A DNA stretch of 64,000 nucleotides from Candidatus Merdivicinus faecavium (GTDB lineage Bacteria > Bacillota > Clostridia > Oscillospirales > Ruminococcaceae), in assembly GCA_018716285.1 (NCBI GenBank), contig DVKD01000025.1, positions 42,000 to 105,999 on the forward strand, in the 5' to 3' direction. This document shows, piece by piece, positions 1-64,000 of this stretch. Each line of letters begins with the position of its first letter. Position 1 is the stretch's first letter. The notes below the pieces were generated by a model. The model made no database searches and was not told the DNA's origin. It worked only from the letters and a program-made list of their open reading frames with translations. Made by a program: the position numbers and the translations under genes.

Positions 1-991
1 GCAGCAGGATGAAAAACGGCGCGCCGATGACGGCGGTCAGGATGGAGACCGGGATCTCGGCGGCGGTTGCGCAGCGGGCCACCGTGTCGATGACCAGCAT
101 GAAAATCGCCCCCAGCCCCATGCTCGCCGGCATGACCCGCTGGTTGTTGCTGCCGAAAATCATCCGGGAAATGTGCGGGATTAAAAGCCCGACCCAGCCG
201 ATCACCCCGCAGAGGGAGACAACCGAGGCGGTCACCATCGCCGCGCCGAGGATAACCACCGCCCGCACGAGCTTTACCCGCACGCCGAGGGAGGACGCTT
301 CCTCCTCGGTGAGGGTCATTGCGTTGAGCTTCCAGCGGCATAAATAGAGGATCACAAGCCCCGCCAGGATGAAGGGCGCGCCGAGCATCAGCTTTTCGGC
401 CGTCGTCCCGGAGAGGGAGCCCATCAGCCAGAAGGTGATGGCGGGCAGCACATCCTGCGGGTCGGCCACATATTTGACCAGCGAGACGAGGGCCGAAAAG
501 AGGGCGCTGACCACCATCCCGGCCAGGACGATCATGACGATGGAGGAGCGGCCGCTCCGCTTGTCGGCGCTGACCAGGTAGACAAGCCCGACGGCCAGCA
601 CCCCGGCCCCCAGCGCGAAGACCTGGGTCATGATGCCCGAAAGGCCGAGCAGGATGGCGAATACCGCCCCGAAGGAGGCCCCTGTCGCCACCCCCAGCGT
701 GTCAGGGGTGGCGAGCGGGTTGGCAAACAGGGCCTGGAAGGCGGCGCCCGCCGCGCTCAAGCCCGCGCCGGCCAGCAGAGAGAGGAGGATGCGGGGGAGG
801 CGGACGTTCAAAACGGTGTTGCGCATGTTGTCGGTGACCTCCGCCGCCCCGGGCAGCCCGGGGAAGAGGACGGCGAGGACCTGCCGCACCGGGATCTGAT
901 ACCGCCCCAGCGCCAGCGCGGCGACCGAGAGGATCAGGATGGCCGCGATGATCCCCACCGCCCAGAGGCGCGATTTGACCGGTTTTTCCAT
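1..991 (-). CDS. FecCD/BtuC-family ABC importer permease (iron-chelate/corrinoid type); C-terminal end runs off the window
   Basis: Absent from the ORF track because there is no stop in the window. My reverse-strand translation from ATG at 991 gives MEKPVKSRLWAVGIIAAILIL...RLPRILLSLLAGAGLSAAGAAFQALFANPLATPDTLGVATGASFGAV...VIGAPFFILL, a typical FecCD signature. AGGGGG RBS upstream. The + strand ORFs at 9..899 are shadows. Confidence 0.85.
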   Translation of the reverse strand, partial: MEKPVKSRLWAVGIIAAILILSVAALALGRYQIPVRQVLAVLFPGLPGAAEVTDNMRNTVLNVRLPRILLSLLAGAGLSAAGAAFQALFANPLATPDTLGVATGASFGAVFAILLGLSGIMTQVFALGAGVLAVGLVYLVSADKRSGRSSIVMIVLAGMVVSALFSALVSLVKYVADPQDVLPAITFWLMGSLSGTTAEKLMLGAPFILAGLVILYLCRWKLNAMTLTEEEASSLGVRVKLVRAVVILGAAMVTASVVSLCGVIGWVGLLIPHISRMIFGSNNQRVMPASMGLGAIFMLVIDTVARCATAAEIPVSILTAVIGAPFFILL

Positions 992-1001
992 ACAGTACCC
1001 C

Positions 1002-2207
1002 CTAGCGGATAATGGTCACGCCGCCCGCGGAGGAGGGATTGTACATCCGGTCGATCTGCTCGTCGGTCAGGGAGACGCCGTACAGCTCTTCGTAGTAGTC
1101 CCGCACCTCGGCGGTGATGTCGATATCCGCAAACAGGTCGGGATAGACCGTCTTGGCCATCCAGAGGAAGGTGACGGGGGTGTCGGCGCTGGGGGTGTAG
1201 CTGCGGTAGGTGCCGAGCGGCATCTTGTAGACCGCCCCGTCCTGGACCGCCTGCACGCTCGACCAGTCGTAGCCGCCGATGGTGTTGTTTAAGACGTCCT
1301 CGGGCTGGGCGGTGGTGAAGTTCGTGATCATGATGATGTCCGGGTTCCACTGGTAGACCTGTTCCATCGTGATGACCGCGTTGGAATTGTCGGCCGTGAC
1401 CTCCTCGGCGGCGTTCCTCGCGCCGATTGCGTCGGCCCAGTACTGGCCGAAGAAGTTTTTGCCTGAGGTGATGATCTGGTTTTCATCATACTGGTAGAGG
1501 AAGAGGATGGATTTCTTCTCCTCCGCGGGGATGTCCGCCACCCGCTCCTGCACGAGGTCGTAGACCTCCTTGCTGTAGGCGGAGATTTCCTCGCTCTTGC
1601 TGCTTTCGGGGAAGATCTGGCTCAAAAGGTCGATCCACTGATCGTAGGTTTCGAGGATGTCGTAGCCGAATTTGCTCGGGGAGATGCCGACGGCGGGGAT
1701 GCCGGCGTTCTCGATGGCGTCCATGAGGTCGGTGCTGCTCGCGTTGACTAATACGACGTCAGGATCAAGGTTTAAAAGCTCCTCGACGTTTAAGTTGCCG
1801 CCCTGCATGAAGCTGGTGTCCGCCTCGAGGATCTCGGGGAAGAGCTCACCCAGCAGCCCGGATTCGGCGGCGGTCATGCTGGACGGGTGGATGCCGACGA
1901 TCTTTTCGGCGGAGCCGAGGAAAACGGTCAGGACCGAAGCGATGGGGAGGATGTCGGTGGTGACGACCCGGTCGATCTCATTGGGGACCTCGACCTCCCG
2001 CCCGGCGTGGTCGACGATGACATGGGTCGCGGAAGCTTCCGCGCTCTCCGCGCTTTCGGGAGAAGCGGCGCTGCTCTCCGCGGACGAAACGGCGGAGGAA
2101 GCGGAGGACTCCGCAGAGGATCCGCCGGCGCCGTCCGCGGAGCAGCCCGCGAGGGCGGTCAGGGCGAGGGAGGCGCTTAACAAAAGGGCAAGGATGCGTT
2201 TTTTCAT
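1002..2207 (-). CDS. ABC transporter substrate-binding lipoprotein, periplasmic-binding-protein type 2 (siderophore/heme/cobalamin class)
   Basis: Start trimmed to MKKRILALLLSASLALTALAGC (lipobox). A Ser/Ala-rich linker follows, then a BtuF/FhuD-like body (DRVVTTDILPIASVL..., DPDVVLVN, NPDIIMI). Lies 10 nt upstream of the permease start. Confidence 0.85.
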   Translation of the reverse strand: MKKRILALLLSASLALTALAGCSADGAGGSSAESSASSAVSSAESSAASPESAESAEASATHVIVDHAGREVEVPNEIDRVVTTDILPIASVLTVFLGSAEKIVGIHPSSMTAAESGLLGELFPEILEADTSFMQGGNLNVEELLNLDPDVVLVNASSTDLMDAIENAGIPAVGISPSKFGYDILETYDQWIDLLSQIFPESSKSEEISAYSKEVYDLVQERVADIPAEEKKSILFLYQYDENQIITSGKNFFGQYWADAIGARNAAEEVTADNSNAVITMEQVYQWNPDIIMITNFTTAQPEDVLNNTIGGYDWSSVQAVQDGAVYKMPLGTYRSYTPSADTPVTFLWMAKTVYPDLFADIDITAEVRDYYEELYGVSLTDEQIDRMYNPSSAGGVTIIR

Positions 2208-2226
2208 GGGAATTTTCCTTTCTGGG

Positions 2227-3396
2227 TCAAAATTTATGCTGAGAGAACCACTCGTCCCAGCTCTTTCCGACAAAAACCGGGATCTCCTTCCGCCAGATGC
2301 GGCCGGAGTAGCCCTCGTGGGGGAAGCGGAGGAAGGATGTGCCCTTGGGCAGCACGAACCGGTAGATCGGGTCGGCGATGACGAGGTCCGCCCCCTGCAT
2401 CGCGGCGGCGATCTCGCGCTCGCCGGTCTCCCGCAGGTCGCCGGGAGCGAGGGTTTCGCCGTCTAACTCGAGCGGGCAGAGGACGCGGGCCGGCTTTCCG
2501 GTGAAAAGCTCATACGCCCGCCGCATCGAAGCGGCCCAGACCGCCTCCCCGATGATGAGAGCGCCGCCCTCTCCGGGGATCTCCGCGCCCTTTGCCGGGA
2601 ACCGGCATTCCCCGGTTTGGGCGGCTTCCCGGACGGCGGACAGGTACCGCGCGGTCAAAGCTTCCCCCATCGGGATGCCGACGACGTAGGGCGCGCCGTA
2701 CTTCTCGCGGAAAAACTGCGCGAGCTTCAGGCCCGCCGAGGAGAGAACGAGGTTGACCGAGGCCCGCCCGGCCTCCATCAGTTCCTCCCAGCTGCTGCCC
2801 ATCGCCCAGCAGGAGCGGACGGGGATGCCGTTTTCTGCAAAGAGGGCCCGCAGCGCCTCGACATTCCCCATAACCGAAAAATCGAGCGGCGTCACCCCGA
2901 GCAGGTTGACCGACAGCCCCTCCGCGCGGGGAAGCGCCGGGCTAAACCGCCGCGCAACCGCTTCAAAGGCCATCGACGCGCCGGTCACATAGGACTGCAT
3001 CCCGGTTGTCTGGAAGCCGAAGCAGGGGACGCCGGTCCGGCGCTCGGCCGCCCGGGCGATGCCGGGCAGGTCGGCGCCCATCATGGCGGGGATGGGCGTC
3101 CCGGCGACGGCGCAGAAGCGCGGCTTCAGCTCCCGGATGCCCTCGACGAGGTCATGGAGGAGCTTCTCCTCGTCCCCGAGCATCGCCTCCATTTCGGTGA
3201 GGCCGGAGATGTAGATGCGGCTGGGCATGGTGTACCAGCGCGGCTCGTCGTGGGTGTTGTAGGTCGAGTTGCAGCCTGAGGCGTCATGCATGACGGTGAG
3301 CCCGCCCATCTCGTAAAGGGCCGAACAGACCCCCGAGACGTCGGCGGTGTAGGTGGACAAAATCCGATTGGCCTGTTTCAACACGAGCACCCCCAT
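2227..3396 (-). CDS. Nitrogenase component-1-type oxidoreductase, NifK/NifN/BchB-like subunit
   Basis: 389 aa. The N-terminus STYTADVSGVCSALYEMGGLTVMHDASGCNSTYNTHDEPRW resembles the Oxidored_nitro family. Overlaps the upstream D-like gene by 19 nt. An alternative GTG start lies a few codons downstream. Confidence 0.7.
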   Translation of the reverse strand: MGVLVLKQANRILSTYTADVSGVCSALYEMGGLTVMHDASGCNSTYNTHDEPRWYTMPSRIYISGLTEMEAMLGDEEKLLHDLVEGIRELKPRFCAVAGTPIPAMMGADLPGIARAAERRTGVPCFGFQTTGMQSYVTGASMAFEAVARRFSPALPRAEGLSVNLLGVTPLDFSVMGNVEALRALFAENGIPVRSCWAMGSSWEELMEAGRASVNLVLSSAGLKLAQFFREKYGAPYVVGIPMGEALTARYLSAVREAAQTGECRFPAKGAEIPGEGGALIIGEAVWAASMRRAYELFTGKPARVLCPLELDGETLAPGDLRETGEREIAAAMQGADLVIADPIYRFVLPKGTSFLRFPHEGYSGRIWRKEIPVFVGKSWDEWFSQHKF

Positions 3397-4703
3397 CCCT
3401 TGACCTGGATGATGGAAGGGACGTCCTTGCGGGTCTTCGCATCCGCTTCCATCTGTCCGGCAAGCTGTTTGATTCCCATAAAGCCGTAAAAGCCGCCGCC
3501 CTCGAGGAGGTTGACAAAATATTCGGTCCCGGTGAAGAAGGCCGCCTTCTGCCCGATGGCGAGCAGCCCGCCGGCTTGCGCCGCCTCGTCGCGGGGGAGC
3601 AGGCCCATCTTCATCTGGACGGTCGGGCGGAGGATCAGTTCCGGCGCGTGCTCCCGCAGCCAGCCGAAGGCCGGTTTCTCCGCCGCCGAAAAGCTGTCCG
3701 CGTAGACCGAGACGACCCGGAAGCCGTGCTCCAGGAGCAGCTTCGCGAGCCCCAGCGGCCGGGAAGTCGCGGTGTAGTCGATGGAGACGGCCATCCCGTC
3801 CAGCTCCCGCGCCGCGTGGGCGAGGGCTTTTTCCGCCTCCTTCCGCAGGGCGGCTGCATCCGGCATCGGGAGGGAGAGCCGCCTGCAGAGGGCGCGGAGG
3901 TTCCCCTCAATTTCCTCAAAATCGTAGCTGAGCGGGAGGTGGAGATGGGGAATGGAAAGCCTTTTTTCCAGCGCCTCCCCGCCGGGAACGGCGGCGGGGT
4001 TGGTGGTGATGGAGAGGGCCGCGGCGGCGTGGCGCTGGTACTCCTCATAATTTTTGCAGCCGGCAATTTCGAGCACCTCATATCCCTCCGCACGGAGGAG
4101 CTTCATCATTTCGCCCTCCGGGGAGAGGCGCTCGTTGTTGCCGAGGATGGCGACGAGCTTTTCCTCCCGCGGGGCGGGCTTTAAGAGGCTGTAAAGCTGC
4201 CGGCGCATTGTCGCGTCGGGCGGGAGCTTGCTCTTGCGCATGATGGGGTTCATGTAGCAGTCGGTGAAGTCGACCGCCGGGTACTTTTCCCGCAGCTTTT
4301 TGAAGACGTAGTCCATATCGCAGCCGGTGAAGTGGTGGATGCAGCTGGTGTACAGGAGCAGGGCGCGGGGGAGCTTCTCCATCCCGGAAAAAATCTCGTC
4401 CACCCCGTCCAGAATGAGCTGTTCCATATCCCCGTCGAGGAGGTTGTTCTCCTGCACCGCGATGGTGGAGAAGCGGTCGAACGCCCCCATCTCGGCGGCG
4501 GTCAGGACGACGCCCCGCAGGCAGCCTTCGGCGCAGACAAAGATCTGGTGGCTCTCCGGGATGAGCATCCCGACGTGGACGATGTTCCAGCTCCCCCGCG
4601 CCGGTGCGGCGTACTCGAGCCCCGAGGGGAAGGGGGCGGGGAAGGACGCCTCCGAAACGGGGACGACGGTCCCTTCCCGGGTGATTTCATGCAGGTCGAT
4701 CAT
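3378..4703 (-). CDS. Nitrogenase component-1-type oxidoreductase, NifD/NifE/BchN-like subunit
   Basis: 441 aa. Cys-containing segments IFVCAEGCLRGV and LLLYTSCIHHFTGCD are typical of NifD/E/BchN-like proteins. ATGA start/stop overlap with the NifH-like gene. Confidence 0.7.
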   Translation of the reverse strand: MIDLHEITREGTVVPVSEASFPAPFPSGLEYAAPARGSWNIVHVGMLIPESHQIFVCAEGCLRGVVLTAAEMGAFDRFSTIAVQENNLLDGDMEQLILDGVDEIFSGMEKLPRALLLYTSCIHHFTGCDMDYVFKKLREKYPAVDFTDCYMNPIMRKSKLPPDATMRRQLYSLLKPAPREEKLVAILGNNERLSPEGEMMKLLRAEGYEVLEIAGCKNYEEYQRHAAAALSITTNPAAVPGGEALEKRLSIPHLHLPLSYDFEEIEGNLRALCRRLSLPMPDAAALRKEAEKALAHAARELDGMAVSIDYTATSRPLGLAKLLLEHGFRVVSVYADSFSAAEKPAFGWLREHAPELILRPTVQMKMGLLPRDEAAQAGGLLAIGQKAAFFTGTEYFVNLLEGGGFYGFMGIKQLAGQMEADAKTRKDVPSIIQVKGWGCSC

Positions 4704-5467
4704 GCGTCCTCCCTCCCGCAGGCTCTGAGCACCTGCTGCGCGAGCTTCTCATATTCCCGCGCCATATCGCTCTCCGGGAAGGCAGCGAGGACGGTCTTGC
4801 AGAGCTCCTCCGCCCTCTGGACATCTGCGCTGAAGGGGAGGTCGCCGACGATTTCGGTGCGGATGTCCTCCGCCAGCTCGCGGACCTTTTCCTCCTCGCG
4901 GGGGACGCCGCGGCGGTTTAAGATGATGCCGCCCAGCGAAGCGTAGCCCCGGTCGGCGAAGTGCTCGACGGCGAGGGCGATGTTGGCGGCCGCGTGGATG
5001 GCCATATTCTCCCCCGAGGTGAGGAGGAAGACCTTTTCGGCATAGCCCTCCCGGATGGGCATGGCGAAGCCGCCGCAGACGACATCGCCCAGCACGTCGT
5101 AGAGGACGACGTCCGGCTTATAGACGGAGAAGGCGTTTTTCTCCTCCAATAGCTCGAGGGCCGCGATGATGCCCCGCCCGGCGCAGCCGGTGCCCGGGGT
5201 GGGGCCGCCCGCCTCGACGCAGAGGACGCCGCCGTCCCCGACCGCGACCAGATCCTCCAGGGAAGCGGCCGCCTTGCCCTTCTGGCGGAGGGTGTCGAGG
5301 ACGGTGGGGAGCATTTTCCCGCCGCGAAGGTTTACCGTCGAGTCGGCCTTCGGGTCGCAGCCGATCTGCATGACGGTCAGGCCGCGTTTGGCGAACGCCA
5401 TCGAAAGGTTGGCGGCGGTGGTCGATTTGCCGATGCCGCCCTTGCCGTAAATTGCCATCTTGATCAT
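4700..5467 (-). CDS. NifH/BchL/CfbC-family ATPase (nitrogenase iron protein-like)
   Basis: MIKMAIYGKGGIGKSTTAANLS (P-loop), CDPKADST (switch I), GCAGRG and VVCGGFAMP (both 4Fe-4S cysteine ligand contexts). Start trimmed to the ATG that forms an ATGA overlap with the radical SAM stop. Confidence 0.9.
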   Translation of the reverse strand: MIKMAIYGKGGIGKSTTAANLSMAFAKRGLTVMQIGCDPKADSTVNLRGGKMLPTVLDTLRQKGKAAASLEDLVAVGDGGVLCVEAGGPTPGTGCAGRGIIAALELLEEKNAFSVYKPDVVLYDVLGDVVCGGFAMPIREGYAEKVFLLTSGENMAIHAAANIALAVEHFADRGYASLGGIILNRRGVPREEEKVRELAEDIRTEIVGDLPFSADVQRAEELCKTVLAAFPESDMAREYEKLAQQVLRACGREDA

Positions 5468-6522
5468 TGTTTGTCCTCCCATCTGTAGTCGCCGCGGCCC
5501 GGGTCCGGCTCGTAGCCGATGGCCCGGATGGATTCCCGCAGCGCCGCGAGATTGTCGGCAGCCGCTCCGGCCGTGCCGAGCTTGTTGTTGTAAAGCTGGT
5601 ATCTCGCCCGCGCCTCATCCGGGGAGATGTTGGGCATGACCACGTTCGCCCCCGCGAGGATGCCGCGCTCCCGTCCGCCGGGCAGCAGCGTCCCGAGGGC
5701 GGTGGTGGCAGGCAGCAGCACCCTGGGGTGCATCAGCCGGACGATGCTCAGGAGAAAGAGGGTGTCCTCCGCCGTGCCGGCCGGCTCGTCCCGGAAGGGG
5801 GTGTCCTTGTGGGGGAGGAAGGGCCCCATCCCGATCATCTGCGGCTTTAAGTCCTGCATGAACAGGAGATCCTCCGCGAGGTTTTCCGGCGTCTGGAAAG
5901 GCGCGCCGACCATCATCCCGCAGCCGGTCTGGAAGCCTAAGGCGATGAGGTCGTGGAGGCAGCGGACGCGGTTTTCGAAGGACATTTCCGGCGGGTGGAG
6001 CTTCCCGTAATGGGCGGGGGAGGCGGTCTCATGCCGGAGGAGATAGCGGTCGGCCCCCGCTTCGCGGAAGCGGGCGTAGCTCTCGTAAGGCTTCTCGCCG
6101 ATGGAGAGGGTGACGGCGCAGTCCGGGTAGGCCGCCTTGACGGCCCGGACGATGGAGACGACCCGTTCGTCGGTGAAATACGGGTCCTCCCCGCCCTGGA
6201 GGACAAAGGTCCGAAGCCCCTGCTCATGCCCCCACCTGCAGCAGAGGAGGATCTCCTCCTCCGAAAGGCGGTAGCGCAAAGCTGCGCGGTTGCTCCGCCG
6301 GATGCCGCAGTAGAGGCAGTCGTTTCTGCAATAATTCGTAAATTCGATGAGCCCGCGGAAATAGACCTTCCGCCCGAATTCCCGCAGCGCGGTCTCCCGG
6401 GCGAGGGAGGCGGCCGTTTCGCAGTCCTCCGGGCTGCGGGTCGCGATGAGGCGGGCAAGCTCTTCACGGGGAAGGCGCTCCCCGCGGGCGAGGGCCAGGA
6501 TGCGGGCCTGGTTGCCGTTCAC
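5464..6522 (-). CDS. Radical SAM enzyme of the HydE/PylB/BioB-like group
   Basis: NYCRNDCLYCGIRRSN (CxxxCxxC radical SAM motif in the HydE-type context), ~350 aa TIM-barrel size, GTG start with an AAAGGA RBS. First gene of the operon. Confidence 0.8.
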   Translation of the reverse strand: MNGNQARILALARGERLPREELARLIATRSPEDCETAASLARETALREFGRKVYFRGLIEFTNYCRNDCLYCGIRRSNRAALRYRLSEEEILLCCRWGHEQGLRTFVLQGGEDPYFTDERVVSIVRAVKAAYPDCAVTLSIGEKPYESYARFREAGADRYLLRHETASPAHYGKLHPPEMSFENRVRCLHDLIALGFQTGCGMMVGAPFQTPENLAEDLLFMQDLKPQMIGMGPFLPHKDTPFRDEPAGTAEDTLFLLSIVRLMHPRVLLPATTALGTLLPGGRERGILAGANVVMPNISPDEARARYQLYNNKLGTAGAAADNLAALRESIRAIGYEPDPGRGDYRWEDKQ

Positions 6523-6758
6523 AGCAGATCATCCTTTCTAAAAAGAAACGCAAAAAACCCTTTTGTCCTTCCGGGGAAGGCAAAACGCCGTTCCGGAAAG
6601 GGCAAAAGGGCGGAAAAATCCTCACAAATGCGCAGAAGGTTCTTCCCGACCGCCTTATGACTCCGGAGCGACCCATTGTCGGTTCAGTGCGACAGGTTTT
6701 GCAGGCGCGGTTTGCGGGCAGGCGCACCTTTCCGCTCACCGATAAGCTGTACAGATTC
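6523..6758 (-). promoter_or_regulatory. Long structured 5' leader of the radical SAM/nitrogenase-like operon; riboswitch-type architecture, class unassigned
   Basis: About 235 nt lie between a sigma-A-like promoter and the GTG start. Several GC helices and a terminator hairpin plus U-run sit just before the RBS. Only weak resemblance to cobalamin (GGAAAGGTG..CCCGC..GCACTG) or Moco (GGAAAGG, CTCCGGAG) riboswitch cores. Confidence 0.4.
6551..6586 (-). terminator. Candidate attenuator/intrinsic terminator inside the leader
   Basis: Minus strand reads TTTTGCCTTCCCCGGAAGGACAAAAGGGTTTTTTGCG: a hairpin followed by a T-run, about 28 nt before the start codon. Confidence 0.45.
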
Positions 6759-6787
6759 AGTATAGCACAATTTCCCAGGGAATACAA
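6759..6787 (-). promoter_or_regulatory. Sigma-A-type promoter for the nitrogenase-like operon
   Basis: Minus strand: TTGTAT, 17 nt spacer, TGcTATACT (extended -10). Confidence 0.55.
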
Positions 6788-6825
6788 GAGAATTTTTTGG
6801 GTTTTCCGGCAGGTCCCGTTGCTAT

Positions 6826-6854
6826 TTGACAACCCCCTCCGACGGGCGTATAAT
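6826..6854 (+). promoter_or_regulatory. Sigma-A-type promoter for the MATE gene
   Basis: TTGACA, 17 nt spacer, TATAAT. Confidence 0.6.
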
Positions 6855-6897
6855 GTAAAAAGAAAGTAAAACGATTCGAAAAAGGGAGGCCTCTTTT

Positions 6898-8259
6898 TTG
6901 CAGAATGATTTTTCGAAGGGCAGTGTGGGGCGGAATATCCTCATGCAGGCGATCCCGCTGACCATCGCCCAGCTCATCCAGCTTCTTTATAATGTAGTCG
7001 ACCGCATCTACATCGGCCACCTGCCCAGCGCCGACGGCCTTGCGCTGACCGGCATCGGACTGGCTTTCCCCCTCATTTCCCTGGTCTCCGCCTTTACCAA
7101 CCTGTTCGGGATGGGCGGGGCGCCGCTCTGCTCCATCTCCCGCGGCGGCGGGAAAAATGAGGAGGCGGAGCGGATCCTCGGGACGACGGCGTGGCTGCTG
7201 CTCGTTTCCTCGGTCGCGATCACGGCGGCCTGCTACCTTTTCAAAAAACCGGTCCTCTACCTCTTCGGCGCAAGCGACCAGACCTACGGCTATGCCGACG
7301 AATACTTAAGCGTCTACCTTATCGGCACCGTCTTTGCGATGGTCGGCCAGGGGCTCAATTACTTCATCAACGCGCAGGGCTTTGCCCGTTTCGGCATGTG
7401 CACCACCCTTTTGGGCGCGGTGCTGAACATCATCCTCGACCCGCTCTTCATCTTTGTTTTCCATATGGGGATCATGGGCGCGGCTGTCGCGACGGTGATC
7501 TCCCAGGCGGCGTCGGCGGTCTGGGTGGTCTGGTTCCTGACCGGGAAAAAGGCGATCCTGCGGCTCCGCCGGGAGTATTTCCGCTTTGACCCGCAGCTGT
7601 TCGGGCGGATCACGGCGCTCGGGCTCTCGAGCTTTATCATGTCGGCCACCAACTGCGTCGTCCAGGTGACCTGCAACAACACCCTGCGTCAGTACGGCAG
7701 CGACCTTTACATCGGGGTCATGACGGTGCTCAACTCGGTGCGGGACATCATCATGCTCCCGGTCTCGGGCATTACCAGCGGTTCCCAGCCGGTGCTCGGC
7801 TTCAACTACGGCGCGGGGGAGTACCGGCGGGTGCGCAAGGGGATCCTTTTTACGCTGCTGCTCGGCTCGATCTACTCGCTGGCGGCCTGGATGGCTGTGC
7901 TCTGCTTCCCGGGCTTTTTCATGCGGCTGTTCAGCTCGGACGCCGCGACCATAAAAGCCGGCAGCGAGGCGATGCGCATTTACTTCTTCGGCTTTATCAT
8001 GATGGTCTTCCAGTTTTCGGGCCAGTCGACCTTTGTGGGGCTGGGGCGCTCGAAACAGGCGATCTTCTTCTCCATCCTGCGCAAGATCATCATCGTCGTC
8101 CCGCTCACGCTGCTGCTCCCGCGGATGGGATTTGGGGTGGACGGCGTCTTTATCGCCGAGCCGGTCTCCAACGCCATAGGCGGCGGGCTCTGCTTCCTCA
8201 CTATGATGCTGACGGTCTGGCGGGAGCTGGGGCGGAAAGAGCGGGAAAAGGCGCAGTGA
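6898..8259 (+). CDS. MATE family efflux transporter
   Basis: GRNILMQAIPLTIAQLIQLLYNVVDRIYIGHL is a typical MATE N-terminus. 12-TM-like hydrophobicity. TTG start after an AAAGGGAGG RBS. Confidence 0.9.
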   Translation: MQNDFSKGSVGRNILMQAIPLTIAQLIQLLYNVVDRIYIGHLPSADGLALTGIGLAFPLISLVSAFTNLFGMGGAPLCSISRGGGKNEEAERILGTTAWLLLVSSVAITAACYLFKKPVLYLFGASDQTYGYADEYLSVYLIGTVFAMVGQGLNYFINAQGFARFGMCTTLLGAVLNIILDPLFIFVFHMGIMGAAVATVISQAASAVWVVWFLTGKKAILRLRREYFRFDPQLFGRITALGLSSFIMSATNCVVQVTCNNTLRQYGSDLYIGVMTVLNSVRDIIMLPVSGITSGSQPVLGFNYGAGEYRRVRKGILFTLLLGSIYSLAAWMAVLCFPGFFMRLFSSDAATIKAGSEAMRIYFFGFIMMVFQFSGQSTFVGLGRSKQAIFFSILRKIIIVVPLTLLLPRMGFGVDGVFIAEPVSNAIGGGLCFLTMMLTVWRELGRKEREKAQ

Positions 8260-8262
8260 GAT

Positions 8263-8880
8263 TTATTCCGCTTTGTCCGGCAGGGGCATGGCGTCCGCTT
8301 CGGTGATTTGCCGGATGACCCGGCAGGGGACTCCGGCGGCCAGAGAGTGGGGCGGGATGTCGCGGGTCACGACGCTGCCCGCGCCGATGACGCAGCCTTC
8401 GCCGATGGTCACGCCGCCCGTCACGGTGACATTGGCGGCAAGCCAGCAGTTTGCGCCGATGGCGACAGGCTTTGCGTATTCGTAGTTAAAGAAACTCCCG
8501 TCCGGCTTGCGGCGCATGTTCCGCTCCTCAAAGCGCAGCGGGTGGACCGGGGTCAGGATGGAGCAGTTCGGCCCCAGCATGACGTTGTCGCCGATGGCGA
8601 CGGGGGCGCTGTCCAGGATGGTCAGGTTGAAATTGGCATAGAAATTGCGGCCCAGCGTCGTAAAGCAGCCGTAATCAAAATAGACAGGCCCCTGCAGCCA
8701 GACGCTCTCCGCCCGGTTGGGAAGAAGCTTGTCCAGCAGCTCCTGCCGTTTGTCTGCTTCCTGCTCCAGGGTGAGGTTATAAAGCTGGCTCAGCCTGTGG
8801 GCTTCCGCACGAAGGGCGGAGAGCTCCGGGTCGCTGGGATCGTAAAGCTTGCCGGCGAGCATTTTTTCTTTTTCGGTCAT
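8263..8880 (-). CDS. maa: Maltose/galactoside O-acetyltransferase (hexapeptide-repeat family)
   Basis: MLAGKLYDPSDPELSALRAEAHRLSQLYN N-terminal Mac domain followed by left-handed beta-helix repeats (IGDNVMLGPNCSI, IGANCWLAANVTV, IGEGCVIGAGSVV). Confidence 0.85.
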   Translation of the reverse strand: MTEKEKMLAGKLYDPSDPELSALRAEAHRLSQLYNLTLEQEADKRQELLDKLLPNRAESVWLQGPVYFDYGCFTTLGRNFYANFNLTILDSAPVAIGDNVMLGPNCSILTPVHPLRFEERNMRRKPDGSFFNYEYAKPVAIGANCWLAANVTVTGGVTIGEGCVIGAGSVVTRDIPPHSLAAGVPCRVIRQITEADAMPLPDKAE

Positions 8881-9023
8881 AAAAATACCTCCTGGTTTGC
8901 ATTTTCTTCCAGTATAGCACCCGCTTATTTGGAAGGCAATGGCCGGGAGGTAAATTTTTTGGACAGGGGGAAAATGCGGCCGCCGGAACGTTTTTCTGCG
9001 TTCCGGCGGCGGTTTCTGTCTGT

Positions 9024-10265
9024 TTATCGGGAAACTTCTTCCATTGCGATTTCAGCCCAGCGGGTGAGGCGCTCCGGCTGGCTGCGGACGGTGGAGATGT
9101 CCTTGAGGATCAGCTCGAGGTTCGCGCCGTGGGCTTTGGCGGCGTCGACGGTGCGGCGGATATCGCGGCGGATCTCCTCCTCGTCGAGGGAATCCCCGGC
9201 GACCAGGGCGGGGGAGGGCTTGTTGGACATGATGAGCTCCCTGCCGATCTTTTCGGCAAAGGCTTCGCGGTTGCTCCAGGGGCTGCAGGAGACCTTGCGG
9301 ACGTGGGGGATCTTTTTGACATGCTCGAGGCGGTCGTCCAGGCGGTCGCAGCAGCCGTAATAGATCATCCCGAAGGGCTCGGCCATCCGCTGGATGTAGG
9401 GCAGCTCAAATTCCGCGAAGAATGCGGGGGAAACCGAGGAGAAGAGCTGCGCCAGCCCGAAGGCCCAGCAGTTTTCCGAGCTGCTCCCCCTGCCCGCGCC
9501 GAAGTCGGGCAGCAGCTCGTCGGTGTAGATGTAGGAGCAGTGGCAGGTGTTGATCTTGTCCTCATGGACGCCGAGCTCGTTGGCTTCCCGGATGCCGTTT
9601 AAGACCGAGCGGGTGAGTCGGTCCATGATCTTGTGGATGAATTCGGGGCGGTCGATCATGTCGATGTAGGCGTTTTCGACCCCCATCAGGGTGCTGATGT
9701 AGTCCCAGATGCCGAGATGGAACTGGATGCCGCCGCTCAGGCGGACGGGCGCCACCCCGTCGAAGAGGGCGGAGGCCGCCTGGAAGCGGGCTTCGCTCTC
9801 GGCCGCGTCATGGGTGATGTGCATGTCGGCGAGCCGCTCGATGTCCTCCTCGGTTTCGAGCTGGTTGATGTAGTGGTGGGAAAGGACGTCGCCGGCGACC
9901 GAGGCGTCGCGGGTGTCCTCCTGCACGGCGATGCCGTAGCCGCTGCTCGAAACCGCCTTGGGGATGGTGATGAAGGGCTCGACGACCATATCGACCGGGA
10001 AATGCTCCCACTTGTAGATGGTGGTGCGCAGCTGCCACTCGACGCCCCGCCAGAAGGGGTCGGACACCTGGCAGATGAGGGAGCTGTCGACGCTCAGCTC
10101 ATTCCAGGGGAGCTGGTCGATGACAACCATTGGCCGCTCCATTTTACTGCGGTTGAGGGCCTTCCAGAGGTCGCGCTTCTCCGCCTGGACGGGGAGAGAG
10201 GCAATTTCCATATAGCGCGAAGCGAGGTCGCGGAGGATCTGCTTTTCCTGGGGATTCAGTTGCAT
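9024..10265 (-). CDS. Uroporphyrinogen-decarboxylase (URO-D)/MtaA-like family protein; function unknown
   Basis: 413 aa. The C-terminal half (GMIYYGCCDRLDDRLEHVKKIPHVRKVSCSPWS...) resembles URO-D-like TIM-barrel proteins. Assignment is from memory of the family only. Confidence 0.45.
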   Translation of the reverse strand: MQLNPQEKQILRDLASRYMEIASLPVQAEKRDLWKALNRSKMERPMVVIDQLPWNELSVDSSLICQVSDPFWRGVEWQLRTTIYKWEHFPVDMVVEPFITIPKAVSSSGYGIAVQEDTRDASVAGDVLSHHYINQLETEEDIERLADMHITHDAAESEARFQAASALFDGVAPVRLSGGIQFHLGIWDYISTLMGVENAYIDMIDRPEFIHKIMDRLTRSVLNGIREANELGVHEDKINTCHCSYIYTDELLPDFGAGRGSSSENCWAFGLAQLFSSVSPAFFAEFELPYIQRMAEPFGMIYYGCCDRLDDRLEHVKKIPHVRKVSCSPWSNREAFAEKIGRELIMSNKPSPALVAGDSLDEEEIRRDIRRTVDAAKAHGANLELILKDISTVRSQPERLTRWAEIAMEEVSR

Positions 10266-10411
10266 GTTGATACCGCCTTTCGGTCAAATGATTTCTTGTC
10301 CCCATTATACCGGATTTTTTGGGGAAGGTACACCGCCTTTTCTGCGGAATTATTCGCAAAAATTGACATTTTGGGCCCGGGGTGCTATACTGAGGGAAAG
10401 GAGGGGGACGG

Positions 10412-11158
10412 ATGCTCATCGATTACGGCTGTTCGCCGGTCAATGCAGACTGGCAGGTAAACGAAAAAACGGCCTGCGGTTTTGTGCGGGTCTATGACAT
10501 CTACGAGGGGGAGGTATTCTGCCGGGAAGGGGTCTCCGAACCGGGGGAGGAAATTCTCCTGCGGCCGGGGAGCATCTGCCTTTTCCCCTCGGCGGCGCCC
10601 TATTTTCTGCGCCAAAATCCCCAAAATCGGCTCTTCTGCACCCATCTGCATTTGGACATCGCGCCTGCGCTGCTGCGGCGGACGCTCACCCTGGAAGCGC
10701 CGCAGGGGTCGATTGTGCGCGGGATCTTCGACGCGCTGCGGGCGGCGGTCTGCGGCGGCGAGGGGCGGGTGGTGAGGCTGCTTTCCGACGCCTTCGAGCA
10801 GTACTGCGTCGGGCGGGAGCTCTTTGCCATGCCCGAAGGGGAGATCGCGCGGGCGCTGGCGGCGATGGCCGCGGAATTTCGCAAAAACTGGTCTGTCGCC
10901 GAGCTGAGCGCCCTGGCGGGCTACTCGGAGCCTTATTTCATCCGGCGGTTCCGGGCCGAGACGGGGGTTTCGCCGCATCAATACCTGATCGGCCGGCGGA
11001 TGAAGGAGGCGCTGCGCCTTTTGTGGAGCGGACTGCCGGTCTCCGAGGTTGCGCGGCGCTGCGGCTACGCGGAGCTCAAGGCCTTCAGCCGCTCTTTCCG
11101 CCGGTGGTACGGCCTCTCTCCCAGTCAGTACCGGGAGAGCGGGCGGCTCTACCCGTGA
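10412..11158 (+). CDS. AraC family transcriptional regulator
   Basis: C-terminal double HTH: WSVAELSALAGYSEPYFIRRFRAETGVSPHQYLIGRRMKEALRLL...VARRCGYAELKAFSRSFRRWYGLSPSQYRE. Divergent from the URO-D-like gene. Confidence 0.85.
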   Translation: MLIDYGCSPVNADWQVNEKTACGFVRVYDIYEGEVFCREGVSEPGEEILLRPGSICLFPSAAPYFLRQNPQNRLFCTHLHLDIAPALLRRTLTLEAPQGSIVRGIFDALRAAVCGGEGRVVRLLSDAFEQYCVGRELFAMPEGEIARALAAMAAEFRKNWSVAELSALAGYSEPYFIRRFRAETGVSPHQYLIGRRMKEALRLLWSGLPVSEVARRCGYAELKAFSRSFRRWYGLSPSQYRESGRLYP

Positions 11159-11395
11159 CCGCAGATGGAGAGAGGCTTTCCAAAAATTTCGCCGCATAAT
11201 GAAAAAAATTTACAGATTGCGGGATATTTATTCAGCGATTTTGCTCTTTTCTTTGCTATAATCAAAATAGTGGAAGGAAAAGCCCGGGCGTATTTTGCCG
11301 TTCAGATTCCAAGGCAGCGCCATCAAAACAGAATGAACGGGCCTTTATGCGGACGCCGGACGATGGCGGACGGACCGCAGCCGAGAGGGGATAGA

Positions 11396-12103
11396 ATGAT
11401 GAGCAGCTTTGTTACCTTTGATAATGTTTATAAACGCTACCACATGGGGGAGGTCACCATCACCGCGTCGGATGGCGTTTCTTTTGAGATCGAGCAGGGG
11501 GAGTTTGCCGTCGTCGTCGGTTCGAGCGGCGCGGGCAAAACGACCGTTCTCAATATGCTCGGCGGGATGGACAGCTGCGACGAGGGGAAGATCCTCGTCG
11601 ACGGCCAGGACATCGCGCAGTATACCCCGAAGCAGCTGACCGATTACCGCCGGTTTGACATCGGCTTTGTTTTCCAGTTTTATAACCTGGTCCCGAACCT
11701 CACCGCCCGCGAAAACGTCGAGCTGGCCACCCAGATCTGCCGCAACCCCATGAACGCCGACCAGGTGCTCATGGATGTCGGGCTGGGCGACCGGATGAAT
11801 AACTTCCCCGCCCAGCTTTCGGGCGGCGAGCAGCAGCGCGTTTCCATCGCCCGCGCCCTGGCAAAGCGGCCCAAGCTCCTCCTCTGCGACGAGCCGACCG
11901 GCGCCCTCGACGACAATACCGGCAAGACGATCCTCAAGCTTCTGCAGGACACCTGCCGCCGCAACAACATGACGGTCGTCCTCATCACCCACAACTCCGC
12001 GATCACCCCGATGGCTGACCGGGTCATCCGGATGAGAAACAGCAAGGTGAGCAACATCGTATTGAACGACCGCCCGACGCCGGTCGAGGACATCGAATGG
12101 TAA
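11396..12103 (+). CDS. ABC transporter ATP-binding protein (MacB/LolD-type)
   Basis: Start trimmed to [15 protein letters not shown] after a GAGAGGGG RBS. Walker [10 protein letters not shown], signature LSGGEQQRV, Walker [13 protein letters not shown]. Confidence 0.9.
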
Positions 12104-12122
12104 GGGGAAAGGGGCCGTTATC

Positions 12123-15100
12123 ATGAAGAAACGCAGCAACCCGTTATGGAAAGAGACCCTCCGCACCATCTGGCAGACACGGACCCGCTTCCTCTCATTG
12201 GTGGCGATCGTGGCGCTCGGGTGCGGCTTTTTTGCCGGCCTCAAGGCGACCAGCCCGGATATGAAGCTGACGGCGGACAATTATTTTGCGGATACCCGGC
12301 TGATGGACCTTCATTTAATGTCCACCTTCGGCCTAAACGACGAGGATATCGCAGCGGTGCGCGAAGTCGAGGGGATCCGCGGCTTTGCGGCGGGATACAG
12401 CGCAGACCTTCTTCTGCGGACCGACGAGGCCGCCCAGACAGTGGTCAAGGTCTACTCCCTGCCCGAAGGCGAGGAGTCGGACGAAAACTACCTCAACCGC
12501 CCGCTCCTGCTGGAGGGCCGGCTGCCGGAGCAGTCGGGCGAATGTGTGATCGACAAGAATTTTAACAGCGGCTTAAGCGCCAATGGCCAGGTGGAGATCG
12601 GGGATACCATCACCTTGCTGTCCGGCAGCACGGACGCGGATATCGCGGATACCCTCGCGCGGGATACCTTCACCGTCGTCGGGATCGTGCAGTCCCCGCT
12701 CTACATCGGCTTTGAGCGCGGACACAGCACCATCGGAGACGGCGAGGTCGACGCTTACCTGATGATCCCGGAAGAGGATTTCACCCTCGAGGTCTATACC
12801 GACGCCTATCTCACGTTGGAATCGACCGCAGGCCTTTCCGCTTTTTCGAGCGATTATGAAACATCGGTTGACGAGGCGATCGACCGTTTTGAGGAGGTCG
12901 CCGCCCGCCGGGGCGAGGAGCGCTACAACGAGATTTACGAGGAAGCCCAGGCCGAGATTGACGATGCGAAGGCGGAGCTTGCCGATGCCGAGCAGGAACG
13001 GGACGAGGCGCTCGCCGAGGCGGAACAGGAGCTGGCCGACGCGGAAGCCGAGCTGGCCCAGGGCCGCCGCGACTATGAGGACGGTCTTGCCACCTACAAC
13101 CAGGAGATCCGGGAGGCGGAAGAACAGCTTGCCGACGGGGAGCAGCAGCTCGCCGACGCGGAAAATGCCTATGAGGAGGCCCTTGCGGAATACGAGCAGG
13201 GCCGCAGCGACTACGAGGCCGCCCTGCCGGAGGCCCAGGCGCAGCTCGAAAGCTATCGGGAGCAGCACGCCCAGCTTGAGGAGCAGGCCGGCCCGGCCAT
13301 CGCTCAGGTTGACAGCGCGCGGGAGCTGCTCACATCGGTCGAGGCTCTGGTGCAGAGCTTCGCCGAGCGTTCGGTCCCCTCCATTGAGGCGGCGGAAGCC
13401 TCTGAGCAGCAGGTCATCACGGCTGCCGACGGCCTTCTCGCCGTCCTGCCGGAGGATTCTGTCCCGCAGGGGACCAGCCTGACCGGCCTTTTGACCGAGT
13501 ATATCTCCGCGCGGCAGAGCCAGAAGGATTACCTTTCCCGCCAGATCGGCGCCCTGACCGGGACGATCGAGACCGCGCTGGACGCCCAGGACGAGGCGCT
13601 CGCTGAGGCGCGCAGCGGCATCGAGCAGCTGACCGCCGGCATCGCCGAAGGGGAGCAGCAGCTCGCCGACACGCTGGCGGAATTGGATGCGGCCGAGGCC
13701 CAGCTCGCCGAGACCCGCACCCTCCTCGATGAACAGGACGAAACCCTCTCGCAGGGGTGGCAGGACCTGGCGCGGGAGCGCAGCAGCGGCCGCGAGGAGC
13801 TGGAAGCCGCCCGCATTGAGCTGGAAGACGGGGAGGCGCAGCTTGCCGAGGCCCGCGCCGAATATGAGACCGAAAAGGCGGATTCCGCGCAGGAGATCGA
13901 GGATGCCCGCGCCGAAATCGCCCAGGCGGAACAGGACCTCGCCGACCTCGGCGAGCCGACCTGGTACGTCTGGGACCGGGACAACAATCCCGACTATTCG
14001 AGCTATGCGGAGGACACCGAGAAGGTGGACGCCGTCGCGGCGGTCTTCCCGGTCTTCTTCATCCTGGTGGCGGCGCTGGTCTGCCTGACGACGATGACCC
14101 GGATGGTCGAGGAGCAGCGGACCCAGATCGGCACCTTTAAAGCGCTGGGTTATGGGCGCGGCGCGATCATGGCCAAATACATCGGCTATGCGGCGGCCGC
14201 AAGCGTGATCGGCGCGGCCGTCGGGCTGGCCATCGGCTTCAAGCTCTTCCCTTATGTGATCATCAACGCCTACCGGATTATGTATGAAATCCCCAACGCG
14301 GTCGCGCCGATCCGCTGGGGGCTGGCGGGCGCCTGCATGGCGGTGGCCCTGCTCTGCATGTGCCTGACCACCTTTGCCGCCTGCGCCAAACAGACCGACG
14401 AGGTCCCCTCCCAGCTGATGCGCCCCAAAGCCCCCAAAAACGGCAAACGGGTGCTGCTCGAACGGATCGGATTTATCTGGAAGCGCCTCAATTTCAGCAA
14501 GAAGGTCACCGTCCGCAACCTCTTCCGGTATAAGCGCCGGGTGCTGATGACCATTGTCGGCATAGCGGGCTGTACGGCGCTGCTGCTGACCGGCTTCGGG
14601 CTGCGCTATGCCATCAGCTCGATCGGGGATAAGCAGTACGAACGGGTGTTTGTTTACGATACGACAGTCACCCTGGACGACAAGCTCACCGCCTCCGAGC
14701 TGGCCGATTACGCGGAGGCGCTTTCCGGGGTGGAGGGCGTCGCCGAATCCATGCCGGCCGCCTCCCGCAGCATCGACGTCCGCGGGGAGAATAAGATTGT
14801 GAGCATCACCCTCATGGTGCCGCAGGATCCCGAGCAGATGGGCAGCTATATCGACCTGCACGAGCGGGTGAGCGGAGAGAAGCTCTCCCTTTCGGACGAC
14901 GGGGTTATCATCAACGAGAAGCTGTCGCGGCTGCTGGATGTGAAGGAAGGGGACAGCATCACCCTTGTAAACCCCAACGGCAGGCCGGTGCCGGTAACAG
15001 TGCTCGGTATCTCGGAAAACTACGCTTTAAACTACGTCTACATGACCCCGGCTCTCTACCGGCAGGAATTCCGGGAGACGCCGGTCTACAGCACGGTGCT

Positions 15101-15629
15101 GCTCAACCAGGAGGAGGGCGTTTCGGAGAGTACCCTGTCCGAGGAGATCCTGGCGCTTGGCGACGGCGTGCTGGCGGTCACCCATACTTCGGGGATCGCG
15201 GGGACCTTTGACGCGATGCTGGGGAGCCTCAACGCCATCGTCTGGGTCATCATCATTTCGGCCGGCCTGCTGGCTTTCGTGGTCCTCTATAACCTTGCGA
15301 ATATCAATGTCAATGAACGCGTGCGGGAGCTTGCCACCATCAAGGTGCTCGGCTTCTACGACGGCGAGGTGACGGGCTATATCACCCGGGAGAACAACAT
15401 CTCCGCTTTCTTCGGCATCGCCATCGGGCTGGTGCTGGGCATCGCGCTCGAGCGCTTTGTCATCCGGACAGCCGAGGTGGACGCGGTCATGTTTGCGCCG
15501 GACATCGCATGGTACTGCTTCGTCTTTGCCGGGCTGCTGACGGCGCTGTTCACCCTGATCGTCGACCTTGTGCTGCACTTCCAGCTCAAGAAGATCGACA
15601 TGGTCGAATCCCTCAAATCGGTTGAATAA
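12123..15629 (+). CDS. Giant FtsX/MacB-type ABC permease with a long coiled-coil extracytoplasmic insert
   Basis: 1168 aa. N-terminal TM segment, then a MacB-PCD-like region. About 370 aa are E/A/Q/L-rich heptad-like sequence (AELADAEQERDEALAEAEQELADAEAELAQ...). Two FtsX 4-TM modules follow (TFKALGYGRG..., TIKVLGFYDGE...). Confidence 0.85.
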   Translation: MKKRSNPLWKETLRTIWQTRTRFLSLVAIVALGCGFFAGLKATSPDMKLTADNYFADTRLMDLHLMSTFGLNDEDIAAVREVEGIRGFAAGYSADLLLRTDEAAQTVVKVYSLPEGEESDENYLNRPLLLEGRLPEQSGECVIDKNFNSGLSANGQVEIGDTITLLSGSTDADIADTLARDTFTVVGIVQSPLYIGFERGHSTIGDGEVDAYLMIPEEDFTLEVYTDAYLTLESTAGLSAFSSDYETSVDEAIDRFEEVAARRGEERYNEIYEEAQAEIDDAKAELADAEQERDEALAEAEQELADAEAELAQGRRDYEDGLATYNQEIREAEEQLADGEQQLADAENAYEEALAEYEQGRSDYEAALPEAQAQLESYREQHAQLEEQAGPAIAQVDSARELLTSVEALVQSFAERSVPSIEAAEASEQQVITAADGLLAVLPEDSVPQGTSLTGLLTEYISARQSQKDYLSRQIGALTGTIETALDAQDEALAEARSGIEQLTAGIAEGEQQLADTLAELDAAEAQLAETRTLLDEQDETLSQGWQDLARERSSGREELEAARIELEDGEAQLAEARAEYETEKADSAQEIEDARAEIAQAEQDLADLGEPTWYVWDRDNNPDYSSYAEDTEKVDAVAAVFPVFFILVAALVCLTTMTRMVEEQRTQIGTFKALGYGRGAIMAKYIGYAAAASVIGAAVGLAIGFKLFPYVIINAYRIMYEIPNAVAPIRWGLAGACMAVALLCMCLTTFAACAKQTDEVPSQLMRPKAPKNGKRVLLERIGFIWKRLNFSKKVTVRNLFRYKRRVLMTIVGIAGCTALLLTGFGLRYAISSIGDKQYERVFVYDTTVTLDDKLTASELADYAEALSGVEGVAESMPAASRSIDVRGENKIVSITLMVPQDPEQMGSYIDLHERVSGEKLSLSDDGVIINEKLSRLLDVKEGDSITLVNPNGRPVPVTVLGISENYALNYVYMTPALYRQEFRETPVYSTVLLNQEEGVSESTLSEEILALGDGVLAVTHTSGIAGTFDAMLGSLNAIVWVIIISAGLLAFVVLYNLANINVNERVRELATIKVLGFYDGEVTGYITRENNISAFFGIAIGLVLGIALERFVIRTAEVDAVMFAPDIAWYCFVFAGLLTALFTLIVDLVLHFQLKKIDMVESLKSVE

Positions 15630-15650
15630 ATACCGGTACCCTGAGAACAA

Positions 15651-15695
15651 ACCGCCCCCTGCGCGGCCTGAAAAGCTGCACAGGGGGCGGTTTCT
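15651..15695. terminator. Bidirectional hairpin between convergent genes
   Basis: ACCGCCCCCTG...CAGGGGGCGGT, an 11-bp inverted repeat flanked by A/T-rich runs. Confidence 0.5.
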
Positions 15696-15708
15696 GCGGG
15701 ATGGAAAT

Positions 15709-16053
15709 TCAGCGCACCGGCTCGTAATCGAGGGCGGAAGCCTCGCCGGTCGCCTCCAGCTTGAAGATGACCGGGCGAAGGCCGTCGTTGCAGGAGCAGA
15801 TGGCGACCCCGGGCTTGCGGATCCAGTCGCCGAAGTAGAAAAGCTCCCTGCCCGCGCCGTGGGCAAGGGCGAAGACGTACTGGTAGATCGCCTTCCATGC
15901 CTCGTCGCAGAGCCCCTGGGGCTTGGCGTAGTCGGCGTAGAAAACCTGTCCCTCCCGCAGCATGGGGCAGGGGCCAAGGCCCTCTGCGCCGTATTCGGCG
16001 GCGAGCGCGGCGTCGAAGGTGGTTTTGAGGACGGTGATTTTGACCTTGTTCAT
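15709..16053 (-). CDS. Small conserved protein, TIGR04076-like
   Basis: 114 aa. MNKVKITVLKTTFD...GPCPMLREGQVFY...AICSCNDGLRPVIFKL resembles the TIGR04076 family from memory. Confidence 0.45.
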   Translation of the reverse strand: MNKVKITVLKTTFDAALAAEYGAEGLGPCPMLREGQVFYADYAKPQGLCDEAWKAIYQYVFALAHGAGRELFYFGDWIRKPGVAICSCNDGLRPVIFKLEATGEASALDYEPVR

Positions 16054-16069
16054 GGGGGACCTCCCTGTA

Positions 16070-16104
16070 CAAAAAATCAGGCCGGAGCAGGTGCCCCGGC
16101 CTTG
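16070..16104 (-). terminator. Intrinsic terminator downstream of asnS
   Basis: CAGGCCGG...CCGGCCTTG hairpin followed on the minus strand by ATTTTTTG. Confidence 0.55.
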
Positions 16105-16112
16105 TGTATTTT

Positions 16113-17507
16113 TTAATATTCCGCCGAGCCGGTGGTGCGGGGGAAGGGGAGGACGTCGCGGATGTTGGCGACGCCGGTGAGGTACATGACCATCCGCTCG
16201 AAGCCGAGGCCGAAGCCGCAGTGGGTCGTCCCGCCGTAGCGGCGCAGGTCGAGGTACCAGCTGTAATCCTCGGGGTTTAAATGGAAGAACTCGAGGCTCT
16301 GCATCAGGACGTCCAGCCGCTCCTCGCGCTGGCTGCCGCCGATCAGCTCGCCGATGCCGGGGACCAGCATATCCATCGCGGCGACCGTCTTGCCGTCGTC
16401 GTTTAAGCGCATGTAAAACGCCTTGATCTCCCGGGGATAGTCGGTGACAAAGACCGGCTTTTTAAAGACCTGCTCGGTGAGGAAGCGCTCGTGCTCGGTC
16501 TGAAGGTCGACGCCCCAGTAGACCTTGTAGTCGAACTGGTCGTTGTGCGGCTCTAAGAGCTTGATCGCCTCGGTGTAGGTGACGTGGGCAAACTCCGCGT
16601 CGACGAGGGCGGTCAGCCGCTCGACGAGGCCCTTGTCGTAGAAGTTGTTGAAGAATGCCATCTCGTCGGGGCAGTTTTCAAGGACGTAGCGGATGACGAA
16701 CTTGACCATATCCTGCGCGACCCGCATATCGTCGTTTAAGTCGGCAAAGGCCATCTCCGGCTCGACCATCCAGAATTCGGCGGCGTGGCGGGCGGTGTAG
16801 GACTTCTCGGCGCGGAAGGTGGGGCCGAAGGTGTAGACGTTGCCCAGCGCCATCGCCATGCACTCGGCTTCCAGCTGGCCGGAAACGGTGAGGCTGGTGG
16901 CTTTGCCGAAGAAATCCTGGGAGAAGTCGACCTCGCCGTCCCCGGTCAGGGGCGGGTTCTTGGGGTCCAGGGTGGTGACCCGGAACATCTCGCCCGCGCC
17001 CTCGCAGTCGGAGGCGGTGATGAGGGGGGTGTGGACGTAGGCGAAGCCGCGCTCGTTGAAAAACTTGTGGATCGCATAAGCGCAGACCGACCGGACCCGG
17101 AAGACCGCCTCAAAGGTGTTGGTGCGGGGGCGGAGATGGGCGATGGTGCGCAGGTATTCCAGAGTGTGCCGCTTTTTCTGGAGGGGGTAATCGGGGGTGG
17201 AAGCGCCTTCCAGGGTGATTTCAGCCGCATGGATTTCGTAAGGCTGCTTGGCCCCGGGGGTGAGGACGACCTCGCCGGTGACGATGATGGCGGAGCCGAC
17301 GTTATATTTGGTCACCTCTTTGAAATTGGCGACCTTTGCGTCCTCAAAGACGACTTGCAGGTTTTTGAAGCAGCTGCCGTCATTGAGCTCGATGAAGCCC
17401 AGGGCTTTGGAGTCGCGGATGGTTTTGACCCAGCCGCAGACGGTGACGGTTTTCCCGGAATAGTGGGGGAAATCCCGGTGCAGCGCGGCGATTTCGGTGC
17501 GGATCAT
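16113..17507 (-). CDS. asnS: Asparagine--tRNA ligase
   Basis: 464 aa. N-terminal OB fold ([27 protein letters not shown]) and class IIb motifs ([33 protein letters not shown]). Confidence 0.93.
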
Positions 17508-17545
17508 GTCGGATGACCTCCTCGTTCTTTTTACAATATGAAAAA

Positions 17546-17574
17546 ATTATACTCCTTTTTGGCGCGTCCGTCAA
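17546..17574 (-). promoter_or_regulatory. Sigma-A-type promoter for asnS
   Basis: Minus strand: TTGACG, 17 nt spacer, TATAAT. Leaves only a ~35 nt 5' UTR. Confidence 0.6.
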
Positions 17575-17640
17575 GAGATTTATGAGTCGGAGCGGCCTGG
17601 CTGCCTGAATTTTTTGCGGCTCGTGCAAAGGCCCGGGCAA

Positions 17641-17675
17641 AAGAAAAACACGCTTACCTCATTGGTAAGCGTGTT
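17641..17675 (-). terminator. Intrinsic terminator after tRNA-Arg
   Basis: ACACGCTTACC / GGTAAGCGTGT hairpin followed on the minus strand by TTTTTCTT. Confidence 0.65.
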
Positions 17676-17677
17676 TC

Positions 17678-17752
17678 TGGTACGCCTGATTGGAATCGAA
17701 CCAACGCACCCGGCTCCGGAGGCCGGTGCTCTATCCACTGAGCTACAGGCGC
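17678..17752 (-). tRNA. tRNA-Arg (anticodon CCG), CCA encoded
   Basis: Reverse complement GCGCCTGTAGCTCAGTGGATAGAGCACCGGCCTCCGGAGCCGGGTGCGTTGGTTCGATTCCAATCAGGCGTACCA folds as a cloverleaf. Anticodon loop is CTCCGGA. Confidence 0.9.
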
Positions 17753-17790
17753 ATATGCTGTAATTGCATATCAAATCAGCAACAGTGTAT

Positions 17791-17819
17791 ATTATAGCAA
17801 ATTCCGGAAATTTTGTCAA
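17791..17819 (-). promoter_or_regulatory. Sigma-A-type promoter for tRNA-Arg
   Basis: Minus strand: TTGACA, 17 nt spacer, TATAAT. Confidence 0.6.
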
Positions 17820-17882
17820 GGGGTTTGCAGAAGAAATTTGCGGCAGCTTTTTCGCCGCAAATTTCTTCTGCGCGGCGAGGGG

Positions 17883-18179
17883 TCATTCGGCGTCGAAGAG
17901 CACCGCCTTGATTGCTTCGACGATATCTTCGGTGCGCAGGCGGGCAACCCCCAGCGAGTCGAGCATCCGGTCGGTTTCGCTCTGGTTCGGGTCCAGATAG
18001 CGGAAATTCCGGGTGAACTGGTCGATCGCCCGGCGGAGGATATCGGCCTCATTGGCGGAACCGGCGCGGTTCAGCTCCGTTTTGAGCAGCATGAGCGACA
18101 CCTGTACGGCCTGTTCCCTGGTGTAGAGGGCGTGCGGGGCCTCGCGGATGAGTTCGTCCAAAGCGGCAAGATTCAGCAT
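17883..18179 (-). CDS. Hypothetical small protein (98 aa)
   Basis: Coding-like codon usage and helical sequence (MLNLAALDELIREAPHALYTREQAVQVSLMLLKTELNRAG...). No family recognised. Confidence 0.4.
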   Translation of the reverse strand: MLNLAALDELIREAPHALYTREQAVQVSLMLLKTELNRAGSANEADILRRAIDQFTRNFRYLDPNQSETDRMLDSLGVARLRTEDIVEAIKAVLFDAE

Positions 18180-18333
18180 GGCAATTCGTCCTTTCTTAAT
18201 TTTTCCTTCTATCCTTATTATAGAGGATTCGGCGGGATTTGAAAAGTTTTTTGCGGATATTTCATAATTTTTTTACCATTTGGGCGGCGATTTGCCGGGA
18301 GGGCGGAAAATTTCCGGGATTTTCAAAAATCTC

Positions 18334-18362
18334 TTTACAAAGCGGGGGAAAGGTGCTATAAT
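18334..18362 (+). promoter_or_regulatory. Sigma-A-type promoter for rpsO
   Basis: TTTACA, 17 nt spacer, TGcTATAAT. Confidence 0.6.
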
Positions 18363-18467
18363 GTTATGCGTGACCGCATGGATAGCTCAGTGGAGTAAGC
18401 CCCGACGGGGACGTTGCCTGCCCTCTGCTCTCTTTGCCGGCAAATTTTTGAAAGAGGTGACCTCACC

Positions 18468-18734
18468 ATGATGAGAAAAGAAGAAAAGACCCAGATCATT
18501 GAGGCGAACAAGCGCCACGAAGGCGACACCGGTTCTCCCGAAGTCCAGATCGCGATCCTCACCAAGCGGATCAACGACCTGACCGAGCACCTGAAGGCCA
18601 ACAAGAACGACCACCACAGCCGCCGCGGCCTGCTGAAGATGGTCGGCCGCCGCCGCAACCTGCTCAACTACCTCATGAAGACCGATATCGAATGCTATCG
18701 CGCTCTGATCGAGAGACTGGGCATCCGTAAGTAA
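18468..18734 (+). CDS. rpsO: 30S ribosomal protein S15
   Basis: Start trimmed to [69 protein letters not shown] after an AAAGAGGTGA RBS. Confidence 0.95.
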
Positions 18735-18748
18735 TTTTGGCAGTCGGA

Positions 18749-18776
18749 GGCAGATGGGTTTCCCATCTGCCTTTTG
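18749..18776 (+). terminator. Intrinsic terminator/attenuator between rpsO and pnp
   Basis: GGCAGATGGG TTT CCCATCTGCC followed by TTTT. Confidence 0.7.
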
Positions 18777-18927
18777 GTGTATCTTCCGGCAGACTTCTGC
18801 CAGTGAAAGCAGTTTTCCACAATTTTCCCGTGCGGGGAGCGGGAGTTTAGCATTAAATCGTACGGCCGCGGAGCGGACGCAGGATTTATTGCTAAGCCTG
18901 CCGGTACCGCACAGTCAGGAGGTACAA

Positions 18928-21042
18928 ATGGCACACGAAATCAGAACCTTTGAAACCACCTTTGCGGGCCGCCCCCTCGTCGTCGAGACCGGCCGCACCA
19001 GCGAGCTCGCCAACGGCTCCTGCTGGGTCCGCTACGGCGAGACCGTCGTCATGGCCAACGTGACCGCTTCCGCGAAGCCCCGCGAGGGCGTCGACTTCTT
19101 CCCGCTTTCGGTCGATTACGAGGAGAAGCTCTATGCGGTCGGCAAGATCCCCGGTTCCTTCCTCAAACGGGAAGGCCGCCCCTCTGAGAAAGCGACCCTC
19201 GCCTCCCGTATGATCGACCGCCCCATCCGGCCGATGTTCCCGAAGGACATGCGCAACGACGTTTCGGTCGTCGTCACCGTCCTTTCCACCGATATCGACA
19301 ATTCCCCCGAGATTGCGGGCTTCATCGCGGCCTCCATCGCCATCTGCATCTCGGACATCCCCTTCCGCGAGCCCATCGCGGCGGTCAGCGTCGGCTTGGT
19401 CGACGGCGAGCTGGTTTTGAACCCCATCACCGCCCAGCGCGCGAAATCTGACCTCGACCTCACCGTCGCCGGCAGCGCCGAGAAGATCGTCATGATCGAG
19501 GCGGGCGCCAACGAGGTCCCCAACGACAAGATGCTCGAGGCCATTGCCCTCGGCCATGAGGAGATCAAGAAGATGGTCGCCTTCATCGCCGGTATCCAGG
19601 CCCAGATCGGCAAGCCGAAGTTTGCCTTCGAGTCCAAAGAGGTTCCCCACGAGCTGCTCGACGCCGTCCTCGAGGAGTTCGGCGACGCTTTCAAGCACGC
19701 GCTGGACACCGACGACAAAAACGTCCGCGAGGAGCGGCTGCTCCCCATTAAGGACGCCATCCACGAGAAATACGACCCCGAATACGCCGAGACTCAGCCC
19801 ACCCTCCTCGACGAGGTCATTTATAAGGCGCAGAAGGTCATCGTCCGCCGCTGGCTCTTAGACGAGCAGAAGCGGGTCGACGGCCGCGGCATGGACGAGA
19901 TGCGTCCCCTCTCCGCTGAAGTTGACCTGCTGCCCCGGGTACATGGCTCCGGCCTCTTCACCCGCGGCCAGACCCAGGTCCTGACCGTCGCCACCCTTGG
20001 CCCGGTCTCCGACGCGCAGCTCCTCGACAGCATTGACGAAGACGAGGAGAAGCGCTACATGCATCAGTACAACTTCCCGTCCTACTCGGTCGGCGAGACC
20101 AAGCCCTCCAGAGGCCCCGGCCGCCGCGAGATCGGCCACGGCGCCCTCGCTGAGCGCGCCCTCGTGCCGGTGCTCCCCTCTGTCAATGAATTCCCCTACG
20201 CCATGCGGCTGGTGAGCGAGGTTCTGTCCTCCAACGGCTCCACCTCCCAGGCTTCCATCTGCGGCTCGACTCTGGCGCTGATGGCGGCCGGCGTCCCGAT
20301 CAAGGCTCCTGTCGCCGGCATCTCCTGCGGCCTCATCACCGAGGGCGACCGCTGGATGACGATGGTTGACATCCAGGGGCTCGAGGACTTCTACGGCGAT
20401 ATGGACTTCAAGGTCGGCGGCACCCACAAAGGCATCACCGCCATCCAGGTCGACATCAAGATCGACGGCCTGACCCTCGACATCATCAAGGACGCCTTTG
20501 AAAAGACCAAGAAGGCCCGCGATTATATCATCGACGAGGTCATCCTCAAGGCCATTCCCGCGCCGCGCGACCATGTCTCCAAGTACGCGCCCAAGCAGAA
20601 ATCCACCGTCATTCCCGTTGACAAGATCCGTGAGGTCATCGGCACCGGCGGCAAGGTCATCCAGAAGATCTGCGCCGAGTGCGACGTCAAGATCGACATC
20701 AACGACGACGGCAGCGTCTTCATCCTCGGCATCGACCAGGAGAACGTCAACCGCGCGATGTATATTGTGGAAACCATCGCCCGCGACCCTGAGGTCGGCG
20801 CGATCTACAAGGGCAAGGTCACCCGCCTGATGAACTTCGGCGCTTTCGTAGAGATCGCCCCCGGCAAGGAGGGCCTGGTCCACATTTCCAAGCTCGAGGA
20901 TTACCGGGTCGACAAGGTTGAGGACGTCGTTTCGGTCGGCGACGAGGTTTACGTCAAGGTCACCGAGATCGACGACCAGGGGCGGATCAACCTTTCCCGC
21001 AAGGACGCGATGAAGGATCTCGCGCGCCGCGCAAAGAAATAA
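18928..21042 (+). CDS. pnp: Polyribonucleotide nucleotidyltransferase (PNPase)
   Basis: Start trimmed to MAHEIRTFETTFAGRPLVVETGR after an AGGAGG RBS. Two RNase PH domains, a KH domain and an S1 domain (GKVTRLMNFGAFVEIAPGKEGLVHIS). Confidence 0.95.
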   Translation: MAHEIRTFETTFAGRPLVVETGRTSELANGSCWVRYGETVVMANVTASAKPREGVDFFPLSVDYEEKLYAVGKIPGSFLKREGRPSEKATLASRMIDRPIRPMFPKDMRNDVSVVVTVLSTDIDNSPEIAGFIAASIAICISDIPFREPIAAVSVGLVDGELVLNPITAQRAKSDLDLTVAGSAEKIVMIEAGANEVPNDKMLEAIALGHEEIKKMVAFIAGIQAQIGKPKFAFESKEVPHELLDAVLEEFGDAFKHALDTDDKNVREERLLPIKDAIHEKYDPEYAETQPTLLDEVIYKAQKVIVRRWLLDEQKRVDGRGMDEMRPLSAEVDLLPRVHGSGLFTRGQTQVLTVATLGPVSDAQLLDSIDEDEEKRYMHQYNFPSYSVGETKPSRGPGRREIGHGALAERALVPVLPSVNEFPYAMRLVSEVLSSNGSTSQASICGSTLALMAAGVPIKAPVAGISCGLITEGDRWMTMVDIQGLEDFYGDMDFKVGGTHKGITAIQVDIKIDGLTLDIIKDAFEKTKKARDYIIDEVILKAIPAPRDHVSKYAPKQKSTVIPVDKIREVIGTGGKVIQKICAECDVKIDINDDGSVFILGIDQENVNRAMYIVETIARDPEVGAIYKGKVTRLMNFGAFVEIAPGKEGLVHISKLEDYRVDKVEDVVSVGDEVYVKVTEIDDQGRINLSRKDAMKDLARRAKK

Positions 21043-21215
21043 GCAGATTTGCTGCATGATGCAGGGGCATGCCGCCGGGAAACGGGCGGCATGCCTTTTG
21101 TGAGTTAAAGTCATGCTTTTGGTCGAGAGGAGGCTCCCGGGCAGATAATCCCCATCTTTTCAAACCGGAGAAAATGTGCTATACTGGAAGGGAATTGCGA
21201 AAAGGGGGAGTCTGT

Positions 21216-21995
21216 GTGCCCGTTGTCAAAGGGCTGGAAACAGCCTTCAATACCGTCTGCGCGGCCTATGACCGCTGGCGGCCCGGCTACCCGCCGGAGC
21301 TTTACGCGGATATTTTCGCCTGCTGTCCGCTCGGGGCGGGGAGCAGCGCCCTCGAGATCGGGATCGGGACCGGGCAGGCGACGGCGCCCATCCTCGACGC
21401 CGGCGCTGCTGTCACCGCCGTCGAGCTGGGGGACAGGCTCTCCGCTTTTGTGCGGGAGAAATTCGCCGGGCGGGACCTGCGGGTCATCAACGCCCGGTTT
21501 GAGGAGACAAGCCTGCCGGGCGGGAGCTTTGACCTGATCTATGCGACTTCGGCCTTCCACTGGATTCCGGAGGAATTCGGCTACCGGGAGGTCTTCCGCC
21601 TGTTGAAAAGCGGCGGCGTCTTCGCGCGGTTTGCAAACCACCCCTACCGGGACCGGGAACACCCCGGCCTCTGGGAAGCGATCCAGGAGCTTTACGCCTG
21701 CTACATGCCCGGCAGCCGCGCGGCGGATGAGTACACCGAAAAAGCTGCCCGGAGCCGGGCGGAGACCGCCGGAAAATATGGCTTTGCGGATATTTCCTGG
21801 CGGCTTTACCGCCGGACCCGGCGCTTTACGGGCGAGGAATATACCGCGCTGCTCGGGACCTACTCCGACCATCTCGCGCTGGAGGAGGGGAAGCGCCGGG
21901 AGTTTTTCGCCGCAATCCGGCGGGTTATCGAGCAGGCGGGCGGCCAGATCGCCATCTGCGATACGGTTGACCTCGCCCTCGCGCGGAAGCCGTAA
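21216..21995 (+). CDS. Class I SAM-dependent methyltransferase
   Basis: Motif I ALEIGIGTGQAT and post-I VTAVELGDRL. Start trimmed to a GTG after an AAGGGGGAG RBS, because the longer ORF would include a TGcTATACT -10 box. Confidence 0.8.
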   Translation: MPVVKGLETAFNTVCAAYDRWRPGYPPELYADIFACCPLGAGSSALEIGIGTGQATAPILDAGAAVTAVELGDRLSAFVREKFAGRDLRVINARFEETSLPGGSFDLIYATSAFHWIPEEFGYREVFRLLKSGGVFARFANHPYRDREHPGLWEAIQELYACYMPGSRAADEYTEKAARSRAETAGKYGFADISWRLYRRTRRFTGEEYTALLGTYSDHLALEEGKRREFFAAIRRVIEQAGGQIAICDTVDLALARKP

Positions 21996-22035
21996 AATCT
22001 ACTGCAAAAATCAGGCTGCGGAAAGGTGAGACATT

Positions 22036-23478
22036 GTGCAGGAAAGCTTTGATACCGTGATCATCGGGGCCGGGATCGCCGGCCTTTACACCGCCTTGAA
22101 CCTCGACCCGGCGATGCGGGTCCTTGTGCTGGCCAAGGGAAGGCTGGCGCACAGCTCCTCCGCCCGTGCCCAGGGGGGCATCGCCGCCGCCCTCGACAGT
22201 GCGGACAGCGAGGACGCCCATTTGAACGACAGCCTCATTGCGGGCGGCTTTAAAAACAACACCGAAGCCCTCAAGATCCTGGTCAGCGAAGCGCCCCGCA
22301 CCGTCCAGAACCTGATGGACTACGGGGTCGCCTTTGACCGGCGGCCGGACGGCAGCCTCGACCTCTCGCTGGAGGGCGGGCACAGCCATCCGCGGGTCCT
22401 CCACTGCAGCGACGCGACGGGGCAGGAGGTCATCCGCCGCCTGATTGAGGCGATTTCCTTAAGCCGCAATATCACCGTCTGGGAGGACGCGATGGCGGTC
22501 GGCATCCGGCAGCTTCGGGGCGGCTTTGGACTGGAGGTGCTGCGGGACGGGACCAGGATCCCCGTTGCGGCGGGAAACTGTGTCCTGGCGACCGGCGGCG
22601 TCGGGCGGATGTATGAGTACACCTCCAATTCCCCGGGCGCCACGGGGGACGGCATCCTGCTCGCCGAGCAGCTCGGGGCGAAAATCCGGCACATGGAATG
22701 GATCCAGTTCCATCCGACCGCCTTTGCCGACCACCAGCGGGAGTGCTTCCTCCTCTCCGAGACGATGCGGGGGGATGGGGCGAAGATCCTCAACGCGGAG
22801 GGGGAGGAATTCCTCGGGCGCTACGACCCGCGCGCCGACCTCGCTCCGCGGGATGTCGTCTGCCGCGCCATGAAGGCGGAGGGGCGGCGGCTCGGGGACG
22901 ACCGTTTCTACCTCGATTTCCGCACGGCCTCGCCGGCCTTTGCAGAGGAACGCTACCCGAATATCAGCGCGAAACTCAGGTCGGAGGGCCTCTCCCTCAC
23001 CGGCGCGCCCATCCCGGTCTACCCCTGCCAGCACTATCTGATGGGCGGCATCGACACGGGACTGACCGGCGAAACGAGCGTCCGCGGGTTGTTTGCGGTG
23101 GGGGAATGCGCCCACACAGGCGTCCACGGCAGCAGCCGGCTGGCCGGCAATTCCATGCTCGAGGATCTTGTTTTTGCGCGCCAGATCGCCGAGACGGTTA
23201 ACGGCCGCGCGGGAAGCATGATTCCGGCGGGCAGCTTCGGCCTTCCCGGCAGGATGGGGACGGAGCCGCTTCCGGCGGGCTTCCGGACCGAGCTGCGGGC
23301 GATTATGCAGAAGGCGTATTTCATCGAGCCGGACCCTGCGGCGGTCGTGGCGGGCTTCGAGCGGGTGCGCGCCATCCGCGCCCAGCTCGATCGGGACGTT
23401 TTTGCCGTCACCCGCCAGTACGTCGAAACCCGCGCCCTCGCCCATGCGGCTTATGCGGTTTTGAAGGAGCTTTTGTAG
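22036..23478 (+). CDS. nadB: L-aspartate oxidase
   Basis: DTVIIGAGIAGL FAD motif, AQGGIAAAL, HYLMGGI. ~480 aa succinate dehydrogenase/fumarate reductase flavoprotein fold. GTG start. Confidence 0.85.
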   Translation: MQESFDTVIIGAGIAGLYTALNLDPAMRVLVLAKGRLAHSSSARAQGGIAAALDSADSEDAHLNDSLIAGGFKNNTEALKILVSEAPRTVQNLMDYGVAFDRRPDGSLDLSLEGGHSHPRVLHCSDATGQEVIRRLIEAISLSRNITVWEDAMAVGIRQLRGGFGLEVLRDGTRIPVAAGNCVLATGGVGRMYEYTSNSPGATGDGILLAEQLGAKIRHMEWIQFHPTAFADHQRECFLLSETMRGDGAKILNAEGEEFLGRYDPRADLAPRDVVCRAMKAEGRRLGDDRFYLDFRTASPAFAEERYPNISAKLRSEGLSLTGAPIPVYPCQHYLMGGIDTGLTGETSVRGLFAVGECAHTGVHGSSRLAGNSMLEDLVFARQIAETVNGRAGSMIPAGSFGLPGRMGTEPLPAGFRTELRAIMQKAYFIEPDPAAVVAGFERVRAIRAQLDRDVFAVTRQYVETRALAHAAYAVLKELL

Positions 23479-23517
23479 GGCGCTTTCCCATAATTCAGTA
23501 GCACACAGGAGGAATTT

Positions 23518-25437
<1,920 letters not shown>

Positions 25438-25440
25438 AAA

Positions 25441-25488
25441 GGCTCCGGACATGCCCTGTCCGGAGCCATATATTTTACTATTTTTTTC
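25441..25488 (+). terminator. Intrinsic terminator after the ABC-F gene
   Basis: GGCTCCGGACA TGCC CTGTCCGGAGCC followed by a T-rich tract. Confidence 0.65.
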
Positions 25489-25496
25489 ACTTTTCG

Positions 25497-25525
25497 TTGA
25501 TTTTTATACAAATATGTGATATAAT
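25497..25525 (+). promoter_or_regulatory. Sigma-A-type promoter of the AT-rich islet
   Basis: TTGATT, 17 nt spacer, TGaTATAAT. Confidence 0.55.
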
Positions 25526-25596
25526 TAAATTGCAAAATAGATTGGAGGTGATTGAAGAACATAGAAAAGTAAGCTGTGACATGCGACAGAGACATT

Positions 25597-25983
25597 ATGA
25601 AGAAGATTACTTTGAAAAAAATCGGTATCCTCTGCGTTTCGATGCTTTTTGCCGCTATTTCTGCTGGAGGAGCTGTTTCGGCAGAAGAACCCCCAGCCAA
25701 ACAAACAAGAGATGGATATGCATGTGAAAAATGCTATACAGGATTTGTGGATTATGTGTGTCAGGGCACACCCGTTGAAAGAGATACTGGCACTCATAAA
25801 TACGGACTGTTTGGGAGCAAAACCTGTACGGTAACCTACAATTATTGTTATTCTGATTATGCTTGCTTGCAGTGCGGCGAAGTTTATGAGGAAGACTATG
25901 GTCCTCACCTTTGCTGGGAAGAGCATGAAGATTGCGGCCGGGGGCATTATAATCTTTGCCCATGCGGTAATTGGCCTGATTAA
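25597..25983 (+). CDS. Secreted cysteine-rich small protein, unknown family
   Basis: MKKITLKKIGILCVSMLFAAISAGGAVSA signal peptide. The ~99-aa mature part has 11 Cys, including YACEKC and YACLQC knuckles and a CPC. Marked drop in G+C relative to the flanks. An alternative GTG start lies at 25576. Confidence 0.6.
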   Translation: MKKITLKKIGILCVSMLFAAISAGGAVSAEEPPAKQTRDGYACEKCYTGFVDYVCQGTPVERDTGTHKYGLFGSKTCTVTYNYCYSDYACLQCGEVYEEDYGPHLCWEEHEDCGRGHYNLCPCGNWPD

Positions 25984-26015
25984 TAAACCCTGATTTATGC
26001 GAAGGGGTGGCTGAC

Positions 26016-26549
26016 ATGAAGAAATGGCTGTATCGCCTGATGATTGCGTTCTGCGGGATGCTGCTCTTTGCCGCCTGTGGTGCCAAAATAACCCAGTTCA
26101 GGCTGGAGAGCATGGAGGACGGCGGCCCGTCCCTGCCGGGAGCTGCACCGCAAAGTTCTCTGGAAGAAATCCGGGAAAGCGGGTTCCCGCTGGAAGAAGA
26201 GCCTTTGCATGTCCGTAAAGCCGGAAAATCAGCGCTGGACAGCGAGGAGTATCTGCTGATTGCTGAGGAAGCCAAATTGAAGATTGCCGGCTGCGATACG
26301 CAGCACTGTTTGTTCCAGTTTGTCGACGGTCGGTTTACCTGTATCCATGTGCAGTTTACAGATAGTGATTCCAGTACCAAGGTGTCAGAGAAGCTGACCG
26401 AGCTGTATGGCGAGCCTGCTGTTCAAGACACCGGCGGCGGACGGTTAGAACAATGGAGCTTGGAAGGAGAGCAGCCGGTACAGATGGTAGTGCTTCATCG
26501 GGGGAATAGCCCCGGCAGTTTCCAGCTTGCGTACCCTTGGTTCGAATAA
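26016..26549 (+). CDS. Lipoprotein, unknown family (paralog A)
   Basis: MKKWLYRLMIAFCGMLLFAAC lipobox. Shares LEDGGPSLPGA, HxCLFQFV, GRLExWxLEGEQ and FQLAYPWF blocks with the next gene. Confidence 0.7.
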   Translation: MKKWLYRLMIAFCGMLLFAACGAKITQFRLESMEDGGPSLPGAAPQSSLEEIRESGFPLEEEPLHVRKAGKSALDSEEYLLIAEEAKLKIAGCDTQHCLFQFVDGRFTCIHVQFTDSDSSTKVSEKLTELYGEPAVQDTGGGRLEQWSLEGEQPVQMVVLHRGNSPGSFQLAYPWFE

Positions 26550-26599
26550 AAGACAAATTTTTTAAACTGATCTGCTGTGAGAGTTGAGGAGGGGTTTGC

Positions 26600-27151
26600 A
26601 TGAGAAAACTCTGGTATCTCATCAGTCTGGCGCTTTGCGCCCTGCTGCTTGCCGCCTGCGGCGCGGAATCTTTGCCATTCACCCTCGATAAGCTGGAGGA
26701 CGGCGGGCCGTCCCTGCCCGGGGCGGAGCCGCGCAGTACGCTGGAGGAGGTCCGGGAAGGCGGTTTTCCGCTTTTGGACGAAATCATGAGTCAGTACGAG
26801 ATCGGAGAAGAAAAGCTGGAAAGCGTGAGCTACCGGCTGGATTCCGACAAGGCTGTGCTGACAGTCGCCGGTTACAAAACTCATTACTGCCTGTTCCAGT
26901 TTGTCGAAGGCCAGCTGACCAGCATCCAGGCGTATTTTACGGAGCAGGACGCCAGCGAAAAGGTGTCAGAGGAACTGACCAGACTGTACGGCGACCCTGT
27001 CGTCAATGAAACCGCCGCGGGGCGGCTGGAGCGCTGGAACCTGGAAGGGGAGCAGGCGATACAGCTGGGGATACTCCATGGGACAAACCATCCCGGCAAT
27101 TTCCAGCTTGCGTACCCCTGGTTTGTCCCGGAAGGGGAGCTCGAACCGTAA
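26600..27151 (+). CDS. Lipoprotein, unknown family (paralog B)
   Basis: MRKLWYLISLALCALLLAAC lipobox. Collinear with paralog A at both protein and DNA level (for example GAGGACGGCGGgCCGTCCCTGCC and TTCCAGCTTGCGTACCC). Confidence 0.7.
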   Translation: MRKLWYLISLALCALLLAACGAESLPFTLDKLEDGGPSLPGAEPRSTLEEVREGGFPLLDEIMSQYEIGEEKLESVSYRLDSDKAVLTVAGYKTHYCLFQFVEGQLTSIQAYFTEQDASEKVSEELTRLYGDPVVNETAAGRLERWNLEGEQAIQLGILHGTNHPGNFQLAYPWFVPEGELEP

Positions 27152-27180
27152 GGCGGGCACAGGATGACATACGGGATCAG

Positions 27181-27216
27181 AAAAAACCGCCCTGCCGGGA
27201 AAATCCGGCAGGGCGG
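27181..27216 (-). terminator. Intrinsic terminator after trxA (hairpin shared with the convergent lipoprotein operon)
   Basis: CCGCCCTGCCGG / CCGGCAGGGCGG 12-bp stem followed on the minus strand by TTTTTT. Confidence 0.7.
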
Positions 27217-27233
27217 CCTGTTTGCTGTGAAAA

Positions 27234-27542
27234 TCAGCCGAGCATGGCGAGGATCACCGCCTTGGGGCGGACGCCGACCGAGGTCTCGACCGCTTTGCCA
27301 TCCCTGAAGAGGATGAGGGTGGGGATGCTCGCGACGCCGAACTGTTCGGCGAGGGCGGGCTGTTCGTCGACATTCACCTTGCCGACCTTGACGGAGCCGG
27401 TCTCCTCGGCGATCTCGTCGACAACCGGGGAGAGCATCCGGCAGGGGCCGCACCAGGCCGCCCAGAAGTCCACCAGGACGGGTTTATCGGATTCCAGCAC
27501 CTCGGTGCGGAAGTTTTCCTTTGTAATGGTTACGACAGACAT
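27234..27542 (-). CDS. trxA: Thioredoxin
   Basis: 102 aa with [18 protein letters not shown], the canonical WCGPC motif. Confidence 0.93.
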
Positions 27543-27582
27543 ATTGGCTCCTCCTTTGTGTTATTGTTTACCTTGTGAGTAT

Positions 27583-27611
27583 ATATTACATCCTTTTTCG
27601 CGCGATGTCAA
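27583..27611 (-). promoter_or_regulatory. Sigma-A-type promoter for trxA
   Basis: Minus strand: TTGACA, 17 nt spacer, TAATAT. Confidence 0.5.
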
Positions 27612-27699
27612 GAGATTCCGCGGGAATTTACACTCCTGTCACATATTGTAGCCGCGGCCGGGGAAACTATGCAGAGACCGCGAAAAGGGAGGAGAAAAA

Positions 27700-28065
27700 A
27701 TGAGCAAAGAGACAAAATCAGGCTGGTACTACGCCCTTGTGGGGGCGGCGGCCGGCTTTTTGAACGGCCTGTTCGGCGCGGGCGGCGGGACGGTCGTGGT
27801 GCCGCTTCTGGAGAAAAGCGGCCTCGAATCGAAAAAGGCGCACGCGACCTCGATCGCCGTGATCCTGCCGCTGAGCCTAGTCAGCGCGCTGCTCTACCTG
27901 CGGGGGATTACGCCGCCCTGGGGAGAGGCGGCTGCGCTGCTGCCGCTGGGCATTTTGGGGGCGGTGCTGGGGGCGAAGCTGCTGCTCAAGGTGGACAACA
28001 GGCTGCTGCAGCGGATCTTCGGCGGGCTCATACTCGCCTCGGCTGTGAGGCTGTGGCTGCGATGA
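27700..28065 (+). CDS. TauE/SafE-family membrane protein, half-size (N-terminal-like module)
   Basis: 121 aa. LVGAAAGFLNGLFGAGGGTVVVPLL motif and ~4 TM segments. The stop overlaps the next start (ATGA). Confidence 0.75.
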   Translation: MSKETKSGWYYALVGAAAGFLNGLFGAGGGTVVVPLLEKSGLESKKAHATSIAVILPLSLVSALLYLRGITPPWGEAAALLPLGILGAVLGAKLLLKVDNRLLQRIFGGLILASAVRLWLR

Positions 28066-28424
28066 ATGCGATAAGCTGGATCATTACAGCCGCGGCCTCC
28101 TTTGCCGCCGGGATTGCCGCTTCGATGGGGCTGGGAGGAGGTTTTGTCCTGCTGGTCTATCTGACTGCCGTCGCCGGGGTGGACCAGCTCGCCGCCCAGT
28201 GGATGAATCTCATCTTCTTCCTCCCGGTAGGGGGGCTGTCCCTCTGGATGCATCTGAAAAACGGGCTGATCGAGAAAAAGGCCCTCCTCCCGTCCATCCT
28301 CGCGGGGATAGCCGGGGCGGCGGGCGGGGTGCTGCTGGCCAATTTCCTGGGAAACGGGGCGATGACCAAGGTGTTCGCCGTCTTTCTGGCGGTGATCGGG
28401 CTGCGGGAGCTCTTCAAAAAATGA
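28062..28424 (+). CDS. TauE/SafE-family membrane protein, half-size (C-terminal-like module)
   Basis: 120 aa. AAGIAASMGLGGGFVLLVYL motif and ~4 TM segments. In frame with the long track ORF 27669..28424 but starts at the ATG at 28062. Confidence 0.75.
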   Translation: MNAISWIITAAASFAAGIAASMGLGGGFVLLVYLTAVAGVDQLAAQWMNLIFFLPVGGLSLWMHLKNGLIEKKALLPSILAGIAGAAGGVLLANFLGNGAMTKVFAVFLAVIGLRELFKK

Positions 28425-28540
28425 CGGCCTCCCGGAAACTTCACCTTTTCCCTTGAAAAAGTGGGGAATCCCCGTTTCCGGTTGCCAAGCCGCCCGGGAT
28501 GTGGTATGATGGAACTGTATGACGGAAAGGAAGGATTTTT

Positions 28541-29566
28541 ATGCTGCATTTTGAGAGCGATTACCTGGAGGGCGCGCACCCGGCGTTGCTTTCCAGGCTT
28601 CTGGAGACGAATCTGGAGCAGGCGCCCGGCTACGGGTCCGACCCCTGGTGCGAGTCGGCGCGGGAAAAGATCCGCGCGGCCTGCGGCTGCCCGCGCGCGG
28701 CGGTGCATTTCCTCGTGGGCGGCACCCAGACCAACGCCGTCGTCATCGACGCGCTGCTCGCCCGGCACGAAGGGGTGCTGACCGCCGTCACCGGCCATAT
28801 CAACGGCCATGAGGCCGGGGCGGTCGAGGCCTGCGGCCACAAGGTGCTCCCCCTCCCGCAAAAAGAGGGCAAGCTCTCCGCCGCGGAGGTCCGCCGGTAC
28901 CTCCAGCAGTTTTACGCCGACGAAAGCCATGCCCACATGGTCGCGCCCGGGATGGTCTACCTCTCCCACCCGACCGAGTACGGGACCCTCTACACCGCCG
29001 CTGAGCTGCGGGCGCTGCACGAGGTCTGCGCCGAATACCGCATCCCCCTCTTTCTCGACGGGGCGCGGCTCGGGTACGGGCTGGCGGCGGACGGGAACGA
29101 CCTCTCCCTCCCTGAAATCGCCCGCTGCTGCGACGTTTTCTACATCGGCGGGACCAAGGTCGGGGCGCTGTGTGGGGAGGCGGTCGTCTTCCCGAATCCG
29201 TCGCTCGCGCCGCATTTCTTCACCGTGATGAAGCAGCGGGGCGCGCTGCTCGCGAAGGGGCGGCTGCTGGGCGTGCAGTTCGACGCCCTCTTTACGGGCG
29301 GGCTGTACGAGGAGATCGCCGCCCACGGCGTGCGGATGGCCCGGCGGCTGAAGGAGGGCCTCGCCCGCAGGGGGGTGCGGTTTTTCCTCGAGACGCCGAC
29401 CAACCAGCAGTTTGTCATCCTCGAAAACGGGGAGCTGGAGCGCCTGTCTCACAATGTGGGCTTTACCAGATGGGAGGCCCTGGACGAGGGGCATACCGTC
29501 GTCCGCCTGGCTGTGAGCTGGGCGACGCGGGAAGAGGATGTCGACGCCCTGCTGGCCCTTTTTTAA
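28541..29566 (+). CDS. Threonine aldolase/beta-eliminating lyase family PLP enzyme
   Basis: MLHFESDYLEGAHPALL..., VGGTQTNAVV, GGTKVGAL (PLP lysine context). 341 aa. Confidence 0.8.
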   Translation: MLHFESDYLEGAHPALLSRLLETNLEQAPGYGSDPWCESAREKIRAACGCPRAAVHFLVGGTQTNAVVIDALLARHEGVLTAVTGHINGHEAGAVEACGHKVLPLPQKEGKLSAAEVRRYLQQFYADESHAHMVAPGMVYLSHPTEYGTLYTAAELRALHEVCAEYRIPLFLDGARLGYGLAADGNDLSLPEIARCCDVFYIGGTKVGALCGEAVVFPNPSLAPHFFTVMKQRGALLAKGRLLGVQFDALFTGGLYEEIAAHGVRMARRLKEGLARRGVRFFLETPTNQQFVILENGELERLSHNVGFTRWEALDEGHTVVRLAVSWATREEDVDALLALF

Positions 29567-29605
29567 GGCCGGCGGGTTCGGATAATTTTACGCAGAAAGC
29601 GGGTT

Positions 29606-30580
29606 GTGACAATGGATGTATTGAAAGAGCGGGCGGCCTTTGAGGCGAATCTTCAGCCGGCGGAGCGGGCGGTGCTGACCTTTACCGGAGTGGACGGCTT
29701 TGACGTTTACAACTGCTCCATCCCCTTCACCTGGAAGGGCAGGCGGTACATATTCGGCCGGGTGGAGCGGCGCAGCGAGTGGATGCGCTCCTGGGTCCGC
29801 CTGTTTGCGGAAACGGGGCGGGATACCTATGCCCTTGTCCCGGGCTCGATGATCTACCAGCTCGAGGACCCCTTTGTCTCCTTCGTGCAGGGGGAGATGG
29901 TGCTGGGCGGCACCCATGTGCGGCTCAAGCAGGGGAAGCTCGACACCTATTACGGCTATTTTTACCGCGGGACCGACCTAAACGACCTGCGCTACTTCAC
30001 CACCGGCCCGGACAGGATGAAGGATATCCGCCTGGTCGGGCTGGCGGACGGCCGGATCGGGGTCTTTTCCCGCCCGAAAAACGATGAGATCGCCAAAAAA
30101 CACGGCAGCTCGGCCATGATCGGGTTCGCCGTCATCGACCGGCTGGAGGACCTGACCGCCGAGGTCGTCGAGCACGCGCCCTATATCGAGGGCCTGTTCG
30201 AGGAAGGGGAGTGGGGCGGCTGCAACCAGGCCTACCTCCTCGACAGCGGCCTGATCGGGGTGGTCGGGCATCTGAGCTATTCCCGGGACGGGATCGCAAG
30301 CTACCTCAATATGTCCTTTGTCCTCGACCCCGCGACCCGGCGGGTGCAGGATTTCAAGATCATCGGCACCCGGCGCTCCTTCCCGGACGGCCCGGCCAAG
30401 CAGCCCGCCGACCCGAAGCGCAGGCCGCTTGTCGACTGCGCCTTCACCAGCGGCATCGAGCTGCGCCCCGACGGGATGGCCGACCTCTACAGCGGCATCG
30501 GCGACTGCCAGGAGGGGCGGACCGTCATCCCCTATCCCTTTGCGGGGTTTGGGAAGATCGCGGAACAGGGGTTGCGCTAG
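29606..30580 (+). CDS. Conserved hypothetical protein, DUF1861-like (predicted beta-propeller/glycosidase-like fold)
   Basis: 324 aa. VYNCSIPFTWKGRRYIFGRVE...FYRGTDLNDL...IGVFSRP... resembles DUF1861 proteins from memory only. Confidence 0.35.
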   Translation: MTMDVLKERAAFEANLQPAERAVLTFTGVDGFDVYNCSIPFTWKGRRYIFGRVERRSEWMRSWVRLFAETGRDTYALVPGSMIYQLEDPFVSFVQGEMVLGGTHVRLKQGKLDTYYGYFYRGTDLNDLRYFTTGPDRMKDIRLVGLADGRIGVFSRPKNDEIAKKHGSSAMIGFAVIDRLEDLTAEVVEHAPYIEGLFEEGEWGGCNQAYLLDSGLIGVVGHLSYSRDGIASYLNMSFVLDPATRRVQDFKIIGTRRSFPDGPAKQPADPKRRPLVDCAFTSGIELRPDGMADLYSGIGDCQEGRTVIPYPFAGFGKIAEQGLR

Positions 30581-31476
30581 TCGGGATCGGGCAGCTCCCC
30601 CGCCGCGCAGGCGGCCATCAGGCGGGCCCAGTGCTCTGCGGGCTCGTCTAAAATCTTGTTGCGGTGCTGGATGCGGAAAAACTGCCGCTTCCACTGGACG
30701 TCCTCGACCGGCAGGATGGCCAGCTCTCCGCGGTCAAGGTCCTTCTGGACGATGCGCAGGGGGAGGATCGCCGCCCCAAGCCCGCGCTTTGCCCCGCTGA
30801 TCAGGGCCAGGGTGCTCATGGATTCCCAGAGCGGTTTGAGGGTGACGCCCTGCATATCCGTCAGGTTGTCGACGACGGCGCGGGTGCCGCTCCCTTTTTC
30901 CCGCAGCAGCAGCGGGATGGAAGCCAGGTCGGCGCAGCGGATTGCCCCGCGCCGCAGCAGCGCGGAATCCGGCGCGCAGACGACGGCCAGCTCATCCTCC
31001 GCAAAGGGGCTGATGATGAGCTGCGGGGCCTTGGGCAGGCCCTCCACAAAGCCGATATCCAGCTCGTTTTCCAGCACCTTCTGCTCGATGAGGCTGGTCC
31101 GTTCGACCAGCGCCTCGACCCGGATATCCGGGTAATCTCCGGCAAACTGCTCGGCGCAGGCGGGCAGCAGGCAGCTCCCGACCGTCATGCTCACCCCCAC
31201 CCGCAGGATGCTCTTGCGGGCGCCGCTGCGCAGATGCTGCTCCATGTCGTCGATCTGGCTTAAGAGCGGGCGGGCATAGCCCAGGAGCTCCTCCCCGGCC
31301 GGGGTGAGGTAGAGCTTTTTCCCGATCCGGTCAAAGAGCCGCACCTCGTACTTTTTTTCGAGCTCTCCAATGGCCAGCGACACCGACGGCTGGGAAAGGT
31401 AAAGCTCCTGGGCGGCCCGGGTGATGCTCATGTGCCGGCAGACAGCCTCAAAAATGCGGAGATAGCGAAGCGTCAT
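30577..31476 (-). CDS. LysR family transcriptional regulator
   Basis: Start trimmed to MTLRYLRIFEAVCRHMSITRAAQELYLSQPSVSLAIGELEKKYEVRLFDR (LysR HTH). Divergent from the chromate transporter pair. Confidence 0.9.
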   Translation of the reverse strand: MTLRYLRIFEAVCRHMSITRAAQELYLSQPSVSLAIGELEKKYEVRLFDRIGKKLYLTPAGEELLGYARPLLSQIDDMEQHLRSGARKSILRVGVSMTVGSCLLPACAEQFAGDYPDIRVEALVERTSLIEQKVLENELDIGFVEGLPKAPQLIISPFAEDELAVVCAPDSALLRRGAIRCADLASIPLLLREKGSGTRAVVDNLTDMQGVTLKPLWESMSTLALISGAKRGLGAAILPLRIVQKDLDRGELAILPVEDVQWKRQFFRIQHRNKILDEPAEHWARLMAACAAGELPDPD

Positions 31477-31618
31477 ATCGAAAGCCCCTTTCATTGATTT
31501 TATAAATGGATATGATACAATTATACTACTTTACTTATGAGTTTGCAAGGTGTATAATGGGGGAGAAAGGGCGAAAGCCCATCCAAAAAAGCGGCGCAAG
31601 CCGGAAAAGGGGTATTTT

Positions 31619-32200
31619 GTGGAGAGAAATGCATCATTTTACTGGACTTTGTTCCGATCGACCTTTACCTTGAGCGCCTTTACGGTAGGCGGCGGCTATG
31701 TGATTGTGCCGCTGATGAAAAAAAAGTTTGTGGATGAGCTCGGCTGGATCAATGAGGATGAGATGCTGGATATTGCCGCTATCGCCCAATCTTCACCGGG
31801 CGCGATTGCGGTCAATGCTTCTATCCTCATTGGATACCGGCTGGCGGGGCTTACCGGTACTTTGGTGACCATTTTGGGGACCATCCTGCCGCCGATGATC
31901 CTGTTAAGCGTCATCGCAGTGTTTTATGAGGCTTTTCAGGATAACCAATATTTTGTGGCATTGATGACCGGGATGCAGGCCGGCGTGGCAGCAGTCATTG
32001 CGGACGTGGTGATGAAAATGTCTCTGGGCGTGGTCAAGGGGAGGGACCCGGTCGCCATTGTCACGATGGCGGCAGCCTTTGTGGCGTCCTATTTCCTGGA
32101 TGTCAATGTCATTTTGCTGATCCTGATCTGCGGAGTGGTGGGGTATCTCAATTACCTTTATAAGAAAAAGCAGGCGGAAAAGAGGGGGGCGGCGAAGTGA
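31619..32200 (+). CDS. Chromate transporter (CHR) family, short-chain half 1
   Basis: FTLSAFTVGGGYVIVPLMKKKFVDELGWINEDEMLDIAAIAQSSPGAIAVN. GTG start chosen downstream of the TATAAT box that the longer ORF would include. Confidence 0.8.
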   Translation: MERNASFYWTLFRSTFTLSAFTVGGGYVIVPLMKKKFVDELGWINEDEMLDIAAIAQSSPGAIAVNASILIGYRLAGLTGTLVTILGTILPPMILLSVIAVFYEAFQDNQYFVALMTGMQAGVAAVIADVVMKMSLGVVKGRDPVAIVTMAAAFVASYFLDVNVILLILICGVVGYLNYLYKKKQAEKRGAAK

Positions 32201-32787
32201 GCGTGTACCTGGAGCTTCTGTGGAGCTTCTTTCAAATCGGGCTGTTCAGCATTGGCGGCGGCTATGCGGCAATGCCGCTGATCCAGGCTCAGGTGGTAGA
32301 TCAGCATGGGTGGCTGACCCTGTCGGAGTTCGCCGATATCATCACCATCTCCCAGATGACCCCCGGGCCGGTCGCCATTAACTCGGCAACCTTTGTGGGG
32401 ATGCGGATCCTGGGCCTGCCTGGGGCGATTGTAGCGACGCTGGGATGTATCCTGCCTTCCTGCATCATTGTGACGGCGCTGGCGTATTTCTATTTCAAAT
32501 ACCGCAATGTGTCGGTGGTGCAGGGCATTTTGGGAGGGCTGCGTCCTGCAGTGGTGGCGCTCATTGCGTCGGCAGGACTTACCATCCTGATGCTGGCGGT
32601 ATTCGGCGGGGCCAGCACCGGTGTGCTTGATTTTCCGCTGGATCGGATTGACTGGATCGCAGTGGTGCTCTTTGGAGCGGCGCTGGTCCTTCTGCGGACT
32701 ACCAAGCTGGACCCGATGATCATCATGGGCGGCGCCGGCGTTATCGGGATGGTGGCTTACCCGCTGATGGAGCGGCTGGCGCAGTAA
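32197..32787 (+). CDS. Chromate transporter (CHR) family, short-chain half 2
   Basis: FFQIGLFSIGGGYAAMPLIQAQVVDQHGWLTLSEFADIITISQMTPGPVAINSATF. GTGA start/stop overlap with half 1. Confidence 0.8.
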   Translation: MSVYLELLWSFFQIGLFSIGGGYAAMPLIQAQVVDQHGWLTLSEFADIITISQMTPGPVAINSATFVGMRILGLPGAIVATLGCILPSCIIVTALAYFYFKYRNVSVVQGILGGLRPAVVALIASAGLTILMLAVFGGASTGVLDFPLDRIDWIAVVLFGAALVLLRTTKLDPMIIMGGAGVIGMVAYPLMERLAQ

Positions 32788-32808
32788 CCGGGAGTTTATC
32801 CGGTATCT

Positions 32809-32840
32809 GGAGGACGCATTGGGCGTCCTCCAATTTTTTT
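32809..32840 (+). terminator. Intrinsic terminator after the CHR pair
   Basis: GGAGGACGC ATTGG GCGTCCTCC followed by AATTTTTTT. Confidence 0.7.
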
Positions 32841-32950
32841 GCACTTGGATTGTAGAAGATGCTGATTTTCGACAAACTGATTGCAAACGCAACAAATTCG
32901 TGATAAAATAATAACAATGTCATAATTTTTTGGAAAGACGGTGTCACCCT

Positions 32951-34360
32951 ATGGTTTCCACAGTTTTGGAACGGCTGTTCTCGGTCAGGAGATTCCTGCG
33001 CGGAGCGGAGCCGCTCGGCGAGATCCCGCCTTCACAGCAGTGCTACCGGACCGCGATCCAGATGGCGTGGCCCTCCATTCTCGAATCTTTCCTGGTCGCG
33101 CTGGTCGGCTTTATCGACACGATCATGGTCAGCTCCCTCGGCTCCTACGCGATCGCGGCGGTGGGGCTCACCACCCAGCCCAAGTTCATCTGCCTGGCAG
33201 TTTTTATCTCGATGAACGTCGCGGTTTCGGCGCTGGTCGCCCGGCGCAGGGGGGAAAACGACCGGGAGAGCGCCAACGGCATCCTGATGCAGGCGCTCAT
33301 CATCACCATTGGGCTGACCATTCTCATTTCGGCGGCAGCCTGTATCTTTGCGGACCCCATCATGCGCCTCGCCGGAACGGCGGAGGACACTCACGACGCG
33401 GCGGTCGCCTATTTCCGCATCATTTCGGGCGGCATGATCTTCAACGTCGTCTCGCTGGTCATCAATGCGGCCCAGCGCGGCGCCGGCAACACCAAGATCG
33501 CCATGTGGACCAACATCGTCTCCAACGGGGTCAACATTGTCTTCAACTACCTGCTGATCGGCGGGCACTTCGGATTTCCGGCCCTCGGCGTCGCCGGGGC
33601 GGCCATCGCGACCGTCCTGGGAACCGTCTGCGCCTGCGCGATGAGCATCTACTCGGTCAGCAAAAAGGACCGGTTCCTCTACCTCCGCGCCCTCAAAAGG
33701 ATCGGCTTTGACCGGCGCTCCCTCGGGGCGCTGGCAAATCTCGGGTCGAGCACCCTTGCCGAGCAGATTTTCCTGCGGATCGGCTTCCTGATTTACGCGA
33801 TGATTGTCGCCCGGCTTGGGACGACTGCCTTTGCGGCCCACCAGGTCGGGATGAACATCATGAGCATCTCCTTCTCCTTCGGGGACGGGCTTTCGGTCGC
33901 GGCGGTGGCGCTGGTCGGCCGGAGCCTCGGGGAACGGCGGCAGGACCTCGCGCGGATCTACGGCGCGATCTGCCAGCGGATCGGCTTCTGCTTCTCGGTG
34001 CTGCTCTGCATCATCTATGTCTCGCTCAGCCGGCAGATCTTCCGCCTCTTTTCCGACGAGCAGGAGATCCTCGAGTACGGCGTGATGATCGTCAATATGA
34101 TCGCGGTGATCGTCTTCATGCAGATTACCCAGGTCATCTATTCCGGCTGCCTGCGCGGCGGCGGGGACACCCGGTTTACCGCGCTGGTTTCGCTGGTCAG
34201 CGTCGCCTTCTTCCGGCCGTTTTCGGGGTGGCTGTTCTGCTACCCGCTCGGGCTGGGGCTGACGGGCGCCTGGATCGGCCTGGCGATTGACCAGGGCTGC
34301 CGCCTGCTGATGACCTTCATCCGCTTTAAGAGCGGCAAGTGGATCAAGCTGAATATCTGA
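32951..34360 (+). CDS. MATE family efflux transporter
   Basis: QMAWPSILESFLVALVGFIDTIMVSSLG and 12-TM-like hydrophobicity. Start is either the ATG at 32951 or the TTG at 32930. Confidence 0.85.
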   Translation: MVSTVLERLFSVRRFLRGAEPLGEIPPSQQCYRTAIQMAWPSILESFLVALVGFIDTIMVSSLGSYAIAAVGLTTQPKFICLAVFISMNVAVSALVARRRGENDRESANGILMQALIITIGLTILISAAACIFADPIMRLAGTAEDTHDAAVAYFRIISGGMIFNVVSLVINAAQRGAGNTKIAMWTNIVSNGVNIVFNYLLIGGHFGFPALGVAGAAIATVLGTVCACAMSIYSVSKKDRFLYLRALKRIGFDRRSLGALANLGSSTLAEQIFLRIGFLIYAMIVARLGTTAFAAHQVGMNIMSISFSFGDGLSVAAVALVGRSLGERRQDLARIYGAICQRIGFCFSVLLCIIYVSLSRQIFRLFSDEQEILEYGVMIVNMIAVIVFMQITQVIYSGCLRGGGDTRFTALVSLVSVAFFRPFSGWLFCYPLGLGLTGAWIGLAIDQGCRLLMTFIRFKSGKWIKLNI

Positions 34361-34361
34361 A

Positions 34362-34408
34362 CAGATAAAAAGAGCCAGCCCTTGCGGGGAGACCGCGGGG
34401 CTGGCTCT
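34362..34408 (-). terminator. Terminator hairpin between convergent MATE and nagA genes
   Basis: AGAGCCAGCCC...GGGCTGGCTCT 11-bp stem. A T-run (TTTTTAT) follows on the minus strand. Confidence 0.55.
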
Positions 34409-34425
34409 CTTTGATGGGGGATAGG

Positions 34426-35553
34426 TTACTGCCGCACGCCGCCCTGGTAGATGGCTTCCAGGGTGTAGTCGTCGCCTGCGACGAGGAGATCGGCCCACTT
34501 GCCGGGGGCGATGGAGCCGGTCAGATGGTCGATGCCGATGGCGCGGGCCGGGTTGATGGTCGCCGCCTTGAGGACAGCCTCCTCCGGCACGCCGAACCTG
34601 ACCGCACGCTGCACCGCGATCCGGCTGTCGATGACCGAGCCGGCGATGGTGCCGTTTTCAAGGGTGGCTTTGCCGTCCTCGACGTGGACCTGCTGCCCGC
34701 CCAGCTCGTAGATCCCGTTGGGGCAGCCTGCCGCCCGCAGCGAGTCGGAGATGAGGCAGACCCGGTCCTCGCCGAGCACCTTGAAGGTGGTGCGGATGAC
34801 TGCGGGGTGGATGTGGAAGCCGTCGCAGATGAGCTCGGCAAAGGTGTCCGAGTCAAAGACCGCCCCGACGACGCCCGGCGCGCGGTGGGAGAAGCCGCTC
34901 ATCGCGTTGTAGAGGTGGGTGTTGCTCTTAGCGCCCGCCTCGTAGGCCGCCATCGCGTCCTCGTAGCCGCCGGCGGTGTGGGCGACGCAGACGGTGCAGA
35001 CCTTGCTCGCCTCCCGGATGAAATCGAGGTTGCCGGGGATCTCCGGCGCGACGTCGACGAGTTTGATCCGCCCGCCACTCGCCTCGTTTAAGGCGGTGAA
35101 AGCCGCCATGTCGGCCGGGATGACATATTCGGCGATGTGGGCGCCCTTCTTGGCGACCGAGAGGAAAGGGCCCTCCATGTTGATGCCGATCATCCGGGCG
35201 CCGCGGGTCTGGCTGTCCGCGAAGGCGTGGTAGGCCGAGAAGATCTCGGTCAGCTTGCCGACCGGCAGGGTCATCGAGGTGCCGAGGACGGTGGTGACGC
35301 CCGCCTTGAGGTAGGTGTCGGCCATCCCCTGGAAAGCCTCCTGCGTGCCGTCGCAGAAATCGTAGCCGCCGCAGCCGTGGGTGTGGATGTCGATAAAGCC
35401 GGGGACGAGCTTTTTGCCGCCCAGATCGACAATTTCCTCCCCGTTTGCAGAGAGATGCTCCCCGATTTCGGAGATCAGTTCCCCATTCACCCGGACGTCA
35501 ACCCGCTCGAATTTTCCCGCGCCGGTGAAGACGCGGCCATTTTGAAATAACAT
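34426..35553 (-). CDS. nagA: N-acetylglucosamine-6-phosphate deacetylase
   Basis: Start trimmed to MLFQNGRVFTG after an AAAGGAGGA RBS. GFIDIHTHGCGGYDF metal-binding motif. ~375 aa amidohydrolase. Confidence 0.9.
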   Translation of the reverse strand: MLFQNGRVFTGAGKFERVDVRVNGELISEIGEHLSANGEEIVDLGGKKLVPGFIDIHTHGCGGYDFCDGTQEAFQGMADTYLKAGVTTVLGTSMTLPVGKLTEIFSAYHAFADSQTRGARMIGINMEGPFLSVAKKGAHIAEYVIPADMAAFTALNEASGGRIKLVDVAPEIPGNLDFIREASKVCTVCVAHTAGGYEDAMAAYEAGAKSNTHLYNAMSGFSHRAPGVVGAVFDSDTFAELICDGFHIHPAVIRTTFKVLGEDRVCLISDSLRAAGCPNGIYELGGQQVHVEDGKATLENGTIAGSVIDSRIAVQRAVRFGVPEEAVLKAATINPARAIGIDHLTGSIAPGKWADLLVAGDDYTLEAIYQGGVRQ

Positions 35554-35589
35554 CGAAAATCCTCCTTTGTGTGCATATCTTCTAAGAAT

Positions 35590-35617
35590 ATTATACCACA
35601 TCCGCCGGTTCCGTCAA
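35590..35617 (-). promoter_or_regulatory. Sigma-A-type promoter for nagA
   Basis: Minus strand: TTGACG, 16 nt spacer, TGgTATAAT. Confidence 0.6.
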
Positions 35618-35719
35618 GGAGTTCTCCGGCGGATTCCGTTTTTTTCCGGAGAATTCCGGGCGGAATTTTACGCTGCGCGGTTTTTCTCTGAATAATTCGC
35701 GGGAATTTTGCAAATCCTC

Positions 35720-35748
35720 TTGACAATACGTTCAACCTGCGCTATAAT
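35720..35748 (+). promoter_or_regulatory. Sigma-A-type promoter for the lic-like operon
   Basis: TTGACA, 17 nt spacer, TATAAT. Confidence 0.65.
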
Positions 35749-35794
35749 ACGATTAAAATGAACGTTCAAAAAATGAACAGGAGGATTTTCGGAG

Positions 35795-37657
35795 ATGGAA
35801 GATCTTTTTTCGATCCTGTGGGCGGTGAACCGCGGTCCGGCCGCAAACCAGCGTGAGATCGCCCAGAGTCTGGATATTTCGGTCGGCAAGGTCAACAGTC
35901 TGCTCAAAACCGCCGAGGAGCAGGGGATGCTCGCGGCGGAAAAGGACGGCAAGCGGACCCGATTCACCATCCTGCCGCCCGGGCGCGCGCTGCTCGAGCA
36001 GATGCTTTTGAAGAGGCGGCAGGGCAAGCTGCGCCTCGAGCCTTCTTCCCGCCCGGTCCGCACTGCGGTCATCCTCGCGGCGGGGCGGCGGCCGGATTTC
36101 GACAAGCCGGCGGCCCTGCTCCCGCTGGGGGAGAGCACCGTCATCGAAACGGAGATCCAGATGCTTGAATCCTGCGGCATCGAGCGGTTTTTTGTCGTCG
36201 CGGGCTACTGCGCCGGGGAGCTGCGGCAGAAGCTCGCCTCCAAAAAGAACGTCACGGTCGCCGAAAACCCGCGCTATAAATGGACCGGCACCATGCAGTC
36301 TCTCCGGGCACTGGAAGGCGCGCTTTCCGAAGACTTTCTCATTCTCAAAAGCGACCTTGTCCTTGAACGGCGCGGCGCGATGGCGCTGCTCGAAGGGGAC
36401 GCCCCCTTCCGCGCCCTGCTGGCCGCGCCCTCCGGCGCCGGGGACGAGGCCTTTGTCGAGCTGGACGACGAGGGGAATATTTTCCGCATCAGCAAGGACG
36501 TCCATCAGATCACCCGGATCGAGGGCGAGCTCGTCGGGATGATGCGGGTCCCGGCTGAGGTCTTCTCCATGATGCTCGAATCCTCCGCCGGGGGGGAGAA
36601 CCCCTACCTCAATTTTGAGTACGTTCTCGAGAACATCGGCCGCCTCTACGCCTTCCGCGGCGAGATGGTCGACGACCTCATCTGGAGCAAGCTGGAGACG
36701 GCGGCGAATTACCAGAACCTTCTGAACATCTGCTACCCCCGCATCATCCGCAAGGAAAAGGAAATGCAGCAGCAGCTCGCCTCCGACACGATGGTCGAGG
36801 TGCTCGGGCTCAGCCCGTCGGAAATCCTCGAGATCCGCTTTGCCGGCGGGCTGACCAACACAAACTACGACGTCCAGACGGCCCGCGGGCGCTATGTTCT
36901 CCGCATCCCCGGACGGCTGACCGAGGCCCTCACCGACCGGGTGAGCGAAAAGCACAACGCCCAGATTGCCTCCGACCGCGGCATCAACTGCAAGCTCGTC
37001 TACTGCAACGCCGAGACCGGCGTCAAGGTGAGCGAATATATCGACCGGGCCGAAACCTTAAATTTCCGCACCGCAAAGCTGGAGGAGAACATGCGGCTGG
37101 TCGCCAGTATCCTGCATGAGCTGCACGACTCCGATTTCCCGATGGAGAACACCTTCGACGCCTTCGCCGAGTCCCTCCGCTACGAGAGCATGCTGGCTTC
37201 CGAAAACGCGAAGATGTACAAGGGCTACGATCAGCTGCGGGCGCAGGTCTGCGCCATCCACGACCGGCTTTTGGCGCTCGGGTACGAGCAGCTTCCCAGC
37301 CACAACGACCTCATCGCCTACAACCTGGTCAAGAATGGGGAAGGGCGGCTCTACCTCATCGACTGGGAATACGCGGGCCGCAACGACCCGATGTTCGACA
37401 TCGCCTCATATTTTCTCGAAAATGAGTTCGAGCCGGAGGATGAGGAGCTCTTCTTCCATTATTATTTCCCGAACGGCGGCGACCTGGAAACCGCCCGGCA
37501 GAAGATTCTGATCTTCAAGATCTTCCAGGACTTCCTCTGGAGCATCTGGACGGTGCTCAAGGAGGCCCGCGGGGATGATTTCGGCGCCTACGGCCCGGAG
37601 CGGTTCGCCCGCTGCCAGCGGCTCTGCGCGCAGTACTGGGACATCTATGGGGCGTAA
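35795..37657 (+). CDS. Three-domain fusion: winged-helix (MarR-like) + LicC-type nucleotidyltransferase + LicA-type choline/ethanolamine kinase
   Basis: N-terminus NQREIAQSLDISVGKVNSLLKTAEEQGML. Middle AVILAAGRRPDF..LLPLGESTVIE..VVAGY (NTP-transferase). C-terminus GGLTNTNYDV...PSHNDLIAYNLV...YLIDWEYAGRNDPMFDIASYF (Brenner and APH/ChoK motifs). Confidence 0.8.
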   Translation: MEDLFSILWAVNRGPAANQREIAQSLDISVGKVNSLLKTAEEQGMLAAEKDGKRTRFTILPPGRALLEQMLLKRRQGKLRLEPSSRPVRTAVILAAGRRPDFDKPAALLPLGESTVIETEIQMLESCGIERFFVVAGYCAGELRQKLASKKNVTVAENPRYKWTGTMQSLRALEGALSEDFLILKSDLVLERRGAMALLEGDAPFRALLAAPSGAGDEAFVELDDEGNIFRISKDVHQITRIEGELVGMMRVPAEVFSMMLESSAGGENPYLNFEYVLENIGRLYAFRGEMVDDLIWSKLETAANYQNLLNICYPRIIRKEKEMQQQLASDTMVEVLGLSPSEILEIRFAGGLTNTNYDVQTARGRYVLRIPGRLTEALTDRVSEKHNAQIASDRGINCKLVYCNAETGVKVSEYIDRAETLNFRTAKLEENMRLVASILHELHDSDFPMENTFDAFAESLRYESMLASENAKMYKGYDQLRAQVCAIHDRLLALGYEQLPSHNDLIAYNLVKNGEGRLYLIDWEYAGRNDPMFDIASYFLENEFEPEDEELFFHYYFPNGGDLETARQKILIFKIFQDFLWSIWTVLKEARGDDFGAYGPERFARCQRLCAQYWDIYGA

Positions 37658-37681
37658 CGCCCGCGAAAAGGAGTGCGACCA

Positions 37682-39238
37682 ATGAAAAAGCTGAAAAGTA
37701 CCCCCGGCGGGATCGACTGGGGCATCACCGTCTTCCCGCTCATCGCCATTGCGGCGCTCGCCGTTTTGCTGCTCGCCTTCCCGGAAAACGCCGGGGCGGT
37801 CATCGGGAGCATGCGGAGCTTCCTCGTTAATGACATCGGCTTCAGCTACATGCTCTTCGGGCTGGCCGTTGTCCTCATTTCGCTGTATATCGCCCTGTCC
37901 AAGTACGGCAACATCAAGCTGGGCGGCGGGGAAAAGCCGAAGCACAGCACCCTGAGCTGGGGGGCCATGATTTTCACTTCGACAATGGCCGCAGATATCC
38001 TCTACTGGGCGCTCATCGAATGGGCCTACTACTATAACGAGCGGCCCTTTGCGGCGGAGAGCCTCACCCTGGCGCAGAAGCAGGACTGGGCCTCGACCTA
38101 CCCGCTCTTCCACTGGGGCCCGACCGCCTGGGGATTTTACATCCTCCCCGCGGCGGCCTACGCTTACCTGCTCCACGTCAAGAAAAACCCCGTCCAGCGG
38201 ATGAGCGAGGCCTGCCGGCCCGTCCTGGGGAAATGGGTGGACCGCTGGCCGGGCAAGTTCGTCGACATCATCGCCATCGTCGGGCTGCTGGCCGGGACGG
38301 CGACGACCTTCTCCCTCGCGACGCCGCTGCTCTCCCAGGCCCTTTCGGAGATCACCGGCCTGCCGCAGAGCAACGTCCTGACCATCGGCATCCTGGTCCT
38401 CATCGCGGCCGTCTTTACGCTGGCGGTTCTGTTCGGCATCAAGGGGATTTCCAAACTCGCGAACATCTGCGTCGTCCTCTTCCTCTGCCTGGTGGCGATC
38501 TTTTTCTTCGGCGGGCCGATGCAGTATATCATTGAAAGCGGCGTCACCGGCCTGGGCGGGGTCGCGCAGAACTTCTTTTCCATGTCCACCTGGATGGACC
38601 CGCTGCGGCTCTCCTCTGCGGATGGGGTGAACGGCTTCCCGCAGACCTGGACCATCTTCTACTGGGCCTACTGGATCTCCTGGTCGGTCGCAACCCCCTT
38701 CTTTATCGCCCAGATCTCAGAGGGGCGCACCATCCGGCAGACCATCCTCGGCTCCTATATCAGCGGCGTTTCGGCGACCTTCTTAGCCTTCATCGTCTTC
38801 GGCAATTACGGACTCTTCCAGCAGGTGACGGGCAAGGTCGATGCGGCCGGGATGCTCGCGGCGGGGGAAGCCCCGGCGACCGCCATCCTGTCGATCTTCG
38901 AAACCCTCCCCATCCCGAAGATCGCGATGGTCGTTTTGATCCTCGCGATGGTCGCCTTCTACGCCTCGACCTTTGACGCGATCACGGTGGTCATCTCCGA
39001 CTACTGCTTAAAAAACCGCACGCCGGAAGGGGAGCCGCCCCGCAAGCTCCGCATCTTCTGGTCGCTCGTCTTCATCATCCTGCCGGTCGCGCTGCTGTTC
39101 AGCGAGAGCACCCTCTCGATGCTTCAGACCCTCGCCATCTGCGCCGCGCTGCCGATCATGATCATCACCGGCATCATCATCGCCGGGTTTATCCGGCAGC
39201 TGAGGCGGCACAAGGAGGAAAATCCGCCCGAAAAATAG
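37682..39238 (+). CDS. BCCT family (betaine/carnitine/choline) transporter
   Basis: WTIFYWAYWISWSVATPFFIAQISEGRTIRQ, the BCCT signature. ATG chosen about 10 nt after an AAAAGGAG RBS. Confidence 0.9.
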   Translation: MKKLKSTPGGIDWGITVFPLIAIAALAVLLLAFPENAGAVIGSMRSFLVNDIGFSYMLFGLAVVLISLYIALSKYGNIKLGGGEKPKHSTLSWGAMIFTSTMAADILYWALIEWAYYYNERPFAAESLTLAQKQDWASTYPLFHWGPTAWGFYILPAAAYAYLLHVKKNPVQRMSEACRPVLGKWVDRWPGKFVDIIAIVGLLAGTATTFSLATPLLSQALSEITGLPQSNVLTIGILVLIAAVFTLAVLFGIKGISKLANICVVLFLCLVAIFFFGGPMQYIIESGVTGLGGVAQNFFSMSTWMDPLRLSSADGVNGFPQTWTIFYWAYWISWSVATPFFIAQISEGRTIRQTILGSYISGVSATFLAFIVFGNYGLFQQVTGKVDAAGMLAAGEAPATAILSIFETLPIPKIAMVVLILAMVAFYASTFDAITVVISDYCLKNRTPEGEPPRKLRIFWSLVFIILPVALLFSESTLSMLQTLAICAALPIMIITGIIIAGFIRQLRRHKEENPPEK

Positions 39239-39293
39239 CCGCCCCGCACCCATTCTCCCCCCGCGGCATATCCTGAACCGAGGGGGGAGGGGG

Positions 39294-39485
39294 ATGAGCA
39301 GGCAGGAGGACCTGATGGCGCTGGCGGCGATTGTCTCGGTCTTATTTGCGCGCGGGAAAAATGCTGAGGAGCTCGCCTTCCTGAGCGACCTGTTCATGCT
39401 GGTCGGCCAGAGTCTCGCGAGCATGGCCGGCGCACAGGGATACGCCGCCTATCTGGCTGAGAAAAAAATATTTGAAAAATCTTGA
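39294..39485 (+). CDS. Hypothetical small protein (63 aa)
   Basis: Strong GGGGGGAGGGGG RBS. Sequence MSRQEDLMALAAIVSVLFARGKNAEELAFLSDLFMLVGQSLASMAG... No family recognised with confidence. Confidence 0.4.
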   Translation: MSRQEDLMALAAIVSVLFARGKNAEELAFLSDLFMLVGQSLASMAGAQGYAAYLAEKKIFEKS

Positions 39486-39493
39486 AAAAAAGC

Positions 39494-39522
39494 TTGCAAT
39501 TTGCGGAAAGCTGTGCTATAAT
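39494..39522 (+). promoter_or_regulatory. Sigma-A-type promoter for tRNA-Pro
   Basis: TTGCAA, 17 nt spacer, TGcTATAAT. Confidence 0.65.
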
Positions 39523-39533
39523 AAACAAGTCGT

Positions 39534-39609
39534 CTGGGTGTGGCGCAGATGGTAGCGCGCTACCTTGGGGTGGTAGAGGCCGCTGGTTCAAATCCAGTCA
39601 CTCAGACCA
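39534..39609 (+). tRNA. tRNA-Pro (anticodon GGG), CCA encoded
   Basis: CTGGGTGTGGCGCAGATGGTAGCGCGCTACCTTGGGGTGGTAGAGGCCGCTGGTTCAAATCCAGTCACTCAGACCA. 7-bp acceptor stem and anticodon loop TTGGGGT. Confidence 0.9.
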
Positions 39610-39821
39610 AGCTGGGCTTGGAGCGGAACACGCTCCGAGTTCTTGTTTTATATAAATGTGAGTGTCCCGCGCTGAAGCGTGCGTCCCTTACGGAGGCGCG
39701 TTCCGGGCAGCTTAGAGCTGCGGCAAATTCGCGCACTCGCATTGCGGGTGCGCTTTGTTTTTTTATTCCTGCGCTGATAGAGGGGAACCCCGTAAGCGCA
39801 TCGTTTTGTGAGGTGTCAAGG

Positions 39822-40118
39822 ATGTCTCAATTGTCGAATTTTCTGGATGCGGATAACAGGCTGGTGCGGTTTCCTGCCAAGCGGAAAATGAAGCTGCAGG
39901 CCCTCTTTTATCTCGCGAGCAAGTTTGAACAGGGCAGGACCTATACGGAAAAAGAGGTGAACGAGCTGCTGAACCGGTGGCACACGTTCGGCGACCCCGC
40001 CACCCTGCGCAGGGAGCTTTATAACCTCAGATTTCTCGACCGGGAGCCTTCCGGCGCGGCGTACTGGCTGGAGCCTGTCCAGCCGGTTTTGGAGGAGCTG
40101 GAGAAAAAATATGAATAA
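39822..40118 (+). CDS. DUF2087 domain protein
   Basis: Track ORF 39540..40118 trimmed, because its 5' part is the tRNA. MSQLSNFLDADNRLVRFPAKRKMKLQALFYLASKFEQGRTYTEKEVNELLNRWHTFGDPATLRRELYN matches DUF2087 from memory. Confidence 0.6.
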   Translation: MSQLSNFLDADNRLVRFPAKRKMKLQALFYLASKFEQGRTYTEKEVNELLNRWHTFGDPATLRRELYNLRFLDREPSGAAYWLEPVQPVLEELEKKYE

Positions 40119-41103
40119 CGAACTTCTGCGCGCCCTGTATGGGCTCGAGGTGACGGCCGCTCAGAAATCCGAGGTGGGCGCCGGGTCGGACACCTACTTT
40201 ATCACCTGCCGGGACGGCCGGTATGTGGTCAAATTTCCCTGTACCAGCGAGATGAACCACCCGGACTTTGAGCCGTCCCTCTGCGAATTTTTGCTGGCAA
40301 AGGGCATCCCCGCCTCGGAGTTTCTCAAAAACCGGAACGGCCAGTACCTTTCCGCCGACGAAAACGGCCGGAAATTCCACGTGCAGAAATTTGTGGAGGG
40401 GAAGGTGTACGGCCTGAATACGGCGCCGGGATGGCTCCTGCGGGAGTCGGCAGCTCTGCTCGGAAAAATCCATTCCGCGCTTTTAGACTATCCCCCTCTG
40501 CCGGAAGGGATCGGTGCGGGTTTCTTTCAATTTATGATGCCGCAGGCGGCTTTGGAGTCCTATCAGAACACGCTTGCCACTGCAAAGGAGTGCGGCCACG
40601 CCGAAATCCAGGAGGATCTGCTGTACCGGATCGCGCTCATGGAGCGATTCCCCGGCTATCAGTTTGACATGAACCGCCTGACGCGCCGCAATACGCACGG
40701 AGACTTCTTTATCAGCCAGCTGATCTGCGGGGACGAGAAAATCAACGCGGTCATCGACTGGACGACGGCCTGCGTCCATCCGGTCGTGTGGGAAATCATC
40801 CGCTCCTACGTCTATGCCTCCCCAAAGTGCAGGGACGGCGAGATCGACATTCCGGAACTGATGGAGTACCTGTCCTGCTACCTGGAATACGCGCCCTTGA
40901 CCGCCGCCGATCTCCGGGCGATGCCAAGGCTGTTCTACTATCAAATCGCGGTCTGCGATTATTATCAGCAGTACTACCAGTCCAAAGCGGACAACCGCGA
41001 GATATACCTGCACCAGGCTGTTTTTTCCACAAAGCTCCTAAGGTGGTTTGAACAAAACGTCGAACTGCTGACAGAGGAGCTGGTATCCCGCTTTGTAAAG
41101 TAG
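40111..41103 (+). CDS. Phosphotransferase of the APH/choline-kinase fold (substrate unknown)
   Basis: TRRNTHGDFFISQLICGDEKINAVIDWTTACVHPVVWEI (catalytic HxD..N and DW motifs). Overlaps the DUF2087 gene by 8 nt. Confidence 0.75.
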   Translation: MNNELLRALYGLEVTAAQKSEVGAGSDTYFITCRDGRYVVKFPCTSEMNHPDFEPSLCEFLLAKGIPASEFLKNRNGQYLSADENGRKFHVQKFVEGKVYGLNTAPGWLLRESAALLGKIHSALLDYPPLPEGIGAGFFQFMMPQAALESYQNTLATAKECGHAEIQEDLLYRIALMERFPGYQFDMNRLTRRNTHGDFFISQLICGDEKINAVIDWTTACVHPVVWEIIRSYVYASPKCRDGEIDIPELMEYLSCYLEYAPLTAADLRAMPRLFYYQIAVCDYYQQYYQSKADNREIYLHQAVFSTKLLRWFEQNVELLTEELVSRFVK

Positions 41104-41209
41104 CGCGTCAATGTCCCGCGCCAAACATGCAATTGCGGGGAACCCTCCCCGAAAACGTTTTGCCTGTCAAAACGTTCGCGGATTTAATGCGGGGTAAGAA
41201 CGCCGCGCC

Positions 41210-41273
41210 GTCATTGTCCCGCGCGGTCACGCGCCCGCGCCGTCAATATCCAGCCCGGTCACGGGCGCCCGCC
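41210..41273. repeat. Four tandem degenerate 16-bp repeats (consensus about GTCAnnGnCCCGCGCC)
   Basis: GTCATTGTCCCGCGCG / GTCACGCGCCCGCGCC / GTCAATATCCAGCCCG / GTCACGGGCGCCCGCC read directly, head to tail. Extra single copies at 41107..41122 (GTCAATGTCCCGCGCC) and 39658..39673 (GTGAGTGTCCCGCGCT). Confidence 0.7.
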
Positions 41274-41371
41274 ACCGGGTGGGAAACGTCTGAACAGATC
41301 CCGTTAGGTCTTAGAAGGGATCTGCCCAGGCGCTTTTTTTCTGTATCTTTTCTGTATCAAGGAGGATTTTT

Positions 41372-42664
41372 ATGAAAAACGAACTGCTTCGCTCGGCTGT
41401 CCGCTATATGTCCCGCAGCGTGCTGGGGATGATCGGGCTGTCCTGCTACATCCTGGCCGACACCTATTTTATTTCGGCCGCGATGGGCGCGGACGGGCTG
41501 GCCGCCCTCAACATCGCGATCCCGGTCTACAGCCTGGTCAACGGAACGGGGCTCATGATCGGGATCGGCGGCGCGACCCGCTGCTCGCTAGAATCCGGGC
41601 GCCCGGAGGAACAAAACGCAGCATTTACCGTTTCTTTCACGACCGGTCTGGGGCTTGGGCTGATTTTTGCCCTGATCGGCGCGTTGGGCGCAGAGGGGCT
41701 TGCCTCCCTGCTGGGTGCGGACGGGACCATCCGCGGGATGGCGGCGACCTACCTGCGGACCATCCTCTGCTTTTCGCCCTTTTTCATCCTCAACAACGTC
41801 GGCATCGCCTTTGGCCGGAACGACGGCGCGCCCGGCCGGGCGATGGCGGCCATGCTGACCGGGAGCTTCTCCAATATTTTTCTCGACTGGCTGTTCATGT
41901 TCCCGTTCGGGCTGGGAATGTTCGGGGCGGCGTTTGCGACTGGGCTCGCCCCGGTGATCGGCATTCTCGTTATGGCGGGGCATTTCCGGAAAAGCCGCCT
42001 GCGGCTCTGCCGCTGCGCCGGATGGGGCCGCCGCGCCGCCGATATGGTGAAGCTCGGCTCCCCATCGCTGGTAATTGAGGCGTCCTCAGCCGTGACGCTC
42101 ATCGTCTTCAACTTCCTCATCCTCGGCATTGCGGGCAACACCGGGATTGCGGCCTACGGGGTCGTCGCAAACCTCGCGCTGGTCGCGACGGCCGTCTTTA
42201 CCGGCATTTCTCAGGGCGTCCAGCCCCTGGTCAGCCAGGCCGGCGGCAGGGGGGAGCGGGCGCAGGCGGCGGCCCTTGCCCGCTGGACGCTGGGGATCTC
42301 GCTGGGTGCGGCGGCGCTGATCTATCTGGCCGTCCTGCCCGGAGCGGGGCTGCTGGCTTCGATCTTCAATGGGGAGGGCGATCCGGTTCTGCAGGAGATC
42401 GCGGTCAGAGGGCTGCGGATCTATTTCACCGGGTTCTTTCCGGCCGGGCTGAATATCGCGGCGGTTTCGCTGCTCGCGGCGGCGGGCAAGGGGCGGCCCT
42501 CCTTCCTTCTTTCCGCCGGCAGGGGGATTGTCCTGCTTGTCCCGGCGGCGCTTTTGCTGTCGCGGATTTTGGGGATGAACGGGATCTGGCTCGCCTTCCC
42601 CTGCGCCGAGCTGCTGACCCTCGCTGCGGCCATCCCCTTCCTGCGGCGGGAGATGCGCGGGTAA
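41372..42664 (+). CDS. MATE family efflux transporter
   Basis: VLGMIGLSCYILADTYFISAAMGADGLAALNIAIPVYSL and 12-TM-like hydrophobicity. AAGGAGGA RBS. Confidence 0.85.
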   Translation: MKNELLRSAVRYMSRSVLGMIGLSCYILADTYFISAAMGADGLAALNIAIPVYSLVNGTGLMIGIGGATRCSLESGRPEEQNAAFTVSFTTGLGLGLIFALIGALGAEGLASLLGADGTIRGMAATYLRTILCFSPFFILNNVGIAFGRNDGAPGRAMAAMLTGSFSNIFLDWLFMFPFGLGMFGAAFATGLAPVIGILVMAGHFRKSRLRLCRCAGWGRRAADMVKLGSPSLVIEASSAVTLIVFNFLILGIAGNTGIAAYGVVANLALVATAVFTGISQGVQPLVSQAGGRGERAQAAALARWTLGISLGAAALIYLAVLPGAGLLASIFNGEGDPVLQEIAVRGLRIYFTGFFPAGLNIAAVSLLAAAGKGRPSFLLSAGRGIVLLVPAALLLSRILGMNGIWLAFPCAELLTLAAAIPFLRREMRG

Positions 42665-42727
42665 AAGGAATACAAAAAAGCGGAGTGCGCACATCTCAGT
42701 GCGTACCCCGCTTTTTTCAGGACTCTT

Positions 42728-43651
42728 TCATTCGGAAGGCTCAACCGTCGCGCCGCCGTTCCAATCGGCGGCAGCCTTTTCGGGAAGGTCGCCGGGCCGG
42801 AAGCCGTTGCCGTAGATCTCGCCGCAGTCCGAAGCGATGATGAAAGCGTGCTCGTCCACCTCGGAGGCGACCGATTTGAGCTTATAATAATCCCGGCTGC
42901 GGATGGCGACGACCAGCACGTTGCTCGGCATACCGCTGTAGGCTCCGCGGCCGTTTAGGATGGTCACGCCGCGGTGGCATTCGAGGATGATCCGCCGCGC
43001 GATTTCCTGCCCCCGCCGGGAGATTAGGAAGACGACCTTGCCGCTGCCCTTGCGGTAGAGGACGGTGTCCGCCACCCGCGTATAGACAAAGATGGTGATG
43101 CCTGCGTAGAGCACCGACTCGATTCGGCCGTAGACAAAGCCGGAGGCGAGCACGACGCAGACGTCGATGGCCATAATGACCTGGCCCATCTGGAAATCAG
43201 GCCGTTTGACCTGGACGAGCTTGGCGATGATGTCGCTGCCGCCCGTTGTGAAATCCCGCATGAAGACGATGCCGAGCCCGGCCCCCATCAGCGCGCCGCC
43301 GATGAGCGCCCCGAGGATCATATCGCCCTCATAGACCGGCAGCTGCGGGAGAAGGACGTCGAGGAAGAAGGTCATGAGCGAGATGGTTACCAGTGTCTTG
43401 AGAGCGAAAATCTTCCCTACGAAAAAGAATGCGAGCAGCAGCAGCGGGAGGTTGAGCGCAAAGGTCAGCACGCCCATAGGGATGCCGAAAAGGGCGTTGA
43501 GCATGGTCGACAGGCCGCTCACGCCGCCGGGCGCGATCTGGTTTGGAGCGGTGAAGCAGAAGACGCCGGCGGTGTACAGGAGCGAACCCACTATGACATG
43601 CAGCGCGTCCAGCGCAAGTTCTTTCCGTTGATTTCTCAGCACAAGAGTCAC
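42728..43651 (-). CDS. YitT family membrane protein (DUF161/DUF2179)
   Basis: VIVGSLLYTAGVFCFTAPNQIAPGGVSGLSTMLNALFGIPMG plus a C-terminal DUF2179-like soluble domain. GTG start; a second GTG 3 codons downstream is possible. Confidence 0.85.
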   Translation of the reverse strand: MTLVLRNQRKELALDALHVIVGSLLYTAGVFCFTAPNQIAPGGVSGLSTMLNALFGIPMGVLTFALNLPLLLLAFFFVGKIFALKTLVTISLMTFFLDVLLPQLPVYEGDMILGALIGGALMGAGLGIVFMRDFTTGGSDIIAKLVQVKRPDFQMGQVIMAIDVCVVLASGFVYGRIESVLYAGITIFVYTRVADTVLYRKGSGKVVFLISRRGQEIARRIILECHRGVTILNGRGAYSGMPSNVLVVAIRSRDYYKLKSVASEVDEHAFIIASDCGEIYGNGFRPGDLPEKAAADWNGGATVEPSE

Positions 43652-43660
43652 CTTTTTTCA

Positions 43661-44872
43661 TTAAATTAGGATTCTCATGAGCGCGGAGGCGTCGTTTACA
43701 AAGGTCCCCATCCGCGCGGCAGTTTCCCGGGCGGACGCTTCGGTGAAAACAGGCACCCCGGCAAAACTGACGGCGCTGTTGTAGAGGAGGAAGGGAACCG
43801 GATCGGCCGAATGGGTCATCGTCGCGAGCGGGGTGGGATGGTCGGGCAGGACCATGACGCGGAACGCGCCCTGCCCCTCCAGCCATCGGAGCACCGGGCC
43901 GAGAATTTTCTCGTCGATCAGCTCGATGGAACGGACCTTGTTTTCCGCCTCGCCGCGGTGGCCGCACTCATCCGGGGCTTCCACATGGAGGTAAACCAGG
44001 TCGTTCCCGCGCCGGAAAGCGTCGATCGCAGCCTGCGCCTTGCCCGCAAAATTGGTGTCGATGTAGCCGGTCGCGCCGTCCACCTCGACGACCTCCATGC
44101 CGGCCAGCACCCCGATCCCCTTGATGAGATCAACCGCCGAGATGACCGCCGCCTGCACCCCAAACCGCTCCGAAAAGTCCTGAAGCGCCGCTTTCCGGCC
44201 CTGTCCCCAAAACCAGGCCGCGTTGGCCGGGCGCTTCCCGGCGGCGATGCGGCGGCGGTTGACAGGGTGGTCCCGCAGAATGGCGCAGCTTTGCTCCATC
44301 CAGTAACGGAGCGGGGCTGCCGCAGGGGAACCCGGCAGGTAATCCCCGATGACCCTGCCGGAGATGTCGTGCGGGGGGGTGAGGTCTCCCAGGTCGGGGG
44401 CGTCGTTGTCCCAGACGAGGCAGTGGCGGTAGCTGACGCCGGGGTAGAGCCGCATCCCGTCCGGGAGATGGGCGTCCAGGCAGCTTATGAGCTCTTTTGC
44501 TTCCGCGGTCGAAATGTCGCCGCCGCAGTAGTCAACCATCCGCCGCTTTGTAAAGTCCGCCTCCTCCGAGAGGGTGACAAGGTTGCAGCGGATGGCATAC
44601 TGGCTGGGGGAGAGGTCGACGCCGATGCTGGCGGCCTCAAGCGGCGAACGGCCGGTGTAGCACTCCGCCGGCTGATAGCCGAGCGCGGAGAGGTTGGCGA
44701 CGTCGCTGCCCGGTTTCATGCCGTCGGGCACAGTCTTGGCCATCCCGAGGATTGCACGGGCGGCGAGGGCATCCATATTGGGCTTATCAGCTGCCTCCAT
44801 CGGGGTCTTCCCGCCCAGCGACGGGACCGGCGTGTCGGCCATACCGTCGCAGAGCAATACCAGATATTTCAT
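43661..44872 (-). CDS. apgM: Cofactor-independent phosphoglycerate mutase, archaeal-type
   Basis: MKYLVLLCDGMADTPVPSLGGKTPMEAADKPNMDALA...GSDVANLSALGY...EAPDECGHRGE, typical of ApgM. Confidence 0.88.
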   Translation of the reverse strand: MKYLVLLCDGMADTPVPSLGGKTPMEAADKPNMDALAARAILGMAKTVPDGMKPGSDVANLSALGYQPAECYTGRSPLEAASIGVDLSPSQYAIRCNLVTLSEEADFTKRRMVDYCGGDISTAEAKELISCLDAHLPDGMRLYPGVSYRHCLVWDNDAPDLGDLTPPHDISGRVIGDYLPGSPAAAPLRYWMEQSCAILRDHPVNRRRIAAGKRPANAAWFWGQGRKAALQDFSERFGVQAAVISAVDLIKGIGVLAGMEVVEVDGATGYIDTNFAGKAQAAIDAFRRGNDLVYLHVEAPDECGHRGEAENKVRSIELIDEKILGPVLRWLEGQGAFRVMVLPDHPTPLATMTHSADPVPFLLYNSAVSFAGVPVFTEASARETAARMGTFVNDASALMRILI

Positions 44873-44901
44873 GAATCCACCTCATTGAAAATCCATACCT
44901 T

Positions 44902-44930
44902 ATTATACCAGACAAAAAAGTGTCCGTCAA
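44902..44930 (-). promoter_or_regulatory. Proximal sigma-A-type promoter for apgM
   Basis: Minus strand: TTGACG, 17 nt spacer, TGgTATAAT. Confidence 0.6.
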
Positions 44931-45055
44931 CAAAAATCAAACCGTTTGAGAAATTCTTTTTGGGAAAGACATTTGTTCTGCCCAGCCGTTCGGTTTTGGA
45001 TAGAATTAAAGAAATTGTGCGTTGTAAAAACACACTTGTATTCAAATATGGTATT

Positions 45056-45084
45056 ATCATAGCACATTCCGGCCTCTTTGTCAA
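45056..45084 (-). promoter_or_regulatory. Second, distal sigma-A-type promoter in the AT-rich spacer
   Basis: Minus strand: TTGACA, 17 nt spacer, TGcTATGAT. It would give a ~180 nt leader or a separate short transcript. Confidence 0.45.
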
Positions 45085-45120
45085 GCGGACACACGGCGCC
45101 ATAAAGTGCTGTGCCGCCAA

Positions 45121-45159
45121 CAAAAAAGGACGCATACCGGATACCGGCGCGTCCTTTTT
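45121..45159 (-). terminator. Intrinsic terminator after the DUF4430 gene (bidirectional shape)
   Basis: AAGGACGC...GCGTCCTT hairpin flanked by an A-run and a T-run. Confidence 0.6.
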
Positions 45160-45181
45160 GGTTTGCTGAATTTTTTGCGGG

Positions 45182-46690
45182 CTATTTCTTCCGGCCGCCC
45201 TTTGTCTGCCGCGCCCAGAACAGTCCGACGCCTGTGAGGGCCGCCAGGGCCGCTGCTGCGACCCCGATGGCCGGCAGGGGAGAGGGGGATGGTTCTTCCT
45301 GTCGGGAGATGCTGCTTTCGTCTGCTGCGGCCGGCTCTGTTTCGGAACCGCTTTCCTCCCTGCTTTCAGCGGGCTGCGCAGCGAGGGGAGAGCGCAGGAC
45401 GAAGATGTTGCGGTTGTTTTTGGCGGCGGTCAGCGCTAAGATTGCCGCGGCTGTCGCCTCCTCCTCGGCGGGCTCCCCGATCTCGGGGCAGAATCCGCCG
45501 CTCTGGGTCTGGTAGCGAAGCAGCGCTTCGAGGAGGTTTTCCTCCCGCACGAAATCCGGATTGTCGACCGGCACCCCCAGCGCGCAGAGAGCCGCGACGG
45601 CAAAGCTGGTGGCGAAGGCGGTGGAGGCGTCGTCCCCGCCCGGCATCGAGCCGTCCTCGTTCTGGGCGGCAGACAGGTAGGCCAGCCCATTTTCAAGGGC
45701 GGCTTCGACCCCGTCAGACTGGCGGTAGCAGGAGAGCGCGGTCAGCGCGGCTGCGGTCAGCAGGGCACTGCCCGCTTCGCCCTCTGCCGCGGAAAAGCTG
45801 CCGTCCTCGTTTTGTGCTTCCAGCAAAAGGCTGCGGAGAGAAGCGCGGGTGTTGAGGCCGTCGGGGAGGGGGTATTCATTGGAATCGACGGCAATCAGGG
45901 CCAGAGCCGCCGCCAGCGGCCCGTCGCCGGCAATGTCGGGATAGGCGGAGAGGTCGGAGAGAAGGTTTTTGCCCCGGATATTGGCGGCCGACATCCCGCA
46001 GAAAGTGGCCGAGAGAATGGCCTTCGCAAGGGCGGCAGAATCCGCGAAGGAGCCGGCCTCCACCATCTCAATCAGCCGCGAAATATTCTGGTAGTCGACC
46101 GATACGCCTGCCGCGCCCAGGCTGATCAGGGCGAAGTTTTCGTCGAAATTGTTTTTGAGCCAGGCAGTCGCCTGGGTGAGAGCTTCCGCATAGCGGTCGT
46201 TCCAAAGGGAAGCAACAGAAGCGGCAACCTCGCGGGCGGGCTCCTCGGCAGAGGAGTCGGCCGAGACAAAGCTCCAGCAGAGCTCGTCCCCGTCGCTCAG
46301 AATCGGCAGGCTCCCCCGGTCTACAGGCTGGCCGTTAATGGTCAGGTCCCAGCCGTCCGTGCCCGTGAGGGTGAGGGGCTCGCCGTCCACCTCCAGCTCA
46401 ACCGCAGCCAAAACGCCGTTCGTCAGGGTGTAGCTGTCCAGGTAGGCATAGTTTTGGAGGATTGCAAGCAGCCCTGCCGCAGTTGTGCCGGCAGGGCAGG
46501 ATAGATGAAGCGTCGGTATGACCGTGGAGCCGGAAGTCTCCTCCTCCATGCGGACTGAGACAAGGATCGCGGCCTCGGAGGATTCTCCGGAGGGATTCGA
46601 GAGATCCTCGGCACGGGCAGACTGAGCTCCGGACAGGGCAAAAACGGCGCAGGCCGCCAGCGCGGCGAGCCGCCGAAGCAAACGGTTCAC
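45182..46690 (-). CDS. Secreted, C-terminally anchored protein: DUF4430 (transcobalamin C-terminal-like) domain + prenyltransferase/terpene-cyclase-like alpha-alpha repeats
   Basis: Signal peptide MNRLLRRLAALAACAVFALSGAQSARA. DUF4430-like WDLTINGQPVDRGSLPILSDGDELCWSF. Repeated QNEDGSF / QNEDGSM / QTQSGGF motifs. Acidic linker, then LPAIG + TM + RQTKGGRKK tail. GTG start. Confidence 0.7.
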   Translation of the reverse strand: MNRLLRRLAALAACAVFALSGAQSARAEDLSNPSGESSEAAILVSVRMEEETSGSTVIPTLHLSCPAGTTAAGLLAILQNYAYLDSYTLTNGVLAAVELEVDGEPLTLTGTDGWDLTINGQPVDRGSLPILSDGDELCWSFVSADSSAEEPAREVAASVASLWNDRYAEALTQATAWLKNNFDENFALISLGAAGVSVDYQNISRLIEMVEAGSFADSAALAKAILSATFCGMSAANIRGKNLLSDLSAYPDIAGDGPLAAALALIAVDSNEYPLPDGLNTRASLRSLLLEAQNEDGSFSAAEGEAGSALLTAAALTALSCYRQSDGVEAALENGLAYLSAAQNEDGSMPGGDDASTAFATSFAVAALCALGVPVDNPDFVREENLLEALLRYQTQSGGFCPEIGEPAEEEATAAAILALTAAKNNRNIFVLRSPLAAQPAESREESGSETEPAAADESSISRQEEPSPSPLPAIGVAAAALAALTGVGLFWARQTKGGRKK

Positions 46691-46943
46691 GCAACCCCCT
46701 CTTTTCAGTCATTCGGGCGGGAAAATGGATGGCACTGTTTTGGTTTTGTACAGCGGGAACGCTGTGGAATTTCGGATGTTTTCTTCGATTTTCTTCCCTA
46801 TTTTCATTATATCGGATATTTTGCGTGATTTCCAGCCTGTCCGACAAATTTTGTCAATTCGCTGTATTTGACGGCGGGTTTTCCACATTTTTAGACAAGG
46901 AAAGAGGAAGAAGGTGGAAAATTTCCCGCGGGCGGGAATCTGC

Positions 46944-46984
46944 AAAACGAAAAACCCCCGCAAACACTGGGTTTGCGGGGGTTT
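46944..46984 (-). terminator. Intrinsic terminator after tRNA-Thr
   Basis: AAACCCCCGCAAAC / GTTTGCGGGGGTTT stem followed on the minus strand by TTTTTCGTTTT. Confidence 0.65.
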
Positions 46985-46988
46985 CCTA

Positions 46989-47064
46989 TGGAGCTGATAA
47001 CCAGATTCGAACTGGTGACCTCGTCCTTACCAAGGACGTGCTCTGCCTACTGAGCCATATCAGC
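46989..47064 (-). tRNA. tRNA-Thr (anticodon GGT), CCA encoded
   Basis: Reverse complement GCTGATATGGCTCAGTAGGCAGAGCACGTCCTTGGTAAGGACGAGGTCACCAGTTCGAATCTGGTTATCAGCTCCA. Anticodon loop TTGGTAA. Confidence 0.9.
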
Positions 47065-47092
47065 ATCTGCCGTCCATCGGGACAGCTTCTAT

Positions 47093-47121
47093 ATTATATC
47101 AGACCTTATGCTGTTTGTCAA
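47093..47121 (-). promoter_or_regulatory. Sigma-A-type promoter for tRNA-Thr
   Basis: Minus strand: TTGACA, 17 nt spacer, TGaTATAAT. Confidence 0.6.
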
Positions 47122-47186
47122 TACTTATTTTCAAAAAAATTTTGGGACAAAATTCGGAGCTGTCCGGCCGTTTTGGCCGCAACTGG

Positions 47187-47215
47187 TTGAATTATGGCGA
47201 CAATTGTGGTACAAT
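47187..47215 (+). promoter_or_regulatory. Sigma-A-type promoter for the thyX-like operon
   Basis: TTGAAT, 17 nt spacer, TGgTACAAT. Confidence 0.6.
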
Positions 47216-47261
47216 ATAGATAATTATACGCTTTTCAATACAGAAAAGGAAAGGAACCGCT

Positions 47262-47888
47262 ATGCTCACAACCGCAAACACCCAGGTTATGAACCTCCTG
47301 TCCGCCATGCGCGGCGCCCGCAATCCCCTAAACAGCTGGGACCGGATGGACAGCTGCCTCGACGGGGAAGGCAACTGCGTGCTCGGCCCCAACGACCTCA
47401 GCCTTGCCGTGCGGCTGACCCGCGCGGGCAGCGACCACCGCAAATTCCTCCGTCAGGTCTTTGTCTCGGTGGATATCACCGCCCCCCTTTACTGGTGGAA
47501 GGAATTCGACACCTACAAGGTCGGCACCGTCGCAAATTCCACCAGCACCATGCACAAGCTCCACGCCAAACCCATCGAACGCGCCGATTTTTCGATCGAC
47601 CAGATGACCCCCGAGACCCTCGCGCGGATGGACACCCTCATCGGCTGGCTGGAGGAGCTGCGGCTCGCCTTTGTCGAGACCAGGGAAAAATCGCACTGGT
47701 ACGACCTCATCCAGCTTCTGCCCTCGAGCTACAACCAGATGCGCACCTGCACCTTAAATTACGAAAACCTCATCAACATCTACCATGCCCGCAAAAACCA
47801 CAAGCTGGAAGAATGGCACGTCCTTTGCAGCTGGATCGAATCTCTGCCCTATGCCGCTGAATTGATCGTGCAGAAAGGGGAATCCTAA
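47262..47888 (+). CDS. ThyX-fold protein with degenerate catalytic signature
   Basis: 208 aa. VDITAPLYWWKEFDTYKVGTVANSTSTMHKL aligns by eye with the T. maritima ThyX segment [31 protein letters not shown], and LPSSYNQMRTCTLNYENLINIYHAR with [25 protein letters not shown]. The RHR..S..S.R motif is replaced by TYK..T..T.T. Confidence 0.65.
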   Translation: MLTTANTQVMNLLSAMRGARNPLNSWDRMDSCLDGEGNCVLGPNDLSLAVRLTRAGSDHRKFLRQVFVSVDITAPLYWWKEFDTYKVGTVANSTSTMHKLHAKPIERADFSIDQMTPETLARMDTLIGWLEELRLAFVETREKSHWYDLIQLLPSSYNQMRTCTLNYENLINIYHARKNHKLEEWHVLCSWIESLPYAAELIVQKGES

Positions 47889-48643
47889 TGCAGCCGGAAG
47901 CGCGCGGCCGTCTTTTTGTCCTTGACGGCCTGGACGGAGCGGGGAAGACCACCCAGACCGAGCGGGTCGCCGCGGCGCTGCGGGCGCGCGGGGAGAGGGT
48001 GCGGGTCATCTCCTTCCCCGATTATAAGGAACCGTCCTCCGCCCTGGTGCGGATGTACCTGGCCGGGGAGTTTTCAAGTGACCCCGACGAGGTCAACGCC
48101 TACGCCGCCTCCAGCTTCTACGCGGTCGACCGCTACGCGAGCTACCATAAATTCTGGCGGGAGGACTACGAATCCGGGGGCATCGTCCTTGCCACCCGCT
48201 ATGTGAGCTCCAACGCCATCCACCAGATGGCCAAGCTCCCCGCGGGGGAGTGGGAGGGATACCTGCGCTGGCTCGAGGACTTCGAGTATGAAAAGCTCGG
48301 GCTGCCCCGCCCGGACGCCGTGATCTTCCTTCAGATGGACCGGGCCGTCGCCGACCGGCTCATCCTCGCCCGCTATGAGGGGGACGCGGAGCGCAAGGAC
48401 ATCCACGAAAAGGACCGCGCCTACCTTGACCGCTGCCAGCAGACCGCCGCCTTTGCGGCAAATGCCTGCGGCTGGAAGGTCGTCCGCTGCGACGACGGGG
48501 ATGCGCCGCTCCCCTTAGAGGACATCACGGCGCAGATTCTGGCCGCCATTGACGGCGCTGCGGCCGCAACATCGTTTCCAGGAAAGGAACATCCGCGAAT
48601 ATGCAATTCCGACCCATTGAAATCGCCGACCGGGCGCTCGTGA
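47888..48643 (+). CDS. Thymidylate-kinase-like dNMP kinase
   Basis: LFVLDGLDGAGKTTQ P-loop, ISFPDY, DRYAS. 251 aa. Its ATG shares one base with the TAA of the ThyX-like gene. Confidence 0.75.
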   Translation: MQPEARGRLFVLDGLDGAGKTTQTERVAAALRARGERVRVISFPDYKEPSSALVRMYLAGEFSSDPDEVNAYAASSFYAVDRYASYHKFWREDYESGGIVLATRYVSSNAIHQMAKLPAGEWEGYLRWLEDFEYEKLGLPRPDAVIFLQMDRAVADRLILARYEGDAERKDIHEKDRAYLDRCQQTAAFAANACGWKVVRCDDGDAPLPLEDITAQILAAIDGAAAATSFPGKEHPRICNSDPLKSPTGRS

Positions 48644-49485
48644 GCCGCTATCAGAAGGAGCGGGACTACCCCGGCAACCAGTTTTCCTTCGGGACCCTCT
48701 TCATCTGGCGGAAGATCTATTCCACCGCCATCTGCGAGGAGGACGGCTTCCTCTTTGTGCGCCAGGGGCAGCCGGGGGCGTACAGCTACCTCTGCCCGCT
48801 GGGCGGGGATTTCCGGGAGGCGGTGGACAGGCTGCGGGCGCAGGCCGCCCGGGACGGGCAGCCGCTCCGGATTCTCTCCCTGCCGCCCGAGGAGAAAGAA
48901 AAGATCCTCGCCCTCTATCCGGAGGAGGAGGTCTCCGTTTCGGCCAACCGCGACCTTTTCGACTACCTCTATGAGCGGGAGCGGCTGCGCACCCTCGCCG
49001 GGCGCAGGCTCCAGCCCAAACGCAACTACCTCAACCGCATCCGCAAGAAAAACTGGTCCTACGAGCCGATTACGGCGGACAACCTCGACGAATGCTTCGC
49101 CATGCAGAAGCTCTGGTGCGCCGAGCACAACCGCTGCGCGGAGGAAAGCGTCCGCGCCGAGAGCTGCGCCGTGCGGCAGGCCTTCTCCCACTTTCAGGAG
49201 CTGGGCTTCGCGGGCGGCTGCATCCGCCTCGACGGGAAGATCATCGGCTACACGATGGGCGAGCCGCTCAATTCCGACACCTTCGTCGTCCACATCGAAA
49301 AGGCGTTCTCCGGTATCGAGGGTGCCTATCCCCTCATCAACCAGCAGTTCGTCGAACACGCGATGGAGGGGTTTGCTTACGTCAACCGGGAGGACGACGC
49401 CGGTTCGGAGGGGCTGCGCAAGGCAAAGCTCTCCTACGACCCCTGCCGGCTTCTCGAAAACTACCGGGCGCAGTTCCGGGCGTAG
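48601..49485 (+). CDS. DUF2156 protein (soluble homolog of the MprF/LysX C-terminal aminoacyl-transferase domain)
   Basis: MQFRPIEIADRALVSRYQ... N-terminus and LRTLAGRRLQPKRNYLNRIRK, YTMGEPLNSDTFVVHIEKA, GLRKAKLSYDP blocks typical of DUF2156. No TM segments. Overlaps the kinase gene by 43 nt. Confidence 0.7.
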   Translation: MQFRPIEIADRALVSRYQKERDYPGNQFSFGTLFIWRKIYSTAICEEDGFLFVRQGQPGAYSYLCPLGGDFREAVDRLRAQAARDGQPLRILSLPPEEKEKILALYPEEEVSVSANRDLFDYLYERERLRTLAGRRLQPKRNYLNRIRKKNWSYEPITADNLDECFAMQKLWCAEHNRCAEESVRAESCAVRQAFSHFQELGFAGGCIRLDGKIIGYTMGEPLNSDTFVVHIEKAFSGIEGAYPLINQQFVEHAMEGFAYVNREDDAGSEGLRKAKLSYDPCRLLENYRAQFRA

Positions 49486-49502
49486 CCCGAAGGAGGCGCG
49501 AG

Positions 49503-50345
49503 ATGCTGGATTTTGCCGCGCGGGAGGACCGGCGGGCGCTGGAAGAGCTCTGGCTCGCCTGCTTCGGCGGCCCGCAGGAGTATTTGGATTTTTATTTCGG
49601 CAGGCGCTTTGTCCCCGCAGACACCCTGGTCTGGCGGGAGGGCGGCCGGCCGGTCTCGATGATGACCTTAATGAATGTTTCCATCGCCGGGAGGGCCGGC
49701 GCCTACGTCTACGCGGTCGCCACCCTGCCAGCCTGCCGCGGCCGGGGGCTGATGCGGCGGCTGGACGGCTTTGCCAAGGAGGTCTGCCGCAGCCGCGGCC
49801 TCGCCTTCACGGCGCTGGTGCCCGCGAACCGGCCGCTTTTCGCCATGTATGAAAAGCTCGGCTACCACGCCGGCTTCTTCCTCTGGGAGGGGGAGGCGTC
49901 CATCGGACCGGCGTCTGCCGGACCGGCGGAAGGGGGCGTTTTCCCCTGCGGCTTCGCCGAATTTGCCCGGATGCGGGCCGGTTACCTTTCCCGCTTTCCC
50001 GGCGCGGTGATCCACCCGCAGCGGGAGCTGCGCTACATCTACGAGGAGCTGACAAACTTTTCCGGCAAGGTGTTCCGCCTCACCGGGCGGGAGGACTGCT
50101 ACGCCGCCTGCACCGTCCTCGAGGACCGCACCCTCTGGGTGCGGGAATGCAGCGCGGAAGATCCGTGCGCGGCCGCGCGGGCCATCCTCGCCGCACTGGG
50201 CCTCAAAAGGGCGAAGATCCACAGCCCGGACCCTTTCGCGGGGGCGCGGCGGATCCCTTACGGGATGGGGCGGCTGCTCGACGGGGACCGGCCGCTTTCC
50301 GCGGAATTTTCCGGCCCGTTTTACATGGCGCTCATGCTGGACTGA
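49503..50345 (+). CDS. GNAT family acyltransferase with C-terminal extension
   Basis: Start ATG after a GAAGGAGG RBS, in frame with track ORF 49092..50345. YVYAVATLPACRGRGLMRRL (acetyl-CoA binding Q/RxxGxG/A motif) and MYEKLGY. Confidence 0.65.
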   Translation: MLDFAAREDRRALEELWLACFGGPQEYLDFYFGRRFVPADTLVWREGGRPVSMMTLMNVSIAGRAGAYVYAVATLPACRGRGLMRRLDGFAKEVCRSRGLAFTALVPANRPLFAMYEKLGYHAGFFLWEGEASIGPASAGPAEGGVFPCGFAEFARMRAGYLSRFPGAVIHPQRELRYIYEELTNFSGKVFRLTGREDCYAACTVLEDRTLWVRECSAEDPCAAARAILAALGLKRAKIHSPDPFAGARRIPYGMGRLLDGDRPLSAEFSGPFYMALMLD

Positions 50346-50375
50346 CATTGACAATCTTAAGAGAGGTGCTTTTCC

Positions 50376-50918
50376 ATGATTTACGTATTTCTGGCAAATG
50401 GTTTTGAAGAAGTCGAGGCCCTGACCCCGGTCGATTTCCTGCGGCGCTGCGAGCTTGACGTCCGGACGGTGGGGGTAAACGGCTCGGTTGCGACCGGCTC
50501 CCACCGCATCGCGGTCGCCTGCGACATGACCGTCGAGGAGATGGATATTTCCGCCGCCGACGCGGTCATCCTCCCCGGCGGGATGCCGGGCACCCTGAAC
50601 CTCGAGGCCTGCCCTCAGGTACAGGAAGCCGTCCGCTGGTGCGCGGAGCACGATAAGTGGGTCGGCGCCATCTGCGCGGCGCCCTCGGTGCTGGGGCATA
50701 TGGGCCTGCTCGAAGGGAAGAAGGCGACCTGCTTCCCCGGTTTTGAGCAGGAGCTTACCGGGGCGGAATTTTTGGCCGAGCCGGTCGTCCGGGACGGGAA
50801 GATCATCACCTCCCGCGGCGCGGGCACCGCTTCCCAGTTCGCCTTCGCCCTGATCGAGGCCCTTTGTTCGCCGGAGCAGGCTGCCCGGCTGAAAGCGAGC
50901 GTGCAATGGCAGAGCTGA
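50376..50918 (+). CDS. DJ-1/PfpI (YajL/ThiJ-like) family protein
   Basis: MIYVFLANGFEEVEALTPVDFLRR...VILPGGMPG...GAICAAPSVLG (nucleophile elbow Cys). Confidence 0.85.
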   Translation: MIYVFLANGFEEVEALTPVDFLRRCELDVRTVGVNGSVATGSHRIAVACDMTVEEMDISAADAVILPGGMPGTLNLEACPQVQEAVRWCAEHDKWVGAICAAPSVLGHMGLLEGKKATCFPGFEQELTGAEFLAEPVVRDGKIITSRGAGTASQFAFALIEALCSPEQAARLKASVQWQS

Positions 50919-51568
50919 CCGCCCGCACCGATATCCGCATCGTCAAACGGGAGCTGCGGGCGCGGATGAAGGAGATCCGACGCTCCTTTGACCCCGCGCG
51001 CAAGGCGCAGAAGGACGCGGCCATCCTGAAGCGGCTGACCGCCCTCCCGGAATACCAGTCGGCAAAGCTGCTGCTCACCTATGTTTCGACTGCCATCGAA
51101 GTGGACACCCATGCCCTCATCCGCCGGGCCTTTGCCGACGGGAAGCGGGTGGCGGTGCCGTACTGCATCCCGGGGCGGGTGGATATGCTGTTCTGCGAGA
51201 TTTTTACGCTCGACGACCTTTCCCCCGGCAGTTTCGGGGTGCTCGAGCCGGACCCGGAGCGGCAGCCGGTCTTAACAAGCTTTCCCCGTGCGCTCTGCAT
51301 CCTGCCCGGGCTGGCTTTTGACCTGCACGGCTACCGGCTGGGCTACGGCAAGGGGTACTACGACCGGTTCCTCTCACGCTACCACGGGCCGGCCGTCGGG
51401 GTGTGCTACAACGCCTGCCTGCAAACCTCCCTGCCGCACGGCAGGTTCGACCGGATGGCCGCCGCGCTGGTGACCGAGAAATTTGTCAAGCGGTTCCCGC
51501 AGCCGGAGCGCCCGGCGCGGCCCCGCCGCATGTTCCGCAAGGAAGGAGAAGCCTATGGACGAAGATAA
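50906..51568 (+). CDS. 5-formyltetrahydrofolate cyclo-ligase
   Basis: Start trimmed to MAELTARTDIRIVKRELRARM. PGLAFDLHGYRLGYGKGYYDRFL signature. Confidence 0.85.
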   Translation: MAELTARTDIRIVKRELRARMKEIRRSFDPARKAQKDAAILKRLTALPEYQSAKLLLTYVSTAIEVDTHALIRRAFADGKRVAVPYCIPGRVDMLFCEIFTLDDLSPGSFGVLEPDPERQPVLTSFPRALCILPGLAFDLHGYRLGYGKGYYDRFLSRYHGPAVGVCYNACLQTSLPHGRFDRMAAALVTEKFVKRFPQPERPARPRRMFRKEGEAYGRR

Positions 51569-52904
51569 CAAGAGAGAAGAGGCTGGTCAGGAATGGGTCG
51601 ACCAGATCCTGCGGGATATCCGTGCGGAGGAGGCTGCGAAACAGGATCCGGCGGCAAATGATTCTGCCGGACCGCAGTCCGCAGCCCCTGACCAGCAGCC
51701 GCGCCGGCCTGTTTCGGACAATCCCCCCGCATCCTCCGGGACGACCGGCCGCTTCCGCAGCCAATCCTCCCGCACAAGCGCCGGCCGTCAGGCAGCGGCG
51801 AGATCCCCCCGCACCCCGGACAAACAGCCGCGCCGCTCCCGGCGCAAGCGCACCCGGGTCCGTCGGGTGGGGTATGTCAATACCATCGTTTATGTTGTAG
51901 CCACCCTCGCCATCTGTGTCGTTGCATCCATTTTCTGTCTGCGGGCAGCTGCCGACGTCCTGGCCGTTTCCCGCCCGGACAAGGCGGTCGAGGTCGAGAT
52001 CCCGGAAGGGACCGATACTGCCGCCCTTGCCCAGATCTACAAGGAGGCCGGGCTCATCGAATTTCCCTGGATGTTTGAGCTGGTCGCACAGTACGAGGGA
52101 ATGGGCACCATCGAACCGGGGTCCTACGTCCTCAACACCAACATGGGCTACACCTCGCTGATGAACGCAGTCGAAAAATCCTCCCAGCCGCGGGAGACGG
52201 TTAACGTCACCATCCCGGAGGGCTACACCCTGTCTGAGATCGCCGACCTGATGGAGGAAAACAACGTCTGTTCGGCCAGCGATTTCATGCATGCGGTGGA
52301 AAACACCGAGTTTGACTACGATTTTGTAGGCGAGATCCCCGACGACGACCTCATCTACCACCGTCTCGAGGGCTATCTCTTCCCCGATACCTACGAATTT
52401 TACACCAATGAGAATGCGCTGAATGTCGTCAACCGGCTGCTTTCCAACTTTGACCGCAGGATCACTGCCGAAATCCGCTCCATGATCGAGGCGCAGGGGA
52501 TGACCCTCCACGAGGTGCTCACCCTCGCTTCCATCATCCAGGCGGAGGCTCCGGATGAAGAGAACATGGCCCTTGTTTCCTCGGTCTATCACAATCGTCT
52601 GGACAATCCTTCGGAGTTCCCCCTCCTTCAGGCCGACCCGACCCGCAACTATGCCGATGAGGAGATCGCCGTCTCGGTCGGCATCGACGGGCAGCGGATC
52701 ATCAACGCCTACAACACCTACGAGGGGGAGGGCCTGCCCCCCGGGCCGATCAACAACCCCGGTATGGCGGCCATCCTGGCGGCAATTTCGCCGGCTGAGA
52801 CCAACTACTACTACTTCTGCAGCGACCTGCGGACACGGGAGTTCTTCTATGCCGAGACGCTGGAGGAGCATGAGCAGAACCTGGTTCGCGCCAACCTCCG
52901 ATAA
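51555..52904 (+). CDS. mltG: Endolytic murein transglycosylase MltG (YceG family) with long disordered N-terminus
   Basis: Start trimmed to MDEDNKREE after a GGAAGGAG RBS. TM segment VVATLAICVVASIF. YceG core (LASIIQAEA, SVYHNRL, YNTYEGEGLPPGPINNPG). Confidence 0.85.
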   Translation: MDEDNKREEAGQEWVDQILRDIRAEEAAKQDPAANDSAGPQSAAPDQQPRRPVSDNPPASSGTTGRFRSQSSRTSAGRQAAARSPRTPDKQPRRSRRKRTRVRRVGYVNTIVYVVATLAICVVASIFCLRAAADVLAVSRPDKAVEVEIPEGTDTAALAQIYKEAGLIEFPWMFELVAQYEGMGTIEPGSYVLNTNMGYTSLMNAVEKSSQPRETVNVTIPEGYTLSEIADLMEENNVCSASDFMHAVENTEFDYDFVGEIPDDDLIYHRLEGYLFPDTYEFYTNENALNVVNRLLSNFDRRITAEIRSMIEAQGMTLHEVLTLASIIQAEAPDEENMALVSSVYHNRLDNPSEFPLLQADPTRNYADEEIAVSVGIDGQRIINAYNTYEGEGLPPGPINNPGMAAILAAISPAETNYYYFCSDLRTREFFYAETLEEHEQNLVRANLR

Positions 52905-52939
52905 AATTTACAAAATCATCACAGAAAGGCACATATTTT

Positions 52940-54169
52940 ATGGTACAATCAGAAAAGGCCCCGGAATTGCTTGCGCCGGTCGGGGATTTTGAGCGGCTGC
53001 AGGCCGCCGTCCGCTACGGCGCGGACGCGGTCTACCTCGGCTCGACTGAGTTCGGGATGCGGGCGGCGTCGGCAAACTTCGGCCCGGAGCAGCTCCGCCA
53101 GGCGGTGGACTACGCCCATGCCCACGGCGTCCGCGTCTACCTCACCTGCAACACCCTCCCGCGCAGCGGGGAAGTCCGCCGCATGCCGGAATTCCTGCGG
53201 GAGGCGGGCGCGTGCGGGGTGGACGCCTTCATCGTCACCGATATCGGGGTGCTGAGCCTCGTGAAGGAGGTGCTGCCCGGCGCTGAGATCCACATTTCCA
53301 CCCAAACCGGCATCGTCAATTACCGCGCCGCCGCCGAGTACCATAAGCTTGGGGCCAAGCGGGTCGTCCTCGCAAGGGAGCTTTCCCTCGCGGAGATCCG
53401 GGAGATCCGGGAGAACACCCCGCCGGAGCTGGAGCTTGAGGTGTTCGTCCACGGCGCGATGTGCATGTCCTTTTCCGGACGCTGCCTCCTCTCCAACTAT
53501 ATGACCGGACGGGACGCCAACCGCGGGCAGTGCGCCCAGCCCTGCCGCTGGAACTATTGCCTGGTCGAGGAAAAGAGGCCGGGCCAGTATTTCCCCGTCT
53601 TTGAGGACGAGACGGGCAGCTACATCTTGAACGCCAAGGACCTGTGCATGCTCGAGCACATCGGAGAAGTGATCGAGGCGGGCGCCGACTCCCTCAAGAT
53701 CGAGGGGCGGGCCAAATCCACCTACTACGTCGCGGCGGTGACCAACGCCTACCGGCTCGCGCTGGACGGCTATCTGGCCGACCCTGCGGGCTGGGCCTGC
53801 CCGGAATGGCTGTCCGAGGAGGTCCGCAAGGTGAGCCATCGGGACTATTCAACCGGCTTTTTCTACGGCCGCCCCGAGCAGGGGCAGCGGGTTGACAACG
53901 GCGGCTACATCCGGGAGTGGGATGTTGTGGCAATCGCAGACCGCTGGGAGGACGGCGTCCTCTACTGCACCCAGAAAAACAAATTCTGCGCCGGGGAGCC
54001 CCTCGAGCTGCTCGAGCCGGGAAAACGGCCGGAGACAGTCACCGCGGACCGCCTTTTCGGGCCGGACGGGCAGGAGATGCCGGACACCCGCTACGCAAGC
54101 CAGCCCTTTTCGTTCCGCTTCGGGCGGCCGGTCGCGCCGGGCGCGATCCTTCGCAAGCGGGCAGATTGA
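52940..54169 (+). CDS. Peptidase U32 family protein (YrrO/TrhP-like)
   Basis: ELLAPVGDFERLQAAVRYGADAVYLG, E..VHGAMCMSFSGRCLLSNY, C..PCRW motifs. mltG-U32 synteny matches B. subtilis yrrL-yrrO. Confidence 0.85.
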   Translation: MVQSEKAPELLAPVGDFERLQAAVRYGADAVYLGSTEFGMRAASANFGPEQLRQAVDYAHAHGVRVYLTCNTLPRSGEVRRMPEFLREAGACGVDAFIVTDIGVLSLVKEVLPGAEIHISTQTGIVNYRAAAEYHKLGAKRVVLARELSLAEIREIRENTPPELELEVFVHGAMCMSFSGRCLLSNYMTGRDANRGQCAQPCRWNYCLVEEKRPGQYFPVFEDETGSYILNAKDLCMLEHIGEVIEAGADSLKIEGRAKSTYYVAAVTNAYRLALDGYLADPAGWACPEWLSEEVRKVSHRDYSTGFFYGRPEQGQRVDNGGYIREWDVVAIADRWEDGVLYCTQKNKFCAGEPLELLEPGKRPETVTADRLFGPDGQEMPDTRYASQPFSFRFGRPVAPGAILRKRAD

Positions 54170-54193
54170 CTGAAAACAAAGGAGACATGACTC

Positions 54194-54904
54194 ATGGAGC
54201 AGACCCCCAAATCCGCAAATCAGACGGTGCCGCTTAAAAACGAGACCTGGCGCCTTGCCCTGCAGACCCTTTGGAGTATCGTGATCGGCACCCTTATTTC
54301 GATTATTATCGTCCTTTCCCTCAGTTCCCTGATGGTCAGCTCAATTTGGGGCAAGCTGCTGGTGGAGTTTTTCTGCCTGGCCATCACCCTGCCGCTCCTG
54401 TACGGCTATATGTGGTCGCAGGGGGACCGGGACGCAAACTTCATCCAGTTCGGCCGGATGGAAAAGGATCCCTGGAAGGGGCTGCGCGCCAGCCTGCTGG
54501 CGGTCATCCCCTGCTACATCACCCTGGTCCTGCTGGCGCTCTCGGTGGTCCGGGTGATTCCGTTTGATTTCATGCCGGCATACCGGCTGCTGAACGCGCC
54601 GCTCTGGGGCTTTATCAATATGGTGCACCCCAACGGCGGGGCGATCCCGCACGACGCCGTCCCGGCCCAGGAGGCGACCGACCTCATGCCCGCCATCGAG
54701 GCGATGGACGCGACGCCAGGACTCGGCTGGGGCGCTTTCGCAGTGCTCTGCCTGCTTCCCCTCATTTACGTTGTTTTCTGCACGTTAGGCTACCGGTTTG
54801 GGCTTAAGCGCTTCTCGGTCATCAACCACCTGGTCTACAAGGACGACCCGGAAAAGATCGCCGCCCGGATGCAGAAGCGTCAAAATGGCCGGAAAGGCCG
54901 CTGA
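54194..54904 (+). CDS. Hypothetical integral membrane protein
   Basis: 236 aa with 4-5 hydrophobic segments (WSIVIGTLISIIIVLSLSSLMV, LLVEFFCLAITLPLLYGY, ...). No family recognised. Confidence 0.5.
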   Translation: MEQTPKSANQTVPLKNETWRLALQTLWSIVIGTLISIIIVLSLSSLMVSSIWGKLLVEFFCLAITLPLLYGYMWSQGDRDANFIQFGRMEKDPWKGLRASLLAVIPCYITLVLLALSVVRVIPFDFMPAYRLLNAPLWGFINMVHPNGGAIPHDAVPAQEATDLMPAIEAMDATPGLGWGAFAVLCLLPLIYVVFCTLGYRFGLKRFSVINHLVYKDDPEKIAARMQKRQNGRKGR

Positions 54905-54925
54905 CGCCACATTTTCACACAAAAA

Positions 54926-54961
54926 ACAGACGGATCCAAAACGGTTCCGTCTGTTTTTTTG
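54926..54961 (+). terminator. Intrinsic terminator ending the thyX-like to U32 gene string
   Basis: ACAGACGGA...TCCGTCTGT followed by TTTTTTT. Confidence 0.7.
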
Positions 54962-55161
54962 CGTGGAGATGCCTCGCGGAGGGGGAGCAAGCGGCGGTTT
55001 TGCGGCGTTATCCCATCATTGCGGGGGATCCCCGCCCCTACAGATTAGACAGGAAATGCGCGGTAAACGGCCTCCTGAACAACCTCAAACCGGTGGACAG
55101 GAGCGGTCGGATAAGGGTGTGCTGCCGCGTCGAATCGGCAGCGCGGACACCGCGCCGCACG

Positions 55162-55986
55162 TCAGCTCAGGCTTTCTTCGCAGTCGAGCTCAGCGAGCCT
55201 GGGCGGGAAGAACTCGTTGACCGGGAACTTGATCCGGCGGAAGAGCTCGCAGGGGTCTTCGGTGCTGCCGCAGGAGCCGGCGGTGCATTCCTTATCCGGC
55301 AGGCAGAAGTCGTAGACCGGGATCATCATCTGGACGTCCCGCTGGAGCTGGACGATGGAGAACATGCCGATGCTCACATAGATGAAGCGGGACGCGTTGG
55401 CCGCGATGCTGTCGCCGCCCAGCCGTCTGAGGATGCAGGCGGGGATGGTCGCCGTATCCAGCGGGGAGGCGGGGCAGTCGCAGAGACGGCAGGAGAGCAG
55501 GATGGGGTTGACGACCTGGACCTTCGCGGTCGGGGTGTCGGCGCTTCCGGTGCAGTCGCCGCAGTTCGGGTCGATGGCTGCGTCGGAGGAGAAGGTCTTG
55601 ACGCTCCCCTCCGAGCCGTAGAGGATGACCTTCTTGCAGAAGGTCGCGACGCCCTGCACCGCCGCGGGCGGGGTGAGGGAGCCTGCGTAGACGTCGAGGG
55701 TGATGAGAAAGTAGAAGGTCATGTCGACCGAGTAGAATCCCTTGTTGAAGGGGATAGCCTCGACGTCCATGAAGACGTTCAGGACCTCGACGGTGCGGCA
55801 CTTGATGCTCTGGGCGTTTTCGACGACGCTCTGCCCCGCGTCGGTGAAAAAGACCCGCAGATCCTCCAGGCAGTCCTTGGCGGAGCAGGAATCATAGACC
55901 CTGCCCGCGTTTACGCAGACGGCTTCCTTAAAACAGTTGGTCCCGACTGCCGCACCGCTGGCGGGCGTGAAGTTTGAATCAGCCAT
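55162..55986 (-). CDS. Cysteine-rich protein of unknown family (possible spore coat/exosporium component)
   Basis: Start trimmed to MADSNF after an AAGGAGGA RBS. About 18 Cys in 274 aa (NCFKEAVCVNAGRVYDSCSAKDCLEDLRVFF, NCGDCTGS, SCRLCDCP, ECTAGSCGSTEDPCE). No signal peptide. Confidence 0.55.
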   Translation of the reverse strand: MADSNFTPASGAAVGTNCFKEAVCVNAGRVYDSCSAKDCLEDLRVFFTDAGQSVVENAQSIKCRTVEVLNVFMDVEAIPFNKGFYSVDMTFYFLITLDVYAGSLTPPAAVQGVATFCKKVILYGSEGSVKTFSSDAAIDPNCGDCTGSADTPTAKVQVVNPILLSCRLCDCPASPLDTATIPACILRRLGGDSIAANASRFIYVSIGMFSIVQLQRDVQMMIPVYDFCLPDKECTAGSCGSTEDPCELFRRIKFPVNEFFPPRLAELDCEESLS

Positions 55987-56114
55987 ATAGATCCTCCTTG
56001 ATAAGTATTGGCGGACCCGGGAGGCAGCGGATGCGTCCATGCCGGGTTTCCGTACTGCATTATATGTTTTTTTCCGGAAAAGGTGAAGGTCCGCCGGGGA
56101 AATGCGTCCTTTGG

Positions 56115-56267
56115 CTAAATATCCTTGCGCGGCATGGGGGAGAGGCCGGTGGCAGGCTCGTAGTAGCAGCAGCCCGCCACCTGGAGGGCCGCGGGCGCCG
56201 TGCCGGCGCGGGTGCAGAAGCCGTCGATCTGATAGCGGCAGTCCTCGCTGCAGGTGATGAGATTCAT
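56115..56267 (-). CDS. Small Cys-rich ORF (50 aa), below the track cutoff
   Basis: My translation: MNLITCSEDCRYQIDGFCTRAGTAPAALQVAGCCYYEPATGLSPMPRKDI. AAAGGAGAA RBS 6 nt upstream. Same strand as the 274-aa Cys-rich gene and immediately upstream of it. Confidence 0.45.
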   Translation of the reverse strand: MNLITCSEDCRYQIDGFCTRAGTAPAALQVAGCCYYEPATGLSPMPRKDI

Positions 56268-56401
56268 GCGTTTTCTCCTTTCCAACCGGAATTATTTTTG
56301 CCGGGAGCCGGTTTTGCTGATATTTTGCCTTTTTTCTGCCAGACTATACGGAGAAGCGGCTTACAGCGCGGCTTTTGCGGCGCGGCCTTTTTGGGGGAGG
56401 A

Positions 56402-57412
56402 ATGTGTGTGAAAAAATATCTGATTCTGGCGATTGCGACCGCTGCGGCGATCGGCGGCATCCGGCTTCTGCCCGGGCTTTTAACCGACCCGGCCGTCCAG
56501 GTCGAGCTCATCCGGGTGAGGCAGGAGGAGTACGCGGAGCATTTCAGCGTCTCCGGAACGGTGGAATCGCCGACCAGCCGGGAGCTCATCCCGGATTTCC
56601 CCTTTGTGCCGGGGGAGGTGCTGGTTGAGGAGGGCGACTACGTCGAATACGGCCAGCTCATCGCCGTCGTTGGCGCGGAAAAGACGGCGAAGGCCATCGT
56701 TTCGGTGGCAAAGGAGTACGCGGACTTCCTGCCGGAAGGATTTATAACGCCGGAGGTGGAGGATGCCATTGCGCAGTTCGGCAGCGAGAGGCTCTCCGAA
56801 CAGGACGAGCTCCCGCTGGAGCTGCGCGCCCCGATGAGCGGCGTACTCACCTCGGTCAACCTGCAGGAGGGCCAGCTCTATCTGCCGACAGCCCCGGCAG
56901 CGGCGGTTTCCAGCGTGTCCTCGCTGCGGCTGCGACTCTCGGTGCCGGAGGAGCAGGTGGGGAGCCTGATGCTCGGGCAGGAATTCACCTTTACCGTCCC
57001 GGCGGTGAAGGATGGGCTCTTTTCCGCCCGGATCACCCGGATCAGCCCCAATGCCGTCCAGCAGTTAAACGGGATGAACTATCAGACCGTTGTGGAGGTG
57101 GTCGCGAGAATCGACGACGATTTCGGCGTCCTCCGCCCCGGATACAGCGTCCAGGCGAGCCTTGCCGCCGGGGAAGAGGAGACGCTCAGTCTCCTGCCGT
57201 ATGAGGCGGTGCTGCGGGATGAGGACGGCAGCGATTACGTGTATGTCGTCCAGGACGGCGCGGCGGTCAAGCGGGTGGTCGAGACCGGGCGGCAGCTTTC
57301 GACCGCGGTCGAGATCACAGAGGGCCTCGGGCGGTATGAGGCGGTCGTCTGGGACGCGGCGGCGCTGCCGGGCGAATGCGCGGTCCGGCTCGCGGGAGAG
57401 GGGGAAGAGTAG
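56402..57412 (+). CDS. HlyD/MacA-type periplasmic adaptor (membrane fusion protein)
   Basis: Start trimmed to MCVKKYLILAIATAAAIGGI (TM anchor). Lipoyl/beta-barrel-like segments (GEVLVEEGDYVEYGQLIAVV, PMSGVLTSVNLQEGQ). Confidence 0.75.
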   Translation: MCVKKYLILAIATAAAIGGIRLLPGLLTDPAVQVELIRVRQEEYAEHFSVSGTVESPTSRELIPDFPFVPGEVLVEEGDYVEYGQLIAVVGAEKTAKAIVSVAKEYADFLPEGFITPEVEDAIAQFGSERLSEQDELPLELRAPMSGVLTSVNLQEGQLYLPTAPAAAVSSVSSLRLRLSVPEEQVGSLMLGQEFTFTVPAVKDGLFSARITRISPNAVQQLNGMNYQTVVEVVARIDDDFGVLRPGYSVQASLAAGEEETLSLLPYEAVLRDEDGSDYVYVVQDGAAVKRVVETGRQLSTAVEITEGLGRYEAVVWDAAALPGECAVRLAGEGEE

Positions 57413-58587
57413 TGGAGCTTTGGAAGGACGCCTGGCGGAGCATTTTCCGCCGCCCCTCCCGGTCGGGGCTGACCATCTTAAGCATCGCCATCGGGATTTT
57501 CGCCGTCATGCTCATCGGGACGATCGGGGAGATGGGCAAGGAGGCGATCGCCGGGGAGCTTGCAAGCCTCGGGATGCAGGGGATCGCCATCCGGACCGGG
57601 GACGACAGCGGCGCTTCCCTGACCCGGACGGAACTCGAACTGGTGCGGGAGAGCGGCGCTGTCGCCGAAGCGACCCCGCTTCTCTTTGAGTACAACGACA
57701 TCACGGCCGCGGGAAGCACCGAAAAGGCGGTGATCTGGGGGGTGGACGCAAACGTCGCCTCGGTCGTCTCGATGGAGCTGCGCTACGGCCGCGGCATCGA
57801 ACGGAGCGACATTGCGGGCGCTGCGGAGGTCTGCGTCGTCGAAGAGGGGCTGGCGACGCAGCTGTTCGGCCGGGAAAATGCGGTCGGACGGCGGCTCGAG
57901 GTCTCGATCGGCGGGGTGACGCATACACTGGAGATCGTCGGGGTTGCGTCGGTCGGCGGGAACATCTTCCAGAGCATGATGGGGAGCACAGTCCCGCTTT
58001 TTGTCTATATGCCCTATACCACCCACCAGCTTTACAGCGGGCGCCAGGGGTTTGACCGGATCGCGGTGCAGCTTGTGAGCGGGAGCGACTCGGCTGAGGC
58101 CGGCGACGCCCTTGCGGGCGAGCTGGACAGCTGGTTCGGCTTAAGCGGCTCGGTGGCGGTCGACAACTTAAGCCAGTATGCGGATACCTTTGAAAACCTC
58201 CTCGGCATGGTGACGGTTATCCTCTCGGCTATCGCGGGGATCAGCCTGGTCGTGGCCGGGCTTTCGGTGATGACCGCGATGCTCTCCTCGGTCGGGGAGC
58301 GCACCCGGGAGATCGGGATCAAAAAGAGCATGGGCGCGCCCTCGGGCACCATTGTCGCCGAATTCCTGCTGGAGGCCGCCTTTCTCTCGGCCGCGGGAAG
58401 CGCTGCGGGGATTTTCGCCGGCGTCGCGGTGGGGTGGGCCGGCTGCCTGCTGATCGGCGTTCCCTACAGCCTGCAGCCCGGATTGATCGGCGTCTGTCTC
58501 CTGAGCGCCCTGGTGACGGGGGCGGTTTTTGGGGCTTATCCGGCAAAGAAAGCCTCGCTCCTCCGGCCGGTTGAGGCGCTTCGGTAA
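57412..58587 (+). CDS. MacB/FtsX-type ABC permease (no fused or adjacent ATPase)
   Basis: The GTG start shares one base with the adaptor stop. SGLTILSIAIGIFAVMLI, a MacB periplasmic domain, and a C-terminal FtsX module (REIGIKKSMGAPSGTIVAEFLLEA). Confidence 0.8.
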   Translation: MELWKDAWRSIFRRPSRSGLTILSIAIGIFAVMLIGTIGEMGKEAIAGELASLGMQGIAIRTGDDSGASLTRTELELVRESGAVAEATPLLFEYNDITAAGSTEKAVIWGVDANVASVVSMELRYGRGIERSDIAGAAEVCVVEEGLATQLFGRENAVGRRLEVSIGGVTHTLEIVGVASVGGNIFQSMMGSTVPLFVYMPYTTHQLYSGRQGFDRIAVQLVSGSDSAEAGDALAGELDSWFGLSGSVAVDNLSQYADTFENLLGMVTVILSAIAGISLVVAGLSVMTAMLSSVGERTREIGIKKSMGAPSGTIVAEFLLEAAFLSAAGSAAGIFAGVAVGWAGCLLIGVPYSLQPGLIGVCLLSALVTGAVFGAYPAKKASLLRPVEALR

Positions 58588-58808
58588 AGTATATGCACAA
58601 TTATCTGATTTTGTCAAGCCTTTTTACGCAAAAAAACTTCAAAAAATCCATCTTGTTCGTCAAATAATGTTTGATTTTTCAAAAAGAATGTGATACAATA
58701 ACGGGAGTGGCGTTTCGAGGCTCCTTTGGCTGCTTCCGCGCCTCCTGCATGCAGCAGAATGCAAAACCTGTTCAGAGATAGCCTGACAGTGATGAAAGGA
58801 CGGTTTTT

Positions 58809-60173
58809 ATGGCAAGATTATTTGGAACAGACGGGGTGCGGGGCGTTGCCGGCACCGAGCTCACCGCCCAGATGTGCTTTGACATCGGGCGGGCGGCCGC
58901 GATGGTGCTGACCGCAAGCAGCGGACAGGCGGAATGCCCGCACAAGCCGCGCATCCTGCTCGGCCGGGATACCCGCATCTCGGGGGACATGGTGCAGGCG
59001 GCGCTGACCGCCGGCTTCTGCGCGGCCGGAGCAGTCGCCGTGCCGGTCGGGGTCATCCCGACGCCGGCCCTCGCCTGGCTCACCCGGGAATACCGCGCAG
59101 ACGCTGCCGCCATGATTTCCGCCTCCCACAACCCGATGGAATATAACGGCATCAAGTTCTTTAACGCGGACGGCTACAAGCTCGACGACGCCCTCGAGGA
59201 CCGCATCGAGGCGATGGTCCGCGGCGCGCTGCACACCCTCGACCTCCCGAGCGGCGCGGCAGTCGGCACTGTCGAGCCGGTCTCCACTGCGGTCGAGGAT
59301 TATGTGAGCTACATCCTCACCACCATCGACACCCGTTTGGACGGCATCCGGGCCGCTGTCGACTGCGCGAACGGCGCCGCTTCGCTGACCGCCCCTTCCG
59401 CCTTAAAAAAGCTGGGGGCAGAGCTCACGGTCATCCACAATGAGCCGGACGGGGTGAACATCAATGCGGGCTGCGGCTCGACCCACATGGAGGACATCCA
59501 GCGGCTGACCGTCGAGAGCGGGGCGGACGTCGGCCTGGCCTTTGACGGGGACGCCGACCGCCTCCTCGCGGTGGATGAGAAGGGGAATATTGTAAACGGC
59601 GACCAGATCATGGCCATCTGCGGGACCTACCTCAAGGCGCAGGGCAAGCTCAAAAACGACACCATCGTCGCGACGGTCATGTCAAACCTCGGATTTTTCC
59701 AGATGGCTGAGCGGGAGGGCATCCAGGTGCCCCGGACCAAGGTCGGCGACCGCTATGTCCTCGAAAAAATGCTGGAGGAGGGGGACTGCCTCGGCGGCGA
59801 GCAGTCCGGGCACGTCATCTTCCTCGAACACAATACGACCGGCGACGGTCTCATCACCGCCCTCCAGCTCCTGTCGGTGATGAAGCACACCGGAAAGCCC
59901 CTGTCGGAGCTCGCCAAGGTTATGACCATCCTGCCGCAGGTGGTCGTCAATGTGCCGGTCGACAATGAGCGCAAGTACGATTATATCGACGACACCGAAA
60001 TCATGGAGACCATCCGCAAGACGGAGCGGATCTTCGAGGACAGCGGCCGGGTCCTCATCCGGCCCTCCGGCACCGAGGCGATGGTTCGGATCATGATCGA
60101 GGGGCAGGACCTCGCCCTCATGCAGCAGAAGGCCGACGAGATCGCCGCGGTCATGCGCCGCAACCTCAAATAA
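58809..60173 (+). CDS. glmM: Phosphoglucosamine mutase
   Basis: MARLFGTDGVRGVAGTELT, active-site ISASHNPMEYNGIKFF, GDGDADR-type AFDGDADRL, GGEQSGH. Confidence 0.95.
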   Translation: MARLFGTDGVRGVAGTELTAQMCFDIGRAAAMVLTASSGQAECPHKPRILLGRDTRISGDMVQAALTAGFCAAGAVAVPVGVIPTPALAWLTREYRADAAAMISASHNPMEYNGIKFFNADGYKLDDALEDRIEAMVRGALHTLDLPSGAAVGTVEPVSTAVEDYVSYILTTIDTRLDGIRAAVDCANGAASLTAPSALKKLGAELTVIHNEPDGVNINAGCGSTHMEDIQRLTVESGADVGLAFDGDADRLLAVDEKGNIVNGDQIMAICGTYLKAQGKLKNDTIVATVMSNLGFFQMAEREGIQVPRTKVGDRYVLEKMLEEGDCLGGEQSGHVIFLEHNTTGDGLITALQLLSVMKHTGKPLSELAKVMTILPQVVVNVPVDNERKYDYIDDTEIMETIRKTERIFEDSGRVLIRPSGTEAMVRIMIEGQDLALMQQKADEIAAVMRRNLK

Positions 60174-60177
60174 AGCA

Positions 60178-60220
60178 AAGCTCCCCCGCAGGGTGATCCT
60201 GTGGGGGAGCTTTGTCTTGT
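60178..60220 (+). terminator. Intrinsic terminator after glmM
   Basis: AAAGCTCCCCC...GGGGGAGCTTT 11-bp stem followed by a T-rich tail. Confidence 0.65.
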
Positions 60221-60267
60221 GCGGGGGGAGGCCCCTGTGCTATAATGAAGAAAAAGGGGGCGTTTGC

Positions 60268-60606
60268 ATGAAAAGATTCTTCGCATTTGTTCTGGCATTG
60301 GCCTGCGCGCTGACTTTTGCCGGCTGCGGCGAACAGGAGCAGCAGGGCGGCTACGCCATGCGGTATTTTTTCTCCGGAAAGGTGCTGGAAGCCGATACGG
60401 GCTCCCTGCTGATCGAAGTAACCGATACGGGAAACACGGGCCTTTCCGAGGGCGTCAAGGTCGAAGTTTCCACAGAGGCTGCGTTTGCGGCCGGCGAATA
60501 TGCCAGAGTATTGATGGCGCAAAATGTCGGAGATGACGCTTCCGGCAGAATAGAGCCCCTGTCTGTTTACCGGGTAGACGAAACAGGAAAGCCCGTTGCG
60601 GATTGA
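60268..60606 (+). CDS. Small lipoprotein, unknown function
   Basis: Start trimmed to MKRFFAFVLALACALTFAGC (lipobox) downstream of a TGcTATAAT box. Confidence 0.6.
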   Translation: MKRFFAFVLALACALTFAGCGEQEQQGGYAMRYFFSGKVLEADTGSLLIEVTDTGNTGLSEGVKVEVSTEAAFAAGEYARVLMAQNVGDDASGRIEPLSVYRVDETGKPVAD

Positions 60607-60630
60607 GGCAGCTGCAAAGAACGCTGCTTT

Positions 60631-61161
60631 TTAGAACTCGATCCCTTTCCGCGCGATGATGCCGCGCTCGTAGGGGTGTTTCTGCTTTTCCATCCGGGTC
60701 ACGTAATCGGCGTGGCCCTGGAGCATCTCATCCGGCTTGTGACCGGTCATGACCACCTCGACCTGGGGCGCGCGCCCGGAGAGCAGGGCGGTGAGACGCT
60801 CCCTGCTGACAAGGTTCAGCTCGAGCGCGTCGCCGATCTCGTCGAGGACAAGGAGGTCGCAGCCGCCCTCAGCCGCGACGGCGGCCGCCGTCTCGAGGTT
60901 TAAGTTGTGCTCCGCCGCGCAGGCGGCCAGCTCTTCGTCGGTCATGCCGATGGTAAAGCCGCAGAGCGACTCGAGCGCCAGCACCCGCGCCCCCATCTGC
61001 CGCAGCATCGCCACCTCGGACGAAGTGCCGTTTTTGAGGAACTGGACGATGAGCACCCGCAGCCCGCTGCCCATCGCGCGGAGGGCAAGCCCCATCGCGG
61101 CGGTCGTCTTGCCCTTGCCGTTGCCGTAATAATAGTGGATGAGTCCCTGTTTCAAGCTCAT
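60631..61161 (-). CDS. cobO: Cob(I)yrinic acid a,c-diamide adenosyltransferase (CobA/CobO/BtuR family)
   Basis: [38 protein letters not shown] and DLLVLDEI. Confidence 0.88.
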
Positions 61162-62618
61162 AATGCTACCCCCTGGTTGATGACCCGGTAGACCGCCTCC
61201 ATGTCGAGCGCGGAGCGCACGGCGGCGGCCAGTTTGTCGTACTGTTCTTCCTTATATGCGGCGATGTCGAAGGCGCGGACCGCGTCGGGGTCAAGCCCCT
61301 TCTGCCGGAAAAGCGCGCCGGCGACCGCCTTTGTGACCTCCTCCCGGTCGAAAAAGCCGTGCAGGTAGGTGCCGTAGACGTTGCCGCGGCCGGTCACGAT
61401 CCCGTCGGCGCCGGTGATACCCATGTGAATCTCGTACCCCTCGTAGGGCTGACCGCTTAAAGACGAAAAGATGCCGCCGAGCTGCGGGAGGGTCCCGTTT
61501 ACCCGGGTGCGGGTCTTTTTGCCCGCAAAGACGGTCGAGACGGGCAGCAGCCCCAGCCCGGCCATCTCCCCGCCGTATTCGACGCCGTCGGGGTCGGAGA
61601 GGGTCTCCCCGAGCATCTGGTAGCCGCCGCAGATGCCGATGACCGGTTTGCCGGCCGCGGCGTGCCGCAGGATCTTCGCCTCCAGCCCGGATTCGCGGAG
61701 GAAGCGAAGGTCGCCCATCGTGTTTTTGGTGCCGGGGAGGATGACAAGGTCCGGTTCGCCCAGCTCCGCGACCGAGCCCACATACCGCAGCGAGACGCCG
61801 TCGAGGTACTCGAGGGGATTGAAGTCGGTGAAGTTGGAGATGCGCGGCAGCCGGATGACCGCGATGTCGACCGCCGCCTTCTCCTGCCTGCGGGAGAAGC
61901 GGTCGGTGAGGCTGTCCTCGTCGTCGACGTCGAGGGAAAGGTAGGGGACGACCCCCAGCACCGGGACGCCGGTGAGCTCCTCGAGCGTCCTGAGCCCCGG
62001 CTCGAGGATGGAAAGGTCGCCGCGGAACTTGTTGATGACCGTCCCCTTGACCAGCGCCTTCTCATCCGGGTCGAGGAGGAGCATCGTCCCCGCCAGCGAG
62101 GCGAAGACGCCGCCCCGGTCGATATCCCCGACCAGGAGGACGGGGGCTTTGGCGAGCTTCGCCATCCCCATGTTGACGATGTCGTCCCGTTTGAGGTTGA
62201 TTTCCGCCGGGCTGCCCGCCCCCTCGATGACAATGATGTCATATTCGGCGGCAAGGCTCTCGTAGGCCTTCTTGACCTCGGGGATGAGGGCGGTCTTGTC
62301 CCGGAAATAGTCCTTGGCGGCGTAATTGCCCCGCACCTCGCCGTTGACAATGACCTGGGAGGCCATGTCCCCGGTCGGCTTTAAGAGGATAGGGTTCATC
62401 CGGACGTCCGGCTCGATGCCGGCAGCTTCGGCCTGCATGACCTGGGCGCGGCCCATCTCGAGCCCCTCCCGGGTGATGAAGGAGTTTAACGCCATGTTCT
62501 GGGATTTGAAGGGCGCCGCGCGGTAGCCGTCCTGCCTGAAGATGCGGCAGAGCCCGGCGGCAAGGAGGCTTTTGCCCGCGTTGGAGGCGGTGCCCTGGAT
62601 CATGATTGCTTTTGCCAA
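61158..62618 (-). CDS. cobQ: Cobyric acid synthase
   Basis: [38 protein letters not shown], and a C-terminal GATase domain with ICGGYQMLG. Confidence 0.93.
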
Positions 62619-62620
62619 TT

Positions 62621-63694
62621 TCAGTCACCCTTTCTGGTAATGTCAAGCAGCGCGGCGGCGAAGGCTGCGTTTTCTTCCCGGGTGCGGACGGCGATGCGGT
62701 TGTAACGCCCGTCCAATCCGGGGTAGTTGCCGCAGGAGCGGATGAGGAAGCCGCGCCGGAGCAGTTTTTCGGGGAGATGCTCATCCGGCCAGCGGAAGAA
62801 GAGGTAGTTTGCTTCGGAGGGGAAGACCTCCGCCCCGCATTGCCGCAGCGCGTTTGCGAGCAAGGGGCGCTCTTTTGCGAGAAAGGCGCGGGTGCGGGCG
62901 GGGTAGTCCGGGATGCCGAGGGCGGCAAGCCCCGCGGCCTGGGCCGGTGTGGAGACGCTCCACGCCTGGCCGCTGTGCGAAACCTGCTCCGCAACCGCGT
63001 CCGACCCGCAGAGGAGGTAGCCGAGCCGCAGCCCGGCCATCGCGTACATTTTGGTGAAGGCCTTGAGGACGAGGAGGTTCTCAAATTCCGCCAGCAGCGG
63101 GACAGCGGTTTTTTCCTCCCCGCCCTCGATAAAGTCGAGGAAGCATTCGTCGACAAGCAGCAGCGCCCCCGCCGCGCGGCATTTTTCCGCCAGCGCCCGG
63201 ACATAACCGCGCGGGGCCGAGATGCCGGTGGGGTTATTGGGGTTGCAGAAGAAGACGACGCCCGTCCCCGCTCCGACGGCGCGCGGCAGTTCCTCCCCGG
63301 GCCGGAAATCGGGCGGGAGGGGGGCATATTGGACCTTAGCCCCGGCGTTTTGCAGGGCGAGGGCGTACTCCGCGAAGGAGGGCGCCTGTACAAGCCCGCT
63401 TGCCGGTTTCACCGCCCAGACCAGCCGGTAGAGAAGGTCCGCCGCCCCATTGCCGCAGACAATCCGCCCGGCGGGGATGCCGTACTGCGCCGCGAGCGCC
63501 GCCCGCAGCTCCCGGCAGAGCGGGTCGGGGTAGGCTTCGCTCGCCGAAACGGCTGATACAGCCGCCTCCCGGACAGCCGGCGGCATCCCCAGCGGGTTCA
63601 AATTCGCGGAGAAATCACAGAGCCGGACCCCGAGCGGCAGGCCGCGGTCGGTGTAGATATCCCCGCCGTGGACGAGGGCATTCTCACAGGACAA
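62621..63694 (-). CDS. cobD: L-threonine-O-3-phosphate decarboxylase (aminotransferase class I/II fold)
   Basis: HGGDIY...[13 protein letters not shown]-terminus, [26 protein letters not shown] (PLP lysine). Confidence 0.85.
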
Positions 63695-64000
63695 GGAGCG
63701 CCACCCCCAGCCGGATCAGCCCGAAGATCAAGAGGGCCAGCACCGTCGTCCCGTACATCAGCCGGTTCGCGCGGCGGATGTCGGCGCGCTCGACCGGCCG
63801 GAGCGGGTCGCCGATGGTCGGCTTCTCGACCAGCTTGCCGAAATACCAGGCGTTCCCCGCCAGCTGCACCCGCAGCGCGCCCGCGCAGACCGATTCAGTC
63901 CGGGCGCTGTTGGGGCTCGCGTGCTTTTTGTGGTCGCGCTTGTAGATGCGGGCGGCGTTTTTGGCGTCAAAGCCCAGCAGCGCGCTCGCCGCGATCATCA
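63684..64000 (-). CDS. cbiB: Adenosylcobinamide-phosphate synthase CbiB, C-terminal part (N-terminus beyond the window)
   Basis: KRDHKKHASPNSARTESVCAGALRVQLAGNAWYFGKLVEKPTIGD is the conserved CbiB/CobD C-terminal block. The frame is open to the window edge. Confidence 0.85.
   Translation of the reverse strand, partial: MIAASALLGFDAKNAARIYKRDHKKHASPNSARTESVCAGALRVQLAGNAWYFGKLVEKPTIGDPLRPVERADIRRANRLMYGTTVLALLIFGLIRLGVALLVL

Follow-up and report, generated by a model that had tools for sequence, protein, structure and literature searches.

The operon at the beginning of the window (the whole analyzed stretch of DNA, 64,000 nucleotides) is one member of a module that is widespread in Clostridia and Synergistaceae. 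In most genomes, a HydE ortholog is linked to the NifH-like genes together with HydF and TM1266-like proteins or with HypFCDE, and this suggests a role of the module in assembling the metallocofactors of hydrogenases. Our preferred reading, to which a probability of roughly 0.45 is assigned, is that metal import and ATP-driven reduction would be coupled to assembly of the hydrogenase active site. The module is accessory; many organisms mature hydrogenase without it.

Operon organization and leader RNA

The six genes of the operon, all on the minus strand, were recovered by open reading frame and profile calls where the original prediction had placed them. Behind the promoter and a leader of about 230 nt follow the radical SAM gene hydE, encoding the HydE maturase (5464..6522; 352 aa; GTG start), and nflH, encoding a NifH-like ATP-dependent reductase (4700..5467; 255 aa; protein beginning MIKMAIYGKGGIGKS). 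Next come nflD for a very divergent NifD/NifE-like subunit (3378..4703; 441 aa), nflK for a divergent NifK/NifN-like subunit (2227..3396; 389 aa), the gene of the substrate-binding lipoprotein (SBP) of a type II ABC importer (1002..2207; 401 aa; PF01497; lipobox LAGC with Cys22), and that of a FecCD/BtuC-type permease (1..991), which is cut by the window edge after its first 330 aa. Re-reading the junctions upheld a single, translationally coupled unit: ATGA start/stop overlaps join hydE to nflH (5467-5464) and nflH to nflD (4703-4700), nflD and nflK overlap by 19 nt (3396-3378), and 19 nt (2226-2208) lie between nflK and the SBP gene and 10 nt (1001-992) between the latter and the permease gene. 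The ATPase presumed to lie beyond the window was found in contig L085, which is 98% identical; there, the operon continues past the permease gene (339 aa) to its last gene, which encodes an ABC ATPase of 264 aa, and gltX lies beyond.

The promoter (6759..6787, minus strand) was read from the sequence as a -35 element TTGTAT (6787-6782), a 17-nt spacer and an extended -10 element TGcTATACT (TG at 6767-6766, TATACT at 6764-6759). It was not called by a generic consensus promoter scan. The pair TTG...TGCTATACT is kept ahead of the leader in L001, L003, L005, L009, L010, L011 and L083.

The leader (6523..6752, minus strand) extends from the promoter to the hydE GTG start. Its predicted length held, but it is more than a spacer: it harbors a terminator and, ahead of this, a conserved RNA structure. 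The RNA core (6643..6702, minus strand; roughly UCGY-CUGA...GAC-GA-UGR-loop-YCG-GA-GUC...AAGGCGR) scored 58.2 bits in the window with covariance model R1 (E 1e-13). Over 23 distinct sequences, the paired share of cells was 92%, as compared to 37-47% in slid controls, and the covariation of 0.267 (0.173 when shuffled) was reached in 0 of 500 shuffles. No family of Rfam 15 matched the leader, and each genuine match to the core is followed directly by nflH or hydE-nflH. The leader RNA is confined to nflH-type operons, and its family is undescribed. In the minimum free energy fold of the leader, an intrinsic terminator (6552..6613, minus strand) forms a long hairpin (CCGCCCUUUUGCC...GGACAAAAGGG) followed by U6; relatives keep the hairpin GCCCUUU(U/C)GCC...GGC(A)AAAGGGC and a U-run. 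By its sequence, the 5' arm of the terminator can base-pair with the 3' strand of the core, and a switch may rest on this complementarity. The core is a candidate riboswitch or protein-binding attenuator.

The encoded proteins and their closest known systems

NflH matched PF00142 with 295 bits and stayed below the NCBIfam cut-offs for nifH (315/394), CfbC (305/402), BchL and BchX. Its best PDB matches were MarH (9fmg_D, 240 bits) and NifH (about 235 bits). As predicted, it is NifH-like with a P-loop and both [4Fe-4S] cysteines: P-loop, switches and Cys95/Cys131, corresponding to NifH Cys97/Cys132, are invariant in 84 relatives. NflD matched PF00148 with 66 bits, and phmmer found no PDB match for it at E<10. 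Its AF2 model (pLDDT 89) shows the nitrogenase component-1 fold, with a TM score of about 0.6 to NifN/K/E, MarD and BchN at 13-19% identity. NflK matched PF00148 with 113 bits and, weakly, NifE (1e-15) and BchB (4e-11). The invariant cysteines of NflD are C61, C121 and C149, and its extra conserved Cys/His residues are C57, H123, H124, C128 and C149; Thr occupies the position of FeMo-co Cys275. In NflK, C42 is the only invariant Cys, with Pro at the position of the third P-cluster Cys and Ser at that of NifE-Cys250. NflDK is without the P-cluster and FeMo-co ligand sets, of which only D-Cys61, D-Cys121 and K-Cys42 are kept.

Judged by these scores, the H/D/K set belongs to the nitrogenase superfamily outside the characterized Nif, Cfb, Bch and Mar clades, as had been anticipated: every NCBIfam equivalog cut-off was missed. 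A NifB-like radical SAM and any further NifH/D/K-like gene are absent from the 64 kb, in line with the predicted lack of nifB, nifE and nifN nearby. DPOR (BchLNB/ChlLNB) and CfbCD also combine a NifH-like ATPase reductase with a component 1 devoid of P-cluster and FeMo-co; by this likeness, NflDK probably holds a single interfacial [4Fe-4S] cluster and would reduce a bound metal-containing substrate. Unlike these enzymes, it meets none of the family cut-offs and is distant in identity and fold, its loci are without tetrapyrrole context, and CfbD forms a homodimer and does without a K subunit. By sequence and by fold, NflK and NflD match NifE and NifN best, and with NifH/NifEN the module shares a proposed logic, namely an ATP-dependent reductase and a scaffold serving the metal site of another enzyme. 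However, it lacks the L-cluster ligand (Ser/Thr at the NifE-Cys250 position), NifB and a nitrogenase.

The radical SAM protein had been taken for a HydE/PylB-like paralog. With 524 bits against TIGR03956 (cut-off 254.6) and about 50% identity to T. maritima HydE (5few, 288 bits) along the entire protein, it is instead, by homology, a bona fide and ordinary HydE ortholog. Its CX3CX2C motif (C65/C69/C72) is invariant in relatives. Equally similar HydEs (61-62%) sit in non-NFL loci, standing alone in L087 and within a canonical TM1266-hydE-hydG-hydF locus in L089; a Synergistaceae hydE (P0200) also stands alone in a non-NFL locus. The concern that the gene might simply be the HydE of its genome, unlinked to NifH-like genes elsewhere, was right as to the ordinary HydE and wrong as to the linkage, which is seen in most genomes.

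The importer is of the predicted type II class, with 277 bits for the permease against PF01032 and 71 bits for the SBP against PF01497. The nearest solved relatives of the SBP are 4ovk (Veillonella), followed by MolA (molybdate/tungstate), TM0189, H. pylori CeuE (Ni-His2) and YiuA (iron), and the heme binders HmuT and BhuT rank below the small-metal binders. The SBP thus resembles binders of small metal species such as MolA, Ni-His CeuE and YiuA rather than tetrapyrrole binders. A FecCD permease and a class III SBP nearest to MolA (by solved ligand) are shared with BtuCD-F and MolBC-A.

Conservation of the module across genomes

The neighborhood, which had been expected to be conserved if functional, was confirmed at 301 loci across species genomes. 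Its gene order is repeated in 80 fetched loci of different species, and the arrangement is therefore not due to chance. Among the 31 loci flanked by 7 kb or more on each side, SBP and permease were present in 29, HydE in 26, a TM1266-like domain in 26, HydF in 20 and HypFCDE in two; each of the 31 carries at least one hydrogenase-maturation-type gene, and HydG occurs in none of them. Two orders recur, hydE-H-D-K-SBP-perm-ATPase(-hydF)(-TM1266) and TM1266-perm-ATPase::TM1266-hydE-H-D-K-SBP-hydF. The partners were identified by TIGR03918 (HydF, 557 bits), TIGR03959 (TM1266-like, 121 bits) and Pfam (HypF, HypD and HypE). The TM1266-like domain, which matches PDB 2nzc, in many cases forms one polypeptide with the ABC ATPase of the importer, as shown by Pfam. 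ACT-like regulatory domains are also found at the ATPase C-terminus of MetNI and ModBC, but the domain in the window's relatives is of the TM1266 family, which is not known to have been described on a transporter. Canonical loci (T. maritima, L089) share the HydE, HydF and TM1266-like families, each of which exceeds its equivalog cut-off; the module differs from them in lacking HydG and in the insertion of the NFL reductase and type II importer. In the lineage of the window, hydF and TM1266-like genes are absent from the operon and from the 64 kb. At locus L023 of Synergistaceae, the NFL-importer set, with a TM1266-like fusion on the ATPase, has neither hydE nor hydF nearby.

The association has been mentioned before. 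Dos Santos et al. 2012 (BMC Genomics 13:162; PMC3464626) noted in passing that NFL genes associate with hydrogenase maturation, and devoted one sentence of speculation to an uncharacterized 'NifHEN-like' clade from Firmicutes, methanogens and Desulfitobacterium. By its published description, this clade resembles the module in having two cysteines at P-cluster positions in the D/E-like and one in the K/N-like protein, no FeMo-co ligands, ABC transporters and hydrogenase maturation proteins as neighbors, and paired NFL copies in some Firmicutes (PMC3464626). The HydE/HydF/TM1266 anatomy, the ATPase fusion, the leader RNA and a function are not given there (PMC3464626). We know of no characterization in the literature, and the earlier statement that no characterized system has the rSAM-H-D-K-importer composition stands with this qualification.

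Proposed function and alternatives

In the preferred reading of hydrogenase active-site assembly, the type II importer for a small metal-containing solute, the NflH2 and NflDK reductase and the hydrogenase maturases would act as one module. The lipoprotein would take up a small extracellular metal species, most likely iron-containing, and the BtuCD-like permease and ATPase would carry it into the cell. As in DPOR and CfbCD, NflDK may hold it close to an interfacial [4Fe-4S]-type cluster, while NflH would supply low-potential electrons at the expense of ATP. HydE/HydF, and in the acetogen variant HypCD, would then use the reduced or released species to assemble the Fe-CO-CN site. The TM1266-like ACT-type domain may sense the cytoplasmic pool and damp import, comparable to trans-inhibition of MetN/ModC, and the leader RNA would stop transcription when its effector is abundant.

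Two points of background weigh against this assignment. To our knowledge, HydE, HydF and HydG suffice for H-cluster maturation as defined in vitro and in heterologous hosts, so that no maturation step is known to be missing, and we know of no simple iron chelate whose reduction requires an ATP-driven enzyme. Also counted against it were the lack of hydF and TM1266 in the window lineage, L023, the lone hydE P0200 and related NFL-plus-ABC clusters in a methanogen without [FeFe]-hydrogenase (PMC3464626). FeoAB close by in four loci, a flavodoxin in one and the suggestion of Dos Santos et al. 2012 (PMC3464626) were counted in its favor alongside the results on operon anatomy, HydE and partner identities, conservation of the module, NflDK ligands and fold, SBP class and leader RNA.

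The original prediction had not considered hydrogenase metallocofactor assembly and envisaged reductive processing of an imported metal chelate or tetrapyrrole; the metal-type importer stood, and the tetrapyrrole was unsupported. Close to it lies general acquisition of a nutrient metal, with the imported chelate reductively stripped for the whole cell and the hyd genes adjoining through a common regulatory cue such as iron status. The importer as the most constant partner, the metal-binding class of its SBP, the FeoAB genes and L023 fit this account. Since hydE and hydF are interleaved within the operon in many species, the importer ATPase bears a fused TM1266-like domain specific to hyd systems and no Fur-box-like sequence was visible by eye in the promoter, we consider it rather unlikely. 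Known chelate reductases, moreover, are simple flavin or Fe-S enzymes.

The dependence might also be reversed, with HydE/HydF (HypFCDE in acetogens) maturing the NFL enzyme, NflDK carrying a cofactor of the Fe-CO/CN type or one derived from HydE, and the importer bringing the metal of that cofactor or the substrate of the enzyme. The radical SAM-H-D-K order parallels marBHDK, isrBHDK and nfaBHDK, NflD has its extra conserved Cys/His residues, Hyp-type clusters carry two NFL sets like nifDK plus nifEN, and the cluster never includes HydG. However, HydE is an ordinary ortholog that is also present in canonical hyd loci, TM1266-like proteins occur in NFL-free hyd loci, and use of either of the differing Hyd and Hyp products by one orthologous NFL enzyme is less parsimonious. 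This alternative is accordingly held to be less probable still.

An improbable option is a Mar/Isr-like reductase of a small molecule (organosulfur or oxyanion) with its own importer and HydE co-opted as radical SAM partner. Among NFL systems, the characterized ones of group IV break C-S bonds, and MarBHDK (IV-C) and IsrBHDK (IV-F) share the gene order and co-regulation with ABC importers; NflH scores as well against MarH as against NifH, the oxyanion binder MolA is the second-closest solved SBP, and HydE chemistry targets cysteine sulfur. Yet the 80 loci share no conserved genes of sulfur assimilation, the radical SAM is HydE and not NifB-like/BciD-like, a NifB/MarB homolog is absent, D and K lack the Mar P-cluster and L-cluster ligands, NflD has no detectable sequence similarity to MarD, and HydF, TM1266 and Hyp are left unaccounted for. 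The least probable is that an imported tetrapyrrole (heme or corrinoid) is reduced, as by DPOR, COR and CfbCD: [4Fe-4S]-only NFL enzymes of known function do act on tetrapyrroles, the best NCBIfam match of the permease is BtuC and one source names the Blautia SBP ortholog 'corrinoid ABC transporter substrate-binding protein', but the BtuC match (196 bits) is under its cut-off, the SBP reaches 20-29 bits with BtuF and IsdE models, far under theirs, and gene-neighbor and Rfam searches revealed neither tetrapyrrole/cobamide genes nor a B12 riboswitch.

The operon and its nitrogenase-like proteins

The operon is real and is complete save for the ATPase gene past the window edge. As the original prediction had read from the sequence, junctions included, six genes follow one another on the minus strand: a radical SAM gene (hydE, 6522..5464, GTG start, 352 aa), the nitrogenase-like (NFL) genes nflH (NifH-like, 5467..4700, 255 aa, beginning MIKMAIYGKGGIGKS), nflD (NifD-like, 4703..3378, 441 aa) and nflK (NifK-like, 3396..2227, 389 aa), the gene of a substrate-binding lipoprotein (SBP; 2207..1002, 401 aa, lipobox LAGC) and a FecCD permease gene (991..1) cut by the window edge. 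The first two junctions are ATGA overlaps (5467-5464 and 4703-4700), nflD and nflK overlap by 19 nt (3396-3378), and the last two junctions are gaps, 19 nt and 10 nt long. Pfam matches were Radical_SAM, Fer4_NifH (PF00142, 295 bits), Oxidored_nitro (PF00148; 66 bits for D and 113 bits for K), Peripla_BP_2 (PF01497, 71 bits) and FecCD (PF01032, 277 bits). The 3' end of the operon was seen in a 98%-identical metagenomic contig (L085), where the ATPase that had been presumed beyond the edge is encoded (264-aa ABC ATPase), followed by gltX. Permease, SBP and this ATPase make up a type II ABC importer.

The operon promoter lies at 6787-6759 (minus; TTGTAT, 17 nt, TGcTATACT), and its TTG...TGCTATACT pair is kept in relatives. 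Back to back with it, a perfect sigma-70 promoter (6826-6854, plus; TTGACA, 17 nt, TATAAT, 12/12 consensus) drives a divergent MatE efflux gene (6898-8259). A 413-aa protein (9024-10265, minus) with a weak match to the uroporphyrinogen-decarboxylase family (29 bits) adjoins a divergent AraC-type regulator gene (10412-11158, plus); its adjacency to the operon is kept in L085 and not in other species. Many long antisense ORFs run over real genes in 1-6800 (e.g., 5953-6660, 2617-3279 and 1672-2466, all plus). The same antisense ORF families turn up again in relatives' loci; those over the operon genes are artefacts of a G+C content of about 65%. Rfam found no curated RNA family in the 64 kb besides three tRNA genes (17681-17752, minus; 39534-39606, plus; 46992-47064, minus). 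No further NifH/D/K-like gene, NifB-like radical SAM gene or second PF00148 pair was present in the rest of the 64 kb, and the observation that nifB, nifE and nifN are missing nearby held for the entire window.

The radical SAM protein, described originally as merely HydE-like or PylB-like, is by its sequence HydE proper. It scored 524 bits with the HydE equivalog model TIGR03956 (cut-off 254.6) and 153 bits with the PylB model (cut-off 348). With the crystallised HydE from T. maritima it shares about 50% identity along the whole protein. The CX3CX2C cysteines C65, C69 and C72 are invariant. An NFL-specific HydE paralog was ruled out, since HydEs outside NFL loci are 61-62% identical to that of the window, within the 52-87% range of NFL-cluster HydEs from other species. 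One of these stands alone amid housekeeping genes (Synergistaceae locus L087) and one within a textbook TM1266-hydE-...-hydG-...-hydF locus (L089). As HydEs outside NFL loci are equally similar, NFL-importer genes have been joined to ordinary maturase genes, repeatedly and in interleaved order. That the window's HydE acts with HydG and HydF on a HydA of its own genome is putative, the evidence being the 64 kb, in which no HydA, HydF or HydG motif or homolog and no TM1266-like gene ('iron-only hydrogenase system regulator' family, TIGR03959) was found.

H, D and K belong to the nitrogenase superfamily and are NFL proteins in the broad sense. First, the NifH-like protein retains all nucleotide-binding and cluster motifs of a NifH-type ATPase, i.e., the P-loop (GKGGIGKS), the switch regions and the two cysteines for the subunit-bridging [4Fe-4S] cluster; GKGGIGKS, Cys95 and Cys131 are invariant. 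It is comparably near to MarH (9fmg_D, 240 bits) and NifH (about 235 bits). Second, D and K are two component-1 paralogs, which hhalign aligned with 95% probability. D had no phmmer match at E<10 among PDB chains, those of the Mar complex 9fmg included. Its AlphaFold model (pLDDT 89) shows the three-domain component-1 fold, about equally far from NifN, NifK, NifE, VnfK, AnfK, MarD and BchN (TM about 0.6, 13-19% identity). K is weakly similar to NifE (1e-15) and BchB (4e-11).

Among 80-plus relatives, C61, C121 and C149 of D are invariant and C57, H123, H124, C128 and C216 are mostly kept; C42 is the sole invariant cysteine of K. Ligand positions were mapped by chaining the hhalign alignment of D and K to that of K and NifE. 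D-C61 and D-C121 correspond to NifD Cys62 and Cys154, an equivalent of Cys88 is missing from D, and K has proline at the NifD-Cys154 position. At the NifE-Cys250/NifD-Cys275 position, D has threonine and K has serine. Thus, the P-cluster set and the FeMo-co/L-cluster cysteine are absent. By analogy with DPOR or CfbD, NflDK likely carries a single interfacial [4Fe-4S]-type cluster, and possibly it has an extra cofactor site.

The original prediction had set these proteins apart from Nif, Cfb, Bch and Mar, which model cut-offs, ligand positions and PDB searches bore out. A true nitrogenase (Nif/Vnf/Anf, groups I-III) was rejected: the 3+3 P-cluster cysteine set is incomplete (D keeps C61 and C121, K only C42), and the Cys275 ligand and, in the 64 kb, a nifB-like gene and a second PF00148 pair are missing; all scores with the nifD, nifK and nifH models were far under the cut-offs. 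CfbCD (group IV-B) was rejected with 305 bits for CfbC (cut-off 402) and with a CfbD model (TIGR03282) that matched K only (17 bits, cut-off 268); CfbD is a homodimer without a K subunit, whereas the operon has both D and K. DPOR/COR (group V) was rejected on the scores for BchL (207, cut-off 345), BchX (184, cut-off 331) and BchB (60, cut-off 490), and chlorophyll genes were absent from the examined neighbourhoods. MarBHDK (group IV-C) was rejected because a NifB-like gene and the P-/L-cluster ligands are missing and D has no phmmer match to 9fmg; chain 9fmg_A matches D by fold only, with 15% identity. Compared by description, IsrBHDK (group IV-F; BciD-like IsrB, sulfonate genes) differs in context and radical SAM type, and group VI (Elusimicrobia; suites of B12-radical SAM and HemN_C proteins) has a described context unlike window-type loci. 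The partner set of the window's clade is unlike that of every characterised NFL system.

Hydrogenase maturation genes next to the NFL genes

Relatives of the D subunit number in the thousands in Clostridia and Synergistaceae, and many of them come from the gut. Confirmed loci in one-genome-per-species contigs came to 301, and 80 loci were fetched. Two main arrangements emerged from tblastn and ORF clustering. In the window's arrangement (A), hydF and a small TM1266-like gene often come after hydE-nflH-D-K-SBP-permease-ATPase. Arrangement B comprises a stand-alone TM1266-like gene, permease, an ATPase::TM1266-like fusion, hydE, nflH-D-K, SBP and hydF. Acetogenic Clostridium species (C. ljungdahlii, C. 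ragsdalei, C. carboxidivorans and relatives; L032, L037, L040, L057, L061, L072) have a third type, a single long cluster in which a second, distant NFL set (nflH'D'K') precedes hypF-(hypC)-hypD-hypE and these precede the orthologous nflHDK, and no importer. The D and K proteins of this acetogen nflH'D'K' are 24-30% identical to those of the window.

The partners were verified with family models: HydF reached 557 bits (TIGR03918, cut-off 326), the TM1266-like protein, a homolog of PDB 2nzc, reached 121 bits (cut-off 61), and HypF, HypD and HypE were identified by Pfam. ABC_tran and TM1266-like domains were found by Pfam on one polypeptide in L023 (14557-15618), L073 (7064-8188) and L038 (7018-8103), and the fusion occurs in many relatives; the window's lineage has neither an ATPase-fused nor a stand-alone TM1266-like domain. 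In the 31 loci flanked by 7 kb or more on each side, SBP plus permease were present in 29, HydE in 26, a TM1266-like domain in 26, HydF in 20 and HypFCDE in two, and every one had at least one maturase-type gene. Chance juxtaposition of NFL, importer and maturase genes is excluded, and the neighbourhood is conserved across genomes. HydG was absent within 10 kb of the NFL genes in all fetched NFL loci (L001-L086), where HydE and HydF are usually present; among all fetched loci it was found only in two non-NFL hyd loci (L089, L090).

Ferrous-iron transport genes were seen near the NFL cluster in four unrelated loci, with feoB in each and feoA in all except L044 (L007, 2629-4859; L014, 1527-3754 and 17321-19462; L044, 13-2040; L057, 17993-20377). 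In C. carboxidivorans, a flavodoxin gene and feoAB lie a few kb downstream of the NFL/hyp cluster. A NUDIX hydrolase gene lies between nflK and the SBP gene in another Candidatus Merdivicinus locus (L081, 12507-12980).

The clade was noticed earlier. Dos Santos et al. 2012 (PMC3464626) mentioned, for Coprococcus catus and further Firmicutes, related proteins that adjoin hydrogenase maturation proteins and show the 2+1 cysteine pattern seen in the window's D and K. It was the only paper touching the module that the literature search returned. No follow-up was found under 'nitrogenase-like' with 'hydrogenase maturation' or HydF, nothing beyond it for Mlab_1040, Dhaf_1539, CLM_0808 and Clos_0313, and only genome lists for TM1266. 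Papers on NFL proteins of Heliophilum and R. palustris were discarded as precedents, their subject being Mar/Nfa-type systems, and a Methanococcus pyrite-proteomics lead (PMC9431491) was irrelevant. A 2026 Chem Rev review (PMC13474568) covers Nfa, Cfb, Mar, Isr, DPOR/COR and group VI, considers genetic context of little help for NFL function, and mentions neither hydrogenase maturases nor an NFL-linked importer of the window's type. The NFL clade to which the window operon belongs is widespread and has never been characterised.

A candidate regulatory RNA in the operon leader

The operon leader contains a conserved structured RNA (6643-6702, minus; 58 bits with R1, a covariance model of the RNA) and an intrinsic terminator (6552-6613, minus). 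A generic promoter/terminator scan of the window called neither the operon promoter, owing to its weak -35 element, nor the operon terminator, owing to its long hairpin. Leaders of arrangement A share a core of about 55 nt followed by a strong terminator. The pair also occurs among L001-L028, L083 and L094-L170, and only at NFL operon heads. A known riboswitch was ruled out, since Rfam 15 gave no gathering-score match in the window or seven loci, and only noise at E up to 10 in 6400-7000.

When metagenome contigs were scanned for the exact pattern, 87 matches came up; about 70 of these lacked the upstream UCG/CUGA context and were due to chance. The 13 checked matches with this context (CCAG in L164) all lay about 100 nt upstream of nflH or hydE-nflH. 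L099 and L154 passed the CUGA filter and were rejected as true copies, as the rest of the upstream context and nflH/hydE-nflH were missing. R1 retrieved five non-seed copies, each at an operon head; it had no match on typical arrangement-B loci, even with filters off, or on canonical hyd loci.

In the proposed fold, an outer helix (UCGY.CU with AGRYGR) surrounds the hairpin GAC-GA-UGR/YCG-GA-GUC with a tandem G-A step. Over 23 distinct sequences, pairing was possible in 92% of cells vs. 37-47% with slid partners, and five pairs had changed on both sides. The covariation score of 0.267 (0.173 in shuffles) was reached by none of 500 shuffles. The outer helix has a 3' strand (AAGGCGG) complementary to CCGCC-CUU, the 5' arm of the terminator, which fits a terminator/antiterminator switch. 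Because sequence diversity is modest, the leader RNA remains a candidate for a new riboswitch or protein-binding attenuator.

Imported solute and possible functions

Relatives of the SBP were ranked by sequence and fold (SBP model pLDDT 78). The best solved relative was Veillonella 4ovk (ligand unknown, 30% identity, TM 0.88), followed in order by H. influenzae MolA (molybdate/tungstate), T. maritima TM0189 and a Eubacterium 'iron' SBP, and then by H. pylori CeuE with Ni-(His)2 and Yersinia YiuA with iron or small iron chelates. The heme binders HmuT and BhuT and classical siderophore binders ranked lower, and the BtuF and IsdE models gave 20-29 bits. This ranking favours a small metal species as the predicted solute over a tetrapyrrole or a large siderophore. 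Residues 23-57 of the SBP (2038-2141, minus) form a low-complexity Ser/Ala/Glu-rich tether after the lipobox Cys (model pLDDT <50). Such tethers are typical linkers of Gram-positive lipoproteins.

The fusion of the ACT-like TM1266 domain to the importer ATPase suggests substrate-dependent trans-inhibition as in MetN and ModC, and would tie the imported solute to the effector of TM1266 in canonical hyd loci. Hyd loci that are free of NFL genes have TM1266-like domains as well, which puts this effector within normal Hyd biology and speaks for a link of the module to hydrogenase maturation.

The best explanation, held tentatively at a probability of about 45%, is an accessory module in which small-metal import and ATP-driven reduction on NflDK serve assembly of the hydrogenase Fe-CO-CN site. 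The importer would bring in a small metal species, NflDK would reduce it in an ATP-driven, low-potential reaction, and the product would pass to HydE/HydF, or in acetogens to HypCD, for assembly of the Fe-CO-CN site. TM1266-like domains would control import, and the leader RNA would control transcription. The interleaved, recurrent gene order points to such a module, as does the association of one orthologous NFL with Hyd-type as well as Hyp-type machineries, both of which require iron and diatomic ligands. Three counterpoints exist: defined hydrogenase maturation is not known to need an NFL-type enzyme, simple iron reduction does not require ATP, and some lineages, that of the window included, have only a partial set.

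General metal acquisition by the importer and the NFL proteins, which would suit the SBP ranking, is an unlikely explanation. Somewhat less probable is the reverse dependence, in which the maturases would serve the NFL enzyme; against it, HydEs of the same kind occur where NFL genes are absent. Similarly doubtful is a role of NflHDK and the BtuCD-like importer in handling a precursor, organometallic or iron, of hydrogenase active sites. This could take either of two forms. An imported iron complex might be reduced on NflDK and passed to HydE/HydF in a HydG-independent or salvage route, which would account for the recruitment of HydE, HydF and the TM1266 sensor and for the constant absence of HydG; or NflDK itself might bear an Fe-CO/CN cofactor made by HydE/HydF or HypCDEF. 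In both cases the leader RNA would represent a new class of riboswitch, one that senses a pathway metabolite. A Mar/Isr-like small-molecule reductase is improbable, as the P-/L-cluster ligands of Mar and a NifB-like gene are missing. Tetrapyrrole reduction, favoured in the original prediction along with metal chelates, ranks last and very low, as the SBP is nearest to small-metal binders and heme binders rank lower. The ABC importer of that interpretation stood; missing from it were the link to hydrogenase maturation, the HydF, TM1266 and Hyp partners, the ATPase fusion and the structured leader RNA.

The NFL enzymes of unknown function pose a recognised open problem, and here the gene context tells more than usual: the clade, which is deep-branching and common in Clostridia of human and animal guts, is linked to HydE, HydF and TM1266 or to HypFCDE, and to a metal-type importer. 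If the accessory module feeds steps of Fe-CO-CN assembly or bypasses them, hydrogenase maturation would have one more component, and the module could bear on the source of iron and CO in anaerobic maturation; the orphan TM1266 family would then have a function, that of a transporter-linked sensor. The leader RNA gives experiments a direct way in, as its ligand would name the pathway metabolite. The module would also bear on gut H2 metabolism, since gut metagenomes are rich in it: the Blautia hydrogenotrophica ortholog alone was found in 1420 assembly-collection blocks.

Follow-up and report, generated by a model that had tools for sequence, protein, structure and literature searches.

The 208-aa protein encoded immediately upstream of the thymidylate kinase gene of Candidatus Merdivicinus faecavium (called NF here, as is its family) is predicted to be the thymidylate synthase of the cell, which would convert dUMP to dTMP; we put the probability of this at roughly 80%. 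The prediction is made because of the protein's fold, its genomic context, its phyletic pattern and the lack of an alternative route to dTMP. NF most likely represents an undescribed family, one that combines an established fold and cellular role with a replaced catalytic signature. A literature survey, whose coverage stopped short of subscription journals, returned no description of the family or of any ThyX-fold synthase without the ThyX motif. Thymidylate synthesis is essential. Two families of thymidylate synthase are recognised, ThyA and ThyX, and genomes with neither are said to use thymidine kinase (PMC1971073, PMC5954106).

The window is the whole 64,000-nt stretch of contig DVKD01000025.1 that was analysed (assembly GCA_018716285.1, forward-strand positions 42,000 to 105,999), and coordinates below count from its first nucleotide. 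The features of the NF locus are as follows.

47187 to 47215, + strand: promoter-like TTGAAT-17 nt-TACAAT with a TG extension, 47 nt 5′ of the ATG (consensus scan)
47242 to 47256, + strand: Shine-Dalgarno-like purine-rich AGAAAAGGAAAGGAA, 5′ of the ATG at 47262 (direct reading of the sequence)
47262 to 47888, + strand: the 208-aa open reading frame, the NF gene, candidate thymidylate synthase with a predicted ThyX fold (open reading frame list)
47508 to 47555, + strand: NF residues 83-98, DTYKVGTVANSTSTMH, the invariant family motif placed at the ThyX signature (RHRxxSxxxxSxRY) (58-member alignment)
47790 to 47792, + strand: Arg177 of NF, invariant, paired with a conserved ThyX Arg by hhalign
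47886 to 47890, + strand: TAATG stop/start overlap of 1 nt, coupling the NF gene to tmk (sequence reading)
47888 to 48643, + strand: tmk (dTMP kinase), 251 aa (PF02223 match, 68 bits)
48601 to 49485, + strand: LPG_synthase_C (DUF2156-type) gene, synteny partner 3′ of tmk (PF09924, 172 bits)
50376 to 50918, + strand: DJ-1/PfpI family gene, synteny partner found also in the thyX-tmk loci of relatives (PF01965, 151 bits)
50864 to 51568, + strand: gene for 5-formyltetrahydrofolate (5-FTHF) cyclo-ligase, a folate-recycling enzyme, synteny partner (PF01812, 139 bits)

The promoter-like site matches the consensus at 9 of 12 positions, with the TG ahead of its −10 hexamer. At the junction of the two genes the sequence reads TCC TAA TGC, the final A of the TAA stop being the A of the tmk ATG. 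The reading frames, this shared nucleotide and the presence of a 5-FTHF cyclo-ligase gene in the same string were all correctly given in the preliminary description of this DNA, as was the translational coupling that the 1-nt overlap implies. Upstream of the NF gene an Rfam scan gave no riboswitch; the sole RNA gene near the locus is a tRNA-Thr on the opposite strand.

The source genome, a 2.66-Mb draft in 61 contigs that is 95% complete, encodes dUTPase, SHMT and exactly one Tmk. HMM searches of it found no ThyX, ThyA, Tdk or dNK, and tblastn with the proteins of relatives found no ThyA, ThyX or DHFR, so neither a canonical thyA or thyX nor a second tmk was found elsewhere in the genome. The few bacteria that have neither thyA nor thyX are said to carry tdk (PMC1971073, PMC5954106), and Tdk was found in none of 12 genomes of the genus. 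The absence of ThyA and ThyX is repeated in 11 further genomes of the genus, and it is seen as well in five other genomes that are 99-100% complete and in an Intestinibacillus chromosome. FolA-type DHFR, the lack of which is described as a hallmark of ThyX users (PMC1971073), is missing from 24 of the 28 NF genomes in which it was sought, including all 12 of the genus. In the same bacterial order, all three genomes with a strong ThyA have FolA, and its gene adjoins thyA in two of them.

The distribution of NF is almost perfectly complementary to that of ThyA and ThyX, both across 41 relatives and across 151 Clostridia genomes. Every one of the 41 relatives has NF, ThyX or ThyA, and only three have two of these, each with a divergent or weak copy. 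Among the 151 Clostridia genomes, ThyX or a strong ThyA is present in none of the seven NF carriers versus 135 of the 144 non-carriers (Fisher 4e-8; the set was evenly sampled, but the figure is overstated because the genomes are related). The genomes compared are related to one another and many of them are metagenome-assembled, and such statistics therefore overstate the independence of the observations. Genomes with NF and without ThyA or ThyX include those of Lacrimispora xylanisolvens DSM 3808, Copranaerobaculum intestinale and a Coprobacillaceae isolate in addition to the Intestinibacillus chromosome. The few genomes that hold both NF and ThyX do count against the proposed function; in one the ThyX is weak (100 bits), in another it scores 156 bits, and in the third the NF copies are divergent.

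The family is large: its close homologues number more than 8,000, all of them unnamed or "hypothetical," and at E<=1e-3 the family comprises 3,705 clusters at 50% identity. NF matches phrog_6721 (annotated "unknown function") over its full length with E 2e-65, and NF genes are present in many phage contigs. Chromosomal copies occur in Lachnospiraceae (Lacrimispora, Hungatella and Enterocloster), Oscillospirales and Erysipelotrichales, and are 63-88% identical across families. In a tree of 172 members the cellular and viral copies lie apart, with two label changes only; phrog_6721 is the phage branch of the family, and the chromosomal copies form a separate clade.

The predicted fold of NF is that of ThyX. 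An AlphaFold2 model, built from an alignment of 58 cellular and phage relatives, has a pLDDT of 89 and a pTM of 0.77, and the top 50 Foldseek matches to it in the PDB are all ThyX proteins (E 8e-7 to 2e-5, TM 0.6-0.70, 13-19% identity), among them H. pylori 3AH5 and 3N3Y and T. maritima 1O26. A fold search of a viral library (BFVD) returned uncharacterised gut-phage proteins as the best matches and annotated ThyX-like synthases after them. The preliminary description had likened the protein to ThyX by eye, and the predicted structure bears this out, while sequence methods fail to detect the relationship. The 208-aa protein has no match in Pfam or NCBIfam at E<=0.1; it lies below the gathering score of PF02511 (Thy1), for which a profile search of the whole genome gave no match, and two of its orthologues score about 20 bits against PF02511, under the cut-off. 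Among PDB sequences the family profile retrieves no ThyX chain, and phmmer and the profile give chance matches. Alignment of NF to ThyX alignments of 20 and later 39 sequences by hhalign gave E of 0.037 and 0.007 at a probability of 1-5%, with a believable register in the C-terminal block alone. ThyA (PF00303) has no profile match to NF, and the fold search gives ThyX only. PADLOC defence models do not match the 208-aa protein, and the neighbouring Tmk gives marginal P-loop matches only.

In the C-terminal block, the Asn and the Arg of the ThyX N-A-R motif align with NF Asn166 and Glu168, respectively, so that the Arg is replaced, and NF Arg177 pairs with Arg192 of the ThyX of relatives, a conserved ThyX residue that we take to be the equivalent of T. 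maritima Arg174. The ThyX residues that form hydrogen bonds with dUMP are Arg78, Arg80, Ser88 and Arg90 in T. maritima numbering (PMC3498832). The NF motif at the position of the ThyX signature runs from D83 to H98 (residues 83-97 are DTYKVGTVANSTSTM) and has no counterparts of these four residues. Its placement follows a model helix at residues 76-85, as RHR follows the equivalent helix of ThyX, and this central register, set by the order of secondary structure and by eye, carries no statistical support. The true ThyX proteins of relatives retain RHR...SQRY. The loss of the RHR/Ser/Arg signature was correctly noted in the preliminary description: NF reads TYK…STM where ThyX has RHR…S.R.

What replaces the signature is itself strictly conserved. 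D83, Y85, K86, T89, S93, S95, T96, M97 and H98 are invariant across the 58 cellular and phage members. In all, 41 columns of this alignment, mainly polar or aromatic, are invariant, and to judge from the alignment they indicate a real active site. Residues R17, R20, N21, S25, D30, K61, R64, Y167, H180, K181 and W185 are, with Y85, K86 and H98, invariant positions that are the family's own. The alignment contains no invariant Cys that could serve as a ThyA-like nucleophile.

The gene neighborhood also points to a thymidylate synthase. Of 20 relatives that have ThyX, 14 carry canonical thyX directly 5′ of the tmk orthologue, and the two genes often overlap by 1-4 nt (by 1 nt in one relative; in another thyX ends at 982 and the tmk match starts at 978). 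In most of these thyX-tmk loci the LPG_synthase_C, DJ-1 and 5-FTHF cyclo-ligase genes come next, as they do in the window; LPG_synthase_C lies 3′ of tmk both in thyX-bearing relatives and in NF carriers of the genus, and the cyclo-ligase gene was found in the thyX-tmk loci of five relatives. The NF gene of the window fills the thyX slot 5′ of tmk. The order NF-tmk-LPG_synthase_C is present in all nine other loci of the genus; beyond it tmk lies beside NF in only two of 80 wider genomic loci and in none of 80 viral loci. The pairing is therefore kept within the genus and rare outside it, because the coupling was probably inherited from an ancestral thyX-tmk operon, and the same counts rule out pairing with Tmk as a defining feature of NF. 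NF is found at the ThyA position as well. Among 30 Lachnospiraceae folA loci, thyA is directly 5′ in 24 and NF is adjacent instead in three, and a DHFR gene adjoins NF in 28 of the 80 wider loci (directly 3′ in 23, sometimes with a 4-nt overlap). In eight loci the start of NF is overlapped on its 5′ side by the gene of a short-chain dehydrogenase, for which NCBIfam gives no specific assignment.

The kinase is a divergent clostridial but otherwise ordinary housekeeping Tmk. The preliminary description had called it "Tmk-like," and the match to Thymidylate_kin (PF02223, 68 bits vs a cut-off of 27) agrees with this; it can now be said to be the cell's only Tmk, since profile search and tblastn find the gene in single copy, and to be orthologous to the tmk 3′ of thyX in relatives, with which it is 46-58% identical over residues 5-214. 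Its NCBIfam scores fall below the equivalog cut-offs (121.5 vs 193 bits for NF005923, or PRK07933, the best-scoring model, and 51.2 vs 83.25 for TIGR00041). It is indeed larger than usual, as had been remarked, and the excess comes from about 25 codons of C-terminal tail that are not conserved and within which the gene overlaps the next one by 43 nt; the Tmk proteins of relatives are 220-229 aa long.

Taken with known enzymes, NF is closest to ThyX (FDTS, PF02511, EC 2.1.1.148; TM0449 1O26 and H. pylori 3N3Y), which it resembles in predicted fold, in size, in its slot 5′ of tmk, in its presumed role as sole synthase and in being carried mostly by genomes without FolA. The C-terminal block LP..(T).N...L.N....R, including the putative Arg174 equivalent, is common to both. 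NF differs in having no Thy1 HMM match, TYKxxT...SxSTMH where ThyX has RHRxxS...SxRY, and a Glu at the N-A-R arginine. With ThyA (PF00303, EC 2.1.1.45) it shares the predicted product and, in Lachnospiraceae, the position directly 5′ of folA, but the fold is unrelated, there is no HMM match and no catalytic Cys is conserved; moreover, ThyA needs DHFR and most NF genomes lack it. The NF scaffold could be described as a ThyX fold with a rebuilt signature: R-H-R would have become T-Y-K, S-x-R-Y would have become S-x-S-T-M-H, the N-A-R arginine would have given way to Glu, and the counterpart of T. maritima Arg174 would be retained. In the genus, NF probably displaced a canonical thyX in situ, and would now head the ancestral string thyX-tmk-LPG_synthase_C-DJ-1-5-FTHF cyclo-ligase. 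The NF gene would in this way have inherited translational coupling to tmk, and so the synthesis of dTMP and its phosphorylation to dTDP would be co-expressed. Because most carrier genomes lack FolA, a stoichiometry like that of ThyX seems the better guess: methylene-THF would be the carbon donor, THF rather than DHF would be regenerated, and an external reductant would be used, probably via a flavin. We lean slightly towards such ThyX-like redox chemistry.

Several observations sit uneasily with NF as a ThyX-like thymidylate synthase. The dUMP-bonding residues of ThyX are gone, so the binding of substrate and flavin would need rebuilding, and profile methods give homology to ThyX no clear statistical support. 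The tight NF-folA operons of Lachnospiraceae would suit DHF-producing, ThyA-like chemistry equally well. NF might be a thymidylate synthase with chemistry other than that of ThyX: one that is flavin-independent, one in which methylene-THF serves as reductant as well as carbon donor, with release of DHF as in ThyA, or one that uses some other cofactor on the ThyX scaffold. The loss of RHR and of the other ligand-binding arginines, the translational coupling of NF to folA in the thyA slot of many Lachnospiraceae, and the short-chain dehydrogenase genes that overlap its start in eight loci would all fit such an enzyme. We nevertheless consider it unlikely, in that an NF that made DHF would deplete the reduced folate pool of the 24 carriers without FolA, the 12 genomes of the genus among them, barring some unrecognised DHFR, and a ThyA-like mechanism would have no invariant Cys nucleophile to draw on. 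The idea that NF is obliged to make DHF, which the folA operons had raised, is weakened by the same 24 of 28 genomes. A broader proposal, which we regard as doubtful, is that NF constitutes a class of thymidylate synthase that is mechanistically the third, in which a ThyX-derived scaffold would have discarded the flavin/dUMP arginine signature and would make dTMP by a different use of cofactors (flavin-independent, or with another reductant or one-carbon carrier), and which would have spread horizontally among gut Clostridia and phages, displacing ThyA and ThyX.

The preliminary description had held dUMP methylation to be doubtful, and had suggested a regulatory role or activity towards some other, or modified, pyrimidine nucleotide. 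If NF acted on dCMP or UMP, or carried out a hydroxymethylation, thymidylate would have to come from another source. The altered signature and the abundance of NF in phages, beside dNMP-kinase-like genes, could be read in this way, and there are precedents: phage ThyA homologues have known altered specificities (bioRxiv 10.1101/2024.12.05.627091), and PolB of polyoxin biosynthesis, a UMP/dUMP C5-methylase, is a ThyX paralogue with the ThyX fold and a changed specificity that methylates UMP (PMC5954106). However, PolB is recognisable as a ThyX paralogue, belongs to an antibiotic cluster and occurs together with a housekeeping thyX, whereas NF would replace the housekeeping enzyme. Action on another nucleotide would leave unexplained why chromosomal NF excludes ThyA and ThyX, why it occupies precisely the positions of thyX and thyA and where carriers without Tdk obtain dTMP, and the cellular copies form a clade of their own apart from those of phages; it appears improbable. 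Still less credible, and in our judgement very improbable, is that NF is a non-catalytic or regulatory derivative of ThyX, or that the absence of ThyA and ThyX is an artefact of assembly. The canonical catalytic residues are lost and the source genome is an incomplete draft, but the 41 columns invariant from cells to phages speak for an active site, and the same absence recurs in the 11 other genomes of the genus and, outside it, in genomes that are closed or of high completeness. Synthesis of thymidylate by NF accounts for the absence of ThyA, ThyX, Tdk and dNK, the occupation of the thyX slot and the complementary distribution, and these three lines of evidence run counter to the doubt about dUMP methylation and leave another substrate or a regulatory role unsupported. 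On the thymidylate synthase reading, therefore, the earlier functional inference is largely overturned.

The rule that a bacterium has ThyA or ThyX or else tdk does not hold for the genus or for many gut Clostridia, cultured Lacrimispora and Copranaerobaculum among them, and NF would fill this gap. If the prediction is correct, the recognised thymidylate synthases would be joined by one that is new at the level of family and lacks the ThyX motif, and metabolic reconstructions that score NF carriers as thymidine auxotrophs would be corrected. Annotation would become possible for thousands of genes of bacteria and phages that are now "hypothetical," those of phrog_6721 among them. The family would also be a natural test of which ThyX residues the chemistry truly requires, and it may bear on the selectivity of antifolates and ThyX inhibitors in the gut microbiota.

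The operon of the window that begins with the new-family gene (NF, a predicted thymidylate synthase) and continues with tmk is flanked on its 5′ side by a divergently oriented tRNA gene. Features in and around this operon are as follows:

46989-47064, minus strand: tRNA-Thr (GGT)
47121-47093, minus strand: tRNA-Thr promoter, a perfect TTGACA-17-TATAAT with TG extension
48530-48643: C-terminal tail of Tmk, about 25 aa, GAAAATSFPGKEHPRICNSDPLKSPTGRS
49092-50345, plus strand: open reading frame of 417 aa, in a different frame from the LPG_synthase_C gene

The promoter lies close upstream of the tRNA gene. The tail of the window's Tmk is missing from the Tmk proteins of relatives, and its last 43 nt run into the LPG_synthase_C gene, which starts at 48601; it looks like a lineage-specific late stop. 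The 417-aa frame shares about 400 nt with the LPG_synthase_C gene, and the true start of the gene in this frame is probably near 49479 (MLDFAARE...). Elsewhere in the window, a ylbH leader RNA match at 54919-55010 (plus strand) is below threshold (26.6 bits vs. a gathering score of 50).

At the Lachnospiraceae loci L209-L212 and L172-L177 the NF gene is grouped with folA and an NfnAB-like pair (a DHODB_Fe-S_bind/NAD_binding_1 protein and a GltD-like Pyr_redox_2 protein); the gene string NF-folA-nfnA-nfnB is conserved and could supply NADPH. A short-chain dehydrogenase gene lies directly 5′ of the NF gene on the same strand in L065, where it overlaps the NF start, and in seven further loci from genome contigs. 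It matches no specific NCBIfam family; the enzyme may serve as a redox partner or else as an alternative reductase for folate or pterin.

On phage contigs (L094 and five further viral loci, L097 and L156), NF genes belong to replication and nucleotide-metabolism modules, where their neighbors encode a dNMP kinase of guanylate-kinase-like type, DUF3310 proteins and D5-type primase-helicases. Genome G024, which has a canonical thyX-tmk locus, carries two NF copies, about 48% identical (54-55% by genome search), both at contig ends (C43 and C44; L204 and L205), and these are probably prophage or mobile copies.

In each of G059:C7, G094:C13 and G153:C4, one continuous frame of about 450-490 aa holds two tandem Thy1 domains and is thereby a duplicated and fused ThyX. 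Weak, partial ThyA-like matches (38-55 bits; profile positions about 91-250, frames of about 210-280 aa) occur in G029, G033, G061, G077, G109, G132, G159 and G182; since this gene is the only thymidylate-synthase-like gene in G029, G077, G109 and G182, these may be a divergent ThyA branch. In the class sample of Clostridia, in which G139 is unscored for ThyX and NF, neither ThyA, ThyX nor NF was found in G119, G124, G145 and G172 (at least 90% complete). Finally, G062, which lacks both ThyA and ThyX, encodes a far more divergent NF relative (C134:23025-23477; 31% identity, 73 bits), which hints at deeper branches of the new family.
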